64,000 nt of DNA from Staphylococcus phage vB_StaM_PB50. Under the pieces are notes generated by a model. That model saw only the letters and a program-made list of their open reading frames with translations. It ran no database searches and had not been told where the DNA came from. The DNA lies in the sequence record OR770614.1; one strand, written 5' to 3'. Below are positions 1 through 64,000 of this stretch, piece after piece. The translations under genes were made by a program, and so were the position numbers. Positions within the stretch are counted from its first letter, which is position 1. Each line of letters starts with the position of its first letter.

Positions 1-108
1 AGACGTAATGCTTCTTTAACTATACTAACGGTATTACTATCACCTTCAGTTGTTTTATATTTAATCCAAAAATTTTGGTAACAATAATATAGAAAGTAGG
101 AAAATTTA

Positions 109-633
109 ATGGCAAAGAATTTAAAAGTAGGTAAAGATAAATATATTAATGTAGCTTTAAGATTTAAAAATACTACTTGGACAGCAGCATTATTAGTTCA
201 AATTGTAAACTTTGTAATTTTTATGATTAGAGCATTTGGTGGGAATGTTTCAGGTAGTACTGAAGAAAATATAGGTAGTATTATTCAAGTTGCAGCAATG
301 GCCATTTCAAGTATAGTAGGTAGATTTATGGATCCTACAACTAGTGGAACAGCAGACTCTGAACGTAACTTAGCTAAAACTCGATTAACTACAAATGATG
401 AAAAATCTCTTCAAGCAATGGATTATGATGGTTCAGTTTTACCTCCAGTTAAACCTTTTTTGGAGCAAAACAACAACCAAGAAACTACAAACTTGCAAAA
501 CAATCAAAATTCCAATGAAAGTAATTTTGGTGGTGGATCAGTAGGTAATGAAACTATTGATAATGAAGTTAATATAGATTCTAATTACAATCCAGAAATA
601 TTTGGTGGAGGATCTTCTTCTGAAGATAATTAA
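109..633 (+). CDS. putative holin (phage_holin_4_1-like)
   Basis: 174 aa; basic N-terminus, two predicted TM helices (WTAALLVQIVNFVIFMI; IGSIIQVAAMAISSIVG) followed by DPTTSGTADS motif typical of SPP1/XhlB-type holins; AGGAAAA RBS upstream; unusual Q/N/G-rich C-terminal tail. Confidence 0.6.
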   Translation: MAKNLKVGKDKYINVALRFKNTTWTAALLVQIVNFVIFMIRAFGGNVSGSTEENIGSIIQVAAMAISSIVGRFMDPTTSGTADSERNLAKTRLTTNDEKSLQAMDYDGSVLPPVKPFLEQNNNQETTNLQNNQNSNESNFGGGSVGNETIDNEVNIDSNYNPEIFGGGSSSEDN

Positions 634-655
634 AAATCAATAATAAATATAATTT

Positions 656-683
656 ACGGTAACGCTCTTAACTGAGTGTTACC
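656..683 (+). terminator. rho-independent terminator
   Basis: CGGTAAC...GTTACCG 7-bp stem followed by TTATTTTAT immediately after holin-like ORF. Confidence 0.55.
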
Positions 684-762
684 GTTATTTTATAAAAATT
701 TTTAATACATATATAACGTTAATATTATAAATTAATGTGTTACTTAGAAAGGGAGTTTAGGG

Positions 763-1392
763 GTGGCAAAAAAGAAAAAAGAAGTTCCTAAAAAGATACT
801 AGATAAAATTGAAGAAGCTAAAAAATGTAATATAAATATGAATAAAAAAGAAAATTCTATTATAATAAATATTGAAGACCATGAAGTTTATCAATACTTA
901 AGACACCGTAGAAATGGTTATAGAATGTATGATCCTCTACATGCTTATAAAAAAGTATTAGAAGATATGTTTAAAAATTTATTAATAATAAATGATGATA
1001 TAAATGAATTAGTTAAAGAAAATTTCGATAATGCGATAGATATAACTTTAATAGTAGAATGTAATCCAGTTAACAATACAGATTCTATTAAAAAAATATT
1101 ATATAAATTATTGGGTAAAGTTTTTAGAGTTAAAACGCCTGATACAGATAATTTTCAAAAAACTATATTCGATATTATGAATGATATATTTTGGAAAGAT
1201 GATGCACAAATTGTTAAAATTAATGCAGAGAAAAAATACTCATATGATTTTAAAGATAAGACTTACATAAAACTGACTTATCATGAAGATCATAAAGATT
1301 ATGAAAAAGGTTCATTAACTAAAGAAGAAAAAGAGCAATATAAAGAATTAATAGAAAAAATTAAAATGTATAAAGAAAGAGGTATTTTATAA
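763..1392 (+). CDS. hypothetical protein (lysine-rich N-terminus)
   Basis: 209-aa ORF, GTG start preceded by AAAGGGAG RBS; no recognisable motif. Confidence 0.5.
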   Translation: MAKKKKEVPKKILDKIEEAKKCNINMNKKENSIIINIEDHEVYQYLRHRRNGYRMYDPLHAYKKVLEDMFKNLLIINDDINELVKENFDNAIDITLIVECNPVNNTDSIKKILYKLLGKVFRVKTPDTDNFQKTIFDIMNDIFWKDDAQIVKINAEKKYSYDFKDKTYIKLTYHEDHKDYEKGSLTKEEKEQYKELIEKIKMYKERGIL

Positions 1393-1393
1393 A

Positions 1394-1909
1394 ATGGCTG
1401 AAATGAAAAATAGTAGAGATGTATTAATCGGAGAAGAAAAAGATATTAGAGATTTACAATTATTAATGAGAATTAGAAATAATATTATGAATTATGTAGA
1501 TGTAGAAAATACAATTGATATTATTCGAGATGTAATTAATGATTCTGAAAACTTTAGCTTTAGATCTAAACAAGCTGAAAAATTTATTGATGTTAAAAAA
1601 CCTGTATTTGTTATTAAATTAGATGATAGTGAACTATCTGCTAAGAATAAACAAAGCTTTGAAGGTAGTGAAAGTGATTATCAAAGTTATATAGATAATT
1701 ATGAAAAAGATGTAGCTGATAAGCTTGATAGAGAAGTTTTAAAATATATAGGTAAAGCTATTTTTGATTCTATTAAAGATGATAGTGAATTAGATAGATT
1801 ATTAAAAGATAATGAGCTAGAAATGAAAGATTTAATGATTACAAATATTTATGTGTATAAATTATCAGATCCTTATACTAATGCAATCAATCTTTCATTA
1901 TTTATTTAA
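1394..1909 (+). CDS. hypothetical protein
   Basis: 171-aa ORF, start overlaps stop of upstream ORF (translational coupling); no motif. Confidence 0.5.
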   Translation: MAEMKNSRDVLIGEEKDIRDLQLLMRIRNNIMNYVDVENTIDIIRDVINDSENFSFRSKQAEKFIDVKKPVFVIKLDDSELSAKNKQSFEGSESDYQSYIDNYEKDVADKLDREVLKYIGKAIFDSIKDDSELDRLLKDNELEMKDLMITNIYVYKLSDPYTNAINLSLFI

Positions 1910-1988
1910 TACATGAATACTATTAAAACTAGTAAAACATTCTCTTATAATAATAAAAATAAGAGCGAAAGTTTGGTGAATATTCATA

Positions 1989-4985
1989 ATGGAAGATAAA
2001 GATAAAAATCTCTTACAAATAAGTGAAGAGATGAATTCTATTAAGTCTAAGATAAATTCTTTAGTTCAAGATCAAGATAGTATTAAGAATTTATCAGAAG
2101 ATAATAAGAATAAGATTAATGTACTTAATGAAAATCTGGATAATATTGATAAAGAAAATGATAACTTAATAGAAAAATTAAGAAATTTAGATGGTAGTCA
2201 TGATATTGATTTAGATCTTTCTAATTATGTTACACTTGATACACTTAAAACAGAATTAAGAAAATATCAAAAATTAAGTATTGACTATATTGATAGATTA
2301 GCTGAAGGTGGTTGGGATTCTGATATTAAAGGTAATTTAGAAAACCTTAATGGCAGAGTCTCAGCTAATGAAGAATCAATTTCTTCAACTATGTCTAAAG
2401 TTAATAAATATGATTCAACTATTCAATACTTAAGCACTAAGGTTGAACAAACAGCTGAGTCTATTAAGAGTATTGCTACTGATTACACACTTAATGAAAT
2501 TAATCAAAGTATTACTAAATTAGAATCATTTAGAGAACAAACAGCTAGAGTTTTACAAGATACAGTTACTAGAGCTGATATAGATACTATGAATAATAAA
2601 GTAACTGAATTTGAAAGTCAAGTATCTCAGTTTGCAGATTTAATAGAACAGACTGTTTCTAAATCAGAAATTGACGGAATTACTATTGGTGGTAAAAACT
2701 TACTAGAAAATTCATTAGCTATTAAAGGTAATTGGTTATTATACCCTGAAAGTTTATCTTCAACTAAAGAGAATGCTTTAACATTTGGTCAAGATAATAA
2801 CGGTAAGAGTTATTTTACTATTAATACCGATGGAATAGAAGGAGAAGTTGGAACTATAAGCTATAATTCTTTCCCTTTAAAATATAATGAAACTTATACT
2901 ATTTCATTTGATTTTAGATCAGATACATTTAATAGACTTGATCATTGTTACTTCATTGATCCTTCAGGTAATTATACTACACCTATTGCTGAAAAATATT
3001 TAGATATTGATGAAGAATGGCATAGATACTCATTTGTATATAAACAAACTTTAACTGGAAGAAATAGTACAAAATTATTAATTGGTGTAGATACTGATTT
3101 AAATCAATTAAATGGTACATTTGATATATCTAGTGTTAAAGTTGAAAGAGGTAGTGTATCATCTGACTGGACTCCTGCTCCAGAAGACTTTGATAATATG
3201 TTAGAGAATTATAATAAAGATATCAATAATAAAATAGATAATATTGAAGAAAATGCTATTGGGTTAGGTGATACTGTTACTGAAGCTTTTAAAGATGGTA
3301 TTATATCTAATGCAGAAAAAATAGCTATTGAAAAGCAAAAGAATATTATTGATAAAGATAAAAAAGAAATAGATCAAATATTTAATTCATTATATGCAAA
3401 TAAAATGATGACAAATAGTGTTAAAACTGAATTGAAAAATAATTATGATTTATTCAATGAAAAATATAATATATTACTACAAGATATAACTAATACAATT
3501 TCAGATGGAATAGCTACTAAAGAAGAAGTAGCTCAATTTAATACAAATTTCTTAAGATATAATGAAGCTCAATCAAATATTAAATCATCTATTCAAAAGG
3601 CAGTAGATAATATTTCTAATGGCTATGCAGTTGATGAAGCTAGTAAAATCACTGTAGGTGGAATGAACTTAGTAAGTTATGAAAATATTTTAGCTATAGG
3701 ATCTGCAACTCTAAATAAGAATACTTATAAAGAGAACGGTGAAATGAATGTAGCTTTAACTGCTAATGGACAAGGTATTAAATTTAAATTAGATAAAGTG
3801 AGAAATAGACGTGAACATGTATTAGGTTTTAATTTAGAAAAGAAAACTGGTACACTTACAAATGTTGATATTAATATTCCTAATGCTTCTGTAACTTCTT
3901 GTTCTGTTAATGGTAATAAAATTGGAAGTGATTCTAGAAGTATTACATTTAACGATACATCATCATTGACATTTATTGAAGTTGTATTTATACCTAATGA
4001 CAGTTTCACAACTAATACTCCTACAGAAATCGTTATTAATCGTAATGGCACATTCCCATTATCTGTAGATGTAGAAGGGTTAAAAGTGGAAGAAGGTAAT
4101 AAAGCTACTGCTTGGCAACCTTCTATTAAAGACAGTAATGCTAGAATTACTAATATGGAAAGTAGAATTAGTCAGAATGAAAAGAATATAGATTTAAGTG
4201 TAACTAAAGAAACGTACAATGCAGATAAATCTAAAATGGAAAAAATGGGATCAGCTTTATCTATTTTAGCAGATGGTATTAGTATGTCATCTTCATCTAA
4301 TGATAAATTGTCTTCTTTTGATATTGATCCTAATAGCATTAAATTAAAATCTAAAATGGTTGATATTAATGATGGCGATGTAATAATTTCTAATGGTAAA
4401 GCTACTATTAAAGAAGCTTCTATTACTAATTTAATGTCTAAAAATATAGTTGTCCAAACTATGTTAGATGCAATGGGTGAAGTTAAAGGTGGTATTACTA
4501 TTAAACGTCCTGATGGAGGTTACTTAGTATATAATGGTATGCCAAGATTTACTACAGCTTATGTGCGTTCTGAACCAGGTGTGCAAGATTTAATGTCTAA
4601 TGGTACTCCTAGATTTAAGAATGTTGGTAATGCATTTATGTTTAGTGATAAGACTACCGGTAAATACTTCAGACGTGCTATGACAATGTATGGTCAACAT
4701 GAAACTAGATGGTTGCATATAGGTATTTGGTATGCTACTCCTCAATGTGGTATTGATATTAAAGTAGATTCATTTAATGACCAAAATGGAGTATTCTTTG
4801 ATAAAACTGTGTCTATACCTAAAGATACGTCAACTAGTGTAACTAAGACAAAACATAAAGAAATTATTGTAGATATGGGTATTCCAGCACAATCTATAGC
4901 TTCTATAGCAATTCGTGCAAGAGTTAAACCTGGTCAAAAAGGTAATGCTTGGATTCTTAACTCATATGTTTATGGTAGAAACTAA
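1989..4985 (+). CDS. tail fibre / receptor-binding protein
   Basis: 998 aa; N-terminal ~230 aa coiled-coil-like with short repeats; two internal ~200-aa lectin/CBM-like repeats each ending in the Firmicute phage tail-fibre motif (VERGSVSSDWTPAPED; VEEGNKATAWQPS); distinct C-terminal head domain. Confidence 0.7.
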   Translation: MEDKDKNLLQISEEMNSIKSKINSLVQDQDSIKNLSEDNKNKINVLNENLDNIDKENDNLIEKLRNLDGSHDIDLDLSNYVTLDTLKTELRKYQKLSIDYIDRLAEGGWDSDIKGNLENLNGRVSANEESISSTMSKVNKYDSTIQYLSTKVEQTAESIKSIATDYTLNEINQSITKLESFREQTARVLQDTVTRADIDTMNNKVTEFESQVSQFADLIEQTVSKSEIDGITIGGKNLLENSLAIKGNWLLYPESLSSTKENALTFGQDNNGKSYFTINTDGIEGEVGTISYNSFPLKYNETYTISFDFRSDTFNRLDHCYFIDPSGNYTTPIAEKYLDIDEEWHRYSFVYKQTLTGRNSTKLLIGVDTDLNQLNGTFDISSVKVERGSVSSDWTPAPEDFDNMLENYNKDINNKIDNIEENAIGLGDTVTEAFKDGIISNAEKIAIEKQKNIIDKDKKEIDQIFNSLYANKMMTNSVKTELKNNYDLFNEKYNILLQDITNTISDGIATKEEVAQFNTNFLRYNEAQSNIKSSIQKAVDNISNGYAVDEASKITVGGMNLVSYENILAIGSATLNKNTYKENGEMNVALTANGQGIKFKLDKVRNRREHVLGFNLEKKTGTLTNVDINIPNASVTSCSVNGNKIGSDSRSITFNDTSSLTFIEVVFIPNDSFTTNTPTEIVINRNGTFPLSVDVEGLKVEEGNKATAWQPSIKDSNARITNMESRISQNEKNIDLSVTKETYNADKSKMEKMGSALSILADGISMSSSSNDKLSSFDIDPNSIKLKSKMVDINDGDVIISNGKATIKEASITNLMSKNIVVQTMLDAMGEVKGGITIKRPDGGYLVYNGMPRFTTAYVRSEPGVQDLMSNGTPRFKNVGNAFMFSDKTTGKYFRRAMTMYGQHETRWLHIGIWYATPQCGIDIKVDSFNDQNGVFFDKTVSIPKDTSTSVTKTKHKEIIVDMGIPAQSIASIAIRARVKPGQKGNAWILNSYVYGRN

Positions 4986-4992
4986 TATTTAA

Positions 4993-5472
4993 TTGGAAAG
5001 GAGCTTGAATATTTTGTCAGAAGAAAAGAATGAAGAAAAAATTATGATGGATTTAGCAGTAACAGTGGACAATGAAGGAAATATACTTGATTATGAAACT
5101 TTACAATATGAAGATGAACCTACAACTCTTCATCTAAAAACTAAAATTCCTTTCATTTATCAAGATCAAATTGATAAGTTTTATGTATATATGGAAGGTT
5201 TTAAACCAGTAGTTAAATTAAAAGAAAATGAAACTATTGATGAGAACAGATTAATGTCAGAAGAAGAAGCAGAATCATATTTACAAAGGAAAAAAGAAAG
5301 AGTTAAGCACATGAATATGATGAGCGAAGAATTATCTAAAGGTGTAGATACTAATTTTAGTGGAACTTATGGTGGAGATGATTTCAAAGCAACTGGAGAT
5401 AAGACAAATCCTTTAGATGGTCTTGATGCTTTTGGTAGAAGACAAACTGATAATACTGATTATTTTAGATAA
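4993..5472 (+). CDS. hypothetical protein (possible tail fibre accessory/chaperone)
   Basis: 159-aa acidic ORF immediately downstream of tail fibre gene; role inferred from position only. Confidence 0.4.
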   Translation: MERSLNILSEEKNEEKIMMDLAVTVDNEGNILDYETLQYEDEPTTLHLKTKIPFIYQDQIDKFYVYMEGFKPVVKLKENETIDENRLMSEEEAESYLQRKKERVKHMNMMSEELSKGVDTNFSGTYGGDDFKATGDKTNPLDGLDAFGRRQTDNTDYFR

Positions 5473-5490
5473 AAAAAATGCGGTAATAAT

Positions 5491-5520
5491 CCCCTAACCT
5501 TATTAATTTAAGGTTAGGGG
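5491..5520. terminator. bidirectional rho-independent terminator
   Basis: perfect 10-bp stem CCCCTAACCT/AGGTTAGGGG with 10-nt loop, A-run on one side and T-run on the other; sits between convergent plus genes (end 5472) and minus genes (end 5540). Confidence 0.8.
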
Positions 5521-5539
5521 ATATATTTTTAAATTTTAA

Positions 5540-6154
5540 TTATCCAAAGATACGATCTAATGATTCTTCTAATGATTCGTTTGTGCTTTCTTCATCTTCT
5601 GAATCTTCTTCTTCGTCTTCATCTTCTTTAGTAATTTTATCTACATCTTCTTCAGGTTTTTCTTTAGAATCTGGAGATTTTTCTGAATTCATTTTGTTAG
5701 CTTTAGTTGTTTGTTTCTCAACATCCATTTCAGGTTTTTCATTTTCTTCGAATAGACGTTCTAATTCTTCTTCTAATGAATCTTCATCATCTTCAGAATC
5801 TTCATCTTCGTCTTCTTCTAATTCATCATCTTCTTCAGAATCATCTTCTTCAGACTCTTCAACTGAATCTTCATCATCTTCTTCAGAATCATCTTCTTCA
5901 GACTCTTCAACTGAATCTTCATCATCTTCTTCAGAATCATCTTCATCAGCTGATTCAATGATACTTTCGAATTGTTCTTCTACTGAAGTTTCTTCATCAT
6001 CTTCTTCAGATTTTGTTTCAGAATCTTCTTTAGATTTACTTTCGTCTTCATCTGCTGATTCAATGATACTTTCGAATTGTTCTTCAAGAGCTTCTTCCTG
6101 AGCTTGTTCGAAAAGTTGTTCTAACTCTTCTTGAATTGCATTTTGTTTTTCCAT
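5540..6154 (-). CDS. highly acidic repeat protein (E/D/S-rich)
   Basis: 204 aa, strong RBS AAAGGAGAA; internal 48-bp tandem duplication and a second ~105-bp-spaced repeat (EEQFESIIESADED x2; EDDEDSVEESEEDDSEEDD x2); plus-strand S-rich ORFs 5583..6101 and 5707..5961 are antisense shadows. Confidence 0.6.
   Translation of the reverse strand: MEKQNAIQEELEQLFEQAQEEALEEQFESIIESADEDESKSKEDSETKSEEDDEETSVEEQFESIIESADEDDSEEDDEDSVEESEEDDSEEDDEDSVEESEEDDSEEDDELEEDEDEDSEDDEDSLEEELERLFEENEKPEMDVEKQTTKANKMNSEKSPDSKEKPEEDVDKITKEDEDEEEDSEDEESTNESLEESLDRIFG
5827..5922. repeat. 48-bp tandem duplication inside acidic protein gene
   Basis: CATCTTCTTCAGAATCATCTTCTTCAGACTCTTCAACTGAATCTTCAT x2; additional 32-bp repeat at about 5949 and 6054. 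Confidence 0.7.
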
Positions 6155-6342
6155 AATAAGTAATTCTCCTTTTTCAAAATATTTATATAATGATATAAAA
6201 ATTATGTTTTGTTATTTTTCTAAATACGTGTACAGATTAATAAAAAATTGTTCATATTAATCTAAAAAATACAATTTCTGATAAAAAAAATAAATCACAT
6301 ATCTTAAAATTAATTAAGATATGTGAATGTTATTAATAAACA

Positions 6343-7041
6343 TTAAATAAATGCATTTTTAATTTTTGCTTTTCTTTCTATATCTTTGAATTCATCTTCT
6401 TCTATAAAATCAAAATTATAATTAGACATTAATGCATAAGTCAATGTATTAAAAATAGGACTTTTCTTACAATATTCTTCTCCTAAATTACTTATCAAAT
6501 CTATTATAGAACAAGTGTCTTCATCATTATAATTCTTTATATTAATTATTATTCTATCTCGTTTTCTATTTTTAGGTTTACTTAATGTAAATATATAGGT
6601 ATACTTATCCCTTAAATATTTTATTTCTTTATGAATATTTTTTATTAATAATTCAGCTTGTTCTTTTTGTTCTTTATTACTAATCATGAATTCAAAGCTC
6701 ATATTTAATAATGCTCTTTCATCATTAGGATTATAAGGTCTATTGTAATTACTTTTATATAACACTATATTTAAAAAGCCTTCATTGTTATAATAATCCA
6801 TATTATTATAATCATTTAAAGATTTCAGTATATCAACTATAGTTTCTTTATTTATAAAAGTTTTTAAATAATCTAAATGTTTATCACTTAATTTTACTGA
6901 TTTATTAAAATTGTTAATCATATTTGGTATTCTTAAATAAACTGGATTATCTTTATATAGATCACATAATTGATTAAAACTTAAAGGAATTACTCTAGGA
7001 CCTATTAGTTCTTTTTCTTTAAGTATTCTGATATTAATCAC
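6343..7041 (-). CDS. hypothetical protein
   Basis: 232-aa ORF; C-terminus ...ERKAKIKNAFI weakly resembles the KExFK-tail family. Confidence 0.5.
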   Translation of the reverse strand: MINIRILKEKELIGPRVIPLSFNQLCDLYKDNPVYLRIPNMINNFNKSVKLSDKHLDYLKTFINKETIVDILKSLNDYNNMDYYNNEGFLNIVLYKSNYNRPYNPNDERALLNMSFEFMISNKEQKEQAELLIKNIHKEIKYLRDKYTYIFTLSKPKNRKRDRIIINIKNYNDEDTCSIIDLISNLGEEYCKKSPIFNTLTYALMSNYNFDFIEEDEFKDIERKAKIKNAFI

Positions 7042-7054
7042 TTTCTTTCTATTA

Positions 7055-7717
7055 TTATATAAATAATTCTTTAGTTAATATTGATTTATATTCTTTTTTA
7101 TCTATACTTTCTATAAAATTTCTATGATCCAAAAGAACTTTTATCTCATTATTGAATTTATTATAATCATCTGCATATACTGCAATATTATCCAAAATGA
7201 ATTGAATGATCTTAATATAGTTTGAGTAAAATAAATTCTCTATAAATTCATCTATTTTATTTTTATCTATTAAAAATATTAATGTCAAATCTAATACATA
7301 CTCTGTATTGTAATGATCCAGAGAAACAGATTTTAAAAAATCTAGATCAATTTCATGTATACTATCTATAAATTCTTTTTCGTTTTCAATTAAATCTGAA
7401 TAACTTTTTAAACTGAAATACATATTCATTATATATCTATTTTTAGATGTTTTACTAATAAAAAATTCTAATTTACTATTAAAGAAATCCATATGAACTA
7501 CTTTCATATTTTCTCTATTAAGAATTTCAAATATTTTATTAGCTATACATTTAGATGCTTTTTCCATATTATTAATTTCTTCATCAGAATTAATTAAATA
7601 AATTGATCTGTCTTTATTATCATTAAAATCATAGATCTTTTTATTACCATTGGCACTTCTCTTATGATAAAATATATTTACATTTTCTTTGTTAAAACGA
7701 TATAAGTAGTTAACCAT
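7055..7717 (-). CDS. hypothetical protein (probable KExFK-tail family)
   Basis: 220 aa; C-terminus KKEYKSILTKELFI. Confidence 0.5.
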   Translation of the reverse strand: MVNYLYRFNKENVNIFYHKRSANGNKKIYDFNDNKDRSIYLINSDEEINNMEKASKCIANKIFEILNRENMKVVHMDFFNSKLEFFISKTSKNRYIMNMYFSLKSYSDLIENEKEFIDSIHEIDLDFLKSVSLDHYNTEYVLDLTLIFLIDKNKIDEFIENLFYSNYIKIIQFILDNIAVYADDYNKFNNEIKVLLDHRNFIESIDKKEYKSILTKELFI

Positions 7718-7794
7718 AAAAGCATCTCATCCATTTCTATATTATAATATAATAAAAAGTTACTATATTATTTATGGATGAGATGTTATATAAT

Positions 7795-8637
7795 CTATTT
7801 AAAACTTTCTTTTACTGCTATCTTCTTATATTCATCTTCTGGTACAAAAGTTATTTTTTCTTTATTTTTATTAATAATATCTTTATATGATATAGAATCT
7901 AAATTATCTATTACTTCATCTTTAAAATATAAAGAATATAATTCAATACCTTTTTTATCTCTAAAGAAATTGCAATTTAGTATTTCATAATTATATTTTT
8001 TCATTAAAACTGATAAGAAATTATTTAATTCTTCTTTATTAGGAATTAAAAAGAATTTCATATTTTTCATTTCTTTATTATTTATACGATCTCTCCTAGA
8101 TATATTGATATATGAAGTTATTGTTTTTGAAATAACTTCATATAATTTATTTGGAGATGAATAATTATTAAAAAGATAAGGATTGATTTGCTTTCTATTT
8201 TTACCTTTTACATAATTATCTAATTTAAATTGATACTCTTTAAATCTATTTAATATTCTTTTATTTACTTTATTAGATAAAATTAAATAATAACTTTCTT
8301 TAGTACCACGATTTTCTATATATAATATATCTATTCTATTGTCTATATCCTTTTTAACATGTCTAAATAATTTTTTATTAAATAATTGCATTACTTCACT
8401 TATGTCAAAATAATTATCACTATATCTTTCATCTTCAGGTACAATATCATGTACAAATATTGTACCTACTTGGGGCATAAATTTTCCATCATTTTTATAA
8501 TTTGAATTATAATCTACAACAGAATTGATAAAGAATTTATAAAAATTATCATCTTCATTATTTTTATACAACATATTCAATTTTGTATTCTCATTATCCT
8601 TTTTAGTTAGTCTTTTATCTATTTTAATGATTTCCAT
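7795..8637 (-). CDS. KExFK-tail paralog family protein
   Basis: 280 aa; C-terminus EDEYKKIAVKESFK. Confidence 0.55.
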   Translation of the reverse strand: MEIIKIDKRLTKKDNENTKLNMLYKNNEDDNFYKFFINSVVDYNSNYKNDGKFMPQVGTIFVHDIVPEDERYSDNYFDISEVMQLFNKKLFRHVKKDIDNRIDILYIENRGTKESYYLILSNKVNKRILNRFKEYQFKLDNYVKGKNRKQINPYLFNNYSSPNKLYEVISKTITSYINISRRDRINNKEMKNMKFFLIPNKEELNNFLSVLMKKYNYEILNCNFFRDKKGIELYSLYFKDEVIDNLDSISYKDIINKNKEKITFVPEDEYKKIAVKESFK

Positions 8638-8655
8638 AATATCAATTTCATCTCC

Positions 8656-9195
8656 TTATTTAAATGTCTCTTTTACTATAAATTTTTTGTATTCTTCCTT
8701 AGACATATCATCTATATATCCTTTATATTCATATAAATTATAATCAGAACTATAGAAAATAACATCTTCTTCCTCTCCATCATGTTCTGGAAGAAAATCA
8801 AAATTGTATGAAAAAACTATATACATATCTTCTTTAATATTACGTATATAGCTATTAAATATAAATTTATTCATATTTTTACTTTCTAAGAAACTAATAT
8901 TTTTAGTATATTCTTCTCCATTTTCATGAATGTGAATTATATTATTTAAATGATTATCTTCAACCCATTCAGGACTATTCTCAAATGATATATGTTTAAC
9001 TACTTCATTATTCATATTTATTAATTTAAAATTAATTAATACGTTTCCTGGTGTAGTTTCTACATTATGTTTAAATCTATAAAACATATAAGTGTCAATA
9101 ATTTCTTTATTTGAAATTTCTCCTTCATCTCTTGTTAAATGAAATATGTCAAAGTGACCGTCTTGTTCTATTCTAAATTTTTTATTGATTTCCAT
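8656..9195 (-). CDS. KExFK-tail paralog family protein
   Basis: 179 aa; C-terminus SKEEYKKFIVKETFK. Confidence 0.55.
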   Translation of the reverse strand: MEINKKFRIEQDGHFDIFHLTRDEGEISNKEIIDTYMFYRFKHNVETTPGNVLINFKLINMNNEVVKHISFENSPEWVEDNHLNNIIHIHENGEEYTKNISFLESKNMNKFIFNSYIRNIKEDMYIVFSYNFDFLPEHDGEEEDVIFYSSDYNLYEYKGYIDDMSKEEYKKFIVKETFK

Positions 9196-9196
9196 T

Positions 9197-9823
9197 TTAT
9201 TTAAATCCCCTTTTTATTAATTCATTTTTATATTCTTTTTCATTAATTTCTTGTATTCTAGTATTTATAATATTCATAAAATTGTATAACCTCATATTAT
9301 TAACTTTATACATTCTTGCATTATTTCCATTATCATAACCAATATTATTATTTATAGGTTCGATAATTTCTTTAGAGTTACAATGTGAAATTAATTCAAA
9401 TACGATATTTCTATTTTCACTTATATCGATAATTAATTCTAGGTTTGAAAATTCTAAATCTAAATTATTAATATCTTCTTTAATTAGATTAAATATATTT
9501 TTAGAATTTTCTATATCATGGGTCAATCTATAATAATCTCCATATATGTCTTCCCTAAATAAACCTATATTACCTTTTGATATTATATGATATTTAAATT
9601 CTATAATATTTCTTAAACTATTCAATTCAATAGTGATTGTGTTATATTTAATTATTTTTCTCATTCTATCAGTATAAAATTCATTGAAAAATTGTTCAAA
9701 TAAAATAATATTTAATTCTTGAGAATCAATACTATCTTTATTTTGTTTATATGGTAATTTTAGTGTATCAATATTTTTAAAATTTCTTAATAAACCTCTA
9801 AAATCCAACATGAAATAATTCAT
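9197..9823 (-). CDS. KExFK-tail paralog family protein
   Basis: 208 aa; C-terminus NEKEYKNELIKRGFK. Confidence 0.55.
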   Translation of the reverse strand: MNYFMLDFRGLLRNFKNIDTLKLPYKQNKDSIDSQELNIILFEQFFNEFYTDRMRKIIKYNTITIELNSLRNIIEFKYHIISKGNIGLFREDIYGDYYRLTHDIENSKNIFNLIKEDINNLDLEFSNLELIIDISENRNIVFELISHCNSKEIIEPINNNIGYDNGNNARMYKVNNMRLYNFMNIINTRIQEINEKEYKNELIKRGFK

Positions 9824-9904
9824 CTATCCTTTTCATCTCCTTCAAATAAAAAAATTAATTATAAAAGAGATGATACTTTAATTAAAGTATCATCTCATTT
9901 TTTA

Positions 9905-10204
9905 TTAAATTACATTCTTATAGATAGTTTCAGGTACAAATTCTTCATCATAATCATGAATAGTTAATAATACATCTTCATGAGAATATTCTAAAGTATA
10001 CATATCATTTTCATCATTAACATTAACTACTGAATAAGAGAAAATACTTGAATCTTTGTCTAATCCTAATTCTTCAATTAAACCTGATTCAGTTCCATAA
10101 CCTTCATCTACACCTATTTCATTACTTTCTAGTACTTCATACTCTCCATCTACTTCACCTCTAAGTTGTAAATCTCTTAATACTTCTTCATTTAATTTTG
10201 TCAT
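9905..10204 (-). CDS. small acidic protein
   Basis: ORF track start (MEEFVM) runs through the leader hairpin and RBS; GGAGGAA RBS precedes internal ATG (MTKLNEEV), so start moved to ~10204. Confidence 0.5.
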   Translation of the reverse strand: MTKLNEEVLRDLQLRGEVDGEYEVLESNEIGVDEGYGTESGLIEELGLDKDSSIFSYSVVNVNDENDMYTLEYSHEDVLLTIHDYDEEFVPETIYKNVI

Positions 10205-10224
10205 AACAAATTCCTCCATTAATT

Positions 10225-10282
10225 TTATTAGAAAGATATATGATAATATCTTTCTTCATTATTATAATATATACTTAATCTT
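10225..10282 (-). promoter_or_regulatory. promoter-like motif + 5' hairpin + RBS cassette (subtype TTCATTATTATAATATATACTTA)
   Basis: minus strand reads TAAGTATATATTATAATAATGAAGAAAGA-loop-TCTTTC..TAATAAAATTAATGGAGGAA-ATG. Confidence 0.45.
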
Positions 10283-10587
10283 TATTTTGTTTCAAATTTC
10301 TCAATGCCTTTTTCTTCAATAACTACATCTGCATTTAATACTTGTAAACGTTTACCGTCTACATTAATAACAATGTAACTACCACCTGCTTCATCACTAT
10401 ATTTAGTTCTGATTTTCTTTCCTTCATATTGATGTAATACTTTACCATCTTTACTATATATAGTTACTTTTCTTTCTAGACCTGATGTATCTGATTTATG
10501 ATCTTTAGTAGCATCATCAAACCATGTACAACCTGCTAGTACTGTTGTTAATACTATAACTCCAAATAACATTAATAACTTTTTCAT
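10282..10587 (-). CDS. lipoprotein
   Basis: 101 aa; signal peptide with lipobox LAGC (MKKLLMLFGVIVLTTVLAGC). Confidence 0.6.
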   Translation of the reverse strand: MKKLLMLFGVIVLTTVLAGCTWFDDATKDHKSDTSGLERKVTIYSKDGKVLHQYEGKKIRTKYSDEAGGSYIVINVDGKRLQVLNADVVIEEKGIEKFETK

Positions 10588-10604
10588 AATTTATTTTCTC
10601 CATT

Positions 10605-11090
10605 CTATTCTAAATAGTATATTCCTTCACTAATATCAATTCCATGCTTTTTCAAATCAGAAGATTTAACTAAATTATTTTTACATATTAGTTGTCCATC
10701 AAACCTATTTGTAATAATACCTTTATTATTTACTTTTTTACCAATTGCATGATCTGAAATTCTAATAAATTTAAAATTATTGTTTTTTACATATATCGAT
10801 ATAGATCTTTTATTACTAGAAAAATTAACTATATAACCACTTCTAGCTAATTCATTTGTTAAACTTCCTTTTACATTACCTAATTCTAAAATAACTTCAT
10901 TTGTTTTAGAATTAATAAATTTCTTTCTAATATCTTCCCCTAACATCACATGGTCATTAATCTCTTTCACTATAGGCATTGTATTAAAGTTATTCTTCTG
11001 TGAGTAGTCTAGAAGAAAGAATAATAAATCTTCAATTCCTTCTTCTGTGACTGGAAAGACCTCCTTATTTTTATTCTCCAAATATTTCAT
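10605..11090 (-). CDS. hypothetical protein
   Basis: 161-aa ORF. Confidence 0.5.
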   Translation of the reverse strand: MKYLENKNKEVFPVTEEGIEDLLFFLLDYSQKNNFNTMPIVKEINDHVMLGEDIRKKFINSKTNEVILELGNVKGSLTNELARSGYIVNFSSNKRSISIYVKNNNFKFIRISDHAIGKKVNNKGIITNRFDGQLICKNNLVKSSDLKKHGIDISEGIYYLE

Positions 11091-11116
11091 CCGTTTAATC
11101 TCCTTTAATATATTAT

Positions 11117-11449
11117 TTATACAAAACTATTTAATTCCTTCATATGATAACTTCCTAATTCTAATTTAAGATGAAAGTTCTCTATCATTTTACAATTTAA
11201 ACCATATTCTTCTAATAATTCTACATTAATAGTTTCTTCATTAATTTCCAATATCTCTTTTAATGTAAATATATCTGAAGATACTACTGTTAGAGAATCC
11301 GCTAAATTATCAAGATCTTTTTCTCTAGAATCATCTATATTATAGAAGAAACTTTCTTCCATCAAATGCTTGCAATTAGATATAACAATTAAGTCTCCTA
11401 CAATTTTATCATAAACTCTATCTAAAACTTTTTTACTATCTTTTAACAT
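11117..11449 (-). CDS. hypothetical protein
   Basis: ORF track start at 11500 lies inside the cassette hairpin ATGAAGTT/AACTTCAT; GGAGTGGAATGG RBS precedes internal ATG (MLKDSKKVL) at ~11449. Confidence 0.45.
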   Translation of the reverse strand: MLKDSKKVLDRVYDKIVGDLIVISNCKHLMEESFFYNIDDSREKDLDNLADSLTVVSSDIFTLKEILEINEETINVELLEEYGLNCKMIENFHLKLELGSYHMKELNSFV

Positions 11450-11477
11450 TATCCATTCCACTCCTATTATTTTAATT

Positions 11478-11520
11478 GGTATGAAGTTTATCAACTTCAT
11501 TTATATAATATATACTTATA
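11478..11520 (-). promoter_or_regulatory. promoter-like motif + hairpin cassette
   Basis: TATAAGTATATATTATATAA then hairpin ATGAAGTT/AACTTCAT. Confidence 0.4.
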
Positions 11521-11521
11521 A

Positions 11522-11992
11522 TTAATTTAAATATATATTTTTATTGTAATTATCCTTACCTAATTTATTACTTACATTAATATCAAATATTAAATTTCCA
11601 GTTACAGATTTATCTTTATTATTAATACTTTTTACTAACAACATTGTAATTGAATTATTGTAAGTTAAAGTTTCTATAGTTGTATATATTTTAGTATCTT
11701 TACTTATATCATCCTTTTTAATATTTCTTACTAATTTTAAATCTCCATTGTCTATTATAGTACCTACTTCTGTATCTAATATTTCAATAATACAATTAAC
11801 AAAATCTTCTGCTTTATGAAACAGATCGTGTTTTTCATTAAGAATATAAGTTCTATTTGGTTTAACTTCAGCTTCTTTATTAATTGTATTTAATGATTTA
11901 TATATGAAGTTATTAATATAATTTTGTGTAACTTCAACTGGCAATTTTAAATTATTATTTATTAATTTGTCTATATTCTTTTTATTCTTCAT
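11522..11992 (-). CDS. hypothetical protein
   Basis: 156-aa ORF. Confidence 0.5.
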   Translation of the reverse strand: MKNKKNIDKLINNNLKLPVEVTQNYINNFIYKSLNTINKEAEVKPNRTYILNEKHDLFHKAEDFVNCIIEILDTEVGTIIDNGDLKLVRNIKKDDISKDTKIYTTIETLTYNNSITMLLVKSINNKDKSVTGNLIFDINVSNKLGKDNYNKNIYLN

Positions 11993-12444
11993 TATCTAAA
12001 ATTATCCTTTACTAAATTATTTTTATACTCTTTCTCTGTTATATCTTTTAAATTAAAATCCATTGAATTATGATACCCTTCACTGAGATTATTTTTAATA
12101 ATTAATAGTACTTTGTCTATTATTTTTATTAATCCTTCTTCATCTTCTGGAATAAGTATTGTATCATCATAATGTTGATCATATTCAAATTCATCTTTTA
12201 ATTTACTTAAAATTAAATTATTATCATCTTTAACTATTAAACCATCATCTTCTTCACTATAAAAGAAAAATATAGTACTTTCAGATAAATTTTCGATATC
12301 AAAAGATATTTCACTGTGTAAAGTTAATCCAAAACTATTCACCTTAAATATCTCACTTCTTATTAATTCATCAAAGACTATTTCTTTATTTTTGCCTTGA
12401 AAATAACATTCTTTTCCTCTTAAAATTGTTTTAAAGTATTTCAT
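11992..12444 (-). CDS. KExFK-tail paralog family protein (MKYxK N-terminus)
   Basis: 150 aa; starts MKYFK, ends TEKEYKNNLVKDNFR. Confidence 0.55.
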   Translation of the reverse strand: MKYFKTILRGKECYFQGKNKEIVFDELIRSEIFKVNSFGLTLHSEISFDIENLSESTIFFFYSEEDDGLIVKDDNNLILSKLKDEFEYDQHYDDTILIPEDEEGLIKIIDKVLLIIKNNLSEGYHNSMDFNLKDITEKEYKNNLVKDNFR

Positions 12445-12460
12445 GTTAAGATCTCCTTAT

Positions 12461-12925
12461 TTAAATTTTATCTAATACATTAGCTAGATATTCATTATGA
12501 TTGAGTTCAATTCTGTTTTCTTCAGGAACTTTATTCTCTATATCATCTATAAAACTATCAAACATATTATCAAGAAGTTCAATGAATTTACTATCTGAAC
12601 CTCTTTCTTTATATCTATTTAGATAAATTTCTTTATCTGAACGTTTAGGATAAGCTACAACAAATTCTAAATTATTATCAATCAACTCTTGGATAACCTC
12701 TTTGTGTGTAGATACAAAAATGTAATCCATCACATTCTTATAATAAAGGTCTTTAATATAACGAATATAATTCTTTGGAAATCTAGGATCTCTAATCTTT
12801 TCCCCATCTTTTACTAACCATGAAAAGCTAGTTGAATCCGAATCAGATGTTTTTAAGAATGTGATATTGTTTTTAATATAAGATTTACCTGTACCTGGAA
12901 ATGCTGCGATTATTTTAGTGTTCAT
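12461..12925 (-). CDS. P-loop NTPase (putative nucleotide/nucleoside kinase)
   Basis: 154 aa; N-terminal Walker A AFPGTGKS. Confidence 0.45.
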   Translation of the reverse strand: MNTKIIAAFPGTGKSYIKNNITFLKTSDSDSTSFSWLVKDGEKIRDPRFPKNYIRYIKDLYYKNVMDYIFVSTHKEVIQELIDNNLEFVVAYPKRSDKEIYLNRYKERGSDSKFIELLDNMFDSFIDDIENKVPEENRIELNHNEYLANVLDKI

Positions 12926-13538
12926 TTTTATTTTCTCCTTTAGTGTTTAAATTGTAGTAATCTTGAAACTCTTCTATTTCTTTAATCATTTCATTTGATT
13001 TTTCTATCTTGAGTTTATTCTCTTTATATCTTAAGAATTCGATATATGTCAAAAGACGATTACTCTCAATATTATTTTTCCAGTGATTTTTATATTTCCT
13101 TTCATGACTTTCTATAACTCCTTTTATAAATGGAGGCATATATAGTCCGTCTAGATTATAAAGTATATTACTATCTTCACTAAGAGTACCGTCATTTTTC
13201 ATAACATCCATTAACTCTTTGAAGTATGGATCTTTACTATTTAATATTATATACCATGCAGAATAATATTTTCCTTTATACTTATATGATTTATTTAAAT
13301 GTTGATACTCTTCCATTATTCTTGAATTAAAATATTTTTTACCTATAATTATAGAAGAAATTATTATTGGAACTAATACAAATAAAGATAGTAATGCTAA
13401 TTTAGAGCTAACTCCTAGTAATGAAAAGAATAATAATACTGATCCAAGCATCATTATCATTTTAATTATAAAAGGTATCATTGCATCATAACCTGTTTTA
13501 TAAAGATACCAGTCAAATATATTTACTTTATTTTTCAT
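12915..13538 (-). CDS. membrane protein
   Basis: 207 aa; two N-terminal TM segments. Confidence 0.5.
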   Translation of the reverse strand: MKNKVNIFDWYLYKTGYDAMIPFIIKMIMMLGSVLLFFSLLGVSSKLALLSLFVLVPIIISSIIIGKKYFNSRIMEEYQHLNKSYKYKGKYYSAWYIILNSKDPYFKELMDVMKNDGTLSEDSNILYNLDGLYMPPFIKGVIESHERKYKNHWKNNIESNRLLTYIEFLRYKENKLKIEKSNEMIKEIEEFQDYYNLNTKGENKNEH

Positions 13539-13544
13539 AATTTA

Positions 13545-13739
13545 TCACTTCTCTTTCTTCCTTCTATAAAATGTTCTTCCGTACATATTTTCATAATAAT
13601 CAATAATATCAGTAATACACTGTCTACTAACATTAAATCTTTCAGCAAATTGATCTAATGTTTTCCAATTATTATGAATTATATATTGCATTACTTCTTT
13701 ACGTTCTTTAGGTGTTAATTTATAGTTTCTTCCAGCCAT
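13545..13739 (-). CDS. small HTH-like DNA-binding protein
   Basis: 64 aa; LTPKERKEVMQYI...DQFAERFNVSRQCITDII resembles sigma region-4/HTH; basic C-terminus. Confidence 0.4.
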   Translation of the reverse strand: MAGRNYKLTPKERKEVMQYIIHNNWKTLDQFAERFNVSRQCITDIIDYYENMYGRTFYRRKKEK

Positions 13740-13750
13740 AACTATCTCCT

Positions 13751-14248
13751 TTAATAAGCAATATATAATTTCTTAGCTTGTTTATTACTAATATTGTATT
13801 TATCTTGTAATTCTTTAACTTTATCCATAAGTAAATTAGCATACTCCATATCAATATCATGTCCATTTTTATTCATCTTTTTAAAGTATTCAAATTCAAT
13901 AATAGATTTAATAATCTCACATGCTCTTTCATCATCCGATTTTTTAATCATGAAATTATAAATCATTTCTTGAACTACTTCATTTAAAGTATATTCGATA
14001 TTTTTATCATCTACTATAAAAGTCATTTTAATTTTGTAATCAGGATCATAGAAAACCTCTAAATTAGTAAAATGTGCTACACTCATATCAAATAACCATG
14101 ATGATAATAGATTATCTTTTAGATATCTTAAATTTAATAATAAGTCATTTTTAAACATTTTTGTAATCTCCATTTCTAAGTATTTTGTTTTTAGTAATTC
14201 ATTATTAATAATATCTTGATTAATTTCAATATTTTTATTTTTTAACAT
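13751..14248 (-). CDS. hypothetical protein
   Basis: 165-aa ORF. Confidence 0.5.
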   Translation of the reverse strand: MLKNKNIEINQDIINNELLKTKYLEMEITKMFKNDLLLNLRYLKDNLLSSWLFDMSVAHFTNLEVFYDPDYKIKMTFIVDDKNIEYTLNEVVQEMIYNFMIKKSDDERACEIIKSIIEFEYFKKMNKNGHDIDMEYANLLMDKVKELQDKYNISNKQAKKLYIAY

Positions 14249-14270
14249 ATCCGTTTCAGCTCCCTATTTA

Positions 14271-14492
14271 TTATATTGATAAAAATGTTATTGTTAATAT
14301 GACTTCTCCAATTGCAATTATCATAGCTAATAATACCATTGTCATTAATTCTTTTTTCATTCCAATAAAACCTATTATAAAAGCAATTAATAATAAAGAA
14401 AATAAAAATATCGTCTCAAACATATCCAATTCAACTCCTATTAATTTAATTAAAATAATCCCAATGAGAATATTTATCTCATTGGGATTCAT
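14271..14492 (-). CDS. small membrane protein
   Basis: 73 aa, two hydrophobic segments. Confidence 0.4.
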   Translation of the reverse strand: MNPNEINILIGIILIKLIGVELDMFETIFLFSLLLIAFIIGFIGMKKELMTMVLLAMIIAIGEVILTITFLSI

Positions 14493-14494
14493 TA

Positions 14495-15019
14495 TTATAA
14501 TTCTTTGTATTTATTATATAACTCAGATAATTCTTTATCTTCATATTTAGAAATTTTATCTTCAATATCTTTTTCAGATTCTAATTTCTGCATTCTTAAT
14601 TTCATTAACTTTTCTAATTTTTCTTTTTCTTTCTTCTTATCTAGATTTTTAAAATGTTCAAAAATATCTCTACCAATAAAACTTATGATTTCTTTATATT
14701 CATGAACTTCATCTTCTTCGTCAGTTCTATATTCTAAATCATCTAAATCTTTTACATATTCAGATCTAATGAATTCATCTTCCGACATGATAGATTCAAC
14801 TCTAATTGGTTTAATACTAACCGCAAAATCTTCTAATGTTTCAGAAGTGCTGTAATTTGCAGTAGTTACTAAAGCATAATCTCTATCAAAAGATCCAATA
14901 TTTTCTATAAGTTCTGGAGTTACTAATTTTTCTGGTACTTTATAAATATAGTCATTTCCTTTAAATTCTCTATTGCTAGCAAATTTACCAATTAAATAAT
15001 ATTTCATTTTTATTTCCAC
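14495..15019 (-). CDS. hypothetical protein
   Basis: 174 aa; AAAGGTGGA RBS; N-terminus contains MKYYLIG like the MKYYK family. Confidence 0.5.
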   Translation of the reverse strand: MEIKMKYYLIGKFASNREFKGNDYIYKVPEKLVTPELIENIGSFDRDYALVTTANYSTSETLEDFAVSIKPIRVESIMSEDEFIRSEYVKDLDDLEYRTDEEDEVHEYKEIISFIGRDIFEHFKNLDKKKEKEKLEKLMKLRMQKLESEKDIEDKISKYEDKELSELYNKYKEL

Positions 15020-15031
15020 CTTTTATTTTAT

Positions 15032-15088
15032 TTTGAGTAATATTAATTAATATTACTCATTTTTATAATATATATTTAAATTTGAGAT
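15032..15088 (-). promoter_or_regulatory. promoter-like motif + hairpin cassette
   Basis: TAAATATATATTATAAAAAT then hairpin GAGTAATATTAAT/ATTAATATTACTC then A-rich spacer, AAAGGTGGA RBS. Confidence 0.45.
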
Positions 15089-15747
15089 AATAAAAAGTAT
15101 ATAGTTAATAATCCCATTATAATATGAAAATAGAATAATTTTTTATTTATTCTTTCTTCATATACTTTAAATATTATACTGTCTAAATACTTTTCTAAGT
15201 CCTTATTATCTTTAAAGTTTTTTATAAGTTCTTCAAATTTAATTATATTTCCATCTTTATCTTTCATTTCTAAATTACTAAATACATATTTCTTATTTTC
15301 AAAACTTAAATTTCCACCACCTTCTTTTATTAATTCATATTGAAATAATTTATGTTTTATCATAGGTATTAGACTCATTATAATTATAATGAATATACTC
15401 ATATAAATATCATTGGTTATTCCGTAATTTGTGTTTATTATAAATAAAGAATAAAATATTACTGTATATAAAACTACATCATAACTTTTTAAAATTTTTC
15501 TTATAACTATATTTATCATAAGTATTATAAAGAAATAATATACAATATATGACTTAGCTACTTCATGGTTAAATATAAGTGAAACTATTGGAAATACTGA
15601 ACTTGATAATGTTAACACAGTTGGGAAAAATTTCCTATCTAATTTTTCTTTATATGATGTTGTAAGAATTTTAAATAAAGAAAAATAAGTAATATATACC
15701 ATTATTACAGTTAAAATTGTTACTATAATTTCTTCCACTTTATACAC
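15076..15747 (-). CDS. multi-pass membrane protein
   Basis: 223 aa; 5-6 hydrophobic helices. Confidence 0.5.
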   Translation of the reverse strand: MYKVEEIIVTILTVIMVYITYFSLFKILTTSYKEKLDRKFFPTVLTLSSSVFPIVSLIFNHEVAKSYIVYYFFIILMINIVIRKILKSYDVVLYTVIFYSLFIINTNYGITNDIYMSIFIIIIMSLIPMIKHKLFQYELIKEGGGNLSFENKKYVFSNLEMKDKDGNIIKFEELIKNFKDNKDLEKYLDSIIFKVYEERINKKLFYFHIIMGLLTIYFLLSQI

Positions 15748-15813
15748 TTCTTTCTTATAAAAAAATAATTAATGAAGATCATGGATCTATGAAAAGATCC
15801 ATGATCTAATAAT

Positions 15814-16056
15814 TTAAATACCTTTTGTTATCTTGAGAAATAAGTCTAAATCATCATTGTATTCATCCATAATAACTACTTTAGTTAATTCGCTATGATG
15901 ATTTTTATACACTTCAATTTCATCAAATTCATTTAATTTAATAAATTTAGGTCCTGATGGTACATGTATAATGAAACTGTCATATACGTTAGTTAGTCCT
16001 AAATTTGAAATAAATCTATTAAATATTTCTTCTTTTTTAGTTATTGTTTTAATCAT
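15814..16056 (-). CDS. hypothetical protein
   Basis: 80-aa ORF. Confidence 0.45.
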   Translation of the reverse strand: MIKTITKKEEIFNRFISNLGLTNVYDSFIIHVPSGPKFIKLNEFDEIEVYKNHHSELTKVVIMDEYNDDLDLFLKITKGI

Positions 16057-16084
16057 TTTTTTTTTCTCCTTTATAATTTATATA

Positions 16085-16513
16085 TTATTCTTCAAATAAT
16101 TCTGGATCTGTTTCTGGAGTGATTTCTCTTGAAGTACTTCCTGGTTCACCTGGTGATTTAACTTCACCTTCTGCATCTAACTCTTCTTCACGGCCATTCG
16201 CTGAATATACTGATTCTTCTGTTGTTTCATTTTGTTGAACTTCATTACCAGTGTCTGCATTATTATTTTCTTCTACATTGTTATTTTTAGTTTGTTGATC
16301 ATTTTCATTTGTAGCTTGTTGTTGAGATTCTGTATTTTGATGTTGTTCTTTTTCTTTCTTATTCTCTTTTTCCTTTTTAACTTCTTTTTGCTCAGTTTGT
16401 AATTTTTGTTTTTCTAATTGTAAATCCTTATAACTTGTGTATGCAAATAAAGCTCCTACGAATAATACTGCTACTACCACAATTGCACCTAAACTTATTA
16501 ATAGTTTTTTCAT
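16085..16513 (-). CDS. TM-anchored low-complexity acidic protein (paralog 1 of 3)
   Basis: N-terminal MKKLLISLGAIVVVAVLFVGALFAYTSYKDL TM anchor then Q/E/N-rich region. Confidence 0.55.
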   Translation of the reverse strand: MKKLLISLGAIVVVAVLFVGALFAYTSYKDLQLEKQKLQTEQKEVKKEKENKKEKEQHQNTESQQQATNENDQQTKNNNVEENNNADTGNEVQQNETTEESVYSANGREEELDAEGEVKSPGEPGSTSREITPETDPELFEE

Positions 16514-16541
16514 AATAATTTTCCTCTTTTCTAATTTATTT

Positions 16542-17015
16542 TTAGTTTGCCCACTCTTTAATAATATCTGGATTATTGTTTACTTCTTCTCTGATACTAT
16601 CTACATATTCATTACCTCGTTGTGCTTCTACTTTTCCTTCAGTAATAGCTCTGTCGTTTTCATCCATGTAAGTCATATAGTATTCCATTAATTCTTCGTC
16701 ACTCATAGTACCAATATCTGTATTAACTTCATTACTAGTGTCTACATTATTATTTTCTTTTTGACTTGGTGCTTCTTCTTGACTTGGTGCTTCTTCTTGA
16801 ACTGCTTGTTCTTGATCGTTATTTGTTTGTGTGTTACTTACCGTTTCTTGATTTTTATCTTCTTCAGAATCTTTTTGATTATTTTCTTGAGATACTTTAT
16901 TTTGCTCTTCTTGAGTTTCATTTAGATCTTTATATACTGAATAACCAAATAATACTGTTACTCCCAATACTGATAATAATACTAATACACCTAATATACC
17001 TAATAATTTTTTCAT
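16542..17015 (-). CDS. TM-anchored low-complexity acidic protein (paralog 2 of 3)
   Basis: N-terminus MKKLLGILGVLVLLSVLGVTVLFGYSVYKDL nearly identical to neighbours. Confidence 0.55.
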   Translation of the reverse strand: MKKLLGILGVLVLLSVLGVTVLFGYSVYKDLNETQEEQNKVSQENNQKDSEEDKNQETVSNTQTNNDQEQAVQEEAPSQEEAPSQKENNNVDTSNEVNTDIGTMSDEELMEYYMTYMDENDRAITEGKVEAQRGNEYVDSIREEVNNNPDIIKEWAN

Positions 17016-17062
17016 AATAAATTCTCCTTTAATATTTTATTTATTCTATTCAATTATATCAA

Positions 17063-17653
17063 TTACATACCTTCGCCTGGTTCTGGAATTTCACCTCTTG
17101 ATGCTTTCTCATACATCTCTTTTTGCTTTTCATATTCTGCATCCATATCTTCTTCTTCAGAACCACTATGTTTTTCTTCTTCGCTCAATTCATATTTTTT
17201 ATGAAGTTCAGGATTCGCCATTTCAGGTGAAACTGGTTGGAATTTACCTTCTTCAGCTAATCTATTTAGCTCTGGTGTCATTTCATCTGTTGTGGCAATT
17301 CCATCTCCATTCTTATCAGCCTTAATAATTTCTTCTTTTATGCTTTGAGGATCATCTGCTTTTGGTTGGTCACTGTTATCAACTTCTTGAGTATTTTCAA
17401 CATTACTATTAACTTCTGTTGAATCTGAACTTTGTTCTGTTTCTAAAGATTGATTCTCTTCGTTGTTTACTTCTTTGTTATTTTCTTCGTTGTTATTTTT
17501 ATTAGGTTTTTCTTTAACTTCTTGTTTTTGTTCTGTCTTCAGTTCTTTATCATTACTTTTTATATTCTTATATTGACTGTATCCAAATAAAACTGTTACA
17601 CCTAATACCGCTAATAATACTATTACACCTAATACACCTAAAATTTTTTTCAT
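17063..17653 (-). CDS. TM-anchored low-complexity acidic protein (paralog 3 of 3) with EF-hand-like loop
   Basis: N-terminus MKKILGVLGVIVLLAVLGVTVLFGYSQYKN; DKNGDGIATTDE resembles a Ca-binding EF-hand loop. Confidence 0.55.
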   Translation of the reverse strand: MKKILGVLGVIVLLAVLGVTVLFGYSQYKNIKSNDKELKTEQKQEVKEKPNKNNNEENNKEVNNEENQSLETEQSSDSTEVNSNVENTQEVDNSDQPKADDPQSIKEEIIKADKNGDGIATTDEMTPELNRLAEEGKFQPVSPEMANPELHKKYELSEEEKHSGSEEEDMDAEYEKQKEMYEKASRGEIPEPGEGM

Positions 17654-17730
17654 AATAATTTCTCCTTTAATTTTAATAGTGAGTTAATCACTCTATAAGC
17701 TATCTACCTTAATAGATAGCCTAACAATGA

Positions 17731-18000
17731 TCAGAATACGTCAACGTCAAAGCCTTCAAAGAATTCAAAGACTTCTTCCTGCTTTCTTCCGTCTGCTCCT
17801 GCCATGTGGAACAGGAGACCGAAGTTGTTCTCCTCATCGTGAAACTGTCTCTCGATGGCTTCAGTTAGGTCAAACACATCTTGAGATAGAGCAAGATCCA
17901 GACCCTCTTTGTCTTTAGCTACCACCTCTAGAACTGTCACTCCATTTATTTGAGGTTGGAATCCTCTTGTTGTTTTAATAATTTTAATTGTATCTGTCAT
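17731..18000 (-). CDS. acidic protein on a GC-rich island
   Basis: local GC clearly above background; AAAGGTGGA RBS precedes ATG (MTDTIKII); ORF track extends to a GTG at 18012; acidic C-terminus EEVFEFFEGFDVDVF. Confidence 0.55.
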   Translation of the reverse strand: MTDTIKIIKTTRGFQPQINGVTVLEVVAKDKEGLDLALSQDVFDLTEAIERQFHDEENNFGLLFHMAGADGRKQEEVFEFFEGFDVDVF

Positions 18001-18028
18001 TTTGTCGTCCACCTTTATTTTTAATATG

Positions 18029-18057
18029 TAGAGTGGATCATAGAAAATAATCCACTC
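18029..18057 (-). promoter_or_regulatory. GGATCATAGAAAAT element (copy 1, embedded in hairpin AGAGTGGAT/ATCCACTCT)
   Basis: shared 14-17-nt motif, 4 copies between 18.0 and 21.7 kb, each in an intergenic leader. Confidence 0.4.
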
Positions 18058-18064
18058 TTTTAAA

Positions 18065-18178
18065 TCTATTTATCTTCATTGTTATTATTGAAGACTTCTT
18101 TCATAAATTTGAAACATCCTGTTGCTTTCATGAATACAAGCAACACGATGATTGTAATAAAGTTTGCGATTAACATAT
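18065..18178 (-). CDS. small hydrophobic peptide (about 37 aa)
   Basis: GGAGGTG RBS then ATG; MLIANFITIIVLLVFMK...; not in ORF track (short); coordinates approximate. Confidence 0.3.
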
Positions 18179-18206
18179 CCGATACACCTCCTTATAGTTT
18201 AATTGA

Positions 18207-18404
18207 TTATTTCCAAAAATTTCCTTTCCTAATTTCTCCTACTGTATAATTAATTAATAATGATACAGCTGATAATACTAATCCAAGTGCTAAAGATTTT
18301 CCTTCTACGTATCCAATCATTTCTCCTATGATAAAACCAATTATAAAAGTAAACCAAAATAATATCCATGGCTTTATTTTCAATAATCTTTTTTCTTCAT
18401 TCAT
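18207..18404 (-). CDS. small membrane protein
   Basis: 65 aa; shares INY(T/A)xG(E/D)xRK motif with neighbour 18404..18661. Confidence 0.45.
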   Translation of the reverse strand: MNEEKRLLKIKPWILFWFTFIIGFIIGEMIGYVEGKSLALGLVLSAVSLLINYTVGEIRKGNFWK

Positions 18405-18661
18405 TATCTAAATACATCTCCTTTCTCACTATTTATTCTAATATAGTATACTTTATTACTTTTACTTTCTTGTATTTTAGATTTTCTTTCATCTCCAATT
18501 GCATAATTAATTGCTATAGCAATTAATGGTGTTAACATAGAAATTGTAGCTCCTACAAAGAAATCATTTGACATTAAACCAATAGTTGATCCTAATGTCA
18601 TACCTAAAACTAATGCCCATTCAGTTCTTAATCTTAAAATTTTCATAATAAAATCCTCCAT
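18404..18661 (-). CDS. small membrane protein (paralog of 18207..18404)
   Basis: 85 aa; AINYAIGDERKSK. Confidence 0.45.
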   Translation of the reverse strand: MEDFIMKILRLRTEWALVLGMTLGSTIGLMSNDFFVGATISMLTPLIAIAINYAIGDERKSKIQESKSNKVYYIRINSEKGDVFR

Positions 18662-18666
18662 TTATA

Positions 18667-18990
18667 TTATTGAATTACTAATAAATCGTCTTTCCATAGA
18701 TTATGCTCTTCTTTACTTTGGAAAGATTGATGTAATCTTCCAGCTTTCGCATAATCACTGTTAACTTTATATTCCTTAATTTTATTCTTTTTGACATTTC
18801 TTAAATATCTTTCTGATCTAATGTCAAATTTTAATTTCTCTATTTGTTTCATTAAATCTAATTTCCTTTCAAATTGTTTATTTGAAATTGGTTTATCTCC
18901 GAATCTAATTTCTTTTTCTAATATTGCTTGTAATTCTTGTTTCAATTGTTTGATTTTTTCTTCTCTGACCATTTTAATTACACTCCCCAT
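18667..18990 (-). CDS. hypothetical basic protein (paralog of 20301..20609)
   Basis: shared motif SDYAKAGRLHQSFQSKEEH vs DEFSKAGRLHRKYQKQEKH; likely real start at the second Met (MVREEK) after a GGGGAGTG RBS. Confidence 0.5.
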   Translation of the reverse strand: MGSVIKMVREEKIKQLKQELQAILEKEIRFGDKPISNKQFERKLDLMKQIEKLKFDIRSERYLRNVKKNKIKEYKVNSDYAKAGRLHQSFQSKEEHNLWKDDLLVIQ

Positions 18991-19147
18991 TTTCTTAATC
19001 CGAAAGCTGAATTATCAAAGCTATCTAGTATAGATTCTATTTCTTTATACGTTTGTTCAGATGGGTATCTTGCTCCATCTGAATAATTGTTTAGCAATTC
19101 CTCTTCGTTAATTTCCATAAATTCAATTTCATTTAATAAGTCTAACA
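18975..19147 (-). CDS. small acidic ORF (about 57 aa)
   Basis: AAGGATGA RBS + ATG (MLDLLNEIEF...), directly downstream of a GGATCATAGAAAAT element; overlaps next gene start. Confidence 0.3.
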
Positions 19148-19170
19148 TAATAAATCATCCTTTTCTTTTT

Positions 19171-19222
19171 AGTTTTTTGTTGGATCATAGAAAATTATAG
19201 ACCTAATGAACTTGATCCATGT
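19171..19222 (-). promoter_or_regulatory. GGATCATAGAAAATTAT element + AGACCTAATG/CATTAGGTCT hairpin (copy 2)
   Basis: exact 30-nt identity with copy 3. Confidence 0.45.
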
Positions 19223-19375
19223 CCATTAGGTCTCTTTAAAACAGTATCTTTTTCAACTCCTTATAATTTCTTAATTAATTTTCTTTCAAATAGAATAGTT
19301 TTAAGACTAATTCTATAAGAAGATTTTTCATTCTGTTTATTAATGATAGTGATTTTCATAATGTTTCCTCCTTTT

Positions 19376-19541
19376 TTATTTTAATTTAGCGAACGGATGT
19401 TCAAAAGTTATTTCTGAAGCTCTTTTAAAAACTTGTTTTTCCATTTCTTTTTGCATAGACATTTCTTCAATCTTGTCTAAAACAACTCCCATCACAATTC
19501 CTAATCCAAATCCTGCTAATAATTTCAATAATAATTTTGTC
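19376..19541 (-). CDS. small membrane protein (paralog of 20716..20881)
   Basis: ORF-track N-terminus MKKEIIINSF... is read-through of the cassette hairpin; GGAGGAA RBS precedes MTKLLLKLLAGFGLGIV. Confidence 0.5.
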
Positions 19542-19565
19542 ATAATATATTCCTCCATTAATTTT

Positions 19566-19622
19566 ATGAAGAAAGAGTTAATGATAATCTCTTTCTTCAT
19601 AATTATAATATATGCTTATTTT
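19566..19622 (-). promoter_or_regulatory. promoter-like motif + hairpin cassette (subtype)
   Basis: near-identical to the 10225, 20907 and 62297 copies. Confidence 0.45.
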
Positions 19623-19639
19623 ATTATACGTTACGCTTT

Positions 19640-20287
19640 TTAAAATTCAACTGATTTACTATTAATTAATTGATCTACAATAATATCAATATCTCTTCCA
19701 AAATATTCTTCTATTAATACATTATCCCATGTTACATAATTTTTATCTTCAAAATATTCAATATCAATATCCATATAGACTAGCTCGATAATTAATTCTC
19801 TAAGATCTTCAATGTTATTAACATTTTCTATTTCGTTATTTTTTAAAGTTTTTTGTATAATGTAAAAATAATATAGACCATTTTGTTGTTCAGGTTCTTC
19901 ATTATTAAGTTGGATAATTTGATTACATAATCTTATAATATGTTTATGAGTTAATTTCCAATCTTCTTTGTTTAATAAAGATATTGTATTCTCTTCTACA
20001 ATATTTCTAGGATTTAGAATTTCATTATTCATGATTCTCATTAAGAATTTCAAAGAATCATTAACTGAAATTACATCTAATCTACTTAATTTTCCATTAT
20101 ATTTTTCAGTATTTAATTCTTTTTCTTTTTCTAAAAATAACTTAACAAATTCATTTCCTTTAACTATATGCTTTTGATCTCCTAAAAATGCTAAATCAAT
20201 ATAATCTATAGCTTTTTGATATGAATCTTTAATTCCTGAAAATTCTAAATTTGACTCTTTTAAATTACTTTTATTTATTTTTAACAT
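19640..20287 (-). CDS. hypothetical protein
   Basis: ORF track starts at 20407 overlapping upstream gene; AAAGGAGAAAT RBS precedes internal ATG (MLKINKSN) at ~20287. Confidence 0.5.
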   Translation of the reverse strand: MLKINKSNLKESNLEFSGIKDSYQKAIDYIDLAFLGDQKHIVKGNEFVKLFLEKEKELNTEKYNGKLSRLDVISVNDSLKFLMRIMNNEILNPRNIVEENTISLLNKEDWKLTHKHIIRLCNQIIQLNNEEPEQQNGLYYFYIIQKTLKNNEIENVNNIEDLRELIIELVYMDIDIEYFEDKNYVTWDNVLIEEYFGRDIDIIVDQLINSKSVEF

Positions 20288-20300
20288 AATTATTTCTCCT

Positions 20301-20609
20301 TTATTGTTCTGAATTATTGAAAATTGCGTGTTTCTCTTGTTTCTGATATTTTCTATGAAGTCTACCTGCTTTAGAAAATTCATCTGATCCTTTGTAAATA
20401 TTATCATTATTCTGATCTTTAACTCTCGCTATATGTTTTTCTCTATCGAAAGTTTTTTCATCTTTTTCTAGTTCATTAATTTCTTTAATTAATCTTTCTT
20501 TTTCTTTATGAAGTCTTTCTCTTATAGTGAATGATCTGTTTATTCCTATATTTGAATATACAGTTTTTAATTCTTTTCTTAACTCTACTAATTTATTTTT
20601 GTTATTCAT
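20301..20609 (-). CDS. hypothetical basic protein (paralog of 18667..18990)
   Basis: AAAGGAG RBS; shared KAGRLH motif. Confidence 0.5.
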   Translation of the reverse strand: MNNKNKLVELRKELKTVYSNIGINRSFTIRERLHKEKERLIKEINELEKDEKTFDREKHIARVKDQNNDNIYKGSDEFSKAGRLHRKYQKQEKHAIFNNSEQ

Positions 20610-20632
20610 TGATTTTTAGCTCCTTTTTATTG

Positions 20633-20689
20633 TTGGATCATAGAAAATTATAGACCTAATGAACTTGATACATTATATTCATTAAGTCT
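20633..20689 (-). promoter_or_regulatory. GGATCATAGAAAATTAT element + AGACCTAATGAA/TTCATTAAGTCT hairpin (copy 3)
   Basis: precedes AAAGGAG RBS of 20301..20609. Confidence 0.45.
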
Positions 20690-20715
20690 TTAAAACAGTT
20701 ATCCTCTTTCCTCCT

Positions 20716-20881
20716 CTATCCTAAATTAGAAAACGGATGTTCAAACGTTATTTCTGAAGCTCTTTTAAGAACTTGTTTTTCCATTTCCTTTTGCATAATT
20801 AATTCGTCAATCTTATTGTTAATTACTCCTAATACGATTCCTACACCAAATCCTACCAACGTTTTCAATACTAAGTTTTTC
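20716..20881 (-). CDS. small membrane protein (paralog of 19376..19541)
   Basis: MKNLVLKTLVGFGVGIVLGV...; ORF-track N-terminal extension spans hairpin/RBS. Confidence 0.5.
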
Positions 20882-20906
20882 ATAATAATTCCTCCATTAA
20901 TTTTTA

Positions 20907-20962
20907 TTAGAAAGATAATTAATATTTTATCTTTCTTCATTATTATAATATATACTTATTTT
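20907..20962 (-). promoter_or_regulatory. promoter-like motif + hairpin cassette (subtype)
   Basis: AAGTATATATTATAATAATGAAGAAAGATAA..TTATCTTTCT. Confidence 0.45.
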
Positions 20963-20970
20963 AGCATACA

Positions 20971-21594
20971 TTACGCTTTTTCTAAAACACCTAAATCATA
21001 TAAATGGTTAACCATAATATAAAATTCATCTTTATCTATATTTTTATTATTTGGTATCATTTCAAATAAATCATATTTATTTATATTAATAATATCTACA
21101 TTATCCTTATTTTTGTCTAAAACACGCTCTATGTGAATTGTATTATGCAATAGATTATTTAACTCAGGTAGATAAAAATAGATATTTTGATACTTACAAT
21201 TATCTGAATTTAACTCTATAATTAATTCATCTAGCTTATCTTTAATGTATTTGATAACTCTATCAAATGTACTACCATTTGTTAATTTAAAACCAGTAGA
21301 TCGAATTACTTCTTTAGTATCAAAAACATTAGATTTAACAATATTGTTTAACATCATTAAATCTTCTTTCAATAATTTGATATTTAAATTAGATTCATTA
21401 AAGTTGTTAGATTCTAATGCTTGGTATCTAGATTTTTCTAAATAATAAATAATGAAATTGTAATAATCTTTTAACGGTTTATAAGATATATATTCTTTAT
21501 TGATAATATCTCTATACTCATTTATTAGTTTTGTATAACTATCATCCGTTTTTATTTCTTTAACATTTGTTAATAGTTCATTGACTTTAATCAT
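20971..21594 (-). CDS. hypothetical protein
   Basis: AGAGGTG RBS then ATG (MIKVNELL); ORF track begins at an upstream GTG. Confidence 0.5.
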   Translation of the reverse strand: MIKVNELLTNVKEIKTDDSYTKLINEYRDIINKEYISYKPLKDYYNFIIYYLEKSRYQALESNNFNESNLNIKLLKEDLMMLNNIVKSNVFDTKEVIRSTGFKLTNGSTFDRVIKYIKDKLDELIIELNSDNCKYQNIYFYLPELNNLLHNTIHIERVLDKNKDNVDIININKYDLFEMIPNNKNIDKDEFYIMVNHLYDLGVLEKA

Positions 21595-21622
21595 AATATA
21601 TTGCACCTCTATATTTTTTATT

Positions 21623-21660
21623 TTTGGATCATAGAAAATTACATACCTAGAAAGCTAGAT
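21623..21660 (-). promoter_or_regulatory. GGATCATAGAAAATTACAT element (copy 4)
   Basis: precedes AGAGGTG RBS of 20971..21594. Confidence 0.4.
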
Positions 21661-21881
21661 ATAACATGTACTCGTATTTCAACTATTGATTTTACTATTG
21701 ATGTTAACGTTACAAGTGATATCGCTAATATAAGTTTTGTCCTTAAGCTTAATTTTCTTTTAAATATATAATTCTCTAAATAAGTAGATAAATATTTAGA
21801 AATTTCAAAAGACCCAAAAGCTATCGCTACTGGTATTAACGTATAATATAATAAAGCAATTATTATATCTAATATAAACAT
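21639..21881 (-). CDS. small membrane protein
   Basis: 80 aa, AAAAGGAGATGA RBS. Confidence 0.45.
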   Translation of the reverse strand: MFILDIIIALLYYTLIPVAIAFGSFEISKYLSTYLENYIFKRKLSLRTKLILAISLVTLTSIVKSIVEIRVHVISSFLGM

Positions 21882-21904
21882 TAATTCATCTCCTTTTTAT
21901 TTAT

Positions 21905-22020
21905 TTAAGATATATCATTATATATTATATATCTTCATTATTATAATATATATTTAAATAAATGATAATTACGAAAAAAAAAATATTAGAGGTAATGATC
22001 AAATTAATGATCATTACCTC
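21905..22020 (-). promoter_or_regulatory. terminator hairpin + promoter-like motif + leader hairpin
   Basis: GAGGTAATGATCA..TGATCATTACCTC followed (minus strand) by T10; then TTTAAATATATATTATAATAATG; then hairpin AAGATATAT..ATATATCTT; then AAAAGGAGATGA RBS. Confidence 0.5.
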
Positions 22021-22739
22021 AATTTTATTAATTCTTTTATTACTGTGTAAATATTAATATTGAAACCTTTAAATATAATTACAATCATATTCCATATTAA
22101 TAATAATATTTGAATTGATATAATTATATATTTTTCATTGACATTATTATTAATATTGTAATGTGATAATTCAAAATTTATTGTATTCATATTTAAAATT
22201 AGTATTGAAAATATTAATGGAAATAAAGAAAAGAATGAAGCAAAAGTAACTCTCATACTTTTATCTTTATATATTCCATAATCTGAAGAATAATGTAATA
22301 CCGTTATTATAAGTAGTATCATTACAAAAAACATAAATACTGAATTTAATATAGAAGAATCGGATATTAATAAACCAAATAAAAATATATTAGCAACAAT
22401 AAATATTCTTAAAATACTTTTCATTTTAATAAAACCAACAAATGCTAAATCTAATAATATATTAATAATTATTGCACTTAATATTACGATTAAAATGCTC
22501 CAATTCCATATTAAATTTCCATATGAAGATATATCATCAATTATAATTTGTAAAAATATTATTAATAATAAACTTAAATATACGGTAAAAGAAACTGGAG
22601 CAATATCATATATACTATTCTTTTTATCTTTTATATTCTTATAGGTATAAAAATAAAATGTAATATATATTGATATTAATAAGAAAGGTATATTTAATAT
22701 CAATGATATAAAATTTAATTTATTTATTAAATCCATCAT
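22014..22739 (-). CDS. multi-pass membrane protein
   Basis: 241 aa, 6-7 hydrophobic helices. Confidence 0.5.
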   Translation of the reverse strand: MMDLINKLNFISLILNIPFLLISIYITFYFYTYKNIKDKKNSIYDIAPVSFTVYLSLLLIIFLQIIIDDISSYGNLIWNWSILIVILSAIIINILLDLAFVGFIKMKSILRIFIVANIFLFGLLISDSSILNSVFMFFVMILLIITVLHYSSDYGIYKDKSMRVTFASFFSLFPLIFSILILNMNTINFELSHYNINNNVNEKYIIISIQILLLIWNMIVIIFKGFNINIYTVIKELIKLR

Positions 22740-22758
22740 AATTTAAAACACATTCTTT

Positions 22759-23376
22759 CTATTCTGATTTACTAAATTCATTAATAAAATTATATTCTTG
22801 ATCAATATCTTTAAAATATTCGTCTATAATTTTACTCTGTTTAGATAGTATATTAATCTCTGTTACACTTGGTTTAAGATTAAGAACTTTCTGATTCACT
22901 GTCTCTGATTTAAAAACATCATTTAAACGTTTATTCATAAGAGAAGTATCTATTTTAGAAATATATTCATTTAATTCAATTGTATCAATATCAACAGGTA
23001 TAATAAAGTATAAGTTAGTCTTAATTATTTCATTATCTTCTGTTTTATTTCCTGTATAAATAATATTAACTTTATCAACTGATTTTAAATCAGAATTCAT
23101 AATATTATCAATAATTTTAGCATTTGAATTTTTAAAGTCTTTATCAATATTATCTAGATAATTGTAAAATTCATTAAATCTAACGATATGACCTGTATGG
23201 AAATCAAATCTCATTTTAAATTGATTTTTTCCTTTTTTATTGAATTTAACAACTTCATTAATATCTTTTATATCATGCGTGTAATCTGGTTTAACCTTTT
23301 TATTAAATTCAAAATTAGACAATAATAAATAATTATTATTGTCTTTATCTTGAAATATTAGAAATTTATTTTTCAT
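22759..23376 (-). CDS. hypothetical protein
   Basis: 205-aa ORF. Confidence 0.5.
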   Translation of the reverse strand: MKNKFLIFQDKDNNNYLLLSNFEFNKKVKPDYTHDIKDINEVVKFNKKGKNQFKMRFDFHTGHIVRFNEFYNYLDNIDKDFKNSNAKIIDNIMNSDLKSVDKVNIIYTGNKTEDNEIIKTNLYFIIPVDIDTIELNEYISKIDTSLMNKRLNDVFKSETVNQKVLNLKPSVTEINILSKQSKIIDEYFKDIDQEYNFINEFSKSE

Positions 23377-23390
23377 AATTCATTTCACCC

Positions 23391-23918
23391 TTATCCGTTT
23401 TTAATTTTGTCAAATCCGTCTATTAATTTAAGTAATTTATATGACATTAATGTTACTGATAAATTATTATAAGTTGATACATAAAGTTCTTTAAGATCTT
23501 TATTATTAAATTCATCTTTATTAATTTTATTAATAATTTCATCTAAAGATGTTTCTAATATTAATACTGATTTATAATCATCTTTATTAATATTTGTTTT
23601 AATATCACTTGATGTTTTTAATAAAGTACTGATATTCTCTTTATCAGCTTCATTAACTTCATTATCTTTGAAGATATCAATTATATTATCTTCAATATTC
23701 TTTAATTCTTTTAGTGAATTATTAATATTGATACTTATATACATTTTATTATTTTCTAAATCTCTCTTATTACTGATATTCTCTAATATACCTTTTAAGA
23801 TATTCTTATTAGGAAATTCCTCCAATTTACTACTTGTTTGAAAATCTGTTAATTCTTTAAATATTTCTTCAAATGTAAAAATTTCTTGTTTGTTTGACAT
23901 ATCCATTTCACTCTCCAT
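23391..23918 (-). CDS. hypothetical protein
   Basis: 175-aa ORF with promoter cassette upstream. Confidence 0.5.
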   Translation of the reverse strand: MESEMDMSNKQEIFTFEEIFKELTDFQTSSKLEEFPNKNILKGILENISNKRDLENNKMYISININNSLKELKNIEDNIIDIFKDNEVNEADKENISTLLKTSSDIKTNINKDDYKSVLILETSLDEIINKINKDEFNNKDLKELYVSTYNNLSVTLMSYKLLKLIDGFDKIKNG

Positions 23919-23931
23919 TTTAATAATTTAA

Positions 23932-23990
23932 TATAGGTAATGAGCGTTATAATATTTGCTCATTACCTATTTATAATATATATTTATTTC
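23932..23990 (-). promoter_or_regulatory. promoter-like motif + hairpin cassette
   Basis: AAATATATATTATAAAT then hairpin AGGTAATGAGC..GCTCATTACCT. Confidence 0.45.
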
Positions 23991-25052
23991 TTATTTAATA
24001 CTACTAAATAATATTGGATCTGATAATTTAATTCTTTCTTTAGGAACTCCAAAATCTTTTTCTTCTTCATGTAAATTGTAATAAATATTAGCATCATTAA
24101 GTTTAACTGCAATTGAATTGCCCAACATTCTATAACTTTTATAATCTGATAATTTAACATCTTTATCTGAATAAATATTTATATTCATATTAAGTAAACC
24201 TAATTTACTTAAATAATCAAATACAAATTTATATCCTTTTCCATTATTAGCTATAAATAAATCATTATCATTTATCTCCCTATTATGAATATGATTAAAT
24301 ATAGATATAATGTCAAAGAAACCTTCTGCTATATGAATGTTATACACATTTTGATCCAATGCCAAATTATTCGTGATTGAATAAAATCTATTACTTTCTT
24401 CTGCTAGATTTTTAAATATCTTTTGTTTAAAGTGTTTTCTACCAGTAACTTCATTAAACATTTTTCTACAATTTATAGTGTTTCTATCATTTAACATATA
24501 ACTAAAATAATTTTGATTTAATGTATTTATTTGAAGTTTATTATCTATATCAAAATTATTCTTTCTATAGAAATCATTTATATTTAATATTAGTTTATAT
24601 AAATCAATATCTGATTCACTAATATTAATTCCTAATCTTTCATTGATATAATTAATTTTTCCTATTTCTAATTCATTATATTGATCTGGATAGTAATCTA
24701 ATACTTTAGTATTTCTATCAATAAAACTTTTACCGTATTTTCTATTTAAGTTAGATAAGTAATTATTATATTCACTATTAATATAACTACCAATATCAGC
24801 TTGATTAGAGTTTAGCATTTCTAATACTTTACTATTCATAACTCCTGAAGCATTACATCTCTGACAGAAATATTTAAATGGTGTATTATTTTGAATATAC
24901 ATATGTGTTGATTTATTAGATTTTTTAGAATCACCACAAAATGGACATCTAACCATTGTTTCATCTTGAGAAGAAGTTAATCTACATGGATTAACATTCT
25001 GTTTTAAATGATGGTATAAAGTTAAATCGTATTTACTCATGTAGATTAACAC
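23991..25052 (-). CDS. DnaG-like DNA primase (zinc ribbon + TOPRIM)
   Basis: N-terminal CPFCGD...CQRCNASG zinc ribbon; TOPRIM motifs IAEGFFDIISI (E-G-x-x-D) and NIYSDKD (DxD). Confidence 0.65.
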   Translation of the reverse strand: MLIYMSKYDLTLYHHLKQNVNPCRLTSSQDETMVRCPFCGDSKKSNKSTHMYIQNNTPFKYFCQRCNASGVMNSKVLEMLNSNQADIGSYINSEYNNYLSNLNRKYGKSFIDRNTKVLDYYPDQYNELEIGKINYINERLGINISESDIDLYKLILNINDFYRKNNFDIDNKLQINTLNQNYFSYMLNDRNTINCRKMFNEVTGRKHFKQKIFKNLAEESNRFYSITNNLALDQNVYNIHIAEGFFDIISIFNHIHNREINDNDLFIANNGKGYKFVFDYLSKLGLLNMNINIYSDKDVKLSDYKSYRMLGNSIAVKLNDANIYYNLHEEEKDFGVPKERIKLSDPILFSSIK

Positions 25053-25066
25053 TTCTTTCTTTTATA

Positions 25067-25729
25067 TTATAATAAATTAATAATTTTTCGAGCAACTTTA
25101 TCAAAGATAGATTCTTGTTTTCCTGCTTTTTTAATATCTACATTATCACGATATTCTCTACCTGTTTCAGGATCTTTTTGAACATTTTGCATCTTATCTT
25201 TAATTTCTTTAGCTTTTTCTTCTGTTTTATTTTTAAGTCCTTCTGTAGCTTCTTTTGTTTTCTCTACTGTAGGTGATTCAACTACAGTTTCTACAGCTAA
25301 TTCTACTTTACTTGGTTTAACTTCATCTCCACGTAAAATTTTCTTGTATTCGTTAAATGTAGGATATCCTTCTTTAGCAAATCTATAATCTTCAGTTAAA
25401 TGTCCAAAATATTCAGCTCTACGAATATGAGTAATAGTGTGAGTTTTTCTTTCAATTCCATATTTCTCTTTAAATTCTTTTAAAATGTAAGTATTACCAT
25501 GTCCTTTATCGATTAAACCAGCAATAAAGTGAACTTGCTCTTTAGTTAATTTTGGTGTACCTTTAGTAGTTGTTTGTTTTTTAGTCATTTTTAAATCATC
25601 CTTTTTATTATTATTTTTTGGCAAATCTATAATTTTTTCGTTAATTGAGTTTTCTAATTTAATTTCTTTTTCTAACTTTTTCTTTTCTAACTTTTTTCTT
25701 TGTCGTTTATTCATGGTCAATGTCTCCAA
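25067..25729 (-). CDS. hypothetical protein (shares N-terminal domain with 52564..53208)
   Basis: 220 aa; QVHFIAGLIDKGHGNTYILKEFKEKY vs QLHFISKMIDKGYNNKIILLLFKEEF. Confidence 0.5.
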   Translation of the reverse strand: METLTMNKRQRKKLEKKKLEKEIKLENSINEKIIDLPKNNNKKDDLKMTKKQTTTKGTPKLTKEQVHFIAGLIDKGHGNTYILKEFKEKYGIERKTHTITHIRRAEYFGHLTEDYRFAKEGYPTFNEYKKILRGDEVKPSKVELAVETVVESPTVEKTKEATEGLKNKTEEKAKEIKDKMQNVQKDPETGREYRDNVDIKKAGKQESIFDKVARKIINLL

Positions 25730-25748
25730 TTATATTTATTTAATTTTC

Positions 25749-25868
25749 TTATCTATTTTTCTGACACTGTTTAGCTAATTCCCTCATCACCTTTGTTCTC
25801 TTTGCCCCTTTCTTTGCTACTGCTCTATTTCTCTTGTAATTTCTCACCATTTGATTTAGAATTTCTCT
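25749..25868 (-). CDS. small basic ORF (about 40 aa), uncertain
   Basis: AAAGGAGAAG RBS + ATG (MREILNQMVRNYKRNR...) in a locally GC-richer stretch just after beta-prime-N exon 2; preceded by hairpin GAATAACG...CGTTATTC. Confidence 0.3.
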   Translation of the reverse strand, partial: REILNQMVRNYKRNRAVAKKGAKRTKVMRELAKQCQKNR

Positions 25869-25935
25869 CATCTTTATCTTCTCCTTTATATAATAATAAG
25901 AATAACGATCTAATAAGACCGTTATTCTAAAAAAT

Positions 25936-26133
25936 CTATTCACTAGCTTTAATATCTACATTTTTTGATTTAGGATTATTTAATAAATAAACAGCTATTT
26001 GTGAGTCTTTATTAAGTGAGTAAGTTCTATTAAACAATCCATCATTATATGAAATTAATTGGTTTACTGGATCTTGTACTTTTAATTGTTCGTATTGTTC
26101 TTCTGAAAATAGTGCTATGATATTTAAAGTATC
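25936..26133 (-). CDS. RNA polymerase beta-prime N-terminal fragment, exon 2
   Basis: DTLNIIALFSEEQYEQLKVQDPVNQLISYNDG...QIAVYLL aligns to bacterial RpoC immediately after the catalytic NADFDGDQMAVHVPL (..LEAQLEAR..NNILSPANGEP..QDVVLGLYY); joins exon 1 to give GADYDG-D. Confidence 0.7.
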   Translation of the reverse strand, partial: DTLNIIALFSEEQYEQLKVQDPVNQLISYNDGLFNRTYSLNKDSQIAVYLLNNPKSKNVDIKASE

Positions 26134-27861
26134 CATTTATCTTAACCTACATTTAATATATAGGATGAGACTATATCTTATGGTTTCCCATTTATATATT
26201 TAGTCGTTGAACCTTATAATTAGGATGCTGATTAGTTTCAAACTGTCCCAGCAATTAATATGATTTATTGAAGGCAATAAATCAATAAATTTTATAATTC
26301 ATTAAAATATTTCCGCTATTCCAAATTCGATAAACACCCGATTGTTTTTTAGGAAAATCTGAGTATTCCATGTTTTCATTAATGTAATTTGGAAAGTATT
26401 CTGGTATAATAGATTTTTCAAATTCATGAACTGAATAAATATTTCTTTTAAAAATTATTTTACATGTAGATTTTAATTCTTTAACATAATTAAAACCAAA
26501 ATCTTTGAAATATTTACCATCAGAATAATCTTTATTTATTATTAAATCTATTGTTTTTATATTGTTTCTTTTGAAATATTTAATTGAATTACTTAATAAT
26601 TTAAATAAACCACCATTTACAATTGTTTTATTACTAAAAGCAAATTTTTCTAATTTAACTTTATTCTTATTTATATAATTATATGACATAATTGCAATTA
26701 TTTCATCATTAATTTTTAATGAAAAATTAATATCATGAGAGGAATTTATATAGGTACTATTATTTTTATAGAAGTTTTTAGCGTCATAATCGTTAATTAT
26801 TTCAAAATTACATTCTCTAGCATTTATTTTCTTTTCTTGAAAATAATCTATAGAATACAATATCCTATTAATTATTAAATCTTTTTTAAACTCGTAATCT
26901 AATGAGTTAATAAAATATATTTCAATATCAAAATTATTTTTAAAAAAATCTTTCTTATGTTTATGATATTCTTTATTTTTCATTTTATCTGAATGATAAT
27001 AGTATCCATTAAATTCAAATCCTATTTTTTTATCTGGAAAGAATAGATCTACTTCATATATTTGATCATTAAAAGAGAATCTTTTGTTATTTAAAATAAT
27101 TCCTTTATATGATTCTTTTATATATTTTATTAATTCAATTTCTTGATTAGATTTAATATTTTTACAAAGAGGACATCTATATCCTTGTTGAAAGTCATTA
27201 ACTCTTACACTATAAATATTACCACATTTTTTATGTTTTATTGGATATTTTTCTTTATTATTGAATTTATAATTTAAATCCAACCATTCATATTCATTAC
27301 CATCTTTAGATTCAGATAATATTTTTATTAAATAATTTTCATCATCTTTATAATAATATTTACCTCTTTTTTTATTTGAACAAAAAGGACATCTTCTTTT
27401 CTTATTTCCCAAAAATAAGCGTGGTTCTACTTTATATTCATTTCCGCATATTTCATGTCTTAATAAAACTTTATCGCTACCATTTTTATTAAAACCTTCT
27501 ATATAAGTATAATCTTTATTTTCTTTTTTAATTTCTTCAAAAAAGTCTTTATCCGATATATTTTTATAATTTCTAGCTTTTTTATTCCCTTCATTTTTAA
27601 AACATTTCGGACATCTTCCTTTTCCTTCATTTAAGAAAATATTACCTTTAGATACTCTATATTCTTCACCACAAATTTTATGTTTTAAAATAAAAGGCTT
27701 TGAAGTTCCCTCATAATTGCTTATTAATTCATAATTATTATTATCTATATTTTTTATTTTGTTTATTACATCTTCTTCTGTTAATTTAGGTGGCATAAAC
27801 TCATCCTTTCAATTAATTATTAAGGAGGTTTATTTAAATTTATTTTTTATTGATAATTTTT
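26134..27861 (-). mobile_element. group I intron in beta-prime gene (HEG-containing), about 1.73 kb
   Basis: last exon-1 nucleotide U, intron ends ..AAAUG; 3' 145 nt contain R (GGUUCAACGACUAAAU) and S (AAGAUAUAGUC) P7 elements homologous to the mini-introns in beta-C; contains 504-aa ORF with own RBS. Confidence 0.7.
26282..27796 (-). CDS. intron-encoded putative homing endonuclease (3 zinc ribbons + Vsr/EDxHD-like PD-(D/E)xK domain)
   Basis: three repeats of C-G-x-x-Y...C-P-x-C zinc ribbons; YEVDLFFPDKKIGFEFNGYYYHS matches the Vsr/DUF559-type nuclease core; GAAAGGATGAG RBS inside intron. Confidence 0.6.
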   Translation of the reverse strand: MPPKLTEEDVINKIKNIDNNNYELISNYEGTSKPFILKHKICGEEYRVSKGNIFLNEGKGRCPKCFKNEGNKKARNYKNISDKDFFEEIKKENKDYTYIEGFNKNGSDKVLLRHEICGNEYKVEPRLFLGNKKRRCPFCSNKKRGKYYYKDDENYLIKILSESKDGNEYEWLDLNYKFNNKEKYPIKHKKCGNIYSVRVNDFQQGYRCPLCKNIKSNQEIELIKYIKESYKGIILNNKRFSFNDQIYEVDLFFPDKKIGFEFNGYYYHSDKMKNKEYHKHKKDFFKNNFDIEIYFINSLDYEFKKDLIINRILYSIDYFQEKKINARECNFEIINDYDAKNFYKNNSTYINSSHDINFSLKINDEIIAIMSYNYINKNKVKLEKFAFSNKTIVNGGLFKLLSNSIKYFKRNNIKTIDLIINKDYSDGKYFKDFGFNYVKELKSTCKIIFKRNIYSVHEFEKSIIPEYFPNYINENMEYSDFPKKQSGVYRIWNSGNILMNYKIY

Positions 27862-28974
27862 ACCATCATAGTCTGCACCCATACCAGCAAGTATATTATT
27901 ACTGATACCTACTACTGATGATTCTATATCTTGAATTATATCTTTAATTTTTAATATTTGAACTGAGCTTTCACTAATACTGGGATTTCTATTTAAAATA
28001 ACTCTCATTCCATTTTCAGTTTTATCAACTAGTTCTCTCATATATTTATATACTTTAGGATTAAATGTATCTAATGCTCTGTCTAATATTTCTTCACCTT
28101 TAGCTAAAGGAATATTTTCTGTTACATACATTAAATTTGCTAAGATAGGTTTATATACTTCTAAGAAGATGGTATAATTTAATCTAATTTCATTTAATTT
28201 AAGGTCAGGTGCTGGAACAATTACTGAACGTGCAGAGAAACCAACACGACTACCCATTAGTAATTTACGAATAGTTCCACCTTTACCTTTAATATTCTCA
28301 TTAATTACACGATCACTAATATTAATACTATCATCTTGAATTTTACTTAATAGATTTAATTTTTGTAACTCTACTGAATCATCTGTATAATGTCTATCAA
28401 GTTCTTTAATACTATTACTATGAGCAATTAATAAATTATAATCTTTATTAATTTCAGAATGTCTAAAAGTTTTAGTAGCTTTATTAACTGTAGCAGGTCT
28501 TAATTTAGGACTAAATACAGTTACATAATTTTGGAATAGTAAATCAGATAAATACCATTGTACTACTCTATTGTAATCTTTAGTTTTACGTTTTTCACGT
28601 TTAACTTCTTCTTTAAGAATTTTTAAGAAATTCTTTCTAAATTCAATTAAACCAATATAAGAGTTATGATCATCTTCAGGTTCAATTACATTACCATTTT
28701 CATCAATAGGTTTTTCAGAACTAATAATTTCTTGGAATCTTTTATTACCAATTAATTTTTTAACACGTTCATAACCTAACGGATTTAAAATATAATTATT
28801 ACCTAAATCTACAATAGCTTCATTAGTAATATTATCTGCTTCTGAATCAGGACCGAAGATTTTCTCACTGAAGATACCATCTTCAGTGAAATCACCTTTC
28901 TTATCAATTGATTCATGATTAGTTACAACTGGAACATTTTCTAAATCCTTTTTCTTGAGTAAAAATCTAACCAT
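27862..28974 (-). CDS. RNA polymerase beta-prime N-terminal fragment, exon 1
   Basis: GIFSEKIFGP (cf. GLFCERIFGP), VFSPKLRPATV (cf. PPDLRP), GKGGTIRKLLMGSRVGFSARSVIVPAP (cf. [23 protein letters not shown]), NRNPSISESSVQ (cf. NRAPTLHRLGIQ), ends ILAGMGADYDG (cf. NADFDGD); ORF track read-through KNYQ-stop is intronic. Confidence 0.8.
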
Positions 28975-28977
28975 AAC

Positions 28978-30600
28978 TTAATCTTCTCCTTCTTCTACAA
29001 TTTCTTTAATGTCCATAATAACTTCCTGATCATCATTTTCTTTCTCTAATTTATCAATATTTTCAATATCTTCAATTTCTTTGATATTAGGTTTATTTTC
29101 AAAATAGAATGAACCATTCTCACCAGGATCTTTAACTTCACAGAATGGAGTTAACGTACGAGTAATACCTGGATTATTTGATGAAGTAGCAATCAAATCA
29201 ATTCTACCGAAATAAGTGTTATTGATATTGATTGTTCTAATAGATGGTTTACTAGTGTCTACAGCTGATTGTGGACCTGCTTTAGTCATTTTAAGAATTC
29301 TAGTAAATAAATCAATTGTATTAACTGCATTAGAATAACGTATACCATCAGAAGTTCCAATAGTTTTCAATAGATAATCTCTAGGTACTCCTGAGAATAA
29401 ACCTTTAAGGTTTTTAATAGTACGTTTTTTATCTGAGAAGTTAATCATACGGTAAGATGTATCAGAATTTTTTCTATTCAGTGGATAAGTTAAGTATTCT
29501 AATACTCTTAATCGTTTATTAGCTAAATCTGTATTATCTAATAAGTTAAGATTATCAAAGTTCTTAAACATGTATTTAACCACATGATAAGTTGATTCTT
29601 TATCTTCTTTTTCTAATCGTGATATAGCTTGAGTACGACTATCTAATATACGATCAAATGAAAGTATCATTGAATTCGCTTTATCTATTTTAGTGTCAAT
29701 ATTAGTTGAACCACTGAAGATAGAACCTAAAGCCTTTAACCAGAATTCTCTATCGTATATTTTATCTAATCCAGCTCTCATTCCTTTGAATAAATCTTTA
29801 ATACAAAGGATCATAGAATTTCTATAACGATCATCAACATCTAACCATTCTTTTTCAACTTTTAAAGAAAGTTTATTATTAATTTTAAAGTAATAGTAAT
29901 TATCTTCTTTATCATCATTAATATCTATTACTTCACAATGGTCTTTAATTTCTAAAAATTCAAATGTTTCGTCAAATCCCATTTTTGCAACAAAGAACAT
30001 AAATGCTGGAACACTCTTATTTTTATTGAACACTTCTAGATATAGAGTTCTCCCTCTTTGGAAATTAGACATCTTATTATCGTCATCCATAATAGTGTCT
30101 TTTTTAGAACCATTGACTGATAGTGGTTGCAATAAGTTTTTCATTACTACAGTACTAGCTTTTGGTTTATAAAATTCAGCATCAGCTAATTGTAGAATTG
30201 GGAAAAATTTGTTATTATTGATATAGTAGTATTGACCTTCAATAAGTTCAGGGAAATCTAATTTGTGTGTATATTCTTCTTTATTACCTTCTGAATCTTC
30301 AAATTCTACTGTAATTTGAACTTCCAGTAATTTAGATTCTTCAACATTGATTTTTCTATAATCTTTAGATTTAAGTTGTTTATCTGTCATTTGATTATAT
30401 TCATAAACCTGACTTGGTGAAACAACTTTACAATCTAAGAATTTAATTCCTTTAATAAATTCTACTGATCGATAAATATCTGAAATGATTTTTTCTAAAC
30501 TTTCATTTTGTCTGAAATAAATTACGTCTTCGTTAAATGGTTCTTTTTTGCTAATGTCTTCGTTGATGTTCTTTGTAACTTTACTTAAGTATTTACTCAA
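28978..30600 (-). CDS. RNA polymerase beta N-terminal fragment
   Basis: 540 aa, TTG start after GGAGAGTG RBS; ANKRLRVLEY (cf. HKRRISALG) and IRTININNTYFGRIDLIATSSNNPGI (cf. [27 protein letters not shown]); stop overlaps start of beta-prime-N. Confidence 0.75.
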   Translation of the reverse strand: MSKYLSKVTKNINEDISKKEPFNEDVIYFRQNESLEKIISDIYRSVEFIKGIKFLDCKVVSPSQVYEYNQMTDKQLKSKDYRKINVEESKLLEVQITVEFEDSEGNKEEYTHKLDFPELIEGQYYYINNNKFFPILQLADAEFYKPKASTVVMKNLLQPLSVNGSKKDTIMDDDNKMSNFQRGRTLYLEVFNKNKSVPAFMFFVAKMGFDETFEFLEIKDHCEVIDINDDKEDNYYYFKINNKLSLKVEKEWLDVDDRYRNSMILCIKDLFKGMRAGLDKIYDREFWLKALGSIFSGSTNIDTKIDKANSMILSFDRILDSRTQAISRLEKEDKESTYHVVKYMFKNFDNLNLLDNTDLANKRLRVLEYLTYPLNRKNSDTSYRMINFSDKKRTIKNLKGLFSGVPRDYLLKTIGTSDGIRYSNAVNTIDLFTRILKMTKAGPQSAVDTSKPSIRTININNTYFGRIDLIATSSNNPGITRTLTPFCEVKDPGENGSFYFENKPNIKEIEDIENIDKLEKENDDQEVIMDIKEIVEEGED

Positions 30601-30694
30601 TTATCCGACACTCTCCCTCTTGGTAATAAAAAACTTTATAAGTTATGAGTTATTTCTGTTTTTTATTTTTTTATAAAATGAAAACTCATAACAA

Positions 30695-30710
30695 TATTAT
30701 ATCATAAAAC
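30695..30710 (-). promoter_or_regulatory. candidate sigma-A-type extended -10 promoter (TGATATAAT) for beta-N/beta-prime-N operon
   Basis: minus-strand TTATGATATAATATTG about 100 nt upstream of beta-N start; 10-bp inverted repeat GTTATGAGTT/AACTCATAAC (about 30642-30692) in the leader. Confidence 0.35.
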
Positions 30711-30783
30711 TTAGAAAAAAGCTAGGAAAATAATTAAATTTTTCTAAATTTTTTAAAAATAAATGAAAGAAAGGAAACTAAAA

Positions 30784-31095
30784 ATGAATAGACAAATTCA
30801 AGATCAAAAACATTTCTTCCGTGAATGGTCTAAACGAACTGGTTTATCTCAAAGAGAATTAGTAGATGCTTATTCAGAAATGATTGATATTTTAGTTGAA
30901 TCAGCTAATGATTCAGATCAAACTAAAACTATTATTCCTGAAATCGGTGTTTTAGAAGTTAAACCTGAAGATATGCGTAAACGTAGAAATCCAAGAACTA
31001 ATCAAATTGTAGTTACTGAACCTACACGTAAAGCACACATTCGTTTATACCCTAGACTTAAAAATAGATTTAAACCGGATGAATTAGAGAAATAA
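30784..31095 (+). CDS. HU/IHF-family DNA-binding protein
   Basis: IGVLEVKPEDMRKRRNPRTNQIVVTEPTRKAHIRLYPRLKNRF matches the HU beta-arm signature (GFGxF..R..R.GRNPxTGe.i.I.a....F..gk.LK); AGGAAA RBS favours ATG at 30784 over ORF-track 30763; lone plus-strand gene. Confidence 0.75.
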   Translation: MNRQIQDQKHFFREWSKRTGLSQRELVDAYSEMIDILVESANDSDQTKTIIPEIGVLEVKPEDMRKRRNPRTNQIVVTEPTRKAHIRLYPRLKNRFKPDELEK

Positions 31096-31108
31096 AAATA
31101 ATTTAAAA

Positions 31109-31138
31109 GCCATAATATACTTATTTGTATATTATGGC
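31109..31138. terminator. bidirectional rho-independent terminator
   Basis: perfect 12-bp stem GCCATAATATAC/GTATATTATGGC, 6-nt loop, T-rich downstream; between convergent HU gene and 31146..31424. Confidence 0.75.
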
Positions 31139-31145
31139 AATTTTA

Positions 31146-31424
31146 TTATTCATTCTCATTAATGTCTTCTTTAGTTTCTTTTCTTTTAATAGTTAAATTA
31201 AGTACTTTTCTGAAGAATTTAATTTTAAGATTTAATAAGAAATTATTATCTGATTTAATCTTAACATCAAACTTCTGTTCTTTATCTTCTTCAGTTTCAG
31301 GTAAAGTAACAAATTCAAAGTCTACTCTTTCTAAGTCTTTTCTAGATAATAATTCTTTCTTTTGTTTTTCATTAAGTTTTAACCCTAATCTTTTTTCTAA
31401 TTTCTTTTGTTTTCTTTTATTCAT
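31146..31424 (-). CDS. hypothetical lysine-rich protein
   Basis: 92-aa ORF. Confidence 0.45.
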   Translation of the reverse strand: MNKRKQKKLEKRLGLKLNEKQKKELLSRKDLERVDFEFVTLPETEEDKEQKFDVKIKSDNNFLLNLKIKFFRKVLNLTIKRKETKEDINENE

Positions 31425-31454
31425 ATTTAATAAGTCATCTCCATATTATAATTA

Positions 31455-31838
31455 TTAATCTTTATAGTCTGGTTTAGCTGGAATCCACATTTTAGGATTG
31501 TAATTAATTTCATACTGATATTTGCTAACATTCTTAGTTGTTACATCTTCGACAGTATATGAAACATTATCAGATAAACCAATGATGTGTTTTTGGTATT
31601 TACCATCTTCATTTTCTACAACTATTTCTAACTGGTTATCTTCTTTATCCGCTTTAATAGACATGCGTCCAGACATCTGAAAAATAATATCGTTCTTAAT
31701 AGCATTTATGACAGTTACTTTTCTAACCACATTAAAATTATCTGACTCTTCAGACATATTTTGACTAACCTTATCTGCTTGAGAGCACCCTGCTAATAAT
31801 AAAACTAATAATAATGGTAATACTAAAAATTTCTTCAT
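31455..31838 (-). CDS. lipoprotein
   Basis: MKKFLVLPLLLVLLLAGCSQ signal peptide with lipobox; AAAGGAGAAAAC RBS; promoter cassette upstream. Confidence 0.6.
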   Translation of the reverse strand: MKKFLVLPLLLVLLLAGCSQADKVSQNMSEESDNFNVVRKVTVINAIKNDIIFQMSGRMSIKADKEDNQLEIVVENEDGKYQKHIIGLSDNVSYTVEDVTTKNVSKYQYEINYNPKMWIPAKPDYKD

Positions 31839-31871
31839 GATTGTTTTCTCCTTTGATTGGTTTTAATATAT

Positions 31872-31930
31872 TAGAGGTAATGATAAATAATATATCATTA
31901 CCTCATTTTTATAATATATATTTAAATAAT
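31872..31930 (-). promoter_or_regulatory. promoter-like motif + hairpin cassette
   Basis: TTAAATATATATTATAAAAAT + GAGGTAATGATATATTATTTATCATTACCTC + TAATATATTAAAACC.. + RBS of lipoprotein gene; motif abuts stop codon of upstream gene. Confidence 0.5.
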
Positions 31931-32143
31931 ATCTTCTTCGTAACTAGGAATAATTAATTCTTGTTCTAATAAATTATCTAACTTACTTTTTTCTAATATA
32001 AATCCATTACCATCTTTATCTGAATATAAAAGTAATTCAGATTCACCATCAATAAAGTTTTTTAAACCTCTACGGTGTAAAAAGAATTTTCTTTCGTTTC
32101 TCTTATATTCAAATGAGAATGGTACTTTTCCTTCTTCCATCAT
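31922..32143 (-). CDS. hypothetical protein
   Basis: 73-aa ORF. Confidence 0.45.
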   Translation of the reverse strand: MMEEGKVPFSFEYKRNERKFFLHRRGLKNFIDGESELLLYSDKDGNGFILEKSKLDNLLEQELIIPSYEEDII

Positions 32144-32433
32144 ACTACAACATCTCCATCTTTAGTTTCAATATTCTTTGAATTTAATTCAATACTAAAA
32201 TTCTTAATATGATTCAAGTGATTTAATTTTAATTTATTTTTAAAACTTTCCTTATCAATACTTTCGATATTATAAGTATTCAATATCATTTGCATTGTAG
32301 TAAAGTTTTCTGAATCATATATTTCTAATAACGTAATCTCTAATTTATTAATAGCTTCTTCAAATGTATCAAATGTAAATGATTCAATTATTTTTCTATT
32401 AAATTTTAATTTAAATCCATATACTCTTTTCAT
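32140..32433 (-). CDS. hypothetical protein
   Basis: 97-aa ORF. Confidence 0.45.
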   Translation of the reverse strand: MKRVYGFKLKFNRKIIESFTFDTFEEAINKLEITLLEIYDSENFTTMQMILNTYNIESIDKESFKNKLKLNHLNHIKNFSIELNSKNIETKDGDVVV

Positions 32434-32454
32434 TTAAATTCTCCTCCTTTCTAT

Positions 32455-33105
32455 TTAACTAAATAAAGAATTTACAAATATAGATCTATATTCTTTAATC
32501 GTAATCTCTTTATTATAATTGAAGAATACATTTTTAGACTGCTTTAAAGTTAAAAAGAATTCAGCTAATGTTAATGCTTTAAGATATTGCTTTTCATTGT
32601 CTCTATTTTGTTTAAATAAATTAATGAATATATCTTCAATTCCTATTTCTTTAAAATTATCTGTATATAATTCTTCTTTAATATCCTTCTCTACATATGG
32701 TACTTTAGTTATTGTAAAATATGCATTATTAGTTTTAACTAAGTTATTTGAATCTAATAAATCATCTATTTCCGGTTCAGTAAGACTATTAATTTCTTTA
32801 AAATCTCTGAAATTACTTACTTTTTTAATATTCTCTTTTATTAAATTTAATGTCTGATGATTTACTATTTTACTATAGAAATTCATAGTAGTTCTTTCAT
32901 TTGAGAATATATTTTCTTCCAATATTAAAGAATAACTAGCATTATTAATCATTAAAGCATTACTATTTTCTGTAATATCCAATTGCTTTTCAATTTGTTC
33001 CATTATATCTTTATCGTAATCTATAAGTAGAACAATTGTATTTAAATTCTTTTTATACGTATTCCTAGACTTTCTTTGAAAATTAATTAAGTACATTATA
33101 ACCAA
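32455..33105 (-). CDS. hypothetical protein
   Basis: 216-aa ORF. Confidence 0.5.
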   Translation of the reverse strand: MVIMYLINFQRKSRNTYKKNLNTIVLLIDYDKDIMEQIEKQLDITENSNALMINNASYSLILEENIFSNERTTMNFYSKIVNHQTLNLIKENIKKVSNFRDFKEINSLTEPEIDDLLDSNNLVKTNNAYFTITKVPYVEKDIKEELYTDNFKEIGIEDIFINLFKQNRDNEKQYLKALTLAEFFLTLKQSKNVFFNYNKEITIKEYRSIFVNSLFS

Positions 33106-33169
33106 ACTATATCACCACACTTATATATTAATGAATTTATAATAATTACACGTTAGTTTCATTTATTAA

Positions 33170-33598
33170 TTATTTAAATGAATTCGTTACGATTAAATTA
33201 TTAAATTGCTTTTCAGTTAATATATCTTTCAAGTATCGATGAAAAGTTTCTTTAAAATCATATACTATATACTTATCATTTTCTTTTACTAATGCACATA
33301 TATGACTATAATCATTTTCTTTTAATAACATTTTATTTAAAGTAGCATAATCAATTTTTCCATCATCAAAATATATTATTGACTTAAAAGATGGTTTAAT
33401 TATTGTTTCATAAAAACTATCAAATGATTCCATATATAAATCTTTATCATCTTTAAAACTAGTACTACTAAAAAATACTTGTCTCATTACAGGATAAATA
33501 AACGACCTCAATACTTTATATTTTTTTATTTGAATTGATAAATCGTTATAATTGAAATATTCAGCATTTGGATTATTATCTCTCATTATCTTTTTCAC
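33170..33598 (-). CDS. hypothetical protein (probable KExFK-tail family)
   Basis: 142 aa; C-terminus TEKQFNNLIVTNSFK. Confidence 0.5.
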   Translation of the reverse strand: MKKIMRDNNPNAEYFNYNDLSIQIKKYKVLRSFIYPVMRQVFFSSTSFKDDKDLYMESFDSFYETIIKPSFKSIIYFDDGKIDYATLNKMLLKENDYSHICALVKENDKYIVYDFKETFHRYLKDILTEKQFNNLIVTNSFK

Positions 33599-33620
33599 CT
33601 CTCTTTAAATAAATATTTTA

Positions 33621-33678
33621 GAAAGATGTATAAATATCATACATCTCTCACAATTTTATAATATATATTTAAATTGAG
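33621..33678 (-). promoter_or_regulatory. promoter-like motif + hairpin cassette
   Basis: TTTAAATATATATTATAAAATTG then hairpin GAGATGTAT..ATACATCTC. Confidence 0.45.
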
Positions 33679-33681
33679 TTT

Positions 33682-34131
33682 TTACTTAAATGAATCTTTT
33701 ACCATAATATTTTTATACTGTTTCTCTGTTATTTCATCAAAGTGTTCCATATACAAATTATGATTTAAAAAATTAATATTAAATCTTGGCATAGTCATTA
33801 CTGTATTTACTTCATTATTAATAATTAAATCTACATGAATTAAAGATTTAGCATCTTCATATTTTCTATTAACAAATACTATTGGATTATTCTCTATTTC
33901 ATGATTAACTTTTTCAGTTAGACTTTCAAATCCAAGTTTAGGGTAAATATCTTTGTTTTTCATTTTATTAATTTCATCTAATGTAAAACAAAAATCTGCA
34001 CCATTGCAATATTTGACAATGAAGTTTTTATTTTTTATGTCTTTTTTAATAAGTGGGGTTTTAAGTCCAGGCATAACATCTAAACCTAAAAATTTAATAT
34101 AACCATCTTTATTTAATCTATAATATTTCAT
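33682..34131 (-). CDS. MKYYK/KExFK-tail paralog family protein (tandem array 1/5)
   Basis: MKYYRLNKDGYIKFLGLD...EITEKQYKNIMVKDSFK. Confidence 0.6.
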   Translation of the reverse strand: MKYYRLNKDGYIKFLGLDVMPGLKTPLIKKDIKNKNFIVKYCNGADFCFTLDEINKMKNKDIYPKLGFESLTEKVNHEIENNPIVFVNRKYEDAKSLIHVDLIINNEVNTVMTMPRFNINFLNHNLYMEHFDEITEKQYKNIMVKDSFK

Positions 34132-34145
34132 ATTATAAAACCTCT

Positions 34146-34616
34146 TTATTTAAAAATTTCTTTAATTTTATTAGCTTTATATTCCTTTTCAGTTATTTTT
34201 ATATAATCTTCATTAATTATTAATTCCATTTTATTAATACCTTCTAAATTGAATGTAAATTTATCGTTATATCCATGATTTCTTATATTATCATATATTT
34301 CATTCAAAGTTTCTTCACCGGTTAAATGCATGCTATTTTCCCATATTGCATAACTTTTAAGATCAATCCAGTAATTCACGTACGTGTTTTCTTCTTCATC
34401 TCTTAAAAAATTAGTTTCTATTTTTATAGGAAAATCTTTAATTAAATCAATTAATATAATTTCTTCATCTTCTTTTACATATAAAGATTCTAATAATTCA
34501 ATATCTTTACCGTCTTTCTTAAGATACCAATTTCTTTCCATTAATTGAGAATATACATCAGGATCAATAAATAAAATTTTAGATATTCCACTTTGGGTCA
34601 TTTTATAATATTTCAT
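34146..34616 (-). CDS. MKYYK/KExFK-tail paralog family protein (2/5)
   Basis: MKYYKMTQSGISKILFID...KITEKEYKANKIKEIFK. Confidence 0.6.
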   Translation of the reverse strand: MKYYKMTQSGISKILFIDPDVYSQLMERNWYLKKDGKDIELLESLYVKEDEEIILIDLIKDFPIKIETNFLRDEEENTYVNYWIDLKSYAIWENSMHLTGEETLNEIYDNIRNHGYNDKFTFNLEGINKMELIINEDYIKITEKEYKANKIKEIFK

Positions 34617-34634
34617 TTTATATCTACTCCTTTT

Positions 34635-35087
34635 TTATTTAAAAGTTTCTTTGACCTTTAGATCTTTATACTCTTTTTCGGATACTTCTTCATAGTCAAT
34701 CCCTTCTGAGAGACTATATACACCTTCCTTTAATTTTTCAATTGAAAATTTTGTTTTAGATATTTTTTTATTTATTTTGTTATATATTTTTAATAAAGAA
34801 CTATTTTCATTCATTTTCATATTACTAACTTTACATATATGAAATTCTTCTTCTCCAATAAATACATACATATAACCATCTACATACATTTTTTCCTTTG
34901 GTCCTTTTCGAACACTATATTCTATACTTGGTGTTTTGTTTTCAATAATTTCTGATATACTAATTTCTTCATCTTCTCTTAAATAAAGATCTTCTTTTCT
35001 GAATAAATTATTGTAACAGTATACCATTTCACTATTAATACCTAAAATTTCAGACATTCCATATTGATTTATTTTATAATATTTCAT
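34635..35087 (-). CDS. MKYYK/KExFK-tail paralog family protein (3/5)
   Basis: MKYYKINQYGMSEILGIN...EVSEKEYKDLKVKETFK. Confidence 0.6.
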   Translation of the reverse strand: MKYYKINQYGMSEILGINSEMVYCYNNLFRKEDLYLREDEEISISEIIENKTPSIEYSVRKGPKEKMYVDGYMYVFIGEEEFHICKVSNMKMNENSSLLKIYNKINKKISKTKFSIEKLKEGVYSLSEGIDYEEVSEKEYKDLKVKETFK

Positions 35088-35103
35088 AATTTATTTCTCC
35101 TTT

Positions 35104-35535
35104 TTATTTAAAACTTTCTTTGATTTTATTATCTTTATATTCTTTTTCAGTAATTTCTACATATTGGATATTCTCTTTTAAATCATAAATTTCTTTATCT
35201 CTGCTAAAAATAAAATCTTTATTAAAAACTAAATCTTCTGCATGTTTATGAACTTCTTCAAGTGTATGATGTTTAAAATTATCTAAAATAATCTCTACAC
35301 TATTCGTTAAATATCCGCCTTTCATTTCTAAGTGAGCATCCATAGTTAAAGGTCTATTTGAATTTGTAAAGACGTTGAAATTAAGCTTTAAATTATCTTG
35401 ATCTTTAATCAAGTAACGTGTTTTAATGACTTCATTTTCTTCAAAACAAAAATTTTGTTTAAGATTATCATAACCACCACCATAAGTTTCTAAAATTTGA
35501 ACTACACCATCATTTATTAATTTATAATATTTCAT
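35104..35535 (-). CDS. MKYYK/KExFK-tail paralog family protein (4/5)
   Basis: ORF-track N-terminal 25 aa read through a 13-bp hairpin ATCCCAATACCTA/TAGGTATTGGGAT; AAAAGGAGATAT RBS precedes MKYYKLINDGVVQIL; ends EITEKEYKDNKIKESFK. Confidence 0.55.
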   Translation of the reverse strand: MKYYKLINDGVVQILETYGGGYDNLKQNFCFEENEVIKTRYLIKDQDNLKLNFNVFTNSNRPLTMDAHLEMKGGYLTNSVEIILDNFKHHTLEEVHKHAEDLVFNKDFIFSRDKEIYDLKENIQYVEITEKEYKDNKIKESFK

Positions 35536-35626
35536 TTTATAATATATCTCCTTTTTATTTATATAATAAAATATCCCAATACCTATTAATTTAGGTATTG
35601 GGATTATCATAATTTATTTCTCCTCT

Positions 35627-36076
35627 TTATTTAAAGTTTTCTTTAACTTTATTTTGATAGTATTCTTTTTTAGATATTTCAATATAATGAATATCCTTCA
35701 ATAATTTAACTCCAATTTTTTCAAAATTAGTGAATGAAAATACATCATTCACTAATTTTCTTTTAATGATTTTAAATAATTCATTATCACACATTTTAGT
35801 ATCTTTTAAATTAATATTAATGCTATAAAGCATAGGAATATCATTATCTTTTTTATCTATAATTAAACAAGCTTTTCCTTTTTCATAACCTTTGTTAGAA
35901 ATATCAATTGAATTAACTTTTTCATCATAATCTTTTTCTATAAAATTGTAAAAAGGAATTTCTTCATCTTCTGTTAGATAAATATATCCACTTTTAAATA
36001 TATCAATAATATTGTTGGATCCATGTATACCTAATACTTCTGACATTCCTTTTTTATTAAGTTTATAATATTTCAT
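35627..36076 (-). CDS. MKYYK/KExFK-tail paralog family protein (5/5)
   Basis: MKYYKLNKKGMSEVLGIHG...EISKKEYYQNKVKENFK. Confidence 0.6.
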   Translation of the reverse strand: MKYYKLNKKGMSEVLGIHGSNNIIDIFKSGYIYLTEDEEIPFYNFIEKDYDEKVNSIDISNKGYEKGKACLIIDKKDNDIPMLYSININLKDTKMCDNELFKIIKRKLVNDVFSFTNFEKIGVKLLKDIHYIEISKKEYYQNKVKENFK

Positions 36077-36077
36077 A

Positions 36078-38069
36078 TTATAATAGCTCTCCTTTGGAAT
36101 CTTCTACATTAATGATATTAATACCTTTTTCCTTAGCTTTCTTAATTTTAGTTGAACCTGAATTTGGATCCGGAGTAACTAATAAATCAGTCTTACCTGA
36201 AACTGATGAAGTTACTTTATGACCTTTAAGTTCTAACTGTTCTTTAAATTCAGCATCTCTAAATCCACTAAATACGATATTCATTGGCTCAACTGAATCA
36301 TCTTTATTAGCTTCCATTTCTTTTTTAAGTGATTTAACATCCAATTCATTAAATAAGAATTCAATTAAATCTTTATTCTGTTTATAACCGTTAATAATAA
36401 TCTCAGCAGTGATATCAGCGATTCCTTTAATAGAAGTTAAATCTTTAATACTTAAATCTGTATAATCTATTTCTTGTGGATCATAGACTTTAGTAACTAA
36501 TTTAAATGTAGTTCTTCCAACTCCGTTTAATCCTAATGAACCTAATACATCATAGTCATAATATTCTTTATTTTTATGAATTGTATTAATAATATTCTGA
36601 GCTGATTTTTCTTTAAATGTATCTACTTGCATGATATCATTTTTATCAATTTCATATAAACTTTGAATTCCATTAGGTAGTTTGTTACCTTTATAAAGTT
36701 TATTAATAGTAGAATATTCAATTCCTTTAATATCCATTTTATCCACATAATTGTTAATAATACCTAGTACTCTACATTCACAATCGTTATTAATGCATGA
36801 TACAAATGTTTCATTTTCATTAACCTCAAGTTCTTCCCCACAGTATACACACTCTTTAATGAACGGTATAGGTTCTCCAGTAATTTCGTTAGTAGGAGAC
36901 GGAGTTAAATAGCTTAAAACATCATTACGATACTCAATAATAACTTCTTGACCTTTAACTAATTGAAGTTCTTTAAATCGTTTATAGTTAGCAATTGAAA
37001 CACGTTCACATTTAGCACCATTAAAATAAATAGGTTCAAATCTAACTACAGGCGTGTAACGACCAGTTCCATTTTCAGACACATCAAATTCAATATCAAT
37101 AACATTAGTTTTCTTAGTCATATACGGAAATTTTAAAGCTACATCAAATTTATTACGATCATTTAATCTACCTAAACGATTTCTATCATCTTCATCAAGA
37201 GCTTCAATAACTAAACCATCAATCATGTATTCATAATACTCTCTTTCATCAGCTATTTGATGATATAATTCATTAAAGTCTTTATAATCGTGTTCATCTT
37301 CCATAACAAAATTATACTGTGGATCAAGTTGATCAAATACAGTACTATGACTAGTAATTGCTGAAATTAGATTTAATTCTTCTTGTCGAGTTAACTCTTT
37401 ATTGCTAATATTAATTCTCAATGGTAATAAATTAATTAATTTACGTTTCTTATATCCATCATCTGAGTTTAATAATCCGGCAACAATTGATCTAGGATTA
37501 GCATACTCCTCATCAATCTTATTAAAGTTACTATAACTCATTACTGCTTCACACTTAATAGCGATATCAATATTATCTTCAGATAAATCAACTGCATTAA
37601 TATCTACATCTGATTTTTTAATTTTAATATGGCTAAAGAAATCAGTTAAGTCAGCTCCTTTTCCATCTTTTCCTCTTGTTAAAGCTGATTTAGTTACTAA
37701 ATAATCTCCCTTAGTAGTTAAAATAACTAAAACACTATTACCGTCATATTTTTGAGTAATTAATAATTGTTTACCATTTAAACCTTTATCATATATCCAT
37801 TCTGATAGTTCTTCTACAGAATTAACCTTAGAAACTGTTCCTACTAATTCAGGATATTCATGAGAAACATCTACTAACTTTTTACCTTTAGAAGGTAAAG
37901 CTCCACCATTAAATGGTCTATATCGTTCATATTCTCTTAATAATTTGTCAAACTCTTCATCTGTTAACTCTGGTTGATCTGATGTGTTATAATATACATA
38001 AGATTGATCCTCTAAATATTTTTGTACTTCATCTAAATTACTTTCATTTACTTCGTTAAATTTTGTCAT
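36078..38069 (-). CDS. ligA: NAD-dependent DNA ligase (LigA-type)
   Basis: 663 aa; adenylation KxDG motif (ITQKYDGNSV); OB/Zn/HhH architecture by length; C-terminal BRCT-like segment (VFSGFRDAEFKEQLELKGHKVTSSVSGKTDLLV). Confidence 0.85.
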   Translation of the reverse strand: MTKFNEVNESNLDEVQKYLEDQSYVYYNTSDQPELTDEEFDKLLREYERYRPFNGGALPSKGKKLVDVSHEYPELVGTVSKVNSVEELSEWIYDKGLNGKQLLITQKYDGNSVLVILTTKGDYLVTKSALTRGKDGKGADLTDFFSHIKIKKSDVDINAVDLSEDNIDIAIKCEAVMSYSNFNKIDEEYANPRSIVAGLLNSDDGYKKRKLINLLPLRINISNKELTRQEELNLISAITSHSTVFDQLDPQYNFVMEDEHDYKDFNELYHQIADEREYYEYMIDGLVIEALDEDDRNRLGRLNDRNKFDVALKFPYMTKKTNVIDIEFDVSENGTGRYTPVVRFEPIYFNGAKCERVSIANYKRFKELQLVKGQEVIIEYRNDVLSYLTPSPTNEITGEPIPFIKECVYCGEELEVNENETFVSCINNDCECRVLGIINNYVDKMDIKGIEYSTINKLYKGNKLPNGIQSLYEIDKNDIMQVDTFKEKSAQNIINTIHKNKEYYDYDVLGSLGLNGVGRTTFKLVTKVYDPQEIDYTDLSIKDLTSIKGIADITAEIIINGYKQNKDLIEFLFNELDVKSLKKEMEANKDDSVEPMNIVFSGFRDAEFKEQLELKGHKVTSSVSGKTDLLVTPDPNSGSTKIKKAKEKGINIINVEDSKGELL

Positions 38070-38073
38070 TATC

Positions 38074-38781
38074 TTATTTCTCTCCTTTAATATATAGATT
38101 TGTATAGTGATTATTTAATTTATTTCCATCTTTTCTACGTATATATGTTGCATATACTTCTTTATTTAAGAAATTTTCTAGTACTAATTTTTTAATTAAG
38201 AATAAAGGATTTTCTTTATAATTTGATATATTAACATAAGGTTCTTCACCTATAAAATTGATAGGTAATAATTTATTCGTGTTTGTATTTTTAACTCTTC
38301 CATAGCTACTTAATATAAAATTATCATAACATTTAATATTAGTCCATTCTTCATTATTTTCATCGTATATTAATTCTTTATTCAAATTATTTAAAACACC
38401 TTTAATTCTTCTAATTGATGTGTGGTTATTAATATTAAATTTATCAGATAATTGTTCTTTATCATTGTTTTTTAAAAGTATCTTAATCTCTTCTATATCT
38501 TTAATAGAATATTTTCTTATAGGTGTATATTCTAAATTATCTTTATGAACATTTAATGAATTCCCATCTTTGTAATGTAAATGTTTATAATTATTTTGAT
38601 TATCTAAAAATGTTTCAGCTACTATTCTATCAACTCTTTGTAATTTTCTACCATTCATATTAAAATGTAAATGGTTATTAACTGGAAAAATACTTACATA
38701 AATATCTTCGTATTCATTGTATATATTACCTTTTTCACTAATTATATACCTTTCATCTTTTGGGTATTGTTTCCATTTCAT
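38074..38781 (-). CDS. HNH homing-type endonuclease (NUMOD4 + HNH_3)
   Basis: N-terminal W..P...YIISEKGNIYN (NUMOD4-like), HLHYKDGNSLNVHKDNLEY (H-x-D-G-N..N..N-L HNH core), second NUMOD4-like WTNIKCYDNFILSSYGRVKN; immediately upstream of ligase. Confidence 0.6.
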   Translation of the reverse strand: MKWKQYPKDERYIISEKGNIYNEYEDIYVSIFPVNNHLHFNMNGRKLQRVDRIVAETFLDNQNNYKHLHYKDGNSLNVHKDNLEYTPIRKYSIKDIEEIKILLKNNDKEQLSDKFNINNHTSIRRIKGVLNNLNKELIYDENNEEWTNIKCYDNFILSSYGRVKNTNTNKLLPINFIGEEPYVNISNYKENPLFLIKKLVLENFLNKEVYATYIRRKDGNKLNNHYTNLYIKGEK

Positions 38782-38809
38782 ATTTTTTCCATCTCCTTAT
38801 TAATATAAA

Positions 38810-38983
38810 AACGTATTGTACAACAAATCAAAAACAAAAATGGCTATTACACATACTATAAATGAAATCAATGTTATCAACGATCCCATAAATAATATGT
38901 GAGAATCTTTTACACAGATTCCCACAACAAGTGCAATTATTCCTACAATTATACTTATTATTGATCCCATTATTAAAATGCTA
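38810..38983 (-). CDS. small membrane protein (about 57 aa), not in ORF track
   Basis: MGSIISIIVGIIALVVGICV...; two hydrophobic helices; coordinates approximate. Confidence 0.3.
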
Positions 38984-39060
38984 TTAATGCAAGAATGAAA
39001 TTTACTGCAATTACCATTATCTTTTCCATCTCCTTATTTATAAAAAAATTATTAAATTAA

Positions 39061-39116
39061 GAGTAATGATGAAGTTAATCATCATTACTCCATTTTTATA
39101 ATATATATTTAAATAT
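39061..39116 (-). promoter_or_regulatory. promoter-like motif + hairpin cassette
   Basis: TTAAATATATATTATAAAAATG + GAGTAATGATGATTAACTTCATCATTACTC. Confidence 0.45.
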
Positions 39117-39122
39117 TAATTT

Positions 39123-39320
39123 CTAAAAAGAAGTCAAATGCCAGTATATAATAAATGTCAATGATAATGATAATACTATTTTTATTAAATCTATTTTTAT
39201 ATCTTCTCTAAACGTTTTATTAAAAATTGAAATAAATAAAAATGAAATTTCTGATATAGAAAAACTTAAACTAATAATACCAATCCAAAATAAAATAATC
39301 ACATATATACCTAACAGCAA
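39123..39320 (-). CDS. small membrane protein
   Basis: 65 aa hydrophobic. Confidence 0.4.
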   Translation of the reverse strand: MLLGIYVIILFWIGIISLSFSISEISFLFISIFNKTFREDIKIDLIKIVLSLSLTFIIYWHLTSF

Positions 39321-40495
39321 CTTAAAAACATCCTTTCTCGTTTATCTTCTTCCACTTTATTAAATAAAGGACCAAAATATAAATTATTGCTTATTTTTTT
39401 ATTTTCTTTTTCATATTCGAAAATTTCATATAACATATTGAAAGTAAAATTATTACTTCTTATATAAGGAGTATCGTATAAGTTTGATACTTTATAAACA
39501 TTCATGATGTAATATTTGATAGCTTCTAAGAAATTGTTGAATTTATATTCTTTATCATTTCTAAATAATCTTAAATAAAAATTATTTGAAAGATTAAAAT
39601 CATATAGATTTTCAATTTTAACAAGAGTATTAAATAGATGATTATTTTTATGATCTTTATGATTTTCTATCAAATTATCTTCAATAATCTCAGTATCTAA
39701 AAATGTAAATTCATTTCTTCCTCTAGTATGATCAATAATATTATGAATATTACCATTCATCATTAAATTTAAAATTAAACCATTACTATATTTATTATCT
39801 AAATTCACAAATTCATTAATAAAATCTGAAAACGTATCTTCTGAAAAGAAAAAGCGTGTAAAGTTACTTCCAATATCATCCGATGGTTCTATATATTCAT
39901 AATAATCATCAACATTATCAGTATCAAGAAAAATAGTAGACATCTTTGAAGTGTAGTATTTTTCATCTCCATTTAATTCATTAAAGAAATTATTATTTTT
40001 AGAAAATTCTTTAATTAATTTTTTATTAAAATTGTATGGATGTACAGTTAATGCCCCTAAAGAACTCATTAAATCTTCATCAGTTAAAATATTTAAATAT
40101 AGCAATAATGTCTTAATATAAGATATTGAAACTACAAAATCTTTTCTTTCATAATTTTTAAAATTCTTTTCCATATCTAAAAATATTTCATATTGATTTA
40201 CTTCATTTCCTTTAATTAAATTACCTAAATACATTATTATTAAATCATCATTATTTTCATTTGATAATTCAATTAATGTATCTTTATATTCATTTAATTT
40301 ATTTTCTATATCTTTATAAAATGTAGATGTTTTTCTAAAGAAAGATTTACCATTAAAATAAAAATAAATTAGGTAATCCATTAATTCTTCAAATAATAAT
40401 TTTTCATCTTTTTTAATTTTATCTTTATTAATCATTATATTATTATATTTATTCTCAATTAATAACAAATCTTTTTCTTCAATTACATATTTCAT
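39311..40495 (-). CDS. hypothetical protein
   Basis: 394-aa ORF. Confidence 0.5.
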   Translation of the reverse strand: MKYVIEEKDLLLIENKYNNIMINKDKIKKDEKLLFEELMDYLIYFYFNGKSFFRKTSTFYKDIENKLNEYKDTLIELSNENNDDLIIMYLGNLIKGNEVNQYEIFLDMEKNFKNYERKDFVVSISYIKTLLLYLNILTDEDLMSSLGALTVHPYNFNKKLIKEFSKNNNFFNELNGDEKYYTSKMSTIFLDTDNVDDYYEYIEPSDDIGSNFTRFFFSEDTFSDFINEFVNLDNKYSNGLILNLMMNGNIHNIIDHTRGRNEFTFLDTEIIEDNLIENHKDHKNNHLFNTLVKIENLYDFNLSNNFYLRLFRNDKEYKFNNFLEAIKYYIMNVYKVSNLYDTPYIRSNNFTFNMLYEIFEYEKENKKISNNLYFGPLFNKVEEDKRERMFLSCC

Positions 40496-40509
40496 ATCTC
40501 TTTCATCTC

Positions 40510-41217
40510 CTAATTAAATGATTTTGATGCATAATGTGTTTTTAATTTTTTAGATATGTGCTCTCTATCTTTTTTATTTATTTGATTAAATAATTTTAGA
40601 TTGATATTTTCCATTTCTTTAATTGAATCTAATCTTGAGGCATAATCATCTAGTAATTCCATAACACGAGCTCCATTCATTATTGAATTATTAAATGAAT
40701 CTTCACTTACTAAAAAATCTTTATCAGATACTATTTCAGAATTCATGACAATCTTAAAACTAGTATTTTTAGTATATTCTGAATTAATAGATTTTAAATA
40801 ATTTATTAAAGTTTCTACTATTAAGAATAATTTTAGTTTTACTCTACTTAATATTAGATGACTATCATTCGCATTTATTTCAAATCTATGGTTAAAATGC
40901 GAATATACAATATTAAACAATTTCTTTTCATTATAGTAATTTATTACTTCTTTAAGAGATTCTATACCTAGTCTACCAGATAATGCATATTGAAACGCAG
41001 TAACTAAGAGTAATTCATATTTTCTAGCATTATCAAACAATTCGCTTTCATCCATTTCATTTTCTTGTTGTTTAATCATAGGTATTAGTCTATCTATTTT
41101 TTCTGAATCACTTATTTTACTTTTGTATTTATTTTTCATTTCTTTAGTATCCATATAATCCTTTAGAACTATTTCAGTTCTAATGGATGTATTAGGATTT
41201 TTATTATAATTATACAT
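40510..41217 (-). CDS. hypothetical protein
   Basis: 235-aa ORF. Confidence 0.5.
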   Translation of the reverse strand: MYNYNKNPNTSIRTEIVLKDYMDTKEMKNKYKSKISDSEKIDRLIPMIKQQENEMDESELFDNARKYELLLVTAFQYALSGRLGIESLKEVINYYNEKKLFNIVYSHFNHRFEINANDSHLILSRVKLKLFLIVETLINYLKSINSEYTKNTSFKIVMNSEIVSDKDFLVSEDSFNNSIMNGARVMELLDDYASRLDSIKEMENINLKLFNQINKKDREHISKKLKTHYASKSFN

Positions 41218-41231
41218 AGTAAATTCTCCTT

Positions 41232-41789
41232 TTATTTAAAATTATTTCTGACTAGATATTTTTTAACTTCTCTTTCAAAATGATTCACTATATTATCTTC
41301 AAAGAATTCTCTTTCTTTTTTAATATATTCAATCAATGCTTTTATATACATAATATAGTTTATTGAGATTATTTTATCAAGTTTCTCATTATAATAAATA
41401 TATATCGTATTAGATTCAGAACTAAATTCGCTAAGAGTTTCTGCTTTAGATTTAAACTGATCTTTCATCATTTCTATAAAATTATCAAATGCAAATTTAT
41501 TATTAAACGTACCTTCCATAATTGTATATAAACCGTAATCGTATATTGAATGTCTAATAACTTCTTCTAAACTTACTGATGGTATAATAGTGCCGATATT
41601 CCTATTTCTTAACTCATTTGCTTTATTTTTAAGAATATACGTTAAAATCTCATTTTGACTATTAACTTTATTATACATATCCCTTTTTTCTTTAATAGAC
41701 ATTTTATTAATAATATTATCAAAATCATCAATATTCTTTTTAAAAATATCTACATTAAAAGTTTTATCTACGTCTATTTCAGCATTCAT
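41232..41789 (-). CDS. hypothetical protein (paralog of 41805..42353; KxNFK tail)
   Basis: ...YIMYIKALIEYIKKEREFFEDNIVNHFEREVKKYLVRNNFK. Confidence 0.5.
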   Translation of the reverse strand: MNAEIDVDKTFNVDIFKKNIDDFDNIINKMSIKEKRDMYNKVNSQNEILTYILKNKANELRNRNIGTIIPSVSLEEVIRHSIYDYGLYTIMEGTFNNKFAFDNFIEMMKDQFKSKAETLSEFSSESNTIYIYYNEKLDKIISINYIMYIKALIEYIKKEREFFEDNIVNHFEREVKKYLVRNNFK

Positions 41790-41804
41790 AAAATTTATCT
41801 CCTT

Positions 41805-42353
41805 TTATTTAAAATTATTTTTAACTAGGTAATTTTTATACTCTTTTAAAATATCATTAACTAATTCTTCTCCATAAAAATGTCTTGCACTGTCAAAATA
41901 ATTAATTAAAGACTTTAAGTACATTAAATAATCAACTTCGATTAATTTATTTAATTTAGTATTAAAATAAATATGTACAACGCCTTCAGATCCTCTTGAA
42001 AATTTATCTAGTTCTGATTGATTTTCATTTTTCTCAAATCCTCTTTTAATATTATTTGCAAAATGGTCAAAATTTAATTTCCCATTACTTGTAGTTAAAT
42101 TAATAGTTAACATCGAATATACATCATAATCATTTAATATATGTTTAATAAAAAACTCTAAACTATCAGCTTCTAAAATCCTACCTAATTGGTTAATCAT
42201 TAATTCTTTTTTATAATCTTTATATAGGTTAGTAAATAAATCACTTTCATTTTTACTTTTCTTGTATAAATTTCCTGCTTCTTCAAAATTTAAATTATTA
42301 ATAGTACTATAAAATGCAGATAAATCTTTTCTAAGTTTTTCTTCACCAAACAT
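41805..42353 (-). CDS. hypothetical protein (paralog of 41232..41789)
   Basis: ...YLMYLKSLINYFDSARHFYGEELVNDILKEYKNYLVKNNFK. Confidence 0.5.
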   Translation of the reverse strand: MFGEEKLRKDLSAFYSTINNLNFEEAGNLYKKSKNESDLFTNLYKDYKKELMINQLGRILEADSLEFFIKHILNDYDVYSMLTINLTTSNGKLNFDHFANNIKRGFEKNENQSELDKFSRGSEGVVHIYFNTKLNKLIEVDYLMYLKSLINYFDSARHFYGEELVNDILKEYKNYLVKNNFK

Positions 42354-42369
42354 AATAATCCTCCTTATT

Positions 42370-44268
42370 CTATCTAAACATTATATTTACAATTTCATTT
42401 CTAAAAGCTTTATCTAATTCTCTAGCTTCATCTGGAAAGAATTTACCTATATATCTACATAATTCTCTAAAGAATTCTGGTAGAGTTAAATGAGTTAATT
42501 CAATACCGTCATATGATATTATGAAGTGATTAGTTTCATAATATGTATTTTTATTATTTGAAACCTTATCAGAAATATTTTTTACTAATCGTTTAGCAAC
42601 AGAATTAATTTTTAAATCAAATTTTATATTAATACCAGAATCTTTTAAAAGACCCAGACTCATTTTTTCTTCAAAGTAACTATCTAAATCTTTATAATAA
42701 AATCTACTAGCATTTACGTCAATATCATATTTAAAGTTATTGAATATTTTATCAATTTCTTCAATTTTACTTGCAGCATAAGAACTATTTTTATACATTA
42801 ATGGTTCTATAATACTATTAGACGTTACATCTATAATATTTATTCTATTTATATTCTTATTACTAAATACCGAATTAGAATTTAATTCTATACCAGCCTT
42901 TATTAATTCATCTATTTTAAAATCAGAATGATCTCTAGTTAATAATTTATTTTCTTTAATAAGGTTAATATTTCTTCTAAGTTTACTAGGTGTATTACTA
43001 AGAATTAATTTGAAAAGTGATTTTATAGTTTCAAATTCAAATTTCTTTAATTTAGAAGGATTATATAAGTATTTATCTATTAATCCATAGAAATACTTGT
43101 GTTCAATTATACAGATATCATTAGTTAATAAGTTATACGATTCTAAGTTACAAATTTTACTAATTCTTCTATTTTCAGTTAAACTTGTTTTATTCACATA
43201 TAAATCATTTATATAATTACCTAATAAGATATTATAATAATTATTGCCATCCATGCATTTTTTAAGGATATTTAATTTAGTATCTTTTAAATCAAATTCA
43301 TTTTTATAATTTGAATCATAATTTTTATATCCTTCATCTTTGGTTGATGTGAATAACCATTCAGGTAAGAAGTTGTCCATTACAGCATATTTCTTTATAT
43401 TATTTTTACTACTATTATCATTAATAAAAGTAAATGCTTTAGTTAATATATATTCAAATTTATCAAAGTTCATATCTACAACAATTTCAAACATATCTGG
43501 AGCTATACCTTTACGATAATCAACTGACTCACTATAATAATTATTGATATGCTTTCCTGGTTTTAAATCATTAATTAAAATACTAAGTTCTTCTTTTCTA
43601 TTTTTGTTAATTTTACAATCTATATACTCTATTATTAGATTCATAAAATAATCATTTAAATTCACATTTTTATTTTTAATATAAATCTTGTCTAAATTAT
43701 TTTTAGAAATATAAGATAATTGTAGGTATGAGAAGATTAAATTAAATAAAAAGAAATCTCTATCTATTTTCTTTATATTTCCATTTTTACATTTATTGAT
43801 TCCTTCTGATAAACTATATGGAACTAACAAACTATAATAAAAATTAAAAAGACTATTTTTACTTAAGTATTCTTCAATTAAACTAATATTATCTCTAGTA
43901 TCAAATATAGATCTATTTAACATTGCTTCTAAACTACTAATCATTTCTGAATACATAATTTTTGTTGTACTGTCTAAATTTTGTTTATCTATTTGATCAC
44001 TTAGGTATTTTATTGAATTTAAATAATCTTCTTTCTTTGGATTCTGTAAGTGAACATTAGATTGTTCCTTTAGACCTTTTGCTTCTTGTACAGACATTTT
44101 ATTTATATTTTCAATAACATCAGAAAAGAAATCATTAAATTTAGTTTTAATATTATCATTATAGAATTCAAATATATTATCTACATTAATACCATTATTA
44201 TCAATATATTCCAATTTATCAATTATGTCATTTATTAAGTCTCTATGAACTGCCATTATCATATTCAT
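42370..44268 (-). CDS. hypothetical protein (632 aa)
   Basis: long ORF without recognisable motifs. Confidence 0.5.
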   Translation of the reverse strand: MNMIMAVHRDLINDIIDKLEYIDNNGINVDNIFEFYNDNIKTKFNDFFSDVIENINKMSVQEAKGLKEQSNVHLQNPKKEDYLNSIKYLSDQIDKQNLDSTTKIMYSEMISSLEAMLNRSIFDTRDNISLIEEYLSKNSLFNFYYSLLVPYSLSEGINKCKNGNIKKIDRDFFLFNLIFSYLQLSYISKNNLDKIYIKNKNVNLNDYFMNLIIEYIDCKINKNRKEELSILINDLKPGKHINNYYSESVDYRKGIAPDMFEIVVDMNFDKFEYILTKAFTFINDNSSKNNIKKYAVMDNFLPEWLFTSTKDEGYKNYDSNYKNEFDLKDTKLNILKKCMDGNNYYNILLGNYINDLYVNKTSLTENRRISKICNLESYNLLTNDICIIEHKYFYGLIDKYLYNPSKLKKFEFETIKSLFKLILSNTPSKLRRNINLIKENKLLTRDHSDFKIDELIKAGIELNSNSVFSNKNINRINIIDVTSNSIIEPLMYKNSSYAASKIEEIDKIFNNFKYDIDVNASRFYYKDLDSYFEEKMSLGLLKDSGINIKFDLKINSVAKRLVKNISDKVSNNKNTYYETNHFIISYDGIELTHLTLPEFFRELCRYIGKFFPDEARELDKAFRNEIVNIMFR

Positions 44269-44299
44269 CTCCTATTTATAAAAAATACTGATTTAACTA

Positions 44300-44908
44300 T
44301 TAAATAAAATTATCTTTTACTGCATATTTATTCATTTCTTTAATTAATGATTCAACTATTTCTTCTTTTAATGAATCTAATAAAAACTTCTCTAAAGAAT
44401 CTATAAATTGTTTGTATGTTAATTCTTTCCATTCTGATTTAATATTAATATATAAAGATCTATTTTCTTTACTAAATGCTTCATATTCTTTATAAAATAC
44501 TTTAGCAATTTCTTTGAATGTCTTCTTACTAATTATAGGTAATTCTTCTACATTATCTAAGAAGAAATAATATAGAGGATATACTTCATCTTCTGTATAT
44601 ATTTTAGAATCTATAGATATTTTTATAGTATGTGCATCCAATTTTTCTTTACCACTATTGTTATACAGAGATATATCTCCTATTTCTAAATTATTTAAAC
44701 TCATATCACTATTTTCCTCCATATCTTTAGATTCAGTAGATGGTGTTTCCCAAACTTTAGTAGTAGAAAAAAGATTATTTTGAGATGGAAGATTATAATT
44801 TACTCTTTTTGCATCTGTATGAAATACAACATTATCTGTATCTATATCAAATCTTTCAGCTAATTTTTTATATGTTTCTTTAAAATCTCTATTAATTTTA
44901 ATCACCAC
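44300..44908 (-). CDS. hypothetical protein (KDNFI tail)
   Basis: 202 aa; GTG start; C-terminus KEMNKYAVKDNFI. Confidence 0.45.
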   Translation of the reverse strand: MVIKINRDFKETYKKLAERFDIDTDNVVFHTDAKRVNYNLPSQNNLFSTTKVWETPSTESKDMEENSDMSLNNLEIGDISLYNNSGKEKLDAHTIKISIDSKIYTEDEVYPLYYFFLDNVEELPIISKKTFKEIAKVFYKEYEAFSKENRSLYINIKSEWKELTYKQFIDSLEKFLLDSLKEEIVESLIKEMNKYAVKDNFI

Positions 44909-44917
44909 TTTTTATTA

Positions 44918-44985
44918 AATAAGGAGTAATGATGAAATTAATCACCATTACTCCAATTATATTTATTTTGAATCTTCTTTAATTT
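44918..44985. repeat. direct repeat copy A (cassette + last beta-C codons)
   Basis: about 65-75 nt near-identical to 45237..45305: ..AGTAATGATGAAATTAATCA(C/T)CATTACT..ATTATATTTATTTTGAATCTTCTTTAATTT. Confidence 0.65.
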
Positions 44986-45216
44986 TTATCCTGCATCATA
45001 CGTGTTATCACCATTGATTGAAGTAGTTGGCTCTACTTTTTCCCACTCTACATCTGATTTAAATTTAGGTCGAAAATCTCCATCGCCATCTGCAAAAATT
45101 GAAACACTGCCAGACGAACCTACTATTCCAAGACATTCCATTTCGTTCAACATTGACATAAAACAATCAATCCATCTTTCTTCCATTTCAACTTCAATTG
45201 TAAATTTCTTTTTCAT
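44986..45216 (-). CDS. hypothetical protein flanked by about 65-75-bp direct repeats
   Basis: 76 aa; TAAAGGAG RBS; flanked by near-identical copies of cassette + last codons of beta-C. Confidence 0.5.
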   Translation of the reverse strand: MKKKFTIEVEMEERWIDCFMSMLNEMECLGIVGSSGSVSIFADGDGDFRPKFKSDVEWEKVEPTTSINGDNTYDAG

Positions 45217-45236
45217 AATAATACTCCTTTATTAAA

Positions 45237-45305
45237 AATAAAAGTAATGATGAAATTAATCATCATTACTTTTATTATATTTATTTTGAATCTTCTTTAA
45301 TTTCT
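45237..45305. repeat. direct repeat copy B
   Basis: see copy A; includes the genuine 3' end (..KEDSK-stop) of beta-C. Confidence 0.65.
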
Positions 45306-45673
45306 TTAACTAGATTATTTATTTCTCTAGGTGATAAATCTTTAATATCATCTACATTTTCGAATTTTTCCATTAAGAACTCTAATTGATCTGGAGAAAG
45401 ATCCATAATTGAATGAAGATCTTCTTCTCCTGCTTTATTATAATCAATACTAACATTTAGTGGACTAAAGTAAGCATTAAGTACTTTAGTGTTATTATTT
45501 TGATATCTCTTTTCAAATGAAGTATTTAATTTAAACGGATTACCTGTATATAACTCTACTAATAGACGTTTTCTTAAGTCTTCATTATTAGAGTACATAT
45601 TAGTTAATTCATTAATAGCTTTGATAGATCCACCGATCATCATGTTAGTTGTTTCCATCTCACCGCAGTTATT
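45281..45673 (-). CDS. RNA polymerase beta C-terminal fragment, exon 4
   Basis: exon begins NNCGEMETTNMMIGGSIKAINEL (cf. RpoB ..GGQRFGEMEVWALEAYGAA..); ORF-track Met at 45658 is internal. Confidence 0.6.
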   Translation of the reverse strand, partial: NNCGEMETTNMMIGGSIKAINELTNMYSNNEDLRKRLLVELYTGNPFKLNTSFEKRYQNNNTKVLNAYFSPLNVSIDYNKAGEEDLHSIMDLSPDQLEFLMEKFENVDDIKDLSPREINNLVKEIKEDSK

Positions 45674-45833
45674 CTAAATATTATTATTTAGCTAGACTAT
45701 ATCATTACCATTTAAGGTAGAATATATTTAGTCGTTGAACACTAATTAAAGTGATGCCGATTAGTTTAATACTCTTCTCAGCAATTAATATTCTTTACAT
45801 TTATACATTTCTATATAACGGAGCCTTTATTTG
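45674..45833 (-). mobile_element. compact ORF-less group I intron (about 160 nt), beta-C intron 3
   Basis: 5' exon ends ..CUCAGAGU with IGS GCUC 12 nt inside intron (G.U at splice site); R GUUCAACGACUAAAU and S AAUGAUAUAGUCU; ends ..AUUUAG. Confidence 0.65.
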
Positions 45834-46491
45834 ACTCTGAGAGGATTGTTGTTTATTCTTGATCTATAGAACTTAGAATCGGGTGTTCGTGTGGGAATAC
45901 CACTGTAATTATTAAAGTCAATTGATTTTGCACTTAATTTCCCACTAGGCTCGTGTTTTAACTTCAGGTGATACAAATCTCCAACCATAAATGTTCTATT
46001 ACTAACATCTAGTCGGTTTTTCTTAATATTGTATTTATTGAATAAGTATCTGATTTGTTCAGATTCAATATTATCAAAGAAAGGTGCTTGATGAAGTACA
46101 ATACCATTTTTAATAAAGTCTTCAATAGCTTCTTTAGTCTCTTCATTATCTAAACTATCAAATAATTTTACATAATTATCATAAGATACTTTATCTGCAT
46201 CTTTGATATATTCTAATAAATATTCTTTCTGCTTATTAACATCATCTAACTTACTAATACGATGTCTAATAACGCTTGAAATATGATTTAATTCTAATTC
46301 AACTAATGCTGAAGGATTTCCTCTATTAATAATACCCATATTATTATGAATTAAGTCTACTCTTTTCTTAATAGGGGTTTTATTATCTTTTGTGAAATCT
46401 TCTCCATCAAATTCAGTAATCATTGGCATTTCATTATCTGGAACAATCTTAGCTACTACACCTTTTCCACCGTACCTTGTGCTTATTTTTG
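45834..46491 (-). CDS. RNA polymerase beta C-terminal fragment, exon 3
   Basis: (G)SKISTRYGGKGVVAKIVPDNEMPM...DLIHNNMGIINRGNPSALVE (cf. [41 protein letters not shown]) and FMVGDLYHLKLKHEPSGKLSAKS (cf. [20 protein letters not shown]). Confidence 0.75.
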
Positions 46492-46675
46492 CATTTGTGT
46501 TAATGAACTTCATATACTTTACTAAGAAGATCAGACTATATCATTACCTTCATATAAGGTAGAATATATTTAGTCGTTGAACACTATTTATAGTGATGCT
46601 GATTAATTTTATAATTCTCAGCAATTAATATTCTTTACATATAAATTTTCATTCATAAGGGACCTATTAATTTGA
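46492..46675 (-). mobile_element. compact ORF-less group I intron (about 184 nt), beta-C intron 2
   Basis: 5' exon ends ..CACGGAU, IGS GUCC in AAUAGGUCC; R/S elements; 3' end ..ACAAAUG; splicing joins PLVHG-SKISTRYGGKG. Confidence 0.65.
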
Positions 46676-47242
46676 TCCGTGCACTAAAGGTTTCTTCTCT
46701 AATACTTTAACTCTAAATACGATTTTATCAAATTGATTTCCATCATATACAAGTTTAGCATTAGGATCAATGTAGCTCTTAAATCTATTATAAGTTCTAA
46801 TTAAATCATTACTAAATTTCTTCTTGCGTACAATATCATCAGTAACAGTTACAAATGTACGATAGAAGTGTTCTAAATCTTTGATATATTTTAAGAATTG
46901 CTCTGAGTACTTTTCATTCTCTAATTTTTCAATTGATTCATTATTAAGTACATCAATATCAATAATTTTACCATGTACCTTGTATGCATTATCACTTTCA
47001 ACAATTTTAGATAACATATCATTTTTAAATTTATGAATTAATTCGTCATAGTTTAGTCGTCTTGTTGCTGTTAATACACCATCTTTAATTTCTTCTCCAA
47101 CATCTGGAAATGCTTTATAACTTTCTTCATCACCATAAATATTTAAAGGAATATCATTTGTATTTATAGTTACATTAACTACATGAACGAAATAACTTGA
47201 CATTTTCTCAGCTAATGATTCTGATACAACAATACCATCTTC
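46676..47242 (-). CDS. RNA polymerase beta C-terminal fragment, exon 2
   Basis: begins EDGIVVSESLAEK.. (cf. FEDSILVSERV..), ends IVFRVKVLEKKPLVHG(S) (cf. IVKVYLAVKRRIQPGDK); ORF-track Met at 47203 is internal. Confidence 0.7.
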
Positions 47243-47403
47243 CTATAGGTTATAATTAATAAAATTATACCATAGACTATATCATTACCGTTTAAGGTAG
47301 AATATATTTAGTCGTTGAACACTGTTTTTAGTGATGCTGATTAATTTAATAACATCTCAGCAATTAATATTCTTTACATACATAAATTTCTTTATGCAGG
47401 AAC
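47243..47403 (-). mobile_element. compact ORF-less group I intron (about 161 nt), beta-C intron 1
   Basis: R/S elements and P6/P8-like hairpins as in introns 2 and 3; ends ..CCUAUAG giving in-frame stop TAG just before exon 2; exact 5' splice site uncertain (+/- few nt). Confidence 0.55.
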
Positions 47404-47943
47404 AAAGTTAATTTTATTCGTAAATCCTTTATCTGGTAAAAATACTGAAGTAGCGTTTGTACCATATTGGAAATTATTTGATTCTTCATCATAGTTTTGA
47501 TCTTTATAAAGTACTTCATTTTTATCAACAGTACTACCAATTTCTAAAGAATCAATTTTTTCATTTTGATATTTATTACCGAACTTCTCAGCTAAATGAT
47601 TAGCTTCTTCTCTAATAATAATATCATACTCATCATTATCTTTATACTTCACTAAATAGTATTTTACATATTTATTCTTTTCAAATATAAAAATAACTTC
47701 AAAATCTCTTTCAGCTTTCTTATAACCAGTTGAATATTTACCCACTTGATTCTCAAAACCAGTTTGAATTAATGGAGGTTCAGCTTCAGTTAATTGAATA
47801 CATTGACCTATATGTGAAGTGAACATTTGTGATCTATTACCATTAGTTCTATTAACATTAGGCATTAATAGTAGTTCCGATAAAAATTCATGACTTTTCT
47901 TATCTTCAATCTCTTGCATTCTTTGTGTTCTTTCCTTTGTCAT
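47404..47943 (-). CDS. RNA polymerase beta C-terminal fragment, exon 1
   Basis: GGAGAGTG RBS; LLLMPNVNRTNGNRSQM..PLIQTGFEN (cf. LMGANMQRQAVPLL.PLVGTGME) and GTNATSVFLPDKGFTNKINF (cf. GQNMRVAFMPWNGYNFEDS). Confidence 0.75.
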
Positions 47944-48003
47944 CCTATAAACACTCTCCCTGTAATATAAAAGATAATGTGAAATAATATTCTCTTAATA
48001 TTC

Positions 48004-48092
48004 CACATTTTTATAATATATATTTAATAATAATTTTGTGCAATGGAATGGATCCAATGACACTTATTTTATGTCATTGGATATTCCATTTT
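48004..48092 (-). promoter_or_regulatory. terminator-like hairpin + promoter-like motif upstream of beta-C gene
   Basis: imperfect long IR AATGGAATGGATCCAATGACA/TGTCATTGGATATTCCATT then TTAAATATATATTATAAAAATGTGG about 60 nt upstream of beta-C start. Confidence 0.45.
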
Positions 48093-48100
48093 AAATATAA

Positions 48101-49420
48101 TTAACCTTTTTCTACTTCAACTTCATTTTTCTCTGAATCATAGTATTTTCCATCTGAACCTAACCAAATATCTTCTTCACTATTAATACATTCCACTAAC
48201 TCTAATTCTTCTTCATCTAAACTTGATTCATGTTCAATTGAAGCTAAGAATTTATCTTTATAGATATTTCTAATGTATTTATCAAAGTACTCTTGGAAAT
48301 CTTTGTTCCCTTCATATTTCTCTTGGAAAGTTTTAAGTGTAAAACTTACATCATCATAACCATCAATACGGTAAGCACGAGGATTACCTTTTAATAATTT
48401 TTGCTCTTGTAAATATAATAAGTTTGATAGAGTATTATTAAATCCATCTTTTTGTTCAAAGATCAAATTAAATTTAGCTCCAGCTGCATTTGAACGTGAT
48501 TTAATTACTTCAACTGTATTGATAAAACCTTTAATTCCGTATTTAGCTTGATTAGAACTTCCTTCTGGATCTAAAGCTTGTGATGGACTAATTTTAAACA
48601 TGTTATTTGCCATATAGTTGATTGCTTTACCACCTGGTAGTGCTTCACCTTGTTTAAGATAATTTAATTCTTTAGGTGTAGCTGCATAAGGATTAATATC
48701 AATTTTAGTTGTAATATGGTTAATTAAAATAAGCATAATATTAGCCGAGTTTAATGTAGATGAACCAATAATACGTTTAATGAATGTTGTATTATCTTTA
48801 GCTTGTTTAGTGGCATTCATTTGTCCACCTTCACCATCTTTATCATCAATTTCTTTAGAAGCCATTGTAGCAACAGAGTCAATAATAACTACTGTTGGAG
48901 CCATGAATGAAACTTTTTCTCCAGTTTCTGGATCAATCTTATCTGTATGAATAGTAAATTCTTCTTCACTTTCTAATTTAGTATCACGAATACCACGAAT
49001 TAATTGATCCACTGAATCTAAACTAATCTTTTTATTTAATTTAGTGTATTTATCTTGTTTCGTTTGTTTAGACCAACCAGTTAATTGATAAATACGTTCA
49101 TCGGTAGTTGCATCCTCAAAGTCATAATGAATGATACTAGCATTTTCAAATGGTTCAACAATTTTAGCTGCAGCTTGAATTGCTAATGTTGTTTTACCTG
49201 AACCTGATCCACCAATAAATGTTGTAACTTTACCACCCATTAAACCAATACGTTCATCATCAGTTACAGTATTTAAAAAACCATTTCTATAATCTAATAA
49301 GTTGATTCCTGACTCATACATAGGTGTGTAATTATCTTCCTTACCATATACATTAGGGTTTGATTTGATTAAATCATGAATTTTACTTGTTAATTTTGCC
49401 ATTGAAATTTCACTCTCCAA
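48101..49420 (-). CDS. RecA-family recombinase (UvsX/RecA-like)
   Basis: 439 aa; Walker A GGSGSGKTTLAIQ, Walker B VVIIDSVATM, LILINHITTKIDINPYAATPKE..GGKAINYMAN (cf. RecA [31 protein letters not shown]). Confidence 0.7.
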   Translation of the reverse strand: MESEISMAKLTSKIHDLIKSNPNVYGKEDNYTPMYESGINLLDYRNGFLNTVTDDERIGLMGGKVTTFIGGSGSGKTTLAIQAAAKIVEPFENASIIHYDFEDATTDERIYQLTGWSKQTKQDKYTKLNKKISLDSVDQLIRGIRDTKLESEEEFTIHTDKIDPETGEKVSFMAPTVVIIDSVATMASKEIDDKDGEGGQMNATKQAKDNTTFIKRIIGSSTLNSANIMLILINHITTKIDINPYAATPKELNYLKQGEALPGGKAINYMANNMFKISPSQALDPEGSSNQAKYGIKGFINTVEVIKSRSNAAGAKFNLIFEQKDGFNNTLSNLLYLQEQKLLKGNPRAYRIDGYDDVSFTLKTFQEKYEGNKDFQEYFDKYIRNIYKDKFLASIEHESSLDEEELELVECINSEEDIWLGSDGKYYDSEKNEVEVEKG

Positions 49421-49529
49421 AAATTATTTAATACTATAACGTTATTTATTATATCAAATTTTTTATAAAAAAGCTAGAAATTTTTCTTAAGAATTAAAAG
49501 TTTTTTCTAGCTAAATGATATTAATATTA

Positions 49530-49715
49530 CTAATTAGTTAATATGAAAATCACTAAGAAAAATAATAACTGTATAAAAGCTAAACTTAATAAAACATATA
49601 AAGCTTTGATTCTTTTTCTTTCTTTACTAACTGTTTCTATTCCATAAAATGTTTTCAAAATATATAACATTATGAAAAGCATTACAACATTTAAGATTAT
49701 TGTGAATAAACTCAT
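49530..49715 (-). CDS. small membrane protein
   Basis: 61 aa, two TM. Confidence 0.4.
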   Translation of the reverse strand: MSLFTIILNVVMLFIMLYILKTFYGIETVSKERKRIKALYVLLSLAFIQLLFFLVIFILTN

Positions 49716-49751
49716 TAAAAGGTTTCTCCTTTCTAAAAAAAAAATATTAAA

Positions 49752-49786
49752 TAACCTAACCCATTTATAAAAATGAGTTAGGTTGA
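49752..49786 (-). terminator. rho-independent terminator
   Basis: AACCTAAC..GTTAGGTT hairpin followed on the minus strand by a 10-nt T-run, after gene 49796..50281. Confidence 0.55.
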
Positions 49787-49795
49787 GTTTTTAAT

Positions 49796-50281
49796 TTAAT
49801 TTTGTAATTTGAGACTTATATCGTATTTGTTATTAAGTTCATTAACTTTCTTATCTATTTTATTGTAACAATAATTATAATCAGTTTTATCTAGCAATAT
49901 GTCAAGCTCTTCAATATACATTTCTAGACGTTTACTACGTTCACTTTCTGATTCTTCTTTTAATGTATTATTCGTTCTCGTTTTTACATCTTCTAATTTT
50001 TTAGTGATAAAATTTAAATCATTAATAAACACCTCTGATTTCTCTAAATCAAATACTATAGCAGGTTTATCTAAAAAAGTTATTACCATTTTTCCATCAT
50101 CATCATCAACGATAGTATAGTTAAAAGAAAAATATTTCATATCAAGAGTTAAATTTTTTATTACAAAAGGCATAAACAACTCATAATTCAGAAAGTAACC
50201 AATATCTTTTTGTATCTCTTTTATAATTTTATATTTGGATTCAATTTCTTTTATATTCTTTAATATCTTTTTATTATCCAT
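49796..50281 (-). CDS. hypothetical protein
   Basis: 161-aa ORF. Confidence 0.5.
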   Translation of the reverse strand: MDNKKILKNIKEIESKYKIIKEIQKDIGYFLNYELFMPFVIKNLTLDMKYFSFNYTIVDDDDGKMVITFLDKPAIVFDLEKSEVFINDLNFITKKLEDVKTRTNNTLKEESESERSKRLEMYIEELDILLDKTDYNYCYNKIDKKVNELNNKYDISLKLQN

Positions 50282-50397
50282 TATAATATCATCCTTTATT
50301 TTTTATATGAAGCTAAATTTACTAATCCTAATACTAGAATTGAAATTAACGTATACGGTAGTATGAATAACATAATTATTGACTCCTTTCTTCTATA

Positions 50398-50739
50398 TTA
50401 ATATATTTTACTTTTATCTTCATGATATTCAGATATTGATGATCTAGAACTTGCTATTAAGATAATCAATAACATTATAGATAACACTATAGCAATAAAT
50501 GAATCTTTGAAAAACAAAGACCATACTAAATATGACAAAACTATTGATGCTAAAGAAATCATTATTCCTAAAGAAGATTTGACATTGAATCCCATAAAAC
50601 TCTTATACCAAAAGCCATGAGTTCCATAGTCAACATCTCTCCAAATAAACATAGGATTTCTAATCATAAGAATAATACCGCATAAAAACGTTATAAATAA
50701 TAAACCAATTAATATAAACATAAAAATTGACATATACAA
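50398..50739 (-). CDS. membrane protein
   Basis: 113 aa, 3-4 TM. Confidence 0.45.
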   Translation of the reverse strand: MYMSIFMFILIGLLFITFLCGIILMIRNPMFIWRDVDYGTHGFWYKSFMGFNVKSSLGIMISLASIVLSYLVWSLFFKDSFIAIVLSIMLLIILIASSRSSISEYHEDKSKIY

Positions 50740-50751
50740 ATCATCCTTTCA

Positions 50752-51024
50752 TTATACTACATCCGCATACATAATATATTCATTATCAATATATCCATAA
50801 TATGCCATAATAGCTTTAATTTTATTTTCTACTTGAAAAGTATCTACATCAGAATGATAAGATGGTCTCATATTACATTCAGGATCATCAAATAAAAGAT
50901 ATTCAATTTCTATTGATTTACCTTCTTTTTTAATTACTGCAGATATATTTTCTTCTTTAAATTTATTTTGAATTAATTCAAATCTTTTATTTGTTTTATT
51001 TTTAAATATATTAAATAAACCCAT
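50752..51024 (-). CDS. hypothetical protein
   Basis: 90-aa ORF. Confidence 0.45.
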   Translation of the reverse strand: MGLFNIFKNKTNKRFELIQNKFKEENISAVIKKEGKSIEIEYLLFDDPECNMRPSYHSDVDTFQVENKIKAIMAYYGYIDNEYIMYADVV

Positions 51025-51266
51025 ATCCTATTCATCTCCTATTTAAATAATTATTTAGATTGTTAATAGTACAACTAATACAGTATATATAGTAAATGAT
51101 ATTATCAATAGTATTGATAATATAACTGTAATTTTACCCATTAAACCTTCAAGACTCTCCGTATCAACCCCCCTATTACAAAGGATATAGTTGTTACCAC
51201 CATTAATACAATCGTAGATATTGATGTTATAATTGCTAATATTTCCATTTAATTACACCATCTTCA

Positions 51267-51800
51267 TTATTTATTTTTATATAAATTTCCATTCATATAA
51301 TCATTAAATTCTTTTATCTGTTCTACATTAAGAATACCATTTATGATATCATTATATTCTTTACTTATTTTCTTAGTCTTCTTCATATTTAATTTTTCAT
51401 TGTTTTCAATGAAATTAAACCAATGATCATAAAACATAGGTCTTTTTACTGATCTAGAGAATAAATATTCCCTTTTATCTTTATCAGATAATAATTCTTC
51501 TGAAGTTACACCTAATTCACCTTTTACAAAGAATTTTTTATCTGGATTTTTTAATAAATAATGACCCGCATATAATCTTTCGCCACCATCTTTTTCTGAA
51601 ATCAATAAAAAAGACATATTTAAAAATTCCATGATCCCATTTATATTAGTTCCAAATATGTTTTTATCTTGATATATTCGATCTTCATTATACAAATATT
51701 TTGTTTTTTCATTTATATTACCAATTTCATTAGCTTGTAATAATACTAATATAATTAAAATAATTATTACAAATACTAGTGCACCTATTATCCATGTCAT
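51267..51800 (-). CDS. N-terminally anchored membrane protein
   Basis: 177 aa; GAAAGGTGG RBS; N-terminal TM. Confidence 0.5.
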   Translation of the reverse strand: MTWIIGALVFVIIILIILVLLQANEIGNINEKTKYLYNEDRIYQDKNIFGTNINGIMEFLNMSFLLISEKDGGERLYAGHYLLKNPDKKFFVKGELGVTSEELLSDKDKREYLFSRSVKRPMFYDHWFNFIENNEKLNMKKTKKISKEYNDIINGILNVEQIKEFNDYMNGNLYKNK

Positions 51801-51819
51801 AGTTAATAAACCACCTTTC

Positions 51820-51990
51820 TTATTGTAAAATGTATATCATTTCTATTAAGTTTATTCTCGGTAAATATAATATTGATATGATCAATATAATTAATGAAAA
51901 TATACCACCTGCCATAACTAGTGCATTATCATTAATTTCTAAACCTAAAATAACCAAGCAAAGACCGATTATAGATAATATAGTTAACAT
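51820..51990 (-). CDS. small membrane protein (about 56 aa), not in ORF track
   Basis: GAAAGGTGGAC RBS + ATG; MLTILSIIGLCLVILGLEINDNALVMAGGIFSLIILIISILYLPRINLIEMIYILQ (retranslated); coordinates approximate. Confidence 0.35.
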   Translation of the reverse strand: MLTILSIIGLCLVILGLEINDNALVMAGGIFSLIILIISILYLPRINLIEMIYILQ

Positions 51991-52058
51991 TTTATGTCCA
52001 CCTTTCTTTTAATTTATAAAGAGTAATGAACTTAATGTACATCACTCTATTAATAAAA

Positions 52059-52238
52059 CTAACTTCCAGTAATTACACCAACTATACCTGTAGCTATAAA
52101 TAATATTACGGTTATTGCAGCCAAAACTACAGTTATTGATAAATATAATTCATCATCCCAAAATAAAGCTGCTATGAAAAAAGAAATTAAAGTTAAAACG
52201 AAAAATGTAATGAATGATATTAATAAAAACATATCCAT
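52059..52238 (-). CDS. small membrane protein (about 59 aa), not in ORF track
   Basis: GGAGAAAA RBS + ATG; MDMFLLISFITFFVLTLISFFIAALFWDD... Confidence 0.35.
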   Translation of the reverse strand: MDMFLLISFITFFVLTLISFFIAALFWDDELYLSITVVLAAITVILFIATGIVGVITGS

Positions 52239-52240
52239 AG

Positions 52241-52561
52241 TTATTTTCTCCGATCTTTAACTAATTTGAAATTCTTATCTCTACTTTCATGTTTAATATT
52301 CCCATTCCAATCAACTATATCAATTTCATAACCATAATCTTTAAATTTTTTATTATTTCTAAATTTATTAATCGCTGAATTTAAATAGCTTTTAGAATCA
52401 GCTTTAATATAAATTAATTTATATTCTTTACTTGCCATGTAATATCTAGGTAAATTTTCAGTATAATTATCATTTGATGCATCATTTTTAGTTTTATAGT
52501 TTATGAATAACATTACAGATAAAATTGTTAACATTACAATTACTAATATTGTAGTACCCAT
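52241..52561 (-). CDS. N-terminally anchored membrane protein
   Basis: 106 aa. Confidence 0.45.
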   Translation of the reverse strand: MGTTILVIVMLTILSVMLFINYKTKNDASNDNYTENLPRYYMASKEYKLIYIKADSKSYLNSAINKFRNNKKFKDYGYEIDIVDWNGNIKHESRDKNFKLVKDRRK

Positions 52562-52563
52562 GA

Positions 52564-53208
52564 TTATTTCACCATCTTTTCATATTTATTATACAAATGA
52601 TAATTTATTATAGAATCCATTCCTTTAATAGCATACATAAATATATACATTATTGTCTCATATTTATTTAAATTATTAGTATCTATACGTATATAAGTTT
52701 CTTTATATTCCACATTCAAATCATTCATATTATGAGTTATACTTTTGATTCTTTTCGTAAAATCCTCATCAATAATTTTATCATCTATAGATTTAACTAG
52801 TCTAAATCCACTATCAGTTTCTTGCAAGTATGCAATTAATTTAAATGTATTACTTTTAGTGACCAAGAACATATCATCTTCTTCAATTTTATCTTTAATG
52901 TAATTACCAAATTCTTCAAATTTAGTTTTATGATAGATATTATTCTCCATTAGATAATCTACCCACTCATAATAAGTGGGATAGTTATGGTAAGTATCAA
53001 ATTTATAATTTTGACTTATAGCAAATTTATAATTTTGACTTATATTTTTTCCTTGAATTCCTCTACGAACTTGCGTTATATATGCAGATATTGTTTCTTC
53101 ATTAAATTCTTCTTTAAATAATAAAAGAATTATTTTGTTGTTATACCCTTTGTCAATCATTTTAGATATAAAATGTAATTGTGAGTCATTAAATTTTTTA
53201 ATATGCAT
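52564..53208 (-). CDS. hypothetical protein (shares N-terminal domain with 25067..25729)
   Basis: 214 aa. Confidence 0.5.
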   Translation of the reverse strand: MHIKKFNDSQLHFISKMIDKGYNNKIILLLFKEEFNEETISAYITQVRRGIQGKNISQNYKFAISQNYKFDTYHNYPTYYEWVDYLMENNIYHKTKFEEFGNYIKDKIEEDDMFLVTKSNTFKLIAYLQETDSGFRLVKSIDDKIIDEDFTKRIKSITHNMNDLNVEYKETYIRIDTNNLNKYETIMYIFMYAIKGMDSIINYHLYNKYEKMVK

Positions 53209-53304
53209 ATCAAAATCTCTCCTTTAATTTTATTTATTCTTCTAATTTAAATCTCCTTATAATATATTAGAAGTAATGACAAATAATGTGTCATTACTTC
53301 ATTT

Positions 53305-54633
53305 TTATTGATTCATATAATGTTTATATTCTTCAATATATTCCATCTTTTCTTTTTCAATTATACTTTGGTTTAAGTTCTTAATAAATTTCTTCTTCTC
53401 TTTATTATTTAACTTATAATTAGTTTCTATTAAATTAGACCAATGATCTTTATCATGAGTACGATCATATTGATATTCTTTTAATAAATCAAATTTACTA
53501 TCATCAACTTCTTTTTCTTCATATTTCTTGTAAATATATTCCAATAAATCTCTCATATTGACTTTTACTTCGTCATATTCATCATCACTTAGTAAACTAA
53601 TAGTCATTACTTTATCTATATTTTTAGTATATTTTAAAGATTCTTTGTTTAATATAAATTCACTTCTTTTATTAATTGCATATTCAATTCCATAGTAATC
53701 TTCTTCTAGAAATTCATCATATATAAATCTCGTAATTAAATTTTTATTTAAATATTCTCTACCTTTTTCATCAATATTAACAATTTCTATTTTAGGAGTT
53801 AATATACTATTTATACAAATATCCGCTTCAGAACCATAGAGATCATCTGTTCTATCTAATTCTCTCATATAAACGTTTTTATTTTCATCTATAGCTGCTA
53901 CGATTATTTTATTTAATTTTTTAGTTACTAGTATCATTATTTTGCTTCCTAAAAAAGACATTATATTAATATTTTTAAAATCCTTTATTGACATAAATAA
54001 TTTTTCTTTTTCTAACCTAACTAAATCATTAATATCTTCATTTATCATAATATTAAAGCTACTATATATATCTTTTGATTTTAATGTATCTTTATAATTA
54101 TTATTTATAAAGTATTTTACAAATTTATCTAATTCCATTTTTCTATCATAATTTAGTAAACCTTTTTCTACATTACCATTATTAAGATTAAGACTTTCTA
54201 TACTATATATTTGTAAAGGAGATTTAAAGAAATCTTTATTATCTTGTACATTAGCTTTGTATAAATTGATTTTTTCTTTTAAATAAAATTCTAATTCTGG
54301 ATGACTTAAAAGATAATGGAGAGAGTAATATCTCTCCTTATTATCAAAAGTATTTTTTAATTTAAAAGATTGATTTAATATTTTAGATAATTCATTATTG
54401 TTAAAGTCTATTAATCTATCAGATTTCTTTATTAATGGAGCTTTATTGTAATCTTTTTTATCTATCTTTATTTTAGATTTATTAATCTTTCTTATATTAT
54501 TTTTTCTTCCTTCTTTATACGATTCAATGTTATTTTTTATATAAAATATTGTCATATAAATTACTATACTTATAAATGTTAATACTACTGCTGCTAATAA
54601 AAAGTAAATTGATAAATAGAATAAACCACGCAT
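53305..54633 (-). CDS. hypothetical protein (paralog of 58067..59224)
   Basis: 442 aa; shared blocks FDNKERYYSLHYLLSHPELEF and HWSNLIETNYKLNNKEKKKFIKNL; N-terminal TM. Confidence 0.5.
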   Translation of the reverse strand: MRGLFYLSIYFLLAAVVLTFISIVIYMTIFYIKNNIESYKEGRKNNIRKINKSKIKIDKKDYNKAPLIKKSDRLIDFNNNELSKILNQSFKLKNTFDNKERYYSLHYLLSHPELEFYLKEKINLYKANVQDNKDFFKSPLQIYSIESLNLNNGNVEKGLLNYDRKMELDKFVKYFINNNYKDTLKSKDIYSSFNIMINEDINDLVRLEKEKLFMSIKDFKNINIMSFLGSKIMILVTKKLNKIIVAAIDENKNVYMRELDRTDDLYGSEADICINSILTPKIEIVNIDEKGREYLNKNLITRFIYDEFLEEDYYGIEYAINKRSEFILNKESLKYTKNIDKVMTISLLSDDEYDEVKVNMRDLLEYIYKKYEEKEVDDSKFDLLKEYQYDRTHDKDHWSNLIETNYKLNNKEKKKFIKNLNQSIIEKEKMEYIEEYKHYMNQ

Positions 54634-54634
54634 A

Positions 54635-55732
54635 TTATCTCTCCATTTCTTGCATTTCTATTCTTTCAGTGTTTTGTTTAATTTCTTTAAGCTCTTCATA
54701 TCCTCTTTGTCTTTCATTATAAGCTTCTTCAGACATACGTTTAAGATCTTCTGTCATTTCAATCATATTGTTTTGAGTTTCTTTTAATACATCAATATCG
54801 ATAAATGATTTATTAGATTCATTAAACATTTGGATGGCATTATCTTTAAGGATATTAGAGTTACTTAATAGAATATCAGAAGTTGCTTCTCTAATAGCTT
54901 TATTAGTCTTAATAGCTTGTTGTTGTTGAATTAAGATAACAGCTTTAGTTAATTGAGACTTCCAAATAGGAATACTATTTACTAATGAATTATTAATACT
55001 TTCTTTTAAGTTATGGTTAATATTCTTAACCATTTCTAATTCGTAAACATTTTGTTTTGATAGAGCTAATGAAGTTCTTAAATCGTATAAACGTTTATCT
55101 AAATTATCTAAACCTTGTTCTTTATCTGATACTAATTGAATTTGATTTTGTTTACTTTCATCGTCATTAATATTTTTAACTTCTTCCATATCTTGCTTGA
55201 TTTCAAGTTTTAAGTCTTCTTGCTTTTGACTAGCTGCTTCAATGTAATCATTTAAAGTTTCATAATAATCTTTATTAGATTGAATTAATTTATCTAATGA
55301 ACTATTTGAATGATCTATATAAGAGCTTCCTTCTTTTAATTGTTTCTCTATGAATACCATATTATTTGATGCTGAATCAACTTTAGATAATTCTTTACCA
55401 ATTAATTTGTTCTTTTCTTTATTAAAGATACCTTTGATTTTCTCTAATATGCCAGGTTTGTCAACATCTGCATTAACATCATCAACCGCCTTCTGCGGAT
55501 CATAGGAATTAAACACATCTAACATTTCTTCTAGTACTTTATTTATTTGCTCATTTGAATCATTTTCTTTAATACGTTTTAAAACTTCATCTGATTCTTT
55601 AGAAAGTTTATTTTGAACTTCATGACCATAATTAATAATAGTGTTTTTATCAAGTACATTAATTTTATCTGCTTTCTTAATTACCTCTGGTGAAATATCT
55701 TTTCTTTCTACTAATTGATTATTATTTTCCAT
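54635..55732 (-). CDS. hypothetical coiled-coil protein
   Basis: 365 aa, heptad-rich. Confidence 0.45.
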   Translation of the reverse strand: MENNNQLVERKDISPEVIKKADKINVLDKNTIINYGHEVQNKLSKESDEVLKRIKENDSNEQINKVLEEMLDVFNSYDPQKAVDDVNADVDKPGILEKIKGIFNKEKNKLIGKELSKVDSASNNMVFIEKQLKEGSSYIDHSNSSLDKLIQSNKDYYETLNDYIEAASQKQEDLKLEIKQDMEEVKNINDDESKQNQIQLVSDKEQGLDNLDKRLYDLRTSLALSKQNVYELEMVKNINHNLKESINNSLVNSIPIWKSQLTKAVILIQQQQAIKTNKAIREATSDILLSNSNILKDNAIQMFNESNKSFIDIDVLKETQNNMIEMTEDLKRMSEEAYNERQRGYEELKEIKQNTERIEMQEMER

Positions 55733-55950
55733 ATCCTATACATCTCCTAATTTAATTATTTATTAAGTAAGTGAGTCTAATATTATTTTCAGACTCAATC
55801 TCCATTATTTAAAACCTCATAATATACTAATTTATAACTACTTTTCTCTAAGTTTTCTTTACTAGGTTTTTGTTCTTCACCGCTACATGCTGCTAAAATA
55901 ACTGTTAAACATATTGTTAGACCTAAAATCATTAATTTCTTCATTTTAAT

Positions 55951-56208
55951 TTAAATCCCCTTTATCCTTTTTATTAAATCTCCGAATTCACTTATAGAAT
56001 TATAAACTTTATCTCCATTCTCTTCTGTCTTCTTAGATAAATAATACTGAATGTCATTTTTATCCATTACCATATAAACTTCTAAAATTTCTTTTCTTTG
56101 ATTTTTTGCTAAATTAGAACTATCAAAATCACATCTAAATAGATAATTACTTATGGCATTTAACTTATATACATCGACATATTTTTCTATCTGTTTTATT
56201 TCATCCAA
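55951..56208 (-). CDS. hypothetical protein (paralog of 59243..59518)
   Basis: IEKYVDVYKLNAISNYLF vs IEKYLDVNKLNAISNYLY. Confidence 0.5.
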   Translation of the reverse strand: MDEIKQIEKYVDVYKLNAISNYLFRCDFDSSNLAKNQRKEILEVYMVMDKNDIQYYLSKKTEENGDKVYNSISEFGDLIKRIKGI

Positions 56209-56227
56209 TGTTTTACCTACTCTCTAT

Positions 56228-56533
56228 TTAAATTTTACTTGCAAAATTCTTTAGAACTGATAAAATTGCTTCCTTGTCTACACTACTTGAATTTGATTCC
56301 TTGTCTACACTACTTGAATCTGATTCTTTACGTGAAATATCTTTTAAACCTTCTGCAATCTTACTTAAAGATTCTTCATATCTATATTCTACATGTAATT
56401 TTTCTAATTTTAAGTATTTTTCAAATACTTCTCCGTTAGTTTTTGGCTCTAAAGAATCAAAATCATCCCCTTGTAAAGCTATGCTTAATGCATCCAATTT
56501 TTCTTTATTAATATAATCACTTAATTCTTTTCT
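56228..56533 (-). CDS. hypothetical protein with tandem SSSVDKE repeat
   Basis: TAGGAGATGA RBS precedes internal Met (MRKELSDYINKEKL); ORF-track start 56629 would overlap upstream gene; 27-bp tandem repeat at about 56272-56330. Confidence 0.45.
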   Translation of the reverse strand, partial: RKELSDYINKEKLDALSIALQGDDFDSLEPKTNGEVFEKYLKLEKLHVEYRYEESLSKIAEGLKDISRKESDSSSVDKESNSSSVDKEAILSVLKNFASKI

Positions 56534-56576
56534 CATATATAATTCATCTCCTAATATTATTTTATATTTCTTTCTT

Positions 56577-56954
56577 CTAACCATGTATTCTCCAAAATGA
56601 CTCATTAATTCTTTTCCCAATAACTTCATTTAAGTTAATTAAACCACTTATTAAATCTTGATCCTTAATGATATCATATACTGCATTAAAATCAATTGTT
56701 TCATAATCAACTTCAGGAATAGTGACATAATCTTCATCTTCTTCCTTCGCATTATATTCAGTATCATAATAAAACATATCATGACCTTCCACTTCAATAT
56801 CCAAATCACTACTATTTAAATTTAACTTTTCACCATCAATAAAAAGATTATAAAAAGCTCTACCTGGTTCCGATGGATACCATGCTCTTTTATTCAACTC
56901 ATTCAATAATTGTGCAGCCTCTTTAATTGTAAAAACTTCTCCAAATTTTTTCAT
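56577..56954 (-). CDS. hypothetical acidic protein
   Basis: 125 aa; AAAGGATGA RBS. Confidence 0.5.
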   Translation of the reverse strand: MKKFGEVFTIKEAAQLLNELNKRAWYPSEPGRAFYNLFIDGEKLNLNSSDLDIEVEGHDMFYYDTEYNAKEEDEDYVTIPEVDYETIDFNAVYDIIKDQDLISGLINLNEVIGKRINESFWRIHG

Positions 56955-57029
56955 ATCTAAATCATCCTTTTCATTATCTTATTTTATCTTTCAATTTTAT
57001 AATATATATTTATTTAATTCTTTACTAAT

Positions 57030-57380
57030 TTATAATTTATATAAAGCCATTAATGTGTTAATAGTTAATACAAATAAACTTATCATGTAAATATTCTTGT
57101 ATAATATTGTTACATTATTCTTATCAATTGATTTAAATAAAAAGAATATAAATGAACCACCGAACACTATTATTGATAATAATGAAACTCTTGGATCAAT
57201 ATAGTCTTTGAATAACATAATAAAGTTTGATATTAAAAGTATGAAGCTTATTGAAAATAATAACTTCATTTGTTTGATTACTGTATTTTGTTTCATATTT
57301 CCTATATTACTAAAAACAAACATTAACACTAACAAAGTATAAGTAATTAATAAAACCATTGTAATTAAATTTATAAACAT
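57030..57380 (-). CDS. membrane protein
   Basis: 116 aa, 3 TM. Confidence 0.45.
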   Translation of the reverse strand: MFINLITMVLLITYTLLVLMFVFSNIGNMKQNTVIKQMKLLFSISFILLISNFIMLFKDYIDPRVSLLSIIVFGGSFIFFLFKSIDKNNVTILYKNIYMISLFVLTINTLMALYKL

Positions 57381-57395
57381 ATCTATTTCACTCTC

Positions 57396-58058
57396 CTAAT
57401 CAATATTTGAATCCCAATAATAACTATTTTTAGATTTTAATAAAAAGTTATTACTTATAGAATTTCTTATATTATGTGTAATATTTTCATTTCCAACTAA
57501 AGACCATATAGTGTATATAAAAATTGATTTAAAAGTATAACCTCTATCATTTTCATTTAATATATCTTTTTTGTACTGTAATAATTCTTTAAATTCGAAA
57601 TATTTATTTATAATATCATCTACACTAAATTCAGGTATATATTTACTTCCAGATACATATAGTATTGCAGAAACTTTAATTATATATTTTTCTAAGTCAG
57701 ATTCTTTAATATTCTCATTTCTTATCTCATCTAACATTTCCATTAATCTTTGTTCGTAAGTTAAATGAGGTTCATGATTATTCAAACCAAAACGATTCAT
57801 TTCATCACTAACTCTACTTTCTATATGTTCTAGTCTTCTTTTTAGATATTTATCATTTCTATTAATTTGTCTTCTATAATCTTCATTAAGATTAAGTGAT
57901 ATATGACCATAATGATTATCTCTATCATATATTCCTGAATTCATTTCATTAATAATACTATCCATGTGTCTTTCTATATTTTCATTATTTCTATCATGTA
58001 TATTATCTAAACTATTTACCAAATAATCAAAGTCTTCTTCCATTCCCATATTTTTCAC
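57396..58058 (-). CDS. hypothetical protein
   Basis: 220-aa ORF. Confidence 0.5.
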   Translation of the reverse strand: MKNMGMEEDFDYLVNSLDNIHDRNNENIERHMDSIINEMNSGIYDRDNHYGHISLNLNEDYRRQINRNDKYLKRRLEHIESRVSDEMNRFGLNNHEPHLTYEQRLMEMLDEIRNENIKESDLEKYIIKVSAILYVSGSKYIPEFSVDDIINKYFEFKELLQYKKDILNENDRGYTFKSIFIYTIWSLVGNENITHNIRNSISNNFLLKSKNSYYWDSNID

Positions 58059-58066
58059 CTCTTATT

Positions 58067-59224
58067 CTATTTGGAATATTCTTTAAATTCTTCAATATCT
58101 TTTAGTCTTTTCTGTTCTACTAATTTTCTATGAAGATTTTTAATAAATTTTTTCTTCTCTTTATCATTTAATCTATAATTAGTTTCTATCATGTTAGACC
58201 AATGATTTTTATCTAGATCTCTATCAATTCTTTTATCTTCAAGATAACTTAAATTATCATTTCTTCTTTTAACATCGGAAAGCACATAATTCATTAATCC
58301 TTCAGTATTAAAAGAAACTTTTTCAACTTTTATATCATGTAAATATAAATATAACTTTTTATCAATAAGAGATTCATTATTTAAAGATTCATGTTTAAAG
58401 AATATTTCAGAATTTTCATCTATATGATAATATTTATACTGTCTTTTATTAAAGAAAGCCAATTCATTATTGGATTGGTTTATGAAAAATTCTGGTCGAT
58501 ATATTAATCTCATTTCATTTCCGCTATTTTCATGAAATTGTAATTCATGTTTTTTAATATAGACCTTTTGATTTTCATCCACTATAACTAATTGAATCTT
58601 CTCATTTACTTCAACTAGTCCAATTAAAATTTTAGTTCCGAGAAAAGAATACTTATACATTTTATTAATATAATCGGAATAAAGTTCAAAAGAAGATTTT
58701 TCTAATTTAGGTAATTCATTTATATCACTATCTATTAAATCTTTAAATTGTCTAATAAAATTATTATCATCCTTTTTCATTTCATCTATATTTTTATAGA
58801 ATATATTTAATAATAATATTGGCAACATTTCAAATGACATTTCATAATCGAATAATTTACCTTTTTCAAATGGATCTATTTTAAAATGTGATGTTTGTGA
58901 TGGATCTCTATCCAATCTAGCATCAAATATTGGTATATTAATATCTCTATTAAACTCTAATTCTGGATGACTTAATAGATAATGTAAAGAATAATATCTT
59001 TCTTTTCCATCAAAAGCATTTTCTAATTTATATGAATGATTAAGTTTATCCATTAATTTTTCTTCATCTAAAGTTATTAATTTTTCAGCTTCTTTAAATT
59101 TTTTATCTTCATTATTATTTATTTTTCTTTTATTTTTTCTAAAAATAATATTTGAAATCACTATTGTAGAGATTCCTCCTACAATACCAGTTCCTGAAAA
59201 TGCATATAACAAAATATCAGACAT
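58067..59224 (-). CDS. hypothetical protein (paralog of 53305..54633)
   Basis: 385 aa, N-terminal TM, shared sequence blocks. Confidence 0.5.
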   Translation of the reverse strand: MSDILLYAFSGTGIVGGISTIVISNIIFRKNKRKINNNEDKKFKEAEKLITLDEEKLMDKLNHSYKLENAFDGKERYYSLHYLLSHPELEFNRDINIPIFDARLDRDPSQTSHFKIDPFEKGKLFDYEMSFEMLPILLLNIFYKNIDEMKKDDNNFIRQFKDLIDSDINELPKLEKSSFELYSDYINKMYKYSFLGTKILIGLVEVNEKIQLVIVDENQKVYIKKHELQFHENSGNEMRLIYRPEFFINQSNNELAFFNKRQYKYYHIDENSEIFFKHESLNNESLIDKKLYLYLHDIKVEKVSFNTEGLMNYVLSDVKRRNDNLSYLEDKRIDRDLDKNHWSNMIETNYRLNDKEKKKFIKNLHRKLVEQKRLKDIEEFKEYSK

Positions 59225-59242
59225 ACATTTATCCCTCCTTTC

Positions 59243-59518
59243 TTAGTTGAAATGTTGAGATCTAATTTCTTCAGCTATTTTTTTCGTTGCTTCTGAATTT
59301 GATTCTCCTAGTTCTTCTATCTTTTTAGCCAAGTAATAATTAACATCATTTTTATCCATTTCCATGTATAATTTTAAAATTTTTTCTCTTTCTGTTGTGC
59401 TTATAAAAGGTCTTCCATCTTGAAATGTTTCATCATAATCTTTTAAATATAAATAATTACTTATTGCATTTAACTTGTTTACGTCTAAGTATTTCTCTAT
59501 TTGCTTTAATTCTTCCAT
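59243..59518 (-). CDS. hypothetical protein (paralog of 55951..56208)
   Basis: 91 aa. Confidence 0.5.
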   Translation of the reverse strand: MEELKQIEKYLDVNKLNAISNYLYLKDYDETFQDGRPFISTTEREKILKLYMEMDKNDVNYYLAKKIEELGESNSEATKKIAEEIRSQHFN

Positions 59519-59620
59519 TTTTTAATTCGCTCCTTAAAATTTATAATTAATTTATTTATACAAAAAATTAAAATAATAAGGATAATGACTAAATAAATAG
59601 CCATTATCCAAATTTAAATA

Positions 59621-59998
59621 TTAACAAAACTCATAAAAATCATAAAAATAAACTTTACCACTTTCTAATACAATTCCATGTAAAGATAAAGCTAAAGTAT
59701 GTCCATGTGCTAATGATGTAACACCTTTATCGAATACTTTTTGCATTACTGAAGCCCAATTGTCTATGCTCTCTTCATAACCACCAAATTTACTTTGTAA
59801 TATAGTATATAAATCTGATTCATAAAAATTATCAATAATATCAGATTTATTTGAATCATCGAAAGAGTCGTCTTCTTCATATGAAGAAATTACTGTGTCT
59901 ACGAAACTATCAATACTTTCTTTATCGATTTCAGTTAAAACATTTCCATCTTTTTCAATTACTTCTAAAATTACTTCTTTAAATTCTTTTTTATTCAT
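59621..59998 (-). CDS. hypothetical protein
   Basis: 125-aa ORF. Confidence 0.45.
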   Translation of the reverse strand: MNKKEFKEVILEVIEKDGNVLTEIDKESIDSFVDTVISSYEEDDSFDDSNKSDIIDNFYESDLYTILQSKFGGYEESIDNWASVMQKVFDKGVTSLAHGHTLALSLHGIVLESGKVYFYDFYEFC

Positions 59999-60017
59999 AT
60001 CCTAAACATCTCCTATT

Positions 60018-60365
60018 TTATATTTGTTTATTTTGTTTTAAATGAGGTATTAACTCATTTAAAACATAATTATCTACTTTGATTCCGAAATCCTCAGCTG
60101 AATCTGTTATCAATATATTATTGAATGTGAATTCATCTTCGAATAATAAAGATTTATCAGAAGTATCAATTCTAAATATTCCCTTTATATTGACTGTGTT
60201 GTTGTAGTTATTTTCGTATTCTATGTCTTCGAAAACTAAATAAACGTTTTCATCATATTTCTCGCTGTATACATTCCAAAATCTGTATAAAGATGATTCA
60301 ATATCCACTCTACCTAATATTTCATTTATAGAGTTTTTTAATTCTACTTTTTCATAATCTTTCAT
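60018..60365 (-). CDS. hypothetical protein
   Basis: 115 aa; AGGAGAGTG RBS; promoter cassette upstream. Confidence 0.5.
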   Translation of the reverse strand: MKDYEKVELKNSINEILGRVDIESSLYRFWNVYSEKYDENVYLVFEDIEYENNYNNTVNIKGIFRIDTSDKSLLFEDEFTFNNILITDSAEDFGIKVDNYVLNELIPHLKQNKQI

Positions 60366-60429
60366 ATCTAATTCACTCTCCTAATTAAATAATATTTTTG
60401 AAATAATGACTAAATTAATAATCGCTATA

Positions 60430-60508
60430 TCACTATAATAATATATATTTAAAATACATTTAAACGCAATATAATAGAGGCAATGACAAGTTAATGTCAT
60501 TACCTCTT
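60430..60508 (-). promoter_or_regulatory. hairpin + promoter-like motif cassette
   Basis: AGAGGCAATGACA..TGTCATTACCTCT hairpin then TTTAAATATATATTATTATAG. Confidence 0.45.
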
Positions 60509-60512
60509 TATC

Positions 60513-60662
60513 TACCTAAATAAATAAAATACTATTACTACAACTAAAATTGCAACTACAATTCCAGACCATCCCATAGGCGGAATTACTGCTAACGGTC
60601 CACGGAAGATAATACCTAATATTAATAATATAACTAATATAGCTATTAACCAAGTAATCATA
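60513..60662 (-). CDS. small membrane protein (about 49 aa), not in ORF track
   Basis: GGAGATAAATT RBS + ATG; MITWLIAILVILLILGIIFRGPLAVIPPMGWSGIVVAILVVVIVFYLFR. Confidence 0.35.
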
Positions 60663-60727
60663 ATTTATCTCCTTTCTTAATTCATATAAATTACATATGA
60701 ATATAAGGATAAAGAGTTGTTTTATAA

Positions 60728-61192
60728 CTATTTAATTACTAGAGTCACTTCTTTAAAATCATTAATATTAAACTGAATATGTGATATATTAAATTTATAT
60801 TTTCCAGTTAAAATGATATTATCATTATATAAATCACTAATTATTTCGTACTCACGATTTTGTCCATCTTTAAATGTATGAGTATATTGATTAGTGTCAA
60901 TACCTAATGATTTTTTTACACTTTTGAAAAGAGATATTATTTCTTTAATTAGCGAATACATTAAAGGATAATCAATTGAAGTAACACTATTTACAGATTT
61001 AATTAATATAGTATCCGATTTTTTATCATATATGAAATTATCTTTAGATGTTTCTTTAATTAAAGCATTGTCAAATATAGTTAATAAAACATTTAGATTC
61101 TTATTTATTTCATTTTTACAATTTTCAACAGAACCTAATCTTTCTTCCATATCTTTCATTTTAGCATTTTTCTTTAAATCAATAATGTCCAT
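60728..61192 (-). CDS. hypothetical protein
   Basis: 154 aa; AGGAGAGTG RBS; promoter cassette upstream. Confidence 0.5.
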   Translation of the reverse strand: MDIIDLKKNAKMKDMEERLGSVENCKNEINKNLNVLLTIFDNALIKETSKDNFIYDKKSDTILIKSVNSVTSIDYPLMYSLIKEIISLFKSVKKSLGIDTNQYTHTFKDGQNREYEIISDLYNDNIILTGKYKFNISHIQFNINDFKEVTLVIK

Positions 61193-61230
61193 ATCCTAAA
61201 CACTCTCCTATTTTCTAATATATTAGAGGT

Positions 61231-61285
61231 AATGACAAATAATATGTCATTACCTCATTTTTATAATATATATTTATTCTTCTTC
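61231..61285 (-). promoter_or_regulatory. promoter-like motif + hairpin cassette
   Basis: AATAAATATATATTATAAAAAT + GAGGTAATGACATATTATTTGTCATTACCTC + TAATATATTAGAAAATAGGAGAG-ATG. Confidence 0.5.
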
Positions 61286-61323
61286 TTGATCATAATCAGG
61301 TCTAGTATCTTTAAGTAAATCTT
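61275..61323. repeat. 49-bp ectopic copy of the 3' end of beta-prime-C last exon
   Basis: TTATTCTTCTTCTTGATCATAATCAGGTCTAGTATCTTTAAGTAAATCT identical to 62391..62439 (encodes ..DLLKDTRPDYDQEEE-stop on minus strand) but here non-coding. Confidence 0.7.
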
Positions 61324-61356
61324 AAAGATCATCTTAAAATTAAAAAAAAATAAAGG

Positions 61357-61393
61357 ATCATAGATATTAGTCTTAATGACTAATATCTATGAT
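61357..61393 (-). terminator. rho-independent terminator
   Basis: perfect 16-bp stem ATCATAGATATTAGTC/GACTAATATCTATGAT, 5-nt loop, followed on the minus strand by a 9-nt T-run; just after stop of 61396..61713. Confidence 0.7.
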
Positions 61394-61395
61394 AT

Positions 61396-61713
61396 TTATA
61401 AACTATCAATAATAGGTGCCAATTCTGCACTAACATTTTCATTTGTTGATTCATAATAAGCACTTATTAAAATTTCTTTAAGTGATAATCCAGGATATGC
61501 TCTTACAATTTTATAGCATTCTGAAATTTCACGAATAGTAAATGAACTAATATGATTTTCATAAGTATCAACTATAGACATAGTTCCTTTATTATCAATT
61601 TCTGCTTGTTCTAATAAAACACTATCATTAATGACTTTTTTATTTCTTTCCGTCATCATTTCAACACCGAATTCGTTAAATAATCTTTCTAATTTTTCTT
61701 TACATATACACAT
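61396..61713 (-). CDS. hypothetical protein
   Basis: 105-aa ORF. Confidence 0.45.
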   Translation of the reverse strand: MCICKEKLERLFNEFGVEMMTERNKKVINDSVLLEQAEIDNKGTMSIVDTYENHISSFTIREISECYKIVRAYPGLSLKEILISAYYESTNENVSAELAPIIDSL

Positions 61714-61733
61714 ATTTATCTTCTCCTTTTTTA

Positions 61734-62232
61734 TTAAGCTTCTTGTAAATCTTCATCGATTAAAGAAATTACTTCTTTTTTCTTATTTTCTAACTCTTCA
61801 ACGTTTAAAGCTTCTTCTAAAATGTAGTTATTTAAAAGAATTGTATCAATTGTAATAGATGAACCATTAATAGTAACATCGACAGTAACAGGAGTTGAAG
61901 AAACTTTTGCATTTAAATTAATAACTTCAGCATTATATTTTTCTTCTAAAGAAGATATGAATTCTTTTATATCTTTTTCTTTATATGCTAAAAATTCAGC
62001 TTCTTTTTTTACTCCTTTAACTGCTTTTCCATATCCTTCAATAGCTTCAACAACTTTACTAATTTGATTATCGTTATTTTCATTAGTGAAAATTGTAAGT
62101 GATTTTAATTCTCTTTGTCTGTTAATGTTAAAATTAGATACCATCATTTCTTTTAATTCTTCGTGTTCCACTACATTAATTGTTAAACCAGTTTTGCTTT
62201 CTAATTCTTTTACTTCTTTGATAAATTTATTC
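61734..62232 (-). CDS. hypothetical protein
   Basis: ORF-track N-terminus MKKEIIIISLNKIKQIMEEFIM is read-through of hairpin + RBS; ATGGAGGAA RBS precedes MNKFIKEV. Confidence 0.5.
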
Positions 62233-62296
62233 ATAATAAATTCCTCCATTATTTGTTTTATTTTATTTAAAGAGATTATGATAATCTCTTTCTTCA

Positions 62297-62386
62297 TTAT
62301 TATAATATATAATTAAAAATATGTATGTTACGCTTTTGCAATATATTAGAGGTAACGCTCAATTTAATGAGCGTTACCTCTGTTTA
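62297..62386 (-). promoter_or_regulatory. hairpin + promoter-like motif + leader hairpin cassette
   Basis: GAGGTAACGCTCA..TGAGCGTTACCTC + TAATATATTGC.. + TTAATTATATATTATAATAATGAAGAAAGAGATTATCATAATCTCTTT + RBS. Confidence 0.5.
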
Positions 62387-62389
62387 GTT

Positions 62390-62650
62390 TTATTCTTCTT
62401 CTTGATCATAATCAGGTCTAGTATCTTTAAGTAAATCTGAATCAATACCAGCACCTAATAAATAATAGTAAGTAGTATTCAAAGTAGTTTTATCAGAAAG
62501 ATCATCAGGTAGATCTTCTAGACGAGTATAACCATACATTGAAATGTTTTTATTCATTTCCTGTTTAGCATTCATAGAGTCTGAACGTGGTCCCATTAAT
62601 TCTCTTAATATATCTTGAGACCCAATTGCTCTTAATGCAGAAGCTTCCAT
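62390..62650 (-). CDS. RNA polymerase beta-prime C-terminal end, last exon
   Basis: SVSNMEASALRAIGSQDILRELMG aligns to RpoC C-terminal conserved block (..[22 protein letters not shown]..); exon start approximate (about 62650-62670), preceded by intron core. Confidence 0.5.
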   Translation of the reverse strand: MEASALRAIGSQDILRELMGPRSDSMNAKQEMNKNISMYGYTRLEDLPDDLSDKTTLNTTYYYLLGAGIDSDLLKDTRPDYDQEEE

Positions 62651-62659
62651 ATTTGATAC

Positions 62660-64000
62660 GCTTGCAACCTTGTCCGAACCTGAAAGTTGCGGTTATCCTA
62701 TATATTTCTATATAAGCCAGACTATATCTTAATCCCAGAGGGATCATTCCTGTTTCGATTTAAAGGGTTCTCACCTACTTTTATTTATAAAAGCCCTACT
62801 CCTATTGCGAAATTTCATCGCTTAAAGGATAGTCGTTGAACCAATTTATTAGTATTTTGTCTATTTTTTGCATTTCATAAAAGTTTATACGAAGTAAAGG
62901 TATTTCTCTTTCTTTACAAAAATTATTTTTTAATTCATCTCTTTTATTTATATCTTTATCTCTAAACATACTTTTTCTATGATTATTATTGTGTTGTCTT
63001 CCATCGAACTCTATTAAAGTATTATTTCCTGATACATAGAAATCAAATCTCAAGCTTTTTTTGTATTTTAAATCAGGAAATGTTTTTTCTTTAATATAAT
63101 CTATATTATTTTTTTCTAGAAATTTGATTATGTTTTTTTCTCCTCTAGAATATGTGTTCCCTAAACGTCTGTCTTTACGACACATAGGACAACCAGGCAT
63201 TTCATATATCCATCTAGGTTGTTTATAAAAAGTATGATTACATTTCACACATTTGAATTTATTTTTAGATGTATTTGTTTTATATTCATCCAGACATATT
63301 ATATCTCCATTAAACAAATTAGACAGCCTTTCTTCAAATTCTTCATGTGTTATAATTTTAAATTTAGGGGGATTACATACAGGACAACTATCACTTTTTC
63401 TTTTTCTTAGTTGTGATATGCTATTTTCAAATTCATGTCCGCATCTTTTATCTCTCATCACTATTTTAGAATTTATATTTTTGTAATCTCCACTCACATA
63501 CTCTTTATGATAAATATTTAATTTCTCGTTTATAGTATTAAAATTAGATTTTTTTAAACTTCTCTTTTTAATACCGCAATGTGGACATACTTTCCCTACT
63601 TTTATTTTTTCAAATGTTCTTTGGAATTCTTTATTACATTTTAAACATACAAAATCCATTTTAGTTTTTGTATTTACATATTCTTTAGATAATAAGATAC
63701 ATTTATTTTTTACTTCTTCTTTTACATCTTCAATACTAAAAAATTTTCTAGACATTATTAATCTCTCCCAATTTTATATTATAAAAAATAGTTAACTGGG
63801 TTAGATAAAATTGCTAATAAAATTGGTGCTGATTTCCCATTATTTCAATACTTAGGACTCTTAAAAAGAGCTTTTATTTCACCATATATCATCTCACTAC
63901 TTGTTTCTACTTTCGTTCCATTTAGGCAAGTGAGCTTTAGGGAGTTCCAGCTTTAAAGGAATTTATTCGACACTATATTGCTATAGTAGAAGGGGCCAAG
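62660..64000 (-). mobile_element. group I intron with HEG in beta-prime-C gene (5' end and upstream exon beyond window)
   Basis: R UGGUUCAACGACUAUCC and S UUAAGAUAUAGUCUGGC between HEG stop and exon; GC-rich structured 5' part at 63760-64000; ORF 62565..62747 is an intronic artefact. Confidence 0.55.
62802..63755 (-). CDS. intron-encoded putative homing endonuclease (3 zinc ribbons + Vsr/DUF559-like domain)
   Basis: three C-x2-C...C-P-x-C ribbons; LRFDFYVSGNNTLIEFDGRQHNNNHRK matches Vsr/DUF559 core (..VEVDGxxxH); GGGAGAGATTAATA RBS; paralog of 26282..27796. Confidence 0.6.
   Translation of the reverse strand: MSRKFFSIEDVKEEVKNKCILLSKEYVNTKTKMDFVCLKCNKEFQRTFEKIKVGKVCPHCGIKKRSLKKSNFNTINEKLNIYHKEYVSGDYKNINSKIVMRDKRCGHEFENSISQLRKRKSDSCPVCNPPKFKIITHEEFEERLSNLFNGDIICLDEYKTNTSKNKFKCVKCNHTFYKQPRWIYEMPGCPMCRKDRRLGNTYSRGEKNIIKFLEKNNIDYIKEKTFPDLKYKKSLRFDFYVSGNNTLIEFDGRQHNNNHRKSMFRDKDINKRDELKNNFCKEREIPLLRINFYEMQKIDKILINWFNDYPLSDEISQ

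Follow-up and report, generated by a model that had tools for sequence, protein, structure and literature searches.

Compact ORF-less group I introns in the non-virion RNA polymerase beta-subunit gene of Staphylococcus phage vB_StaM_PB50

Does the minus strand of Staphylococcus phage vB_StaM_PB50 between positions 47943 and 45281 encode four short proteins or a single polymerase subunit? In the 64,000-nucleotide stretch of DNA that we analysed as a whole (the window), which derives from an AH12/Machias-like Staphylococcus jumbo phage, the region reads as four ATG-started ORFs. A first-pass annotation had proposed that these are pieces of one RpoB-like C-terminal gene split by three compact ORF-less introns, a proposal that is borne out by intron-less alleles, an empty site in phage Machias, an alignment to PDB chain 7S00_C and covariation within the introns. 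We are highly confident that 47943..45281 is one gene, encoding the C-terminal half of nvRNAP beta, the beta subunit of the non-virion RNA polymerase. This gene very probably consists of four exons and three ORF-less group I introns, and its predicted splicing would give one protein of 712 amino acids.

Exon-intron structure of the nvRNAP beta-C gene

Alignment of the spliced ORF with DC4 and PALS_2 places exon 1 at 47943-47416 (amino acids 1-176, last residues ...GFTN), exon 2 at 47242-46675 (starting EDGIVVSESLAEK and ending KPLVHGS), exon 3 at 46491-45834 (starting KISTRYGGKGVV and ending NNNPLRV) and exon 4 at 45665-45281 (GEMETTNMM to the stop codon), all on the minus strand. The introns between them, at 47415-47243 (173 nt), 46674-46492 (183 nt) and 45833-45666 (168 nt), contain no ORF, have a GC content of 23-26% and each end in G, as had been noted before; nucleotide alignment to the intron-less alleles fixes these terminal G residues at 47243, 46492 and 45666. 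Together the exons amount to 2139 nt and form an uninterrupted frame of 712 codons for amino acids, with predicted ligated-exon junctions TTTACGAAT/GAAGATGGT, GCACGGAT/CAAAAATAAG and CTCAGAGT/CGGTGAGATGG, and examples of the predicted junction-spanning peptides are GFTNEDGIVVSESLAEK and INNNPLRVGEMETTNMMIGGSIK. Two of the six splice sites of the first-pass annotation had to be moved: the 5' site of intron 1 follows 47416 and not 47404, and exon 4 starts at 45665 and not 45673. The earlier boundaries give an exon total of 2158 nt, a length not divisible by three, so that the frame breaks. The end of exon 1 at 47416 is also the edge of the megablast block against Machias.

In DC4 and PALS_2 the gene is uninterrupted and 713 aa long, and the 712-aa product aligns with both alleles without a gap at any of the three junctions, as protein and as DNA; precise excision thus restores an intact gene for which intron-less alleles exist. 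By tblastn, the gene is found in a single piece in DC4, PALS_2, S6, SA1, AR9, PBS1, LPJP1 and phiR1-37. Related phages had been suggested as a source of such alleles, and in addition to the whole genes of DC4 and PALS_2, Machias provides an empty site for intron 1, where exactly 173 nt (47243-47415) are missing between flanking blocks that are 90-99% identical (about 98%). Chain C of PDB entry 7S00 (AR9 nvRNAP) matches the spliced product in one stretch that covers residues 15-660 (E=5e-137) and spans all junctions, and Pfam recognises RNA_pol_Rpb2_6 in it. The introns interrupt conserved motifs, namely GFTN/EDG, HGS/KISTRYGGKG and PLRV/GEME.

It is highly improbable that the subunit is instead made as four separate polypeptides, with the 170-nt repeats acting as intergenic RNA of a regulatory or terminator-like kind. 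Such an arrangement would agree with the ORF listing, with the separate CDSs in the AH12 GenBank record and with the natural division of each jumbo-phage RNAP subunit between an N-terminal and a C-terminal gene, which Korn et al. describe (bioRxiv 10.1101/2020.12.14.422802). However, the ORF start at 46513 lies inside an intron and that at 47203 lies 39 nt into exon 2, so residues conserved in DC4 and AR9, for example EDGIVVSESLAEK, would be lost. The intron-less alleles are moreover collinear to the nucleotide, covariation supports a group I fold of the elements, which always lie in the sense orientation of the host gene, and the interior of the gene is devoid of terminator-like sites. The insertion points also vary among near-identical phages. 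For the same reason we rejected naturally split RNAP genes as a model: the split points differ between phages that are 96-98% identical and are absent in DC4, PALS_2, S6, SA1 and AR9. An intein is ruled out by in-frame stops, which occur 2-8 codons past the 5' splice site in each intron, and by the length of intron 1, since 173 nt is not a multiple of three.

The preferred reading, one interrupted gene, would place all four exons in one transcript. Just past the stop codon, a perfect hairpin followed by a T-run (45237..45276, minus strand; tail TTTTATTTTT) is likely to be the terminator of the transcription unit, and as no other terminator-like site was found in 45100-48200, there is none inside the gene. 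Upstream of exon 1, a TATATTAT motif at 48013..48020 on the minus strand agrees with the early-promoter consensus that Korn et al. give for AR9 and MarsHill (bioRxiv 10.1101/2020.12.14.422802) and is a putative promoter. We envisage that 47943..45281 is transcribed as a single pre-mRNA, in which an internal guide (GUUC, GUCC or GCUC) would pair with the end of the upstream exon, a U.G wobble included, and that two-step, guanosine-initiated transesterification would then ligate the four exons to give the 712-aa protein. Intron excision itself is predicted from the DNA.

A reduced group I core in all three introns

Each intron has a complete but reduced core comprising P1-P9, a P3/P7 pseudoknot and a terminal G, and in all three P2 closes with a GAAA tetraloop. 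On the minus strand, the core of intron 1 extends from P2 to the 3' strand of P7 at 47274..47399, as defined by covariance models and pair counts, and those of introns 2 and 3 lie at 46660-46533 and 45820-45694. In intron 1, P3 is formed by 47373-47367 and 47305-47299 and P7 by GACUA (47313-47309) and UAGUC (47279-47275), and P4, P5, P6 and P8 are present as well. The family models R1 and R2 score intron 1 at 150 and 135.6 bits, intron 2 at 125.9 and 112.6 bits and intron 3 at 143.3 and 128.2 bits, respectively.

P1 of intron 1 pairs GAAU^AAA with UUUGUUC, a guide strand read from the sequence at 47400..47406 (minus strand), whose GUUC pairs with exon GAAU via U.G, while CUUU can pair with GAAG of the 3' exon as P10. 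For introns 2 and 3, the guides GUCC and GCUC had been named earlier, and both indeed pair with the exon ends via U.G: GGAU^C pairs with GGUCC in intron 2 (guide strand 46664-46660) and GAGU^C with GGCUC in intron 3 (45825-45821). P1 contains only four exon base pairs, and P10 is weak in introns 2 and 3 (1 bp). Guide and exon covary at the position of intron 3 (site C; introns 1 and 2 occupy sites A and B), where GAGU/GCUC in the window corresponds to GAAU/GUUC in the orthologous MarsHill intron, and exon/guide pairs at other sites include GGAU/GUCC, GGU/GCC and GGGAU/GUCUC.

Support for the remaining helices comes from covariation in two sets of copies. Because a MAFFT alignment of 18 introns left the stems out of register, it was replaced by covariance-model-guided alignments, and the pair counts given here are therefore biased toward the structure, as they rest on alignments fitted to the model. 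In the first set (22 copies from the nvRNAP beta-C gene of six phages), 96.2% of cells pair, compared with 31-44% when partners are slid, and 22 of the 35 pairs show compensatory changes, values that none of 500 shuffles reached. The second set consists of 26 further Machias copies from other genes, which stood outside model building; here, 93.6% pair against 30-47% with slid partners, and compensatory changes affect 23/35 pairs. P7 is invariant across copies, and its support is one of sequence conservation. De novo prediction with RNAalifold recovered P2/P1, P4, P5, P6, P7 and P8, and single-sequence minimum free energy folds agreed, that of intron 1 recovering P2, P4-P5, P6, P7, P8 and P9.

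The core motifs AAUUGCUGAGA, AAUCAGCAUC, GUUCAACGACUAAAU and AUGAUAUAGUCU align to the matching positions of the Rfam group I consensus (P, Q, R and S elements), as do J3/4, J6/7, J8/7 and the P7 strands GACUA/UAGUC with their bulged C and flanking A-U. In the Tetrahymena intron, P7 has the geometry C262-G312, A263, G264-C311, which the window P7 mirrors (A-U, bulged C, G-C). The Rfam model Intron_gpI (RF00028) itself gave no match at its gathering threshold, nor when 3.2 kb were searched at E<=10 and 64 kb at E<=1; when intron 1 was searched alone (191 nt), it scored 18.3 bits (E=0.009) against a gathering threshold of 50 bits. We attribute this low score to the miniature helices, as P5, P6, P8 and P9 are deleted or shortened in the model alignment, and not to the absence of the fold. 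Covariance analysis, to which the first-pass annotation had looked for a decision, hence backs the fold through family models and covariation but leaves the Rfam score below threshold. Taken together, the fold and its covariation support the assignment of the three introns to group I.

Some helices are very short (P5 has 3 bp, P8 3-5 bp), and unaided folding might for this reason be marginal. This feature, the loss of most peripheral elements, the low Rfam score and the existence of related Machias copies that seem to do without even P2 or P8 would all be in line with group I introns that are not autonomous and splice only with the help of a protein from phage or host (a maturase or chaperone) or under the conditions of the infected cell, and the many HEG-like proteins encoded in the genome might double as maturases. 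We nevertheless regard this as rather unlikely. The core junction sequences are all conserved, no candidate cofactor for splicing was identified, and a GNRA tetraloop forms loop L2 in 18 of the 19 Machias copies with P2 as well as in all three window introns, which suggests an RNA-RNA tertiary contact like that of small autonomous introns. Contacts of this kind stabilise small autonomous introns such as that of Azoarcus.

A dispersed intron family and its possible routes of spread

The three gaps had been described as harbouring related minus-strand elements, and GTTCAACGACTAAAT and ATGATATAGTCT are present exactly in each of them. GTTCAACGACTAAAT occurs exactly four times in the window (the three gaps and 26198-26212), compared with 0.18 occurrences expected from shuffles, none of which (0/100) reached four. 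The reported identity of about 85% among the gaps applies to the P2-P7 core, where pairs of introns are 85-87% identical, but drops to 77-79% over the full length. The same figure had been given for the core of the beta-prime intron, where we find 68% overall and about 80% over the best 75 nt. This intron, located in the nvRNAP beta-prime gene at 26134..27861 on the minus strand (R2, 79.1 bits), is a HEG-bearing member of the same RNA family, with a 504-aa ORF (27796-26282) that matches Pfam DUF4379 and lies upstream of the compact core (26283-26168). A second ORF-bearing relative is found in the window at about 62690-63900, and HEG-bearing relatives also reside within the nvRNAP beta-C genes of AH12 and Machias.

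The family has four copies in the window and 30 in Machias, all 30 of which are in the sense orientation of the host gene. BLAST detects family members at 27 places in AH12, 9 in MarsHill and 11 in Madawaska, and no family match in four of nine Staphylococcus jumbo phages; many uncultivated large phage contigs contain the family as well. Relatives of 147-162 nt are shorter than the window introns, and some Machias copies appear to lack P2 or P8. Applied to the 30 Machias copies, an automatic P1/5' splice-site finder suffered from noise owing to competition by P2, so it was used only alongside reading of the sequences, and junctions outside the nvRNAP beta-C gene are provisional. Insertion sites differ among phages that are 96-98% identical. 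Site A is occupied in the window and AH12 only; site B is common to the window and MarsHill, and site C to the window, MarsHill, Machias and Madawaska. Such variable presence between near-identical phages indicates that the family is mobile now or has been recently.

How elements without an ORF reach new sites may be answered in several ways. None of the three introns (168-183 nt) contains a HEG, every frame being closed by stops, and their mobilisation in trans by the HEGs of full-length relatives, or by free-standing HEGs, has been put forward; HEG-bearing relatives exist in the window, AH12 and Machias, intron presence varies among close relatives, and other phages provide documented cases of collaborative homing (PMC3984707). 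However, the site that a homing endonuclease recognises is long and specific, and around 30 insertion sites per genome would call for many specificities; in addition, the HEG-bearing copies occupy other sites, and recombination between co-infecting phages would spread existing insertions without any HEG. Mobilisation by relatives' HEGs is thus a putative route that is not specifically supported, and we hold the trans-acting explanation to be unlikely. A still less probable option is that the elements are ORF-less derivatives of IStrons (group I introns combined with an IS200/605-type TnpB), in which DNA spread by the IS machinery or by TnpB-guided homing would leave the ribozyme only to render insertions harmless. 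Consistent with this, three Machias copies carry, after P9, a shared extension and a TnpB-like 'transposase' of ~400 aa annotated as CasX-like, and IStrons and their ORF-less forms are known, including from Clostridium botulinum phages (PMC4227781). Yet Machias and LY01 are the only phages with TnpB homologues, which are missing from AH12, MarsHill and Madawaska despite their many family places, tblastn found no TnpB in the window, and subterminal IS palindromes were not identified. The targets of IStrons are TTGAT-like or end in GG (PMC4227781), whereas the insertion sites here end in GAAU, GGAU, GAGU, GGGU or NGGU with matching guides, which gives no fixed IS target, and there is no IS component inside the three window introns. 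We also considered whether a phage reverse transcriptase correlates with the family, and rejected this because all nine Staphylococcus jumbo phages have the gene, including the four without a BLAST match to the family; involvement of a reverse transcriptase as such remains compatible with the data.

Sites defined by about four nucleotides of guide complementarity are the pattern that would be expected of ectopic spread by reverse splicing, which we consider only tentatively as a route. It is conceivable, although we put it forward only tentatively, that the introns (168-183 nt, with relatives of 147-162 nt that apparently lack P2 and in some cases P8) belong to the smallest class of natural self-splicing group I introns, occupying ~30 sites per genome and dense arrays in the RNAP genes of uncultivated jumbo phages, with each site defined by such a short complementarity alone.

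Relation to known introns and implications

Intron-split nvRNAP beta-C genes have been published for this clade, with four exons in MarsHill, three in Madawaska and six in Machias (Korn et al., bioRxiv 10.1101/2020.12.14.422802; J Virol 2021), and our findings therefore do not amount to the discovery of a new kind of element; we judge the window introns to be a compact variant of a known element type. In that work, the introns were inferred only by protein alignment to AR9 and the RNA was left unclassified, and the terms 'group I', 'self-splicing' and 'ribozyme' do not occur in the preprint text (bioRxiv 10.1101/2020.12.14.422802). The gene is the same; MarsHill has both site B and site C in common with the window, and Machias and Madawaska have site C. 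Site A, found in the window and AH12, as well as the nature of the family, its fold and its size, are undescribed there, and the nvRNAP beta-prime gene of Machias contains at least two introns that were overlooked.

The related uracil-DNA jumbo phage AR9 likewise has group I introns in RNAP subunit genes. Its nvRNAP beta-prime intron interrupts the same codon (DYDG/D) as the HEG-bearing intron of the window and has P, R and S elements in common with it, whereas its beta C-terminal gene is uninterrupted. Lavysh and colleagues are said to have reported in 2016 that AR9 group I introns self-splice. The one AR9 intron that we examined is about 900 nt long, bears a HEG and has ~130 nt between R and S; it was rejected as a member of the compact family, whose model finds nothing there. 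The Staphylococcus phage Twort offers another parallel, as one of its genes is interrupted by several related group I introns without ORFs, and Landthaler and Shub reportedly described three related self-splicing introns in its orf142 in 1999. These introns are said to measure ~250 nt or more and to be IA2-like, and Twort is an unrelated phage with far fewer intron copies per genome.

The Azoarcus tRNA-Ile intron, at 205 nt, is the usual example of the smallest self-splicing intron. Small bacterial tRNA introns resemble those of the window in their minimal P1-P9 core, in having no ORF and in GNRA contacts that replace large peripheral domains, but the window introns are shorter (168-183 nt), AT-rich, located in phage protein genes and present in many copies per genome. 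A literature search for a citable statement on the smallest group I intron returned a single usable figure, the 184-894 bp that a 2026 survey gives for group I introns of bacterial tRNAs (PMC13011429), against which the earlier description of a size at or below that of the smallest known examples is about right. IStrons (CdISt1, BcISt1) are similar in being multi-copy group I elements in ORFs with ORF-less derivatives (PMC4227781), a likeness that is strengthened within the family by the Machias and LY01 members with a TnpB-like ORF; they differ in that the window introns have no IS component and the family thrives in TnpB-less phages.

If the introns self-splice, they would lower the minimum size known for natural group I ribozymes and provide dozens of natural minimal-core variants for structural and folding work. 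The family occupies ~30 sites in some phages, BLAST finds no match to it in sister phages, and it thereby offers a tractable system in which to ask how ORF-less group I introns reach new sites. Rfam-based pipelines overlook the family, and according to the DC4 paper no introns were detected by Rfam in that genome. The AH12 annotation breaks one polymerase subunit up into several 'hypothetical proteins', and in Machias the annotated nvRNAP beta-prime CDS stops before the catalytic DYDGD motif because two introns, together with a micro-exon of 6 nt, were not recognised.

Exon-intron structure of the nvRNAP beta C-terminal gene

The minus-strand gene at 47943-45281, which encodes the C-terminal half of the beta subunit of the non-virion RNA polymerase (nvRNAP), is a real intron-split gene, and its interpretation in the first-pass annotation is right save for two splice coordinates. 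In the Staphylococcus jumbo phages DC4 and PALS_2 the same gene is uninterrupted (2142 nt), and alignment to these alleles places exon 1 at 47943-47416, intron 1 (site A) at 47415-47243 (173 nt), exon 2 at 47242-46675, intron 2 (site B) at 46674-46492 (183 nt), exon 3 at 46491-45834, intron 3 (site C) at 45833-45666 (168 nt) and exon 4 at 45665-45281, all on the minus strand. We adopt these intron coordinates because the joined exons align gap-free: they form a 2139-nt ORF whose 712-aa product shows zero gaps against the DC4 protein at the junctions between GFTN and EDGIVV, HGS and KIS, and PLRV and GEME, and the nucleotide alignments to DC4 and PALS_2 are likewise gap-free there. Intron 1 also has an exact empty site in phage Machias, where the megablast blocks stop at 47242 and restart at 47416 with Machias positions 258360 and 258359 adjacent. 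The proposal that removing the introns joins the ORFs into one RpoB C-terminal half is thus borne out, and the intron-less alleles that the first-pass annotation suggested looking for do exist, the gene being in one piece in DC4 and PALS_2 and Machias being without intron 1. The junctions first placed at 47404 and 45673 were 12 nt and 8 nt off, respectively, and the original exon coordinates sum to 2158 nt and so break the reading frame. The predicted ligated-exon sequences are TTTACGAAT joined to GAAGATGGT, GCACGGAT to CAAAAATAAG and CTCAGAGT to CGGTGAGATGG, and the predicted junction-spanning peptides are GFTNEDGIVVSESLAEK, PLVHGSK/ISTR and INNNPLRVGEMETTNMMIGGSIK.

PDB 7S00 chain C, a subunit of the AR9 non-virion polymerase, aligns to the spliced protein as one continuous match (residues 15-660, E=5e-137); the protein also matches bacterial beta subunits and Pfam RNA_pol_Rpb2_6. 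By tblastn, the gene lies in one piece in DC4, PALS_2, S6, SA1, AR9, PBS1, LPJP1 and phiR1-37 and in pieces in AH12, Machias, MarsHill, Madawaska and LY01. Megablast matches to 45200-48000 are confined to Staphylococcus jumbo phages, with nucleotide identities of 96% for AH12, 93% for Machias, ~81% for MarsHill and Madawaska and 80-83% for DC4, PALS_2, S6 and LY01; Machias is collinear with the entire window, at 96-99% identity in most blocks, the match spanning the Machias genome ends. These Staphylococcus phages, related to Bacillus phage AR9, have two multisubunit RNA polymerases, with separate genes for the N- and C-terminal parts of the subunits (Korn et al., bioRxiv 10.1101/2020.12.14.422802).

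An early-promoter-like motif, TATATTAT, is found at 48020-48013, and the sole terminator-like hairpin in 45100-48200 lies directly downstream of the gene, 3' of the stop codon, at 45276-45237; it is perfectly paired, 40 nt long and has a T-run after it, and beyond it is a small ORF of 76 aa (44986-45216). We propose that the gene would be expressed as one promoter-proximal transcript in which each intron would fold and then leave by the standard group I pathway, a route suggested by homology of structure, and that removal of all three would yield the mRNA for the 712-aa subunit.

Group I fold and covariation of the introns

The introns are compact, multi-copy group I elements, and introns had been recognised before in the same gene of sister phages. 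The three gaps separating the four minus-strand ORFs hold related elements: GTTCAACGACTAAAT occurs in four exact copies in the 64 kb (the three gaps and 26198-26212) against a shuffle expectation of 0.18, and ATGATATAGTCT has an exact match in all three gaps. Mutual identity among the three introns is 85-87% over a core of ~126 nt and 77-79% over the full length, in agreement with an earlier estimate of ~85%, which did not hold for the fourth copy at 26 kb (68%). On the minus strand, all three are laid out as canonical group I introns. In P1, the guide (GUUC, GUCC and GCUC in introns 1, 2 and 3) pairs with the exon end (GAAU, GGAU and GAGU) with a U.G wobble, plus one to three pairs with the first intron bases; the guides of introns 2 and 3 and their U.G pair had been identified correctly from the outset, as had the terminal G found at the 3' end of all three introns. 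There follow P2 (a 7-bp helix with a GAAA cap), P3 (AGAAUAU with AUAUUCU), J3/4 (UAAU), P4 (UGCUGA with UCAGCA), P5 (a 3-bp helix), P6 (CACU with AGUG), J6/7 (UUCAAC), P7 (GACUA with UAGUC, with a bulged C and flanking A-U), P8 (ACC with GGU), J8/7 (AAUGAUA) and the P9 hairpin, and the crossing of P3 with P7 forms the group I pseudoknot. A P10 is possible in intron 1, between GAAG of the 3' exon and CUUU adjoining the guide. Single-sequence minimum free energy folds of 21 copies independently recovered P2, P4-P5, P6, P7, P8 and P9. The GNRA loop on P2 is present in 3/3 window introns and in 18 of the 19 P2-bearing Machias copies, and this conservation suggests a tetraloop-helix contact substituting for the missing peripheral domains.

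Covariation argues strongly for this fold. The comparison covered 19 complete introns (153-185 nt) from eight sites in the one gene in the window, MarsHill, AH12, Machias, LY01 and Madawaska. R1, a covariance model built from the three window cores and a hand-drawn structure, found 22 copies in these nvRNAP beta C-terminal loci and no copies in the DC4 and PALS_2 loci. Once P7 is included as a pseudoknot, pairing in the 22-copy alignment reaches 96.2% of cells, versus 31-44% with partners slid by 1-3 columns; compensatory changes occur in 22 of 35 pairs, and 0/500 shuffles reach the observed values. As this alignment was fitted to the model, the test was repeated on 26 copies in other Machias genes, none used in model building, with 93.6% pairing (30-47% when slid), compensatory changes in 23/35 pairs and again none of 500 shuffles reaching the observed values. 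Unguided RNAalifold predicts the same helices, choosing P7 over P3, and the group I structure first proposed is thereby upheld. P1 itself covaries at site C (exon GAGU with guide GCUC in the window, GAAU with GUUC in MarsHill), and other sites have the exon/guide pairs GGAU/GUCC, GGU/GCC and GGGAU/GUCUC.

Curated Rfam gave no match at the gathering threshold, and relaxing the cut-off to E<=10 for 3.2 kb or to E<=1 for the 64-kb window still produced no hit. For intron 1 alone, Intron_gpI has the lowest E-value among all families, on the correct strand, but reaches only 18.3 bits where the cut-off is 50; the alignment agrees with the hand structure in P3, P4, P7 and the junctions, and P5, P6, P8 and P9 are mostly deleted. 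The failing score therefore reflects miniaturisation and does not outweigh the covariation. The authors of the DC4 genome reported that Rfam found no introns in DC4, a null that we attribute to the failure of the curated Rfam score on such miniature introns.

Distribution and spread of the intron family

A filter-free scan of the window with R2, a broader model of the same family, returned the three introns, a core at 26283-26168 and a single weak match at 62796-62719. The core belongs to a group I intron of 1728 nt (26134-27861, minus strand) that bears an HEG and interrupts the nvRNAP beta-prime gene within the catalytic DxDGD motif, after GADYDG; its 504-aa ORF (27796-26282, minus strand; Zn-finger, HEG-like, Pfam DUF4379) sits between P1 and P2, and the 116-nt ribozyme core comes after it. 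A second, putative HEG-bearing group I intron, read in its 3' half, lies at ~62690-63900 (minus strand), in what appears to be the gene for the N-terminal part of virion RNAP beta, with a 317-aa ORF (62802-63755, minus strand), an R-like GGTTCAACGACTAT within the 3' end of that ORF and an S element at 62730-62719 (R and S being conserved group I sequence elements); its site is that of the Machias ORF-less mini-intron 243894-244022.

The whole Machias genome contains 30 strong copies (E<=8e-8), all 30 in the sense of the host gene, and the hosts comprise six RNAP subunit genes, two DNA polymerase genes, terminase, prohead protease, NrdE, GyrB and a virion protein gene. By blastn, intron 1 has 27 places in AH12, 28 in Machias, 31 in LY01, 11 in Madawaska and nine in MarsHill, with no match in other records, DC4, PALS_2, S6 and SA1 being blank; DC4, PALS_2 and S6 are here called family-free. 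In IMG/VR, at least 120 stretches have the exact R...S pattern at compact spacing, and for the first 80 loci R2 gave 95 matches. Most lie on uncultivated contigs 200-400 kb in length, where such compact cores are common. At one locus (L047, 3199-4229) five cores crowd into 1.1 kb of an RNAP beta-prime gene with an NADFDGD motif, with exons of ~60-90 nt between them. The exact pattern also matches giant-virus MAG contigs.

Insertion presence varies between near-identical phages: site A is occupied in the window and AH12 only, site B in the window, AH12 and MarsHill, and site C in all those examined except LY01 and the family-free phages. The window allele has three introns and AH12 more, though their exons are 96% identical. 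The extra introns of AH12, like those of Machias in the same gene, are without counterpart in the window, and in the HEG intron that both phages have between aa 542 and 547 the HEG ORF is inserted after P4' (P6 region).

How the introns reach such sites may be explained in several ways. Mobilisation of the ORF-less introns in trans by the HEGs of relatives is possible but unsupported, since ~30 sites would demand many specificities. Some Machias copies adjoin three TnpB-like genes, and in those at 79307-79439 (minus strand), 205541-205677 and 227913-228044 a shared extension past P9 precedes a TnpB-like 'transposase' of ~400 aa that carries a CasX-like annotation, a layout like that of IStrons; the idea that the mini-introns are IStrons is weakened by the restriction of TnpB homologues, among the phage records, to Machias and LY01. 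Spread to new sites by reverse splicing, which we offer only as a hypothesis, would be expected to leave the pattern observed, in which unrelated insertion sites have in common only the 3-5 nt pairing with the guide; this route is still without direct evidence (Hausner et al., PMC3984707). A retron-type reverse transcriptase gene (Machias 219310-220863) was considered as a marker of the family and rejected as non-discriminating, as it is kept in all nine Staphylococcus jumbo phage records, including the BLAST-negative ones.

Size, relation to known introns and variant copies

Azoarcus, at 205 nt, provides the usual smallest self-splicing group I example. Bacterial tRNA group I introns span 184-894 bp in a 2026 survey (PMC13011429). 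Measured against both, the window introns (168-183 nt) are at or just below the known lower size edge, as the first-pass annotation had held. Relatives of 147-162 nt are smaller still, on junctions that are provisional save in one case, which ORF continuity supports. The AR9 beta C-terminal gene is intron-free, in contrast to the three introns in the window, and the AR9 beta-prime intron between DYDG and D, at the same codon as the 1728-nt intron of the window, is conventional (~900 nt, with an HEG) and is not detected by R2; Machias instead has two ORF-less mini-introns there. For the target gene, Korn et al. counted four exons in MarsHill, three in Madawaska and six in Machias by alignment to AR9 proteins, and the text of their preprint makes no mention of group I, self-splicing or ribozyme (bioRxiv 10.1101/2020.12.14.422802). 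The introns are a compact form of a known kind of element and do not constitute a new type of system.

Several copies depart from the window introns. The two Machias nvRNAP beta-prime mini-introns (182 and 180 nt; L008, 2799-3166) bracket a 6-nt micro-exon, GCCGAT, in the ADYDGD motif, and the GenBank CDS ends at 2822, leaving the annotated protein without the catalytic motif; the LY01 beta C-terminal gene has an apparent 9-nt micro-exon, CCATCAGGT. Machias copies at 51916-52035 (minus strand), 115335-115461 and 243438-243559, in the prohead protease, virion RNAP beta-prime (DFDG motif) and virion RNAP beta genes, are apparently without P2, P1 standing directly before P3, and also without P8; their provisional lengths are 147-154 nt (115342-115491, 243445-243591 and, for the prohead protease copy, 154 nt). 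On its provisional junction, the intron at 115342-115491 has C in place of U before the 5' splice site. In LY01 (L006, 3058-3241) the best protein-level junction, itself uncertain, has G rather than U at this position, the exon ending in CATGAG, which recalls the group B IStrons that splice after G.
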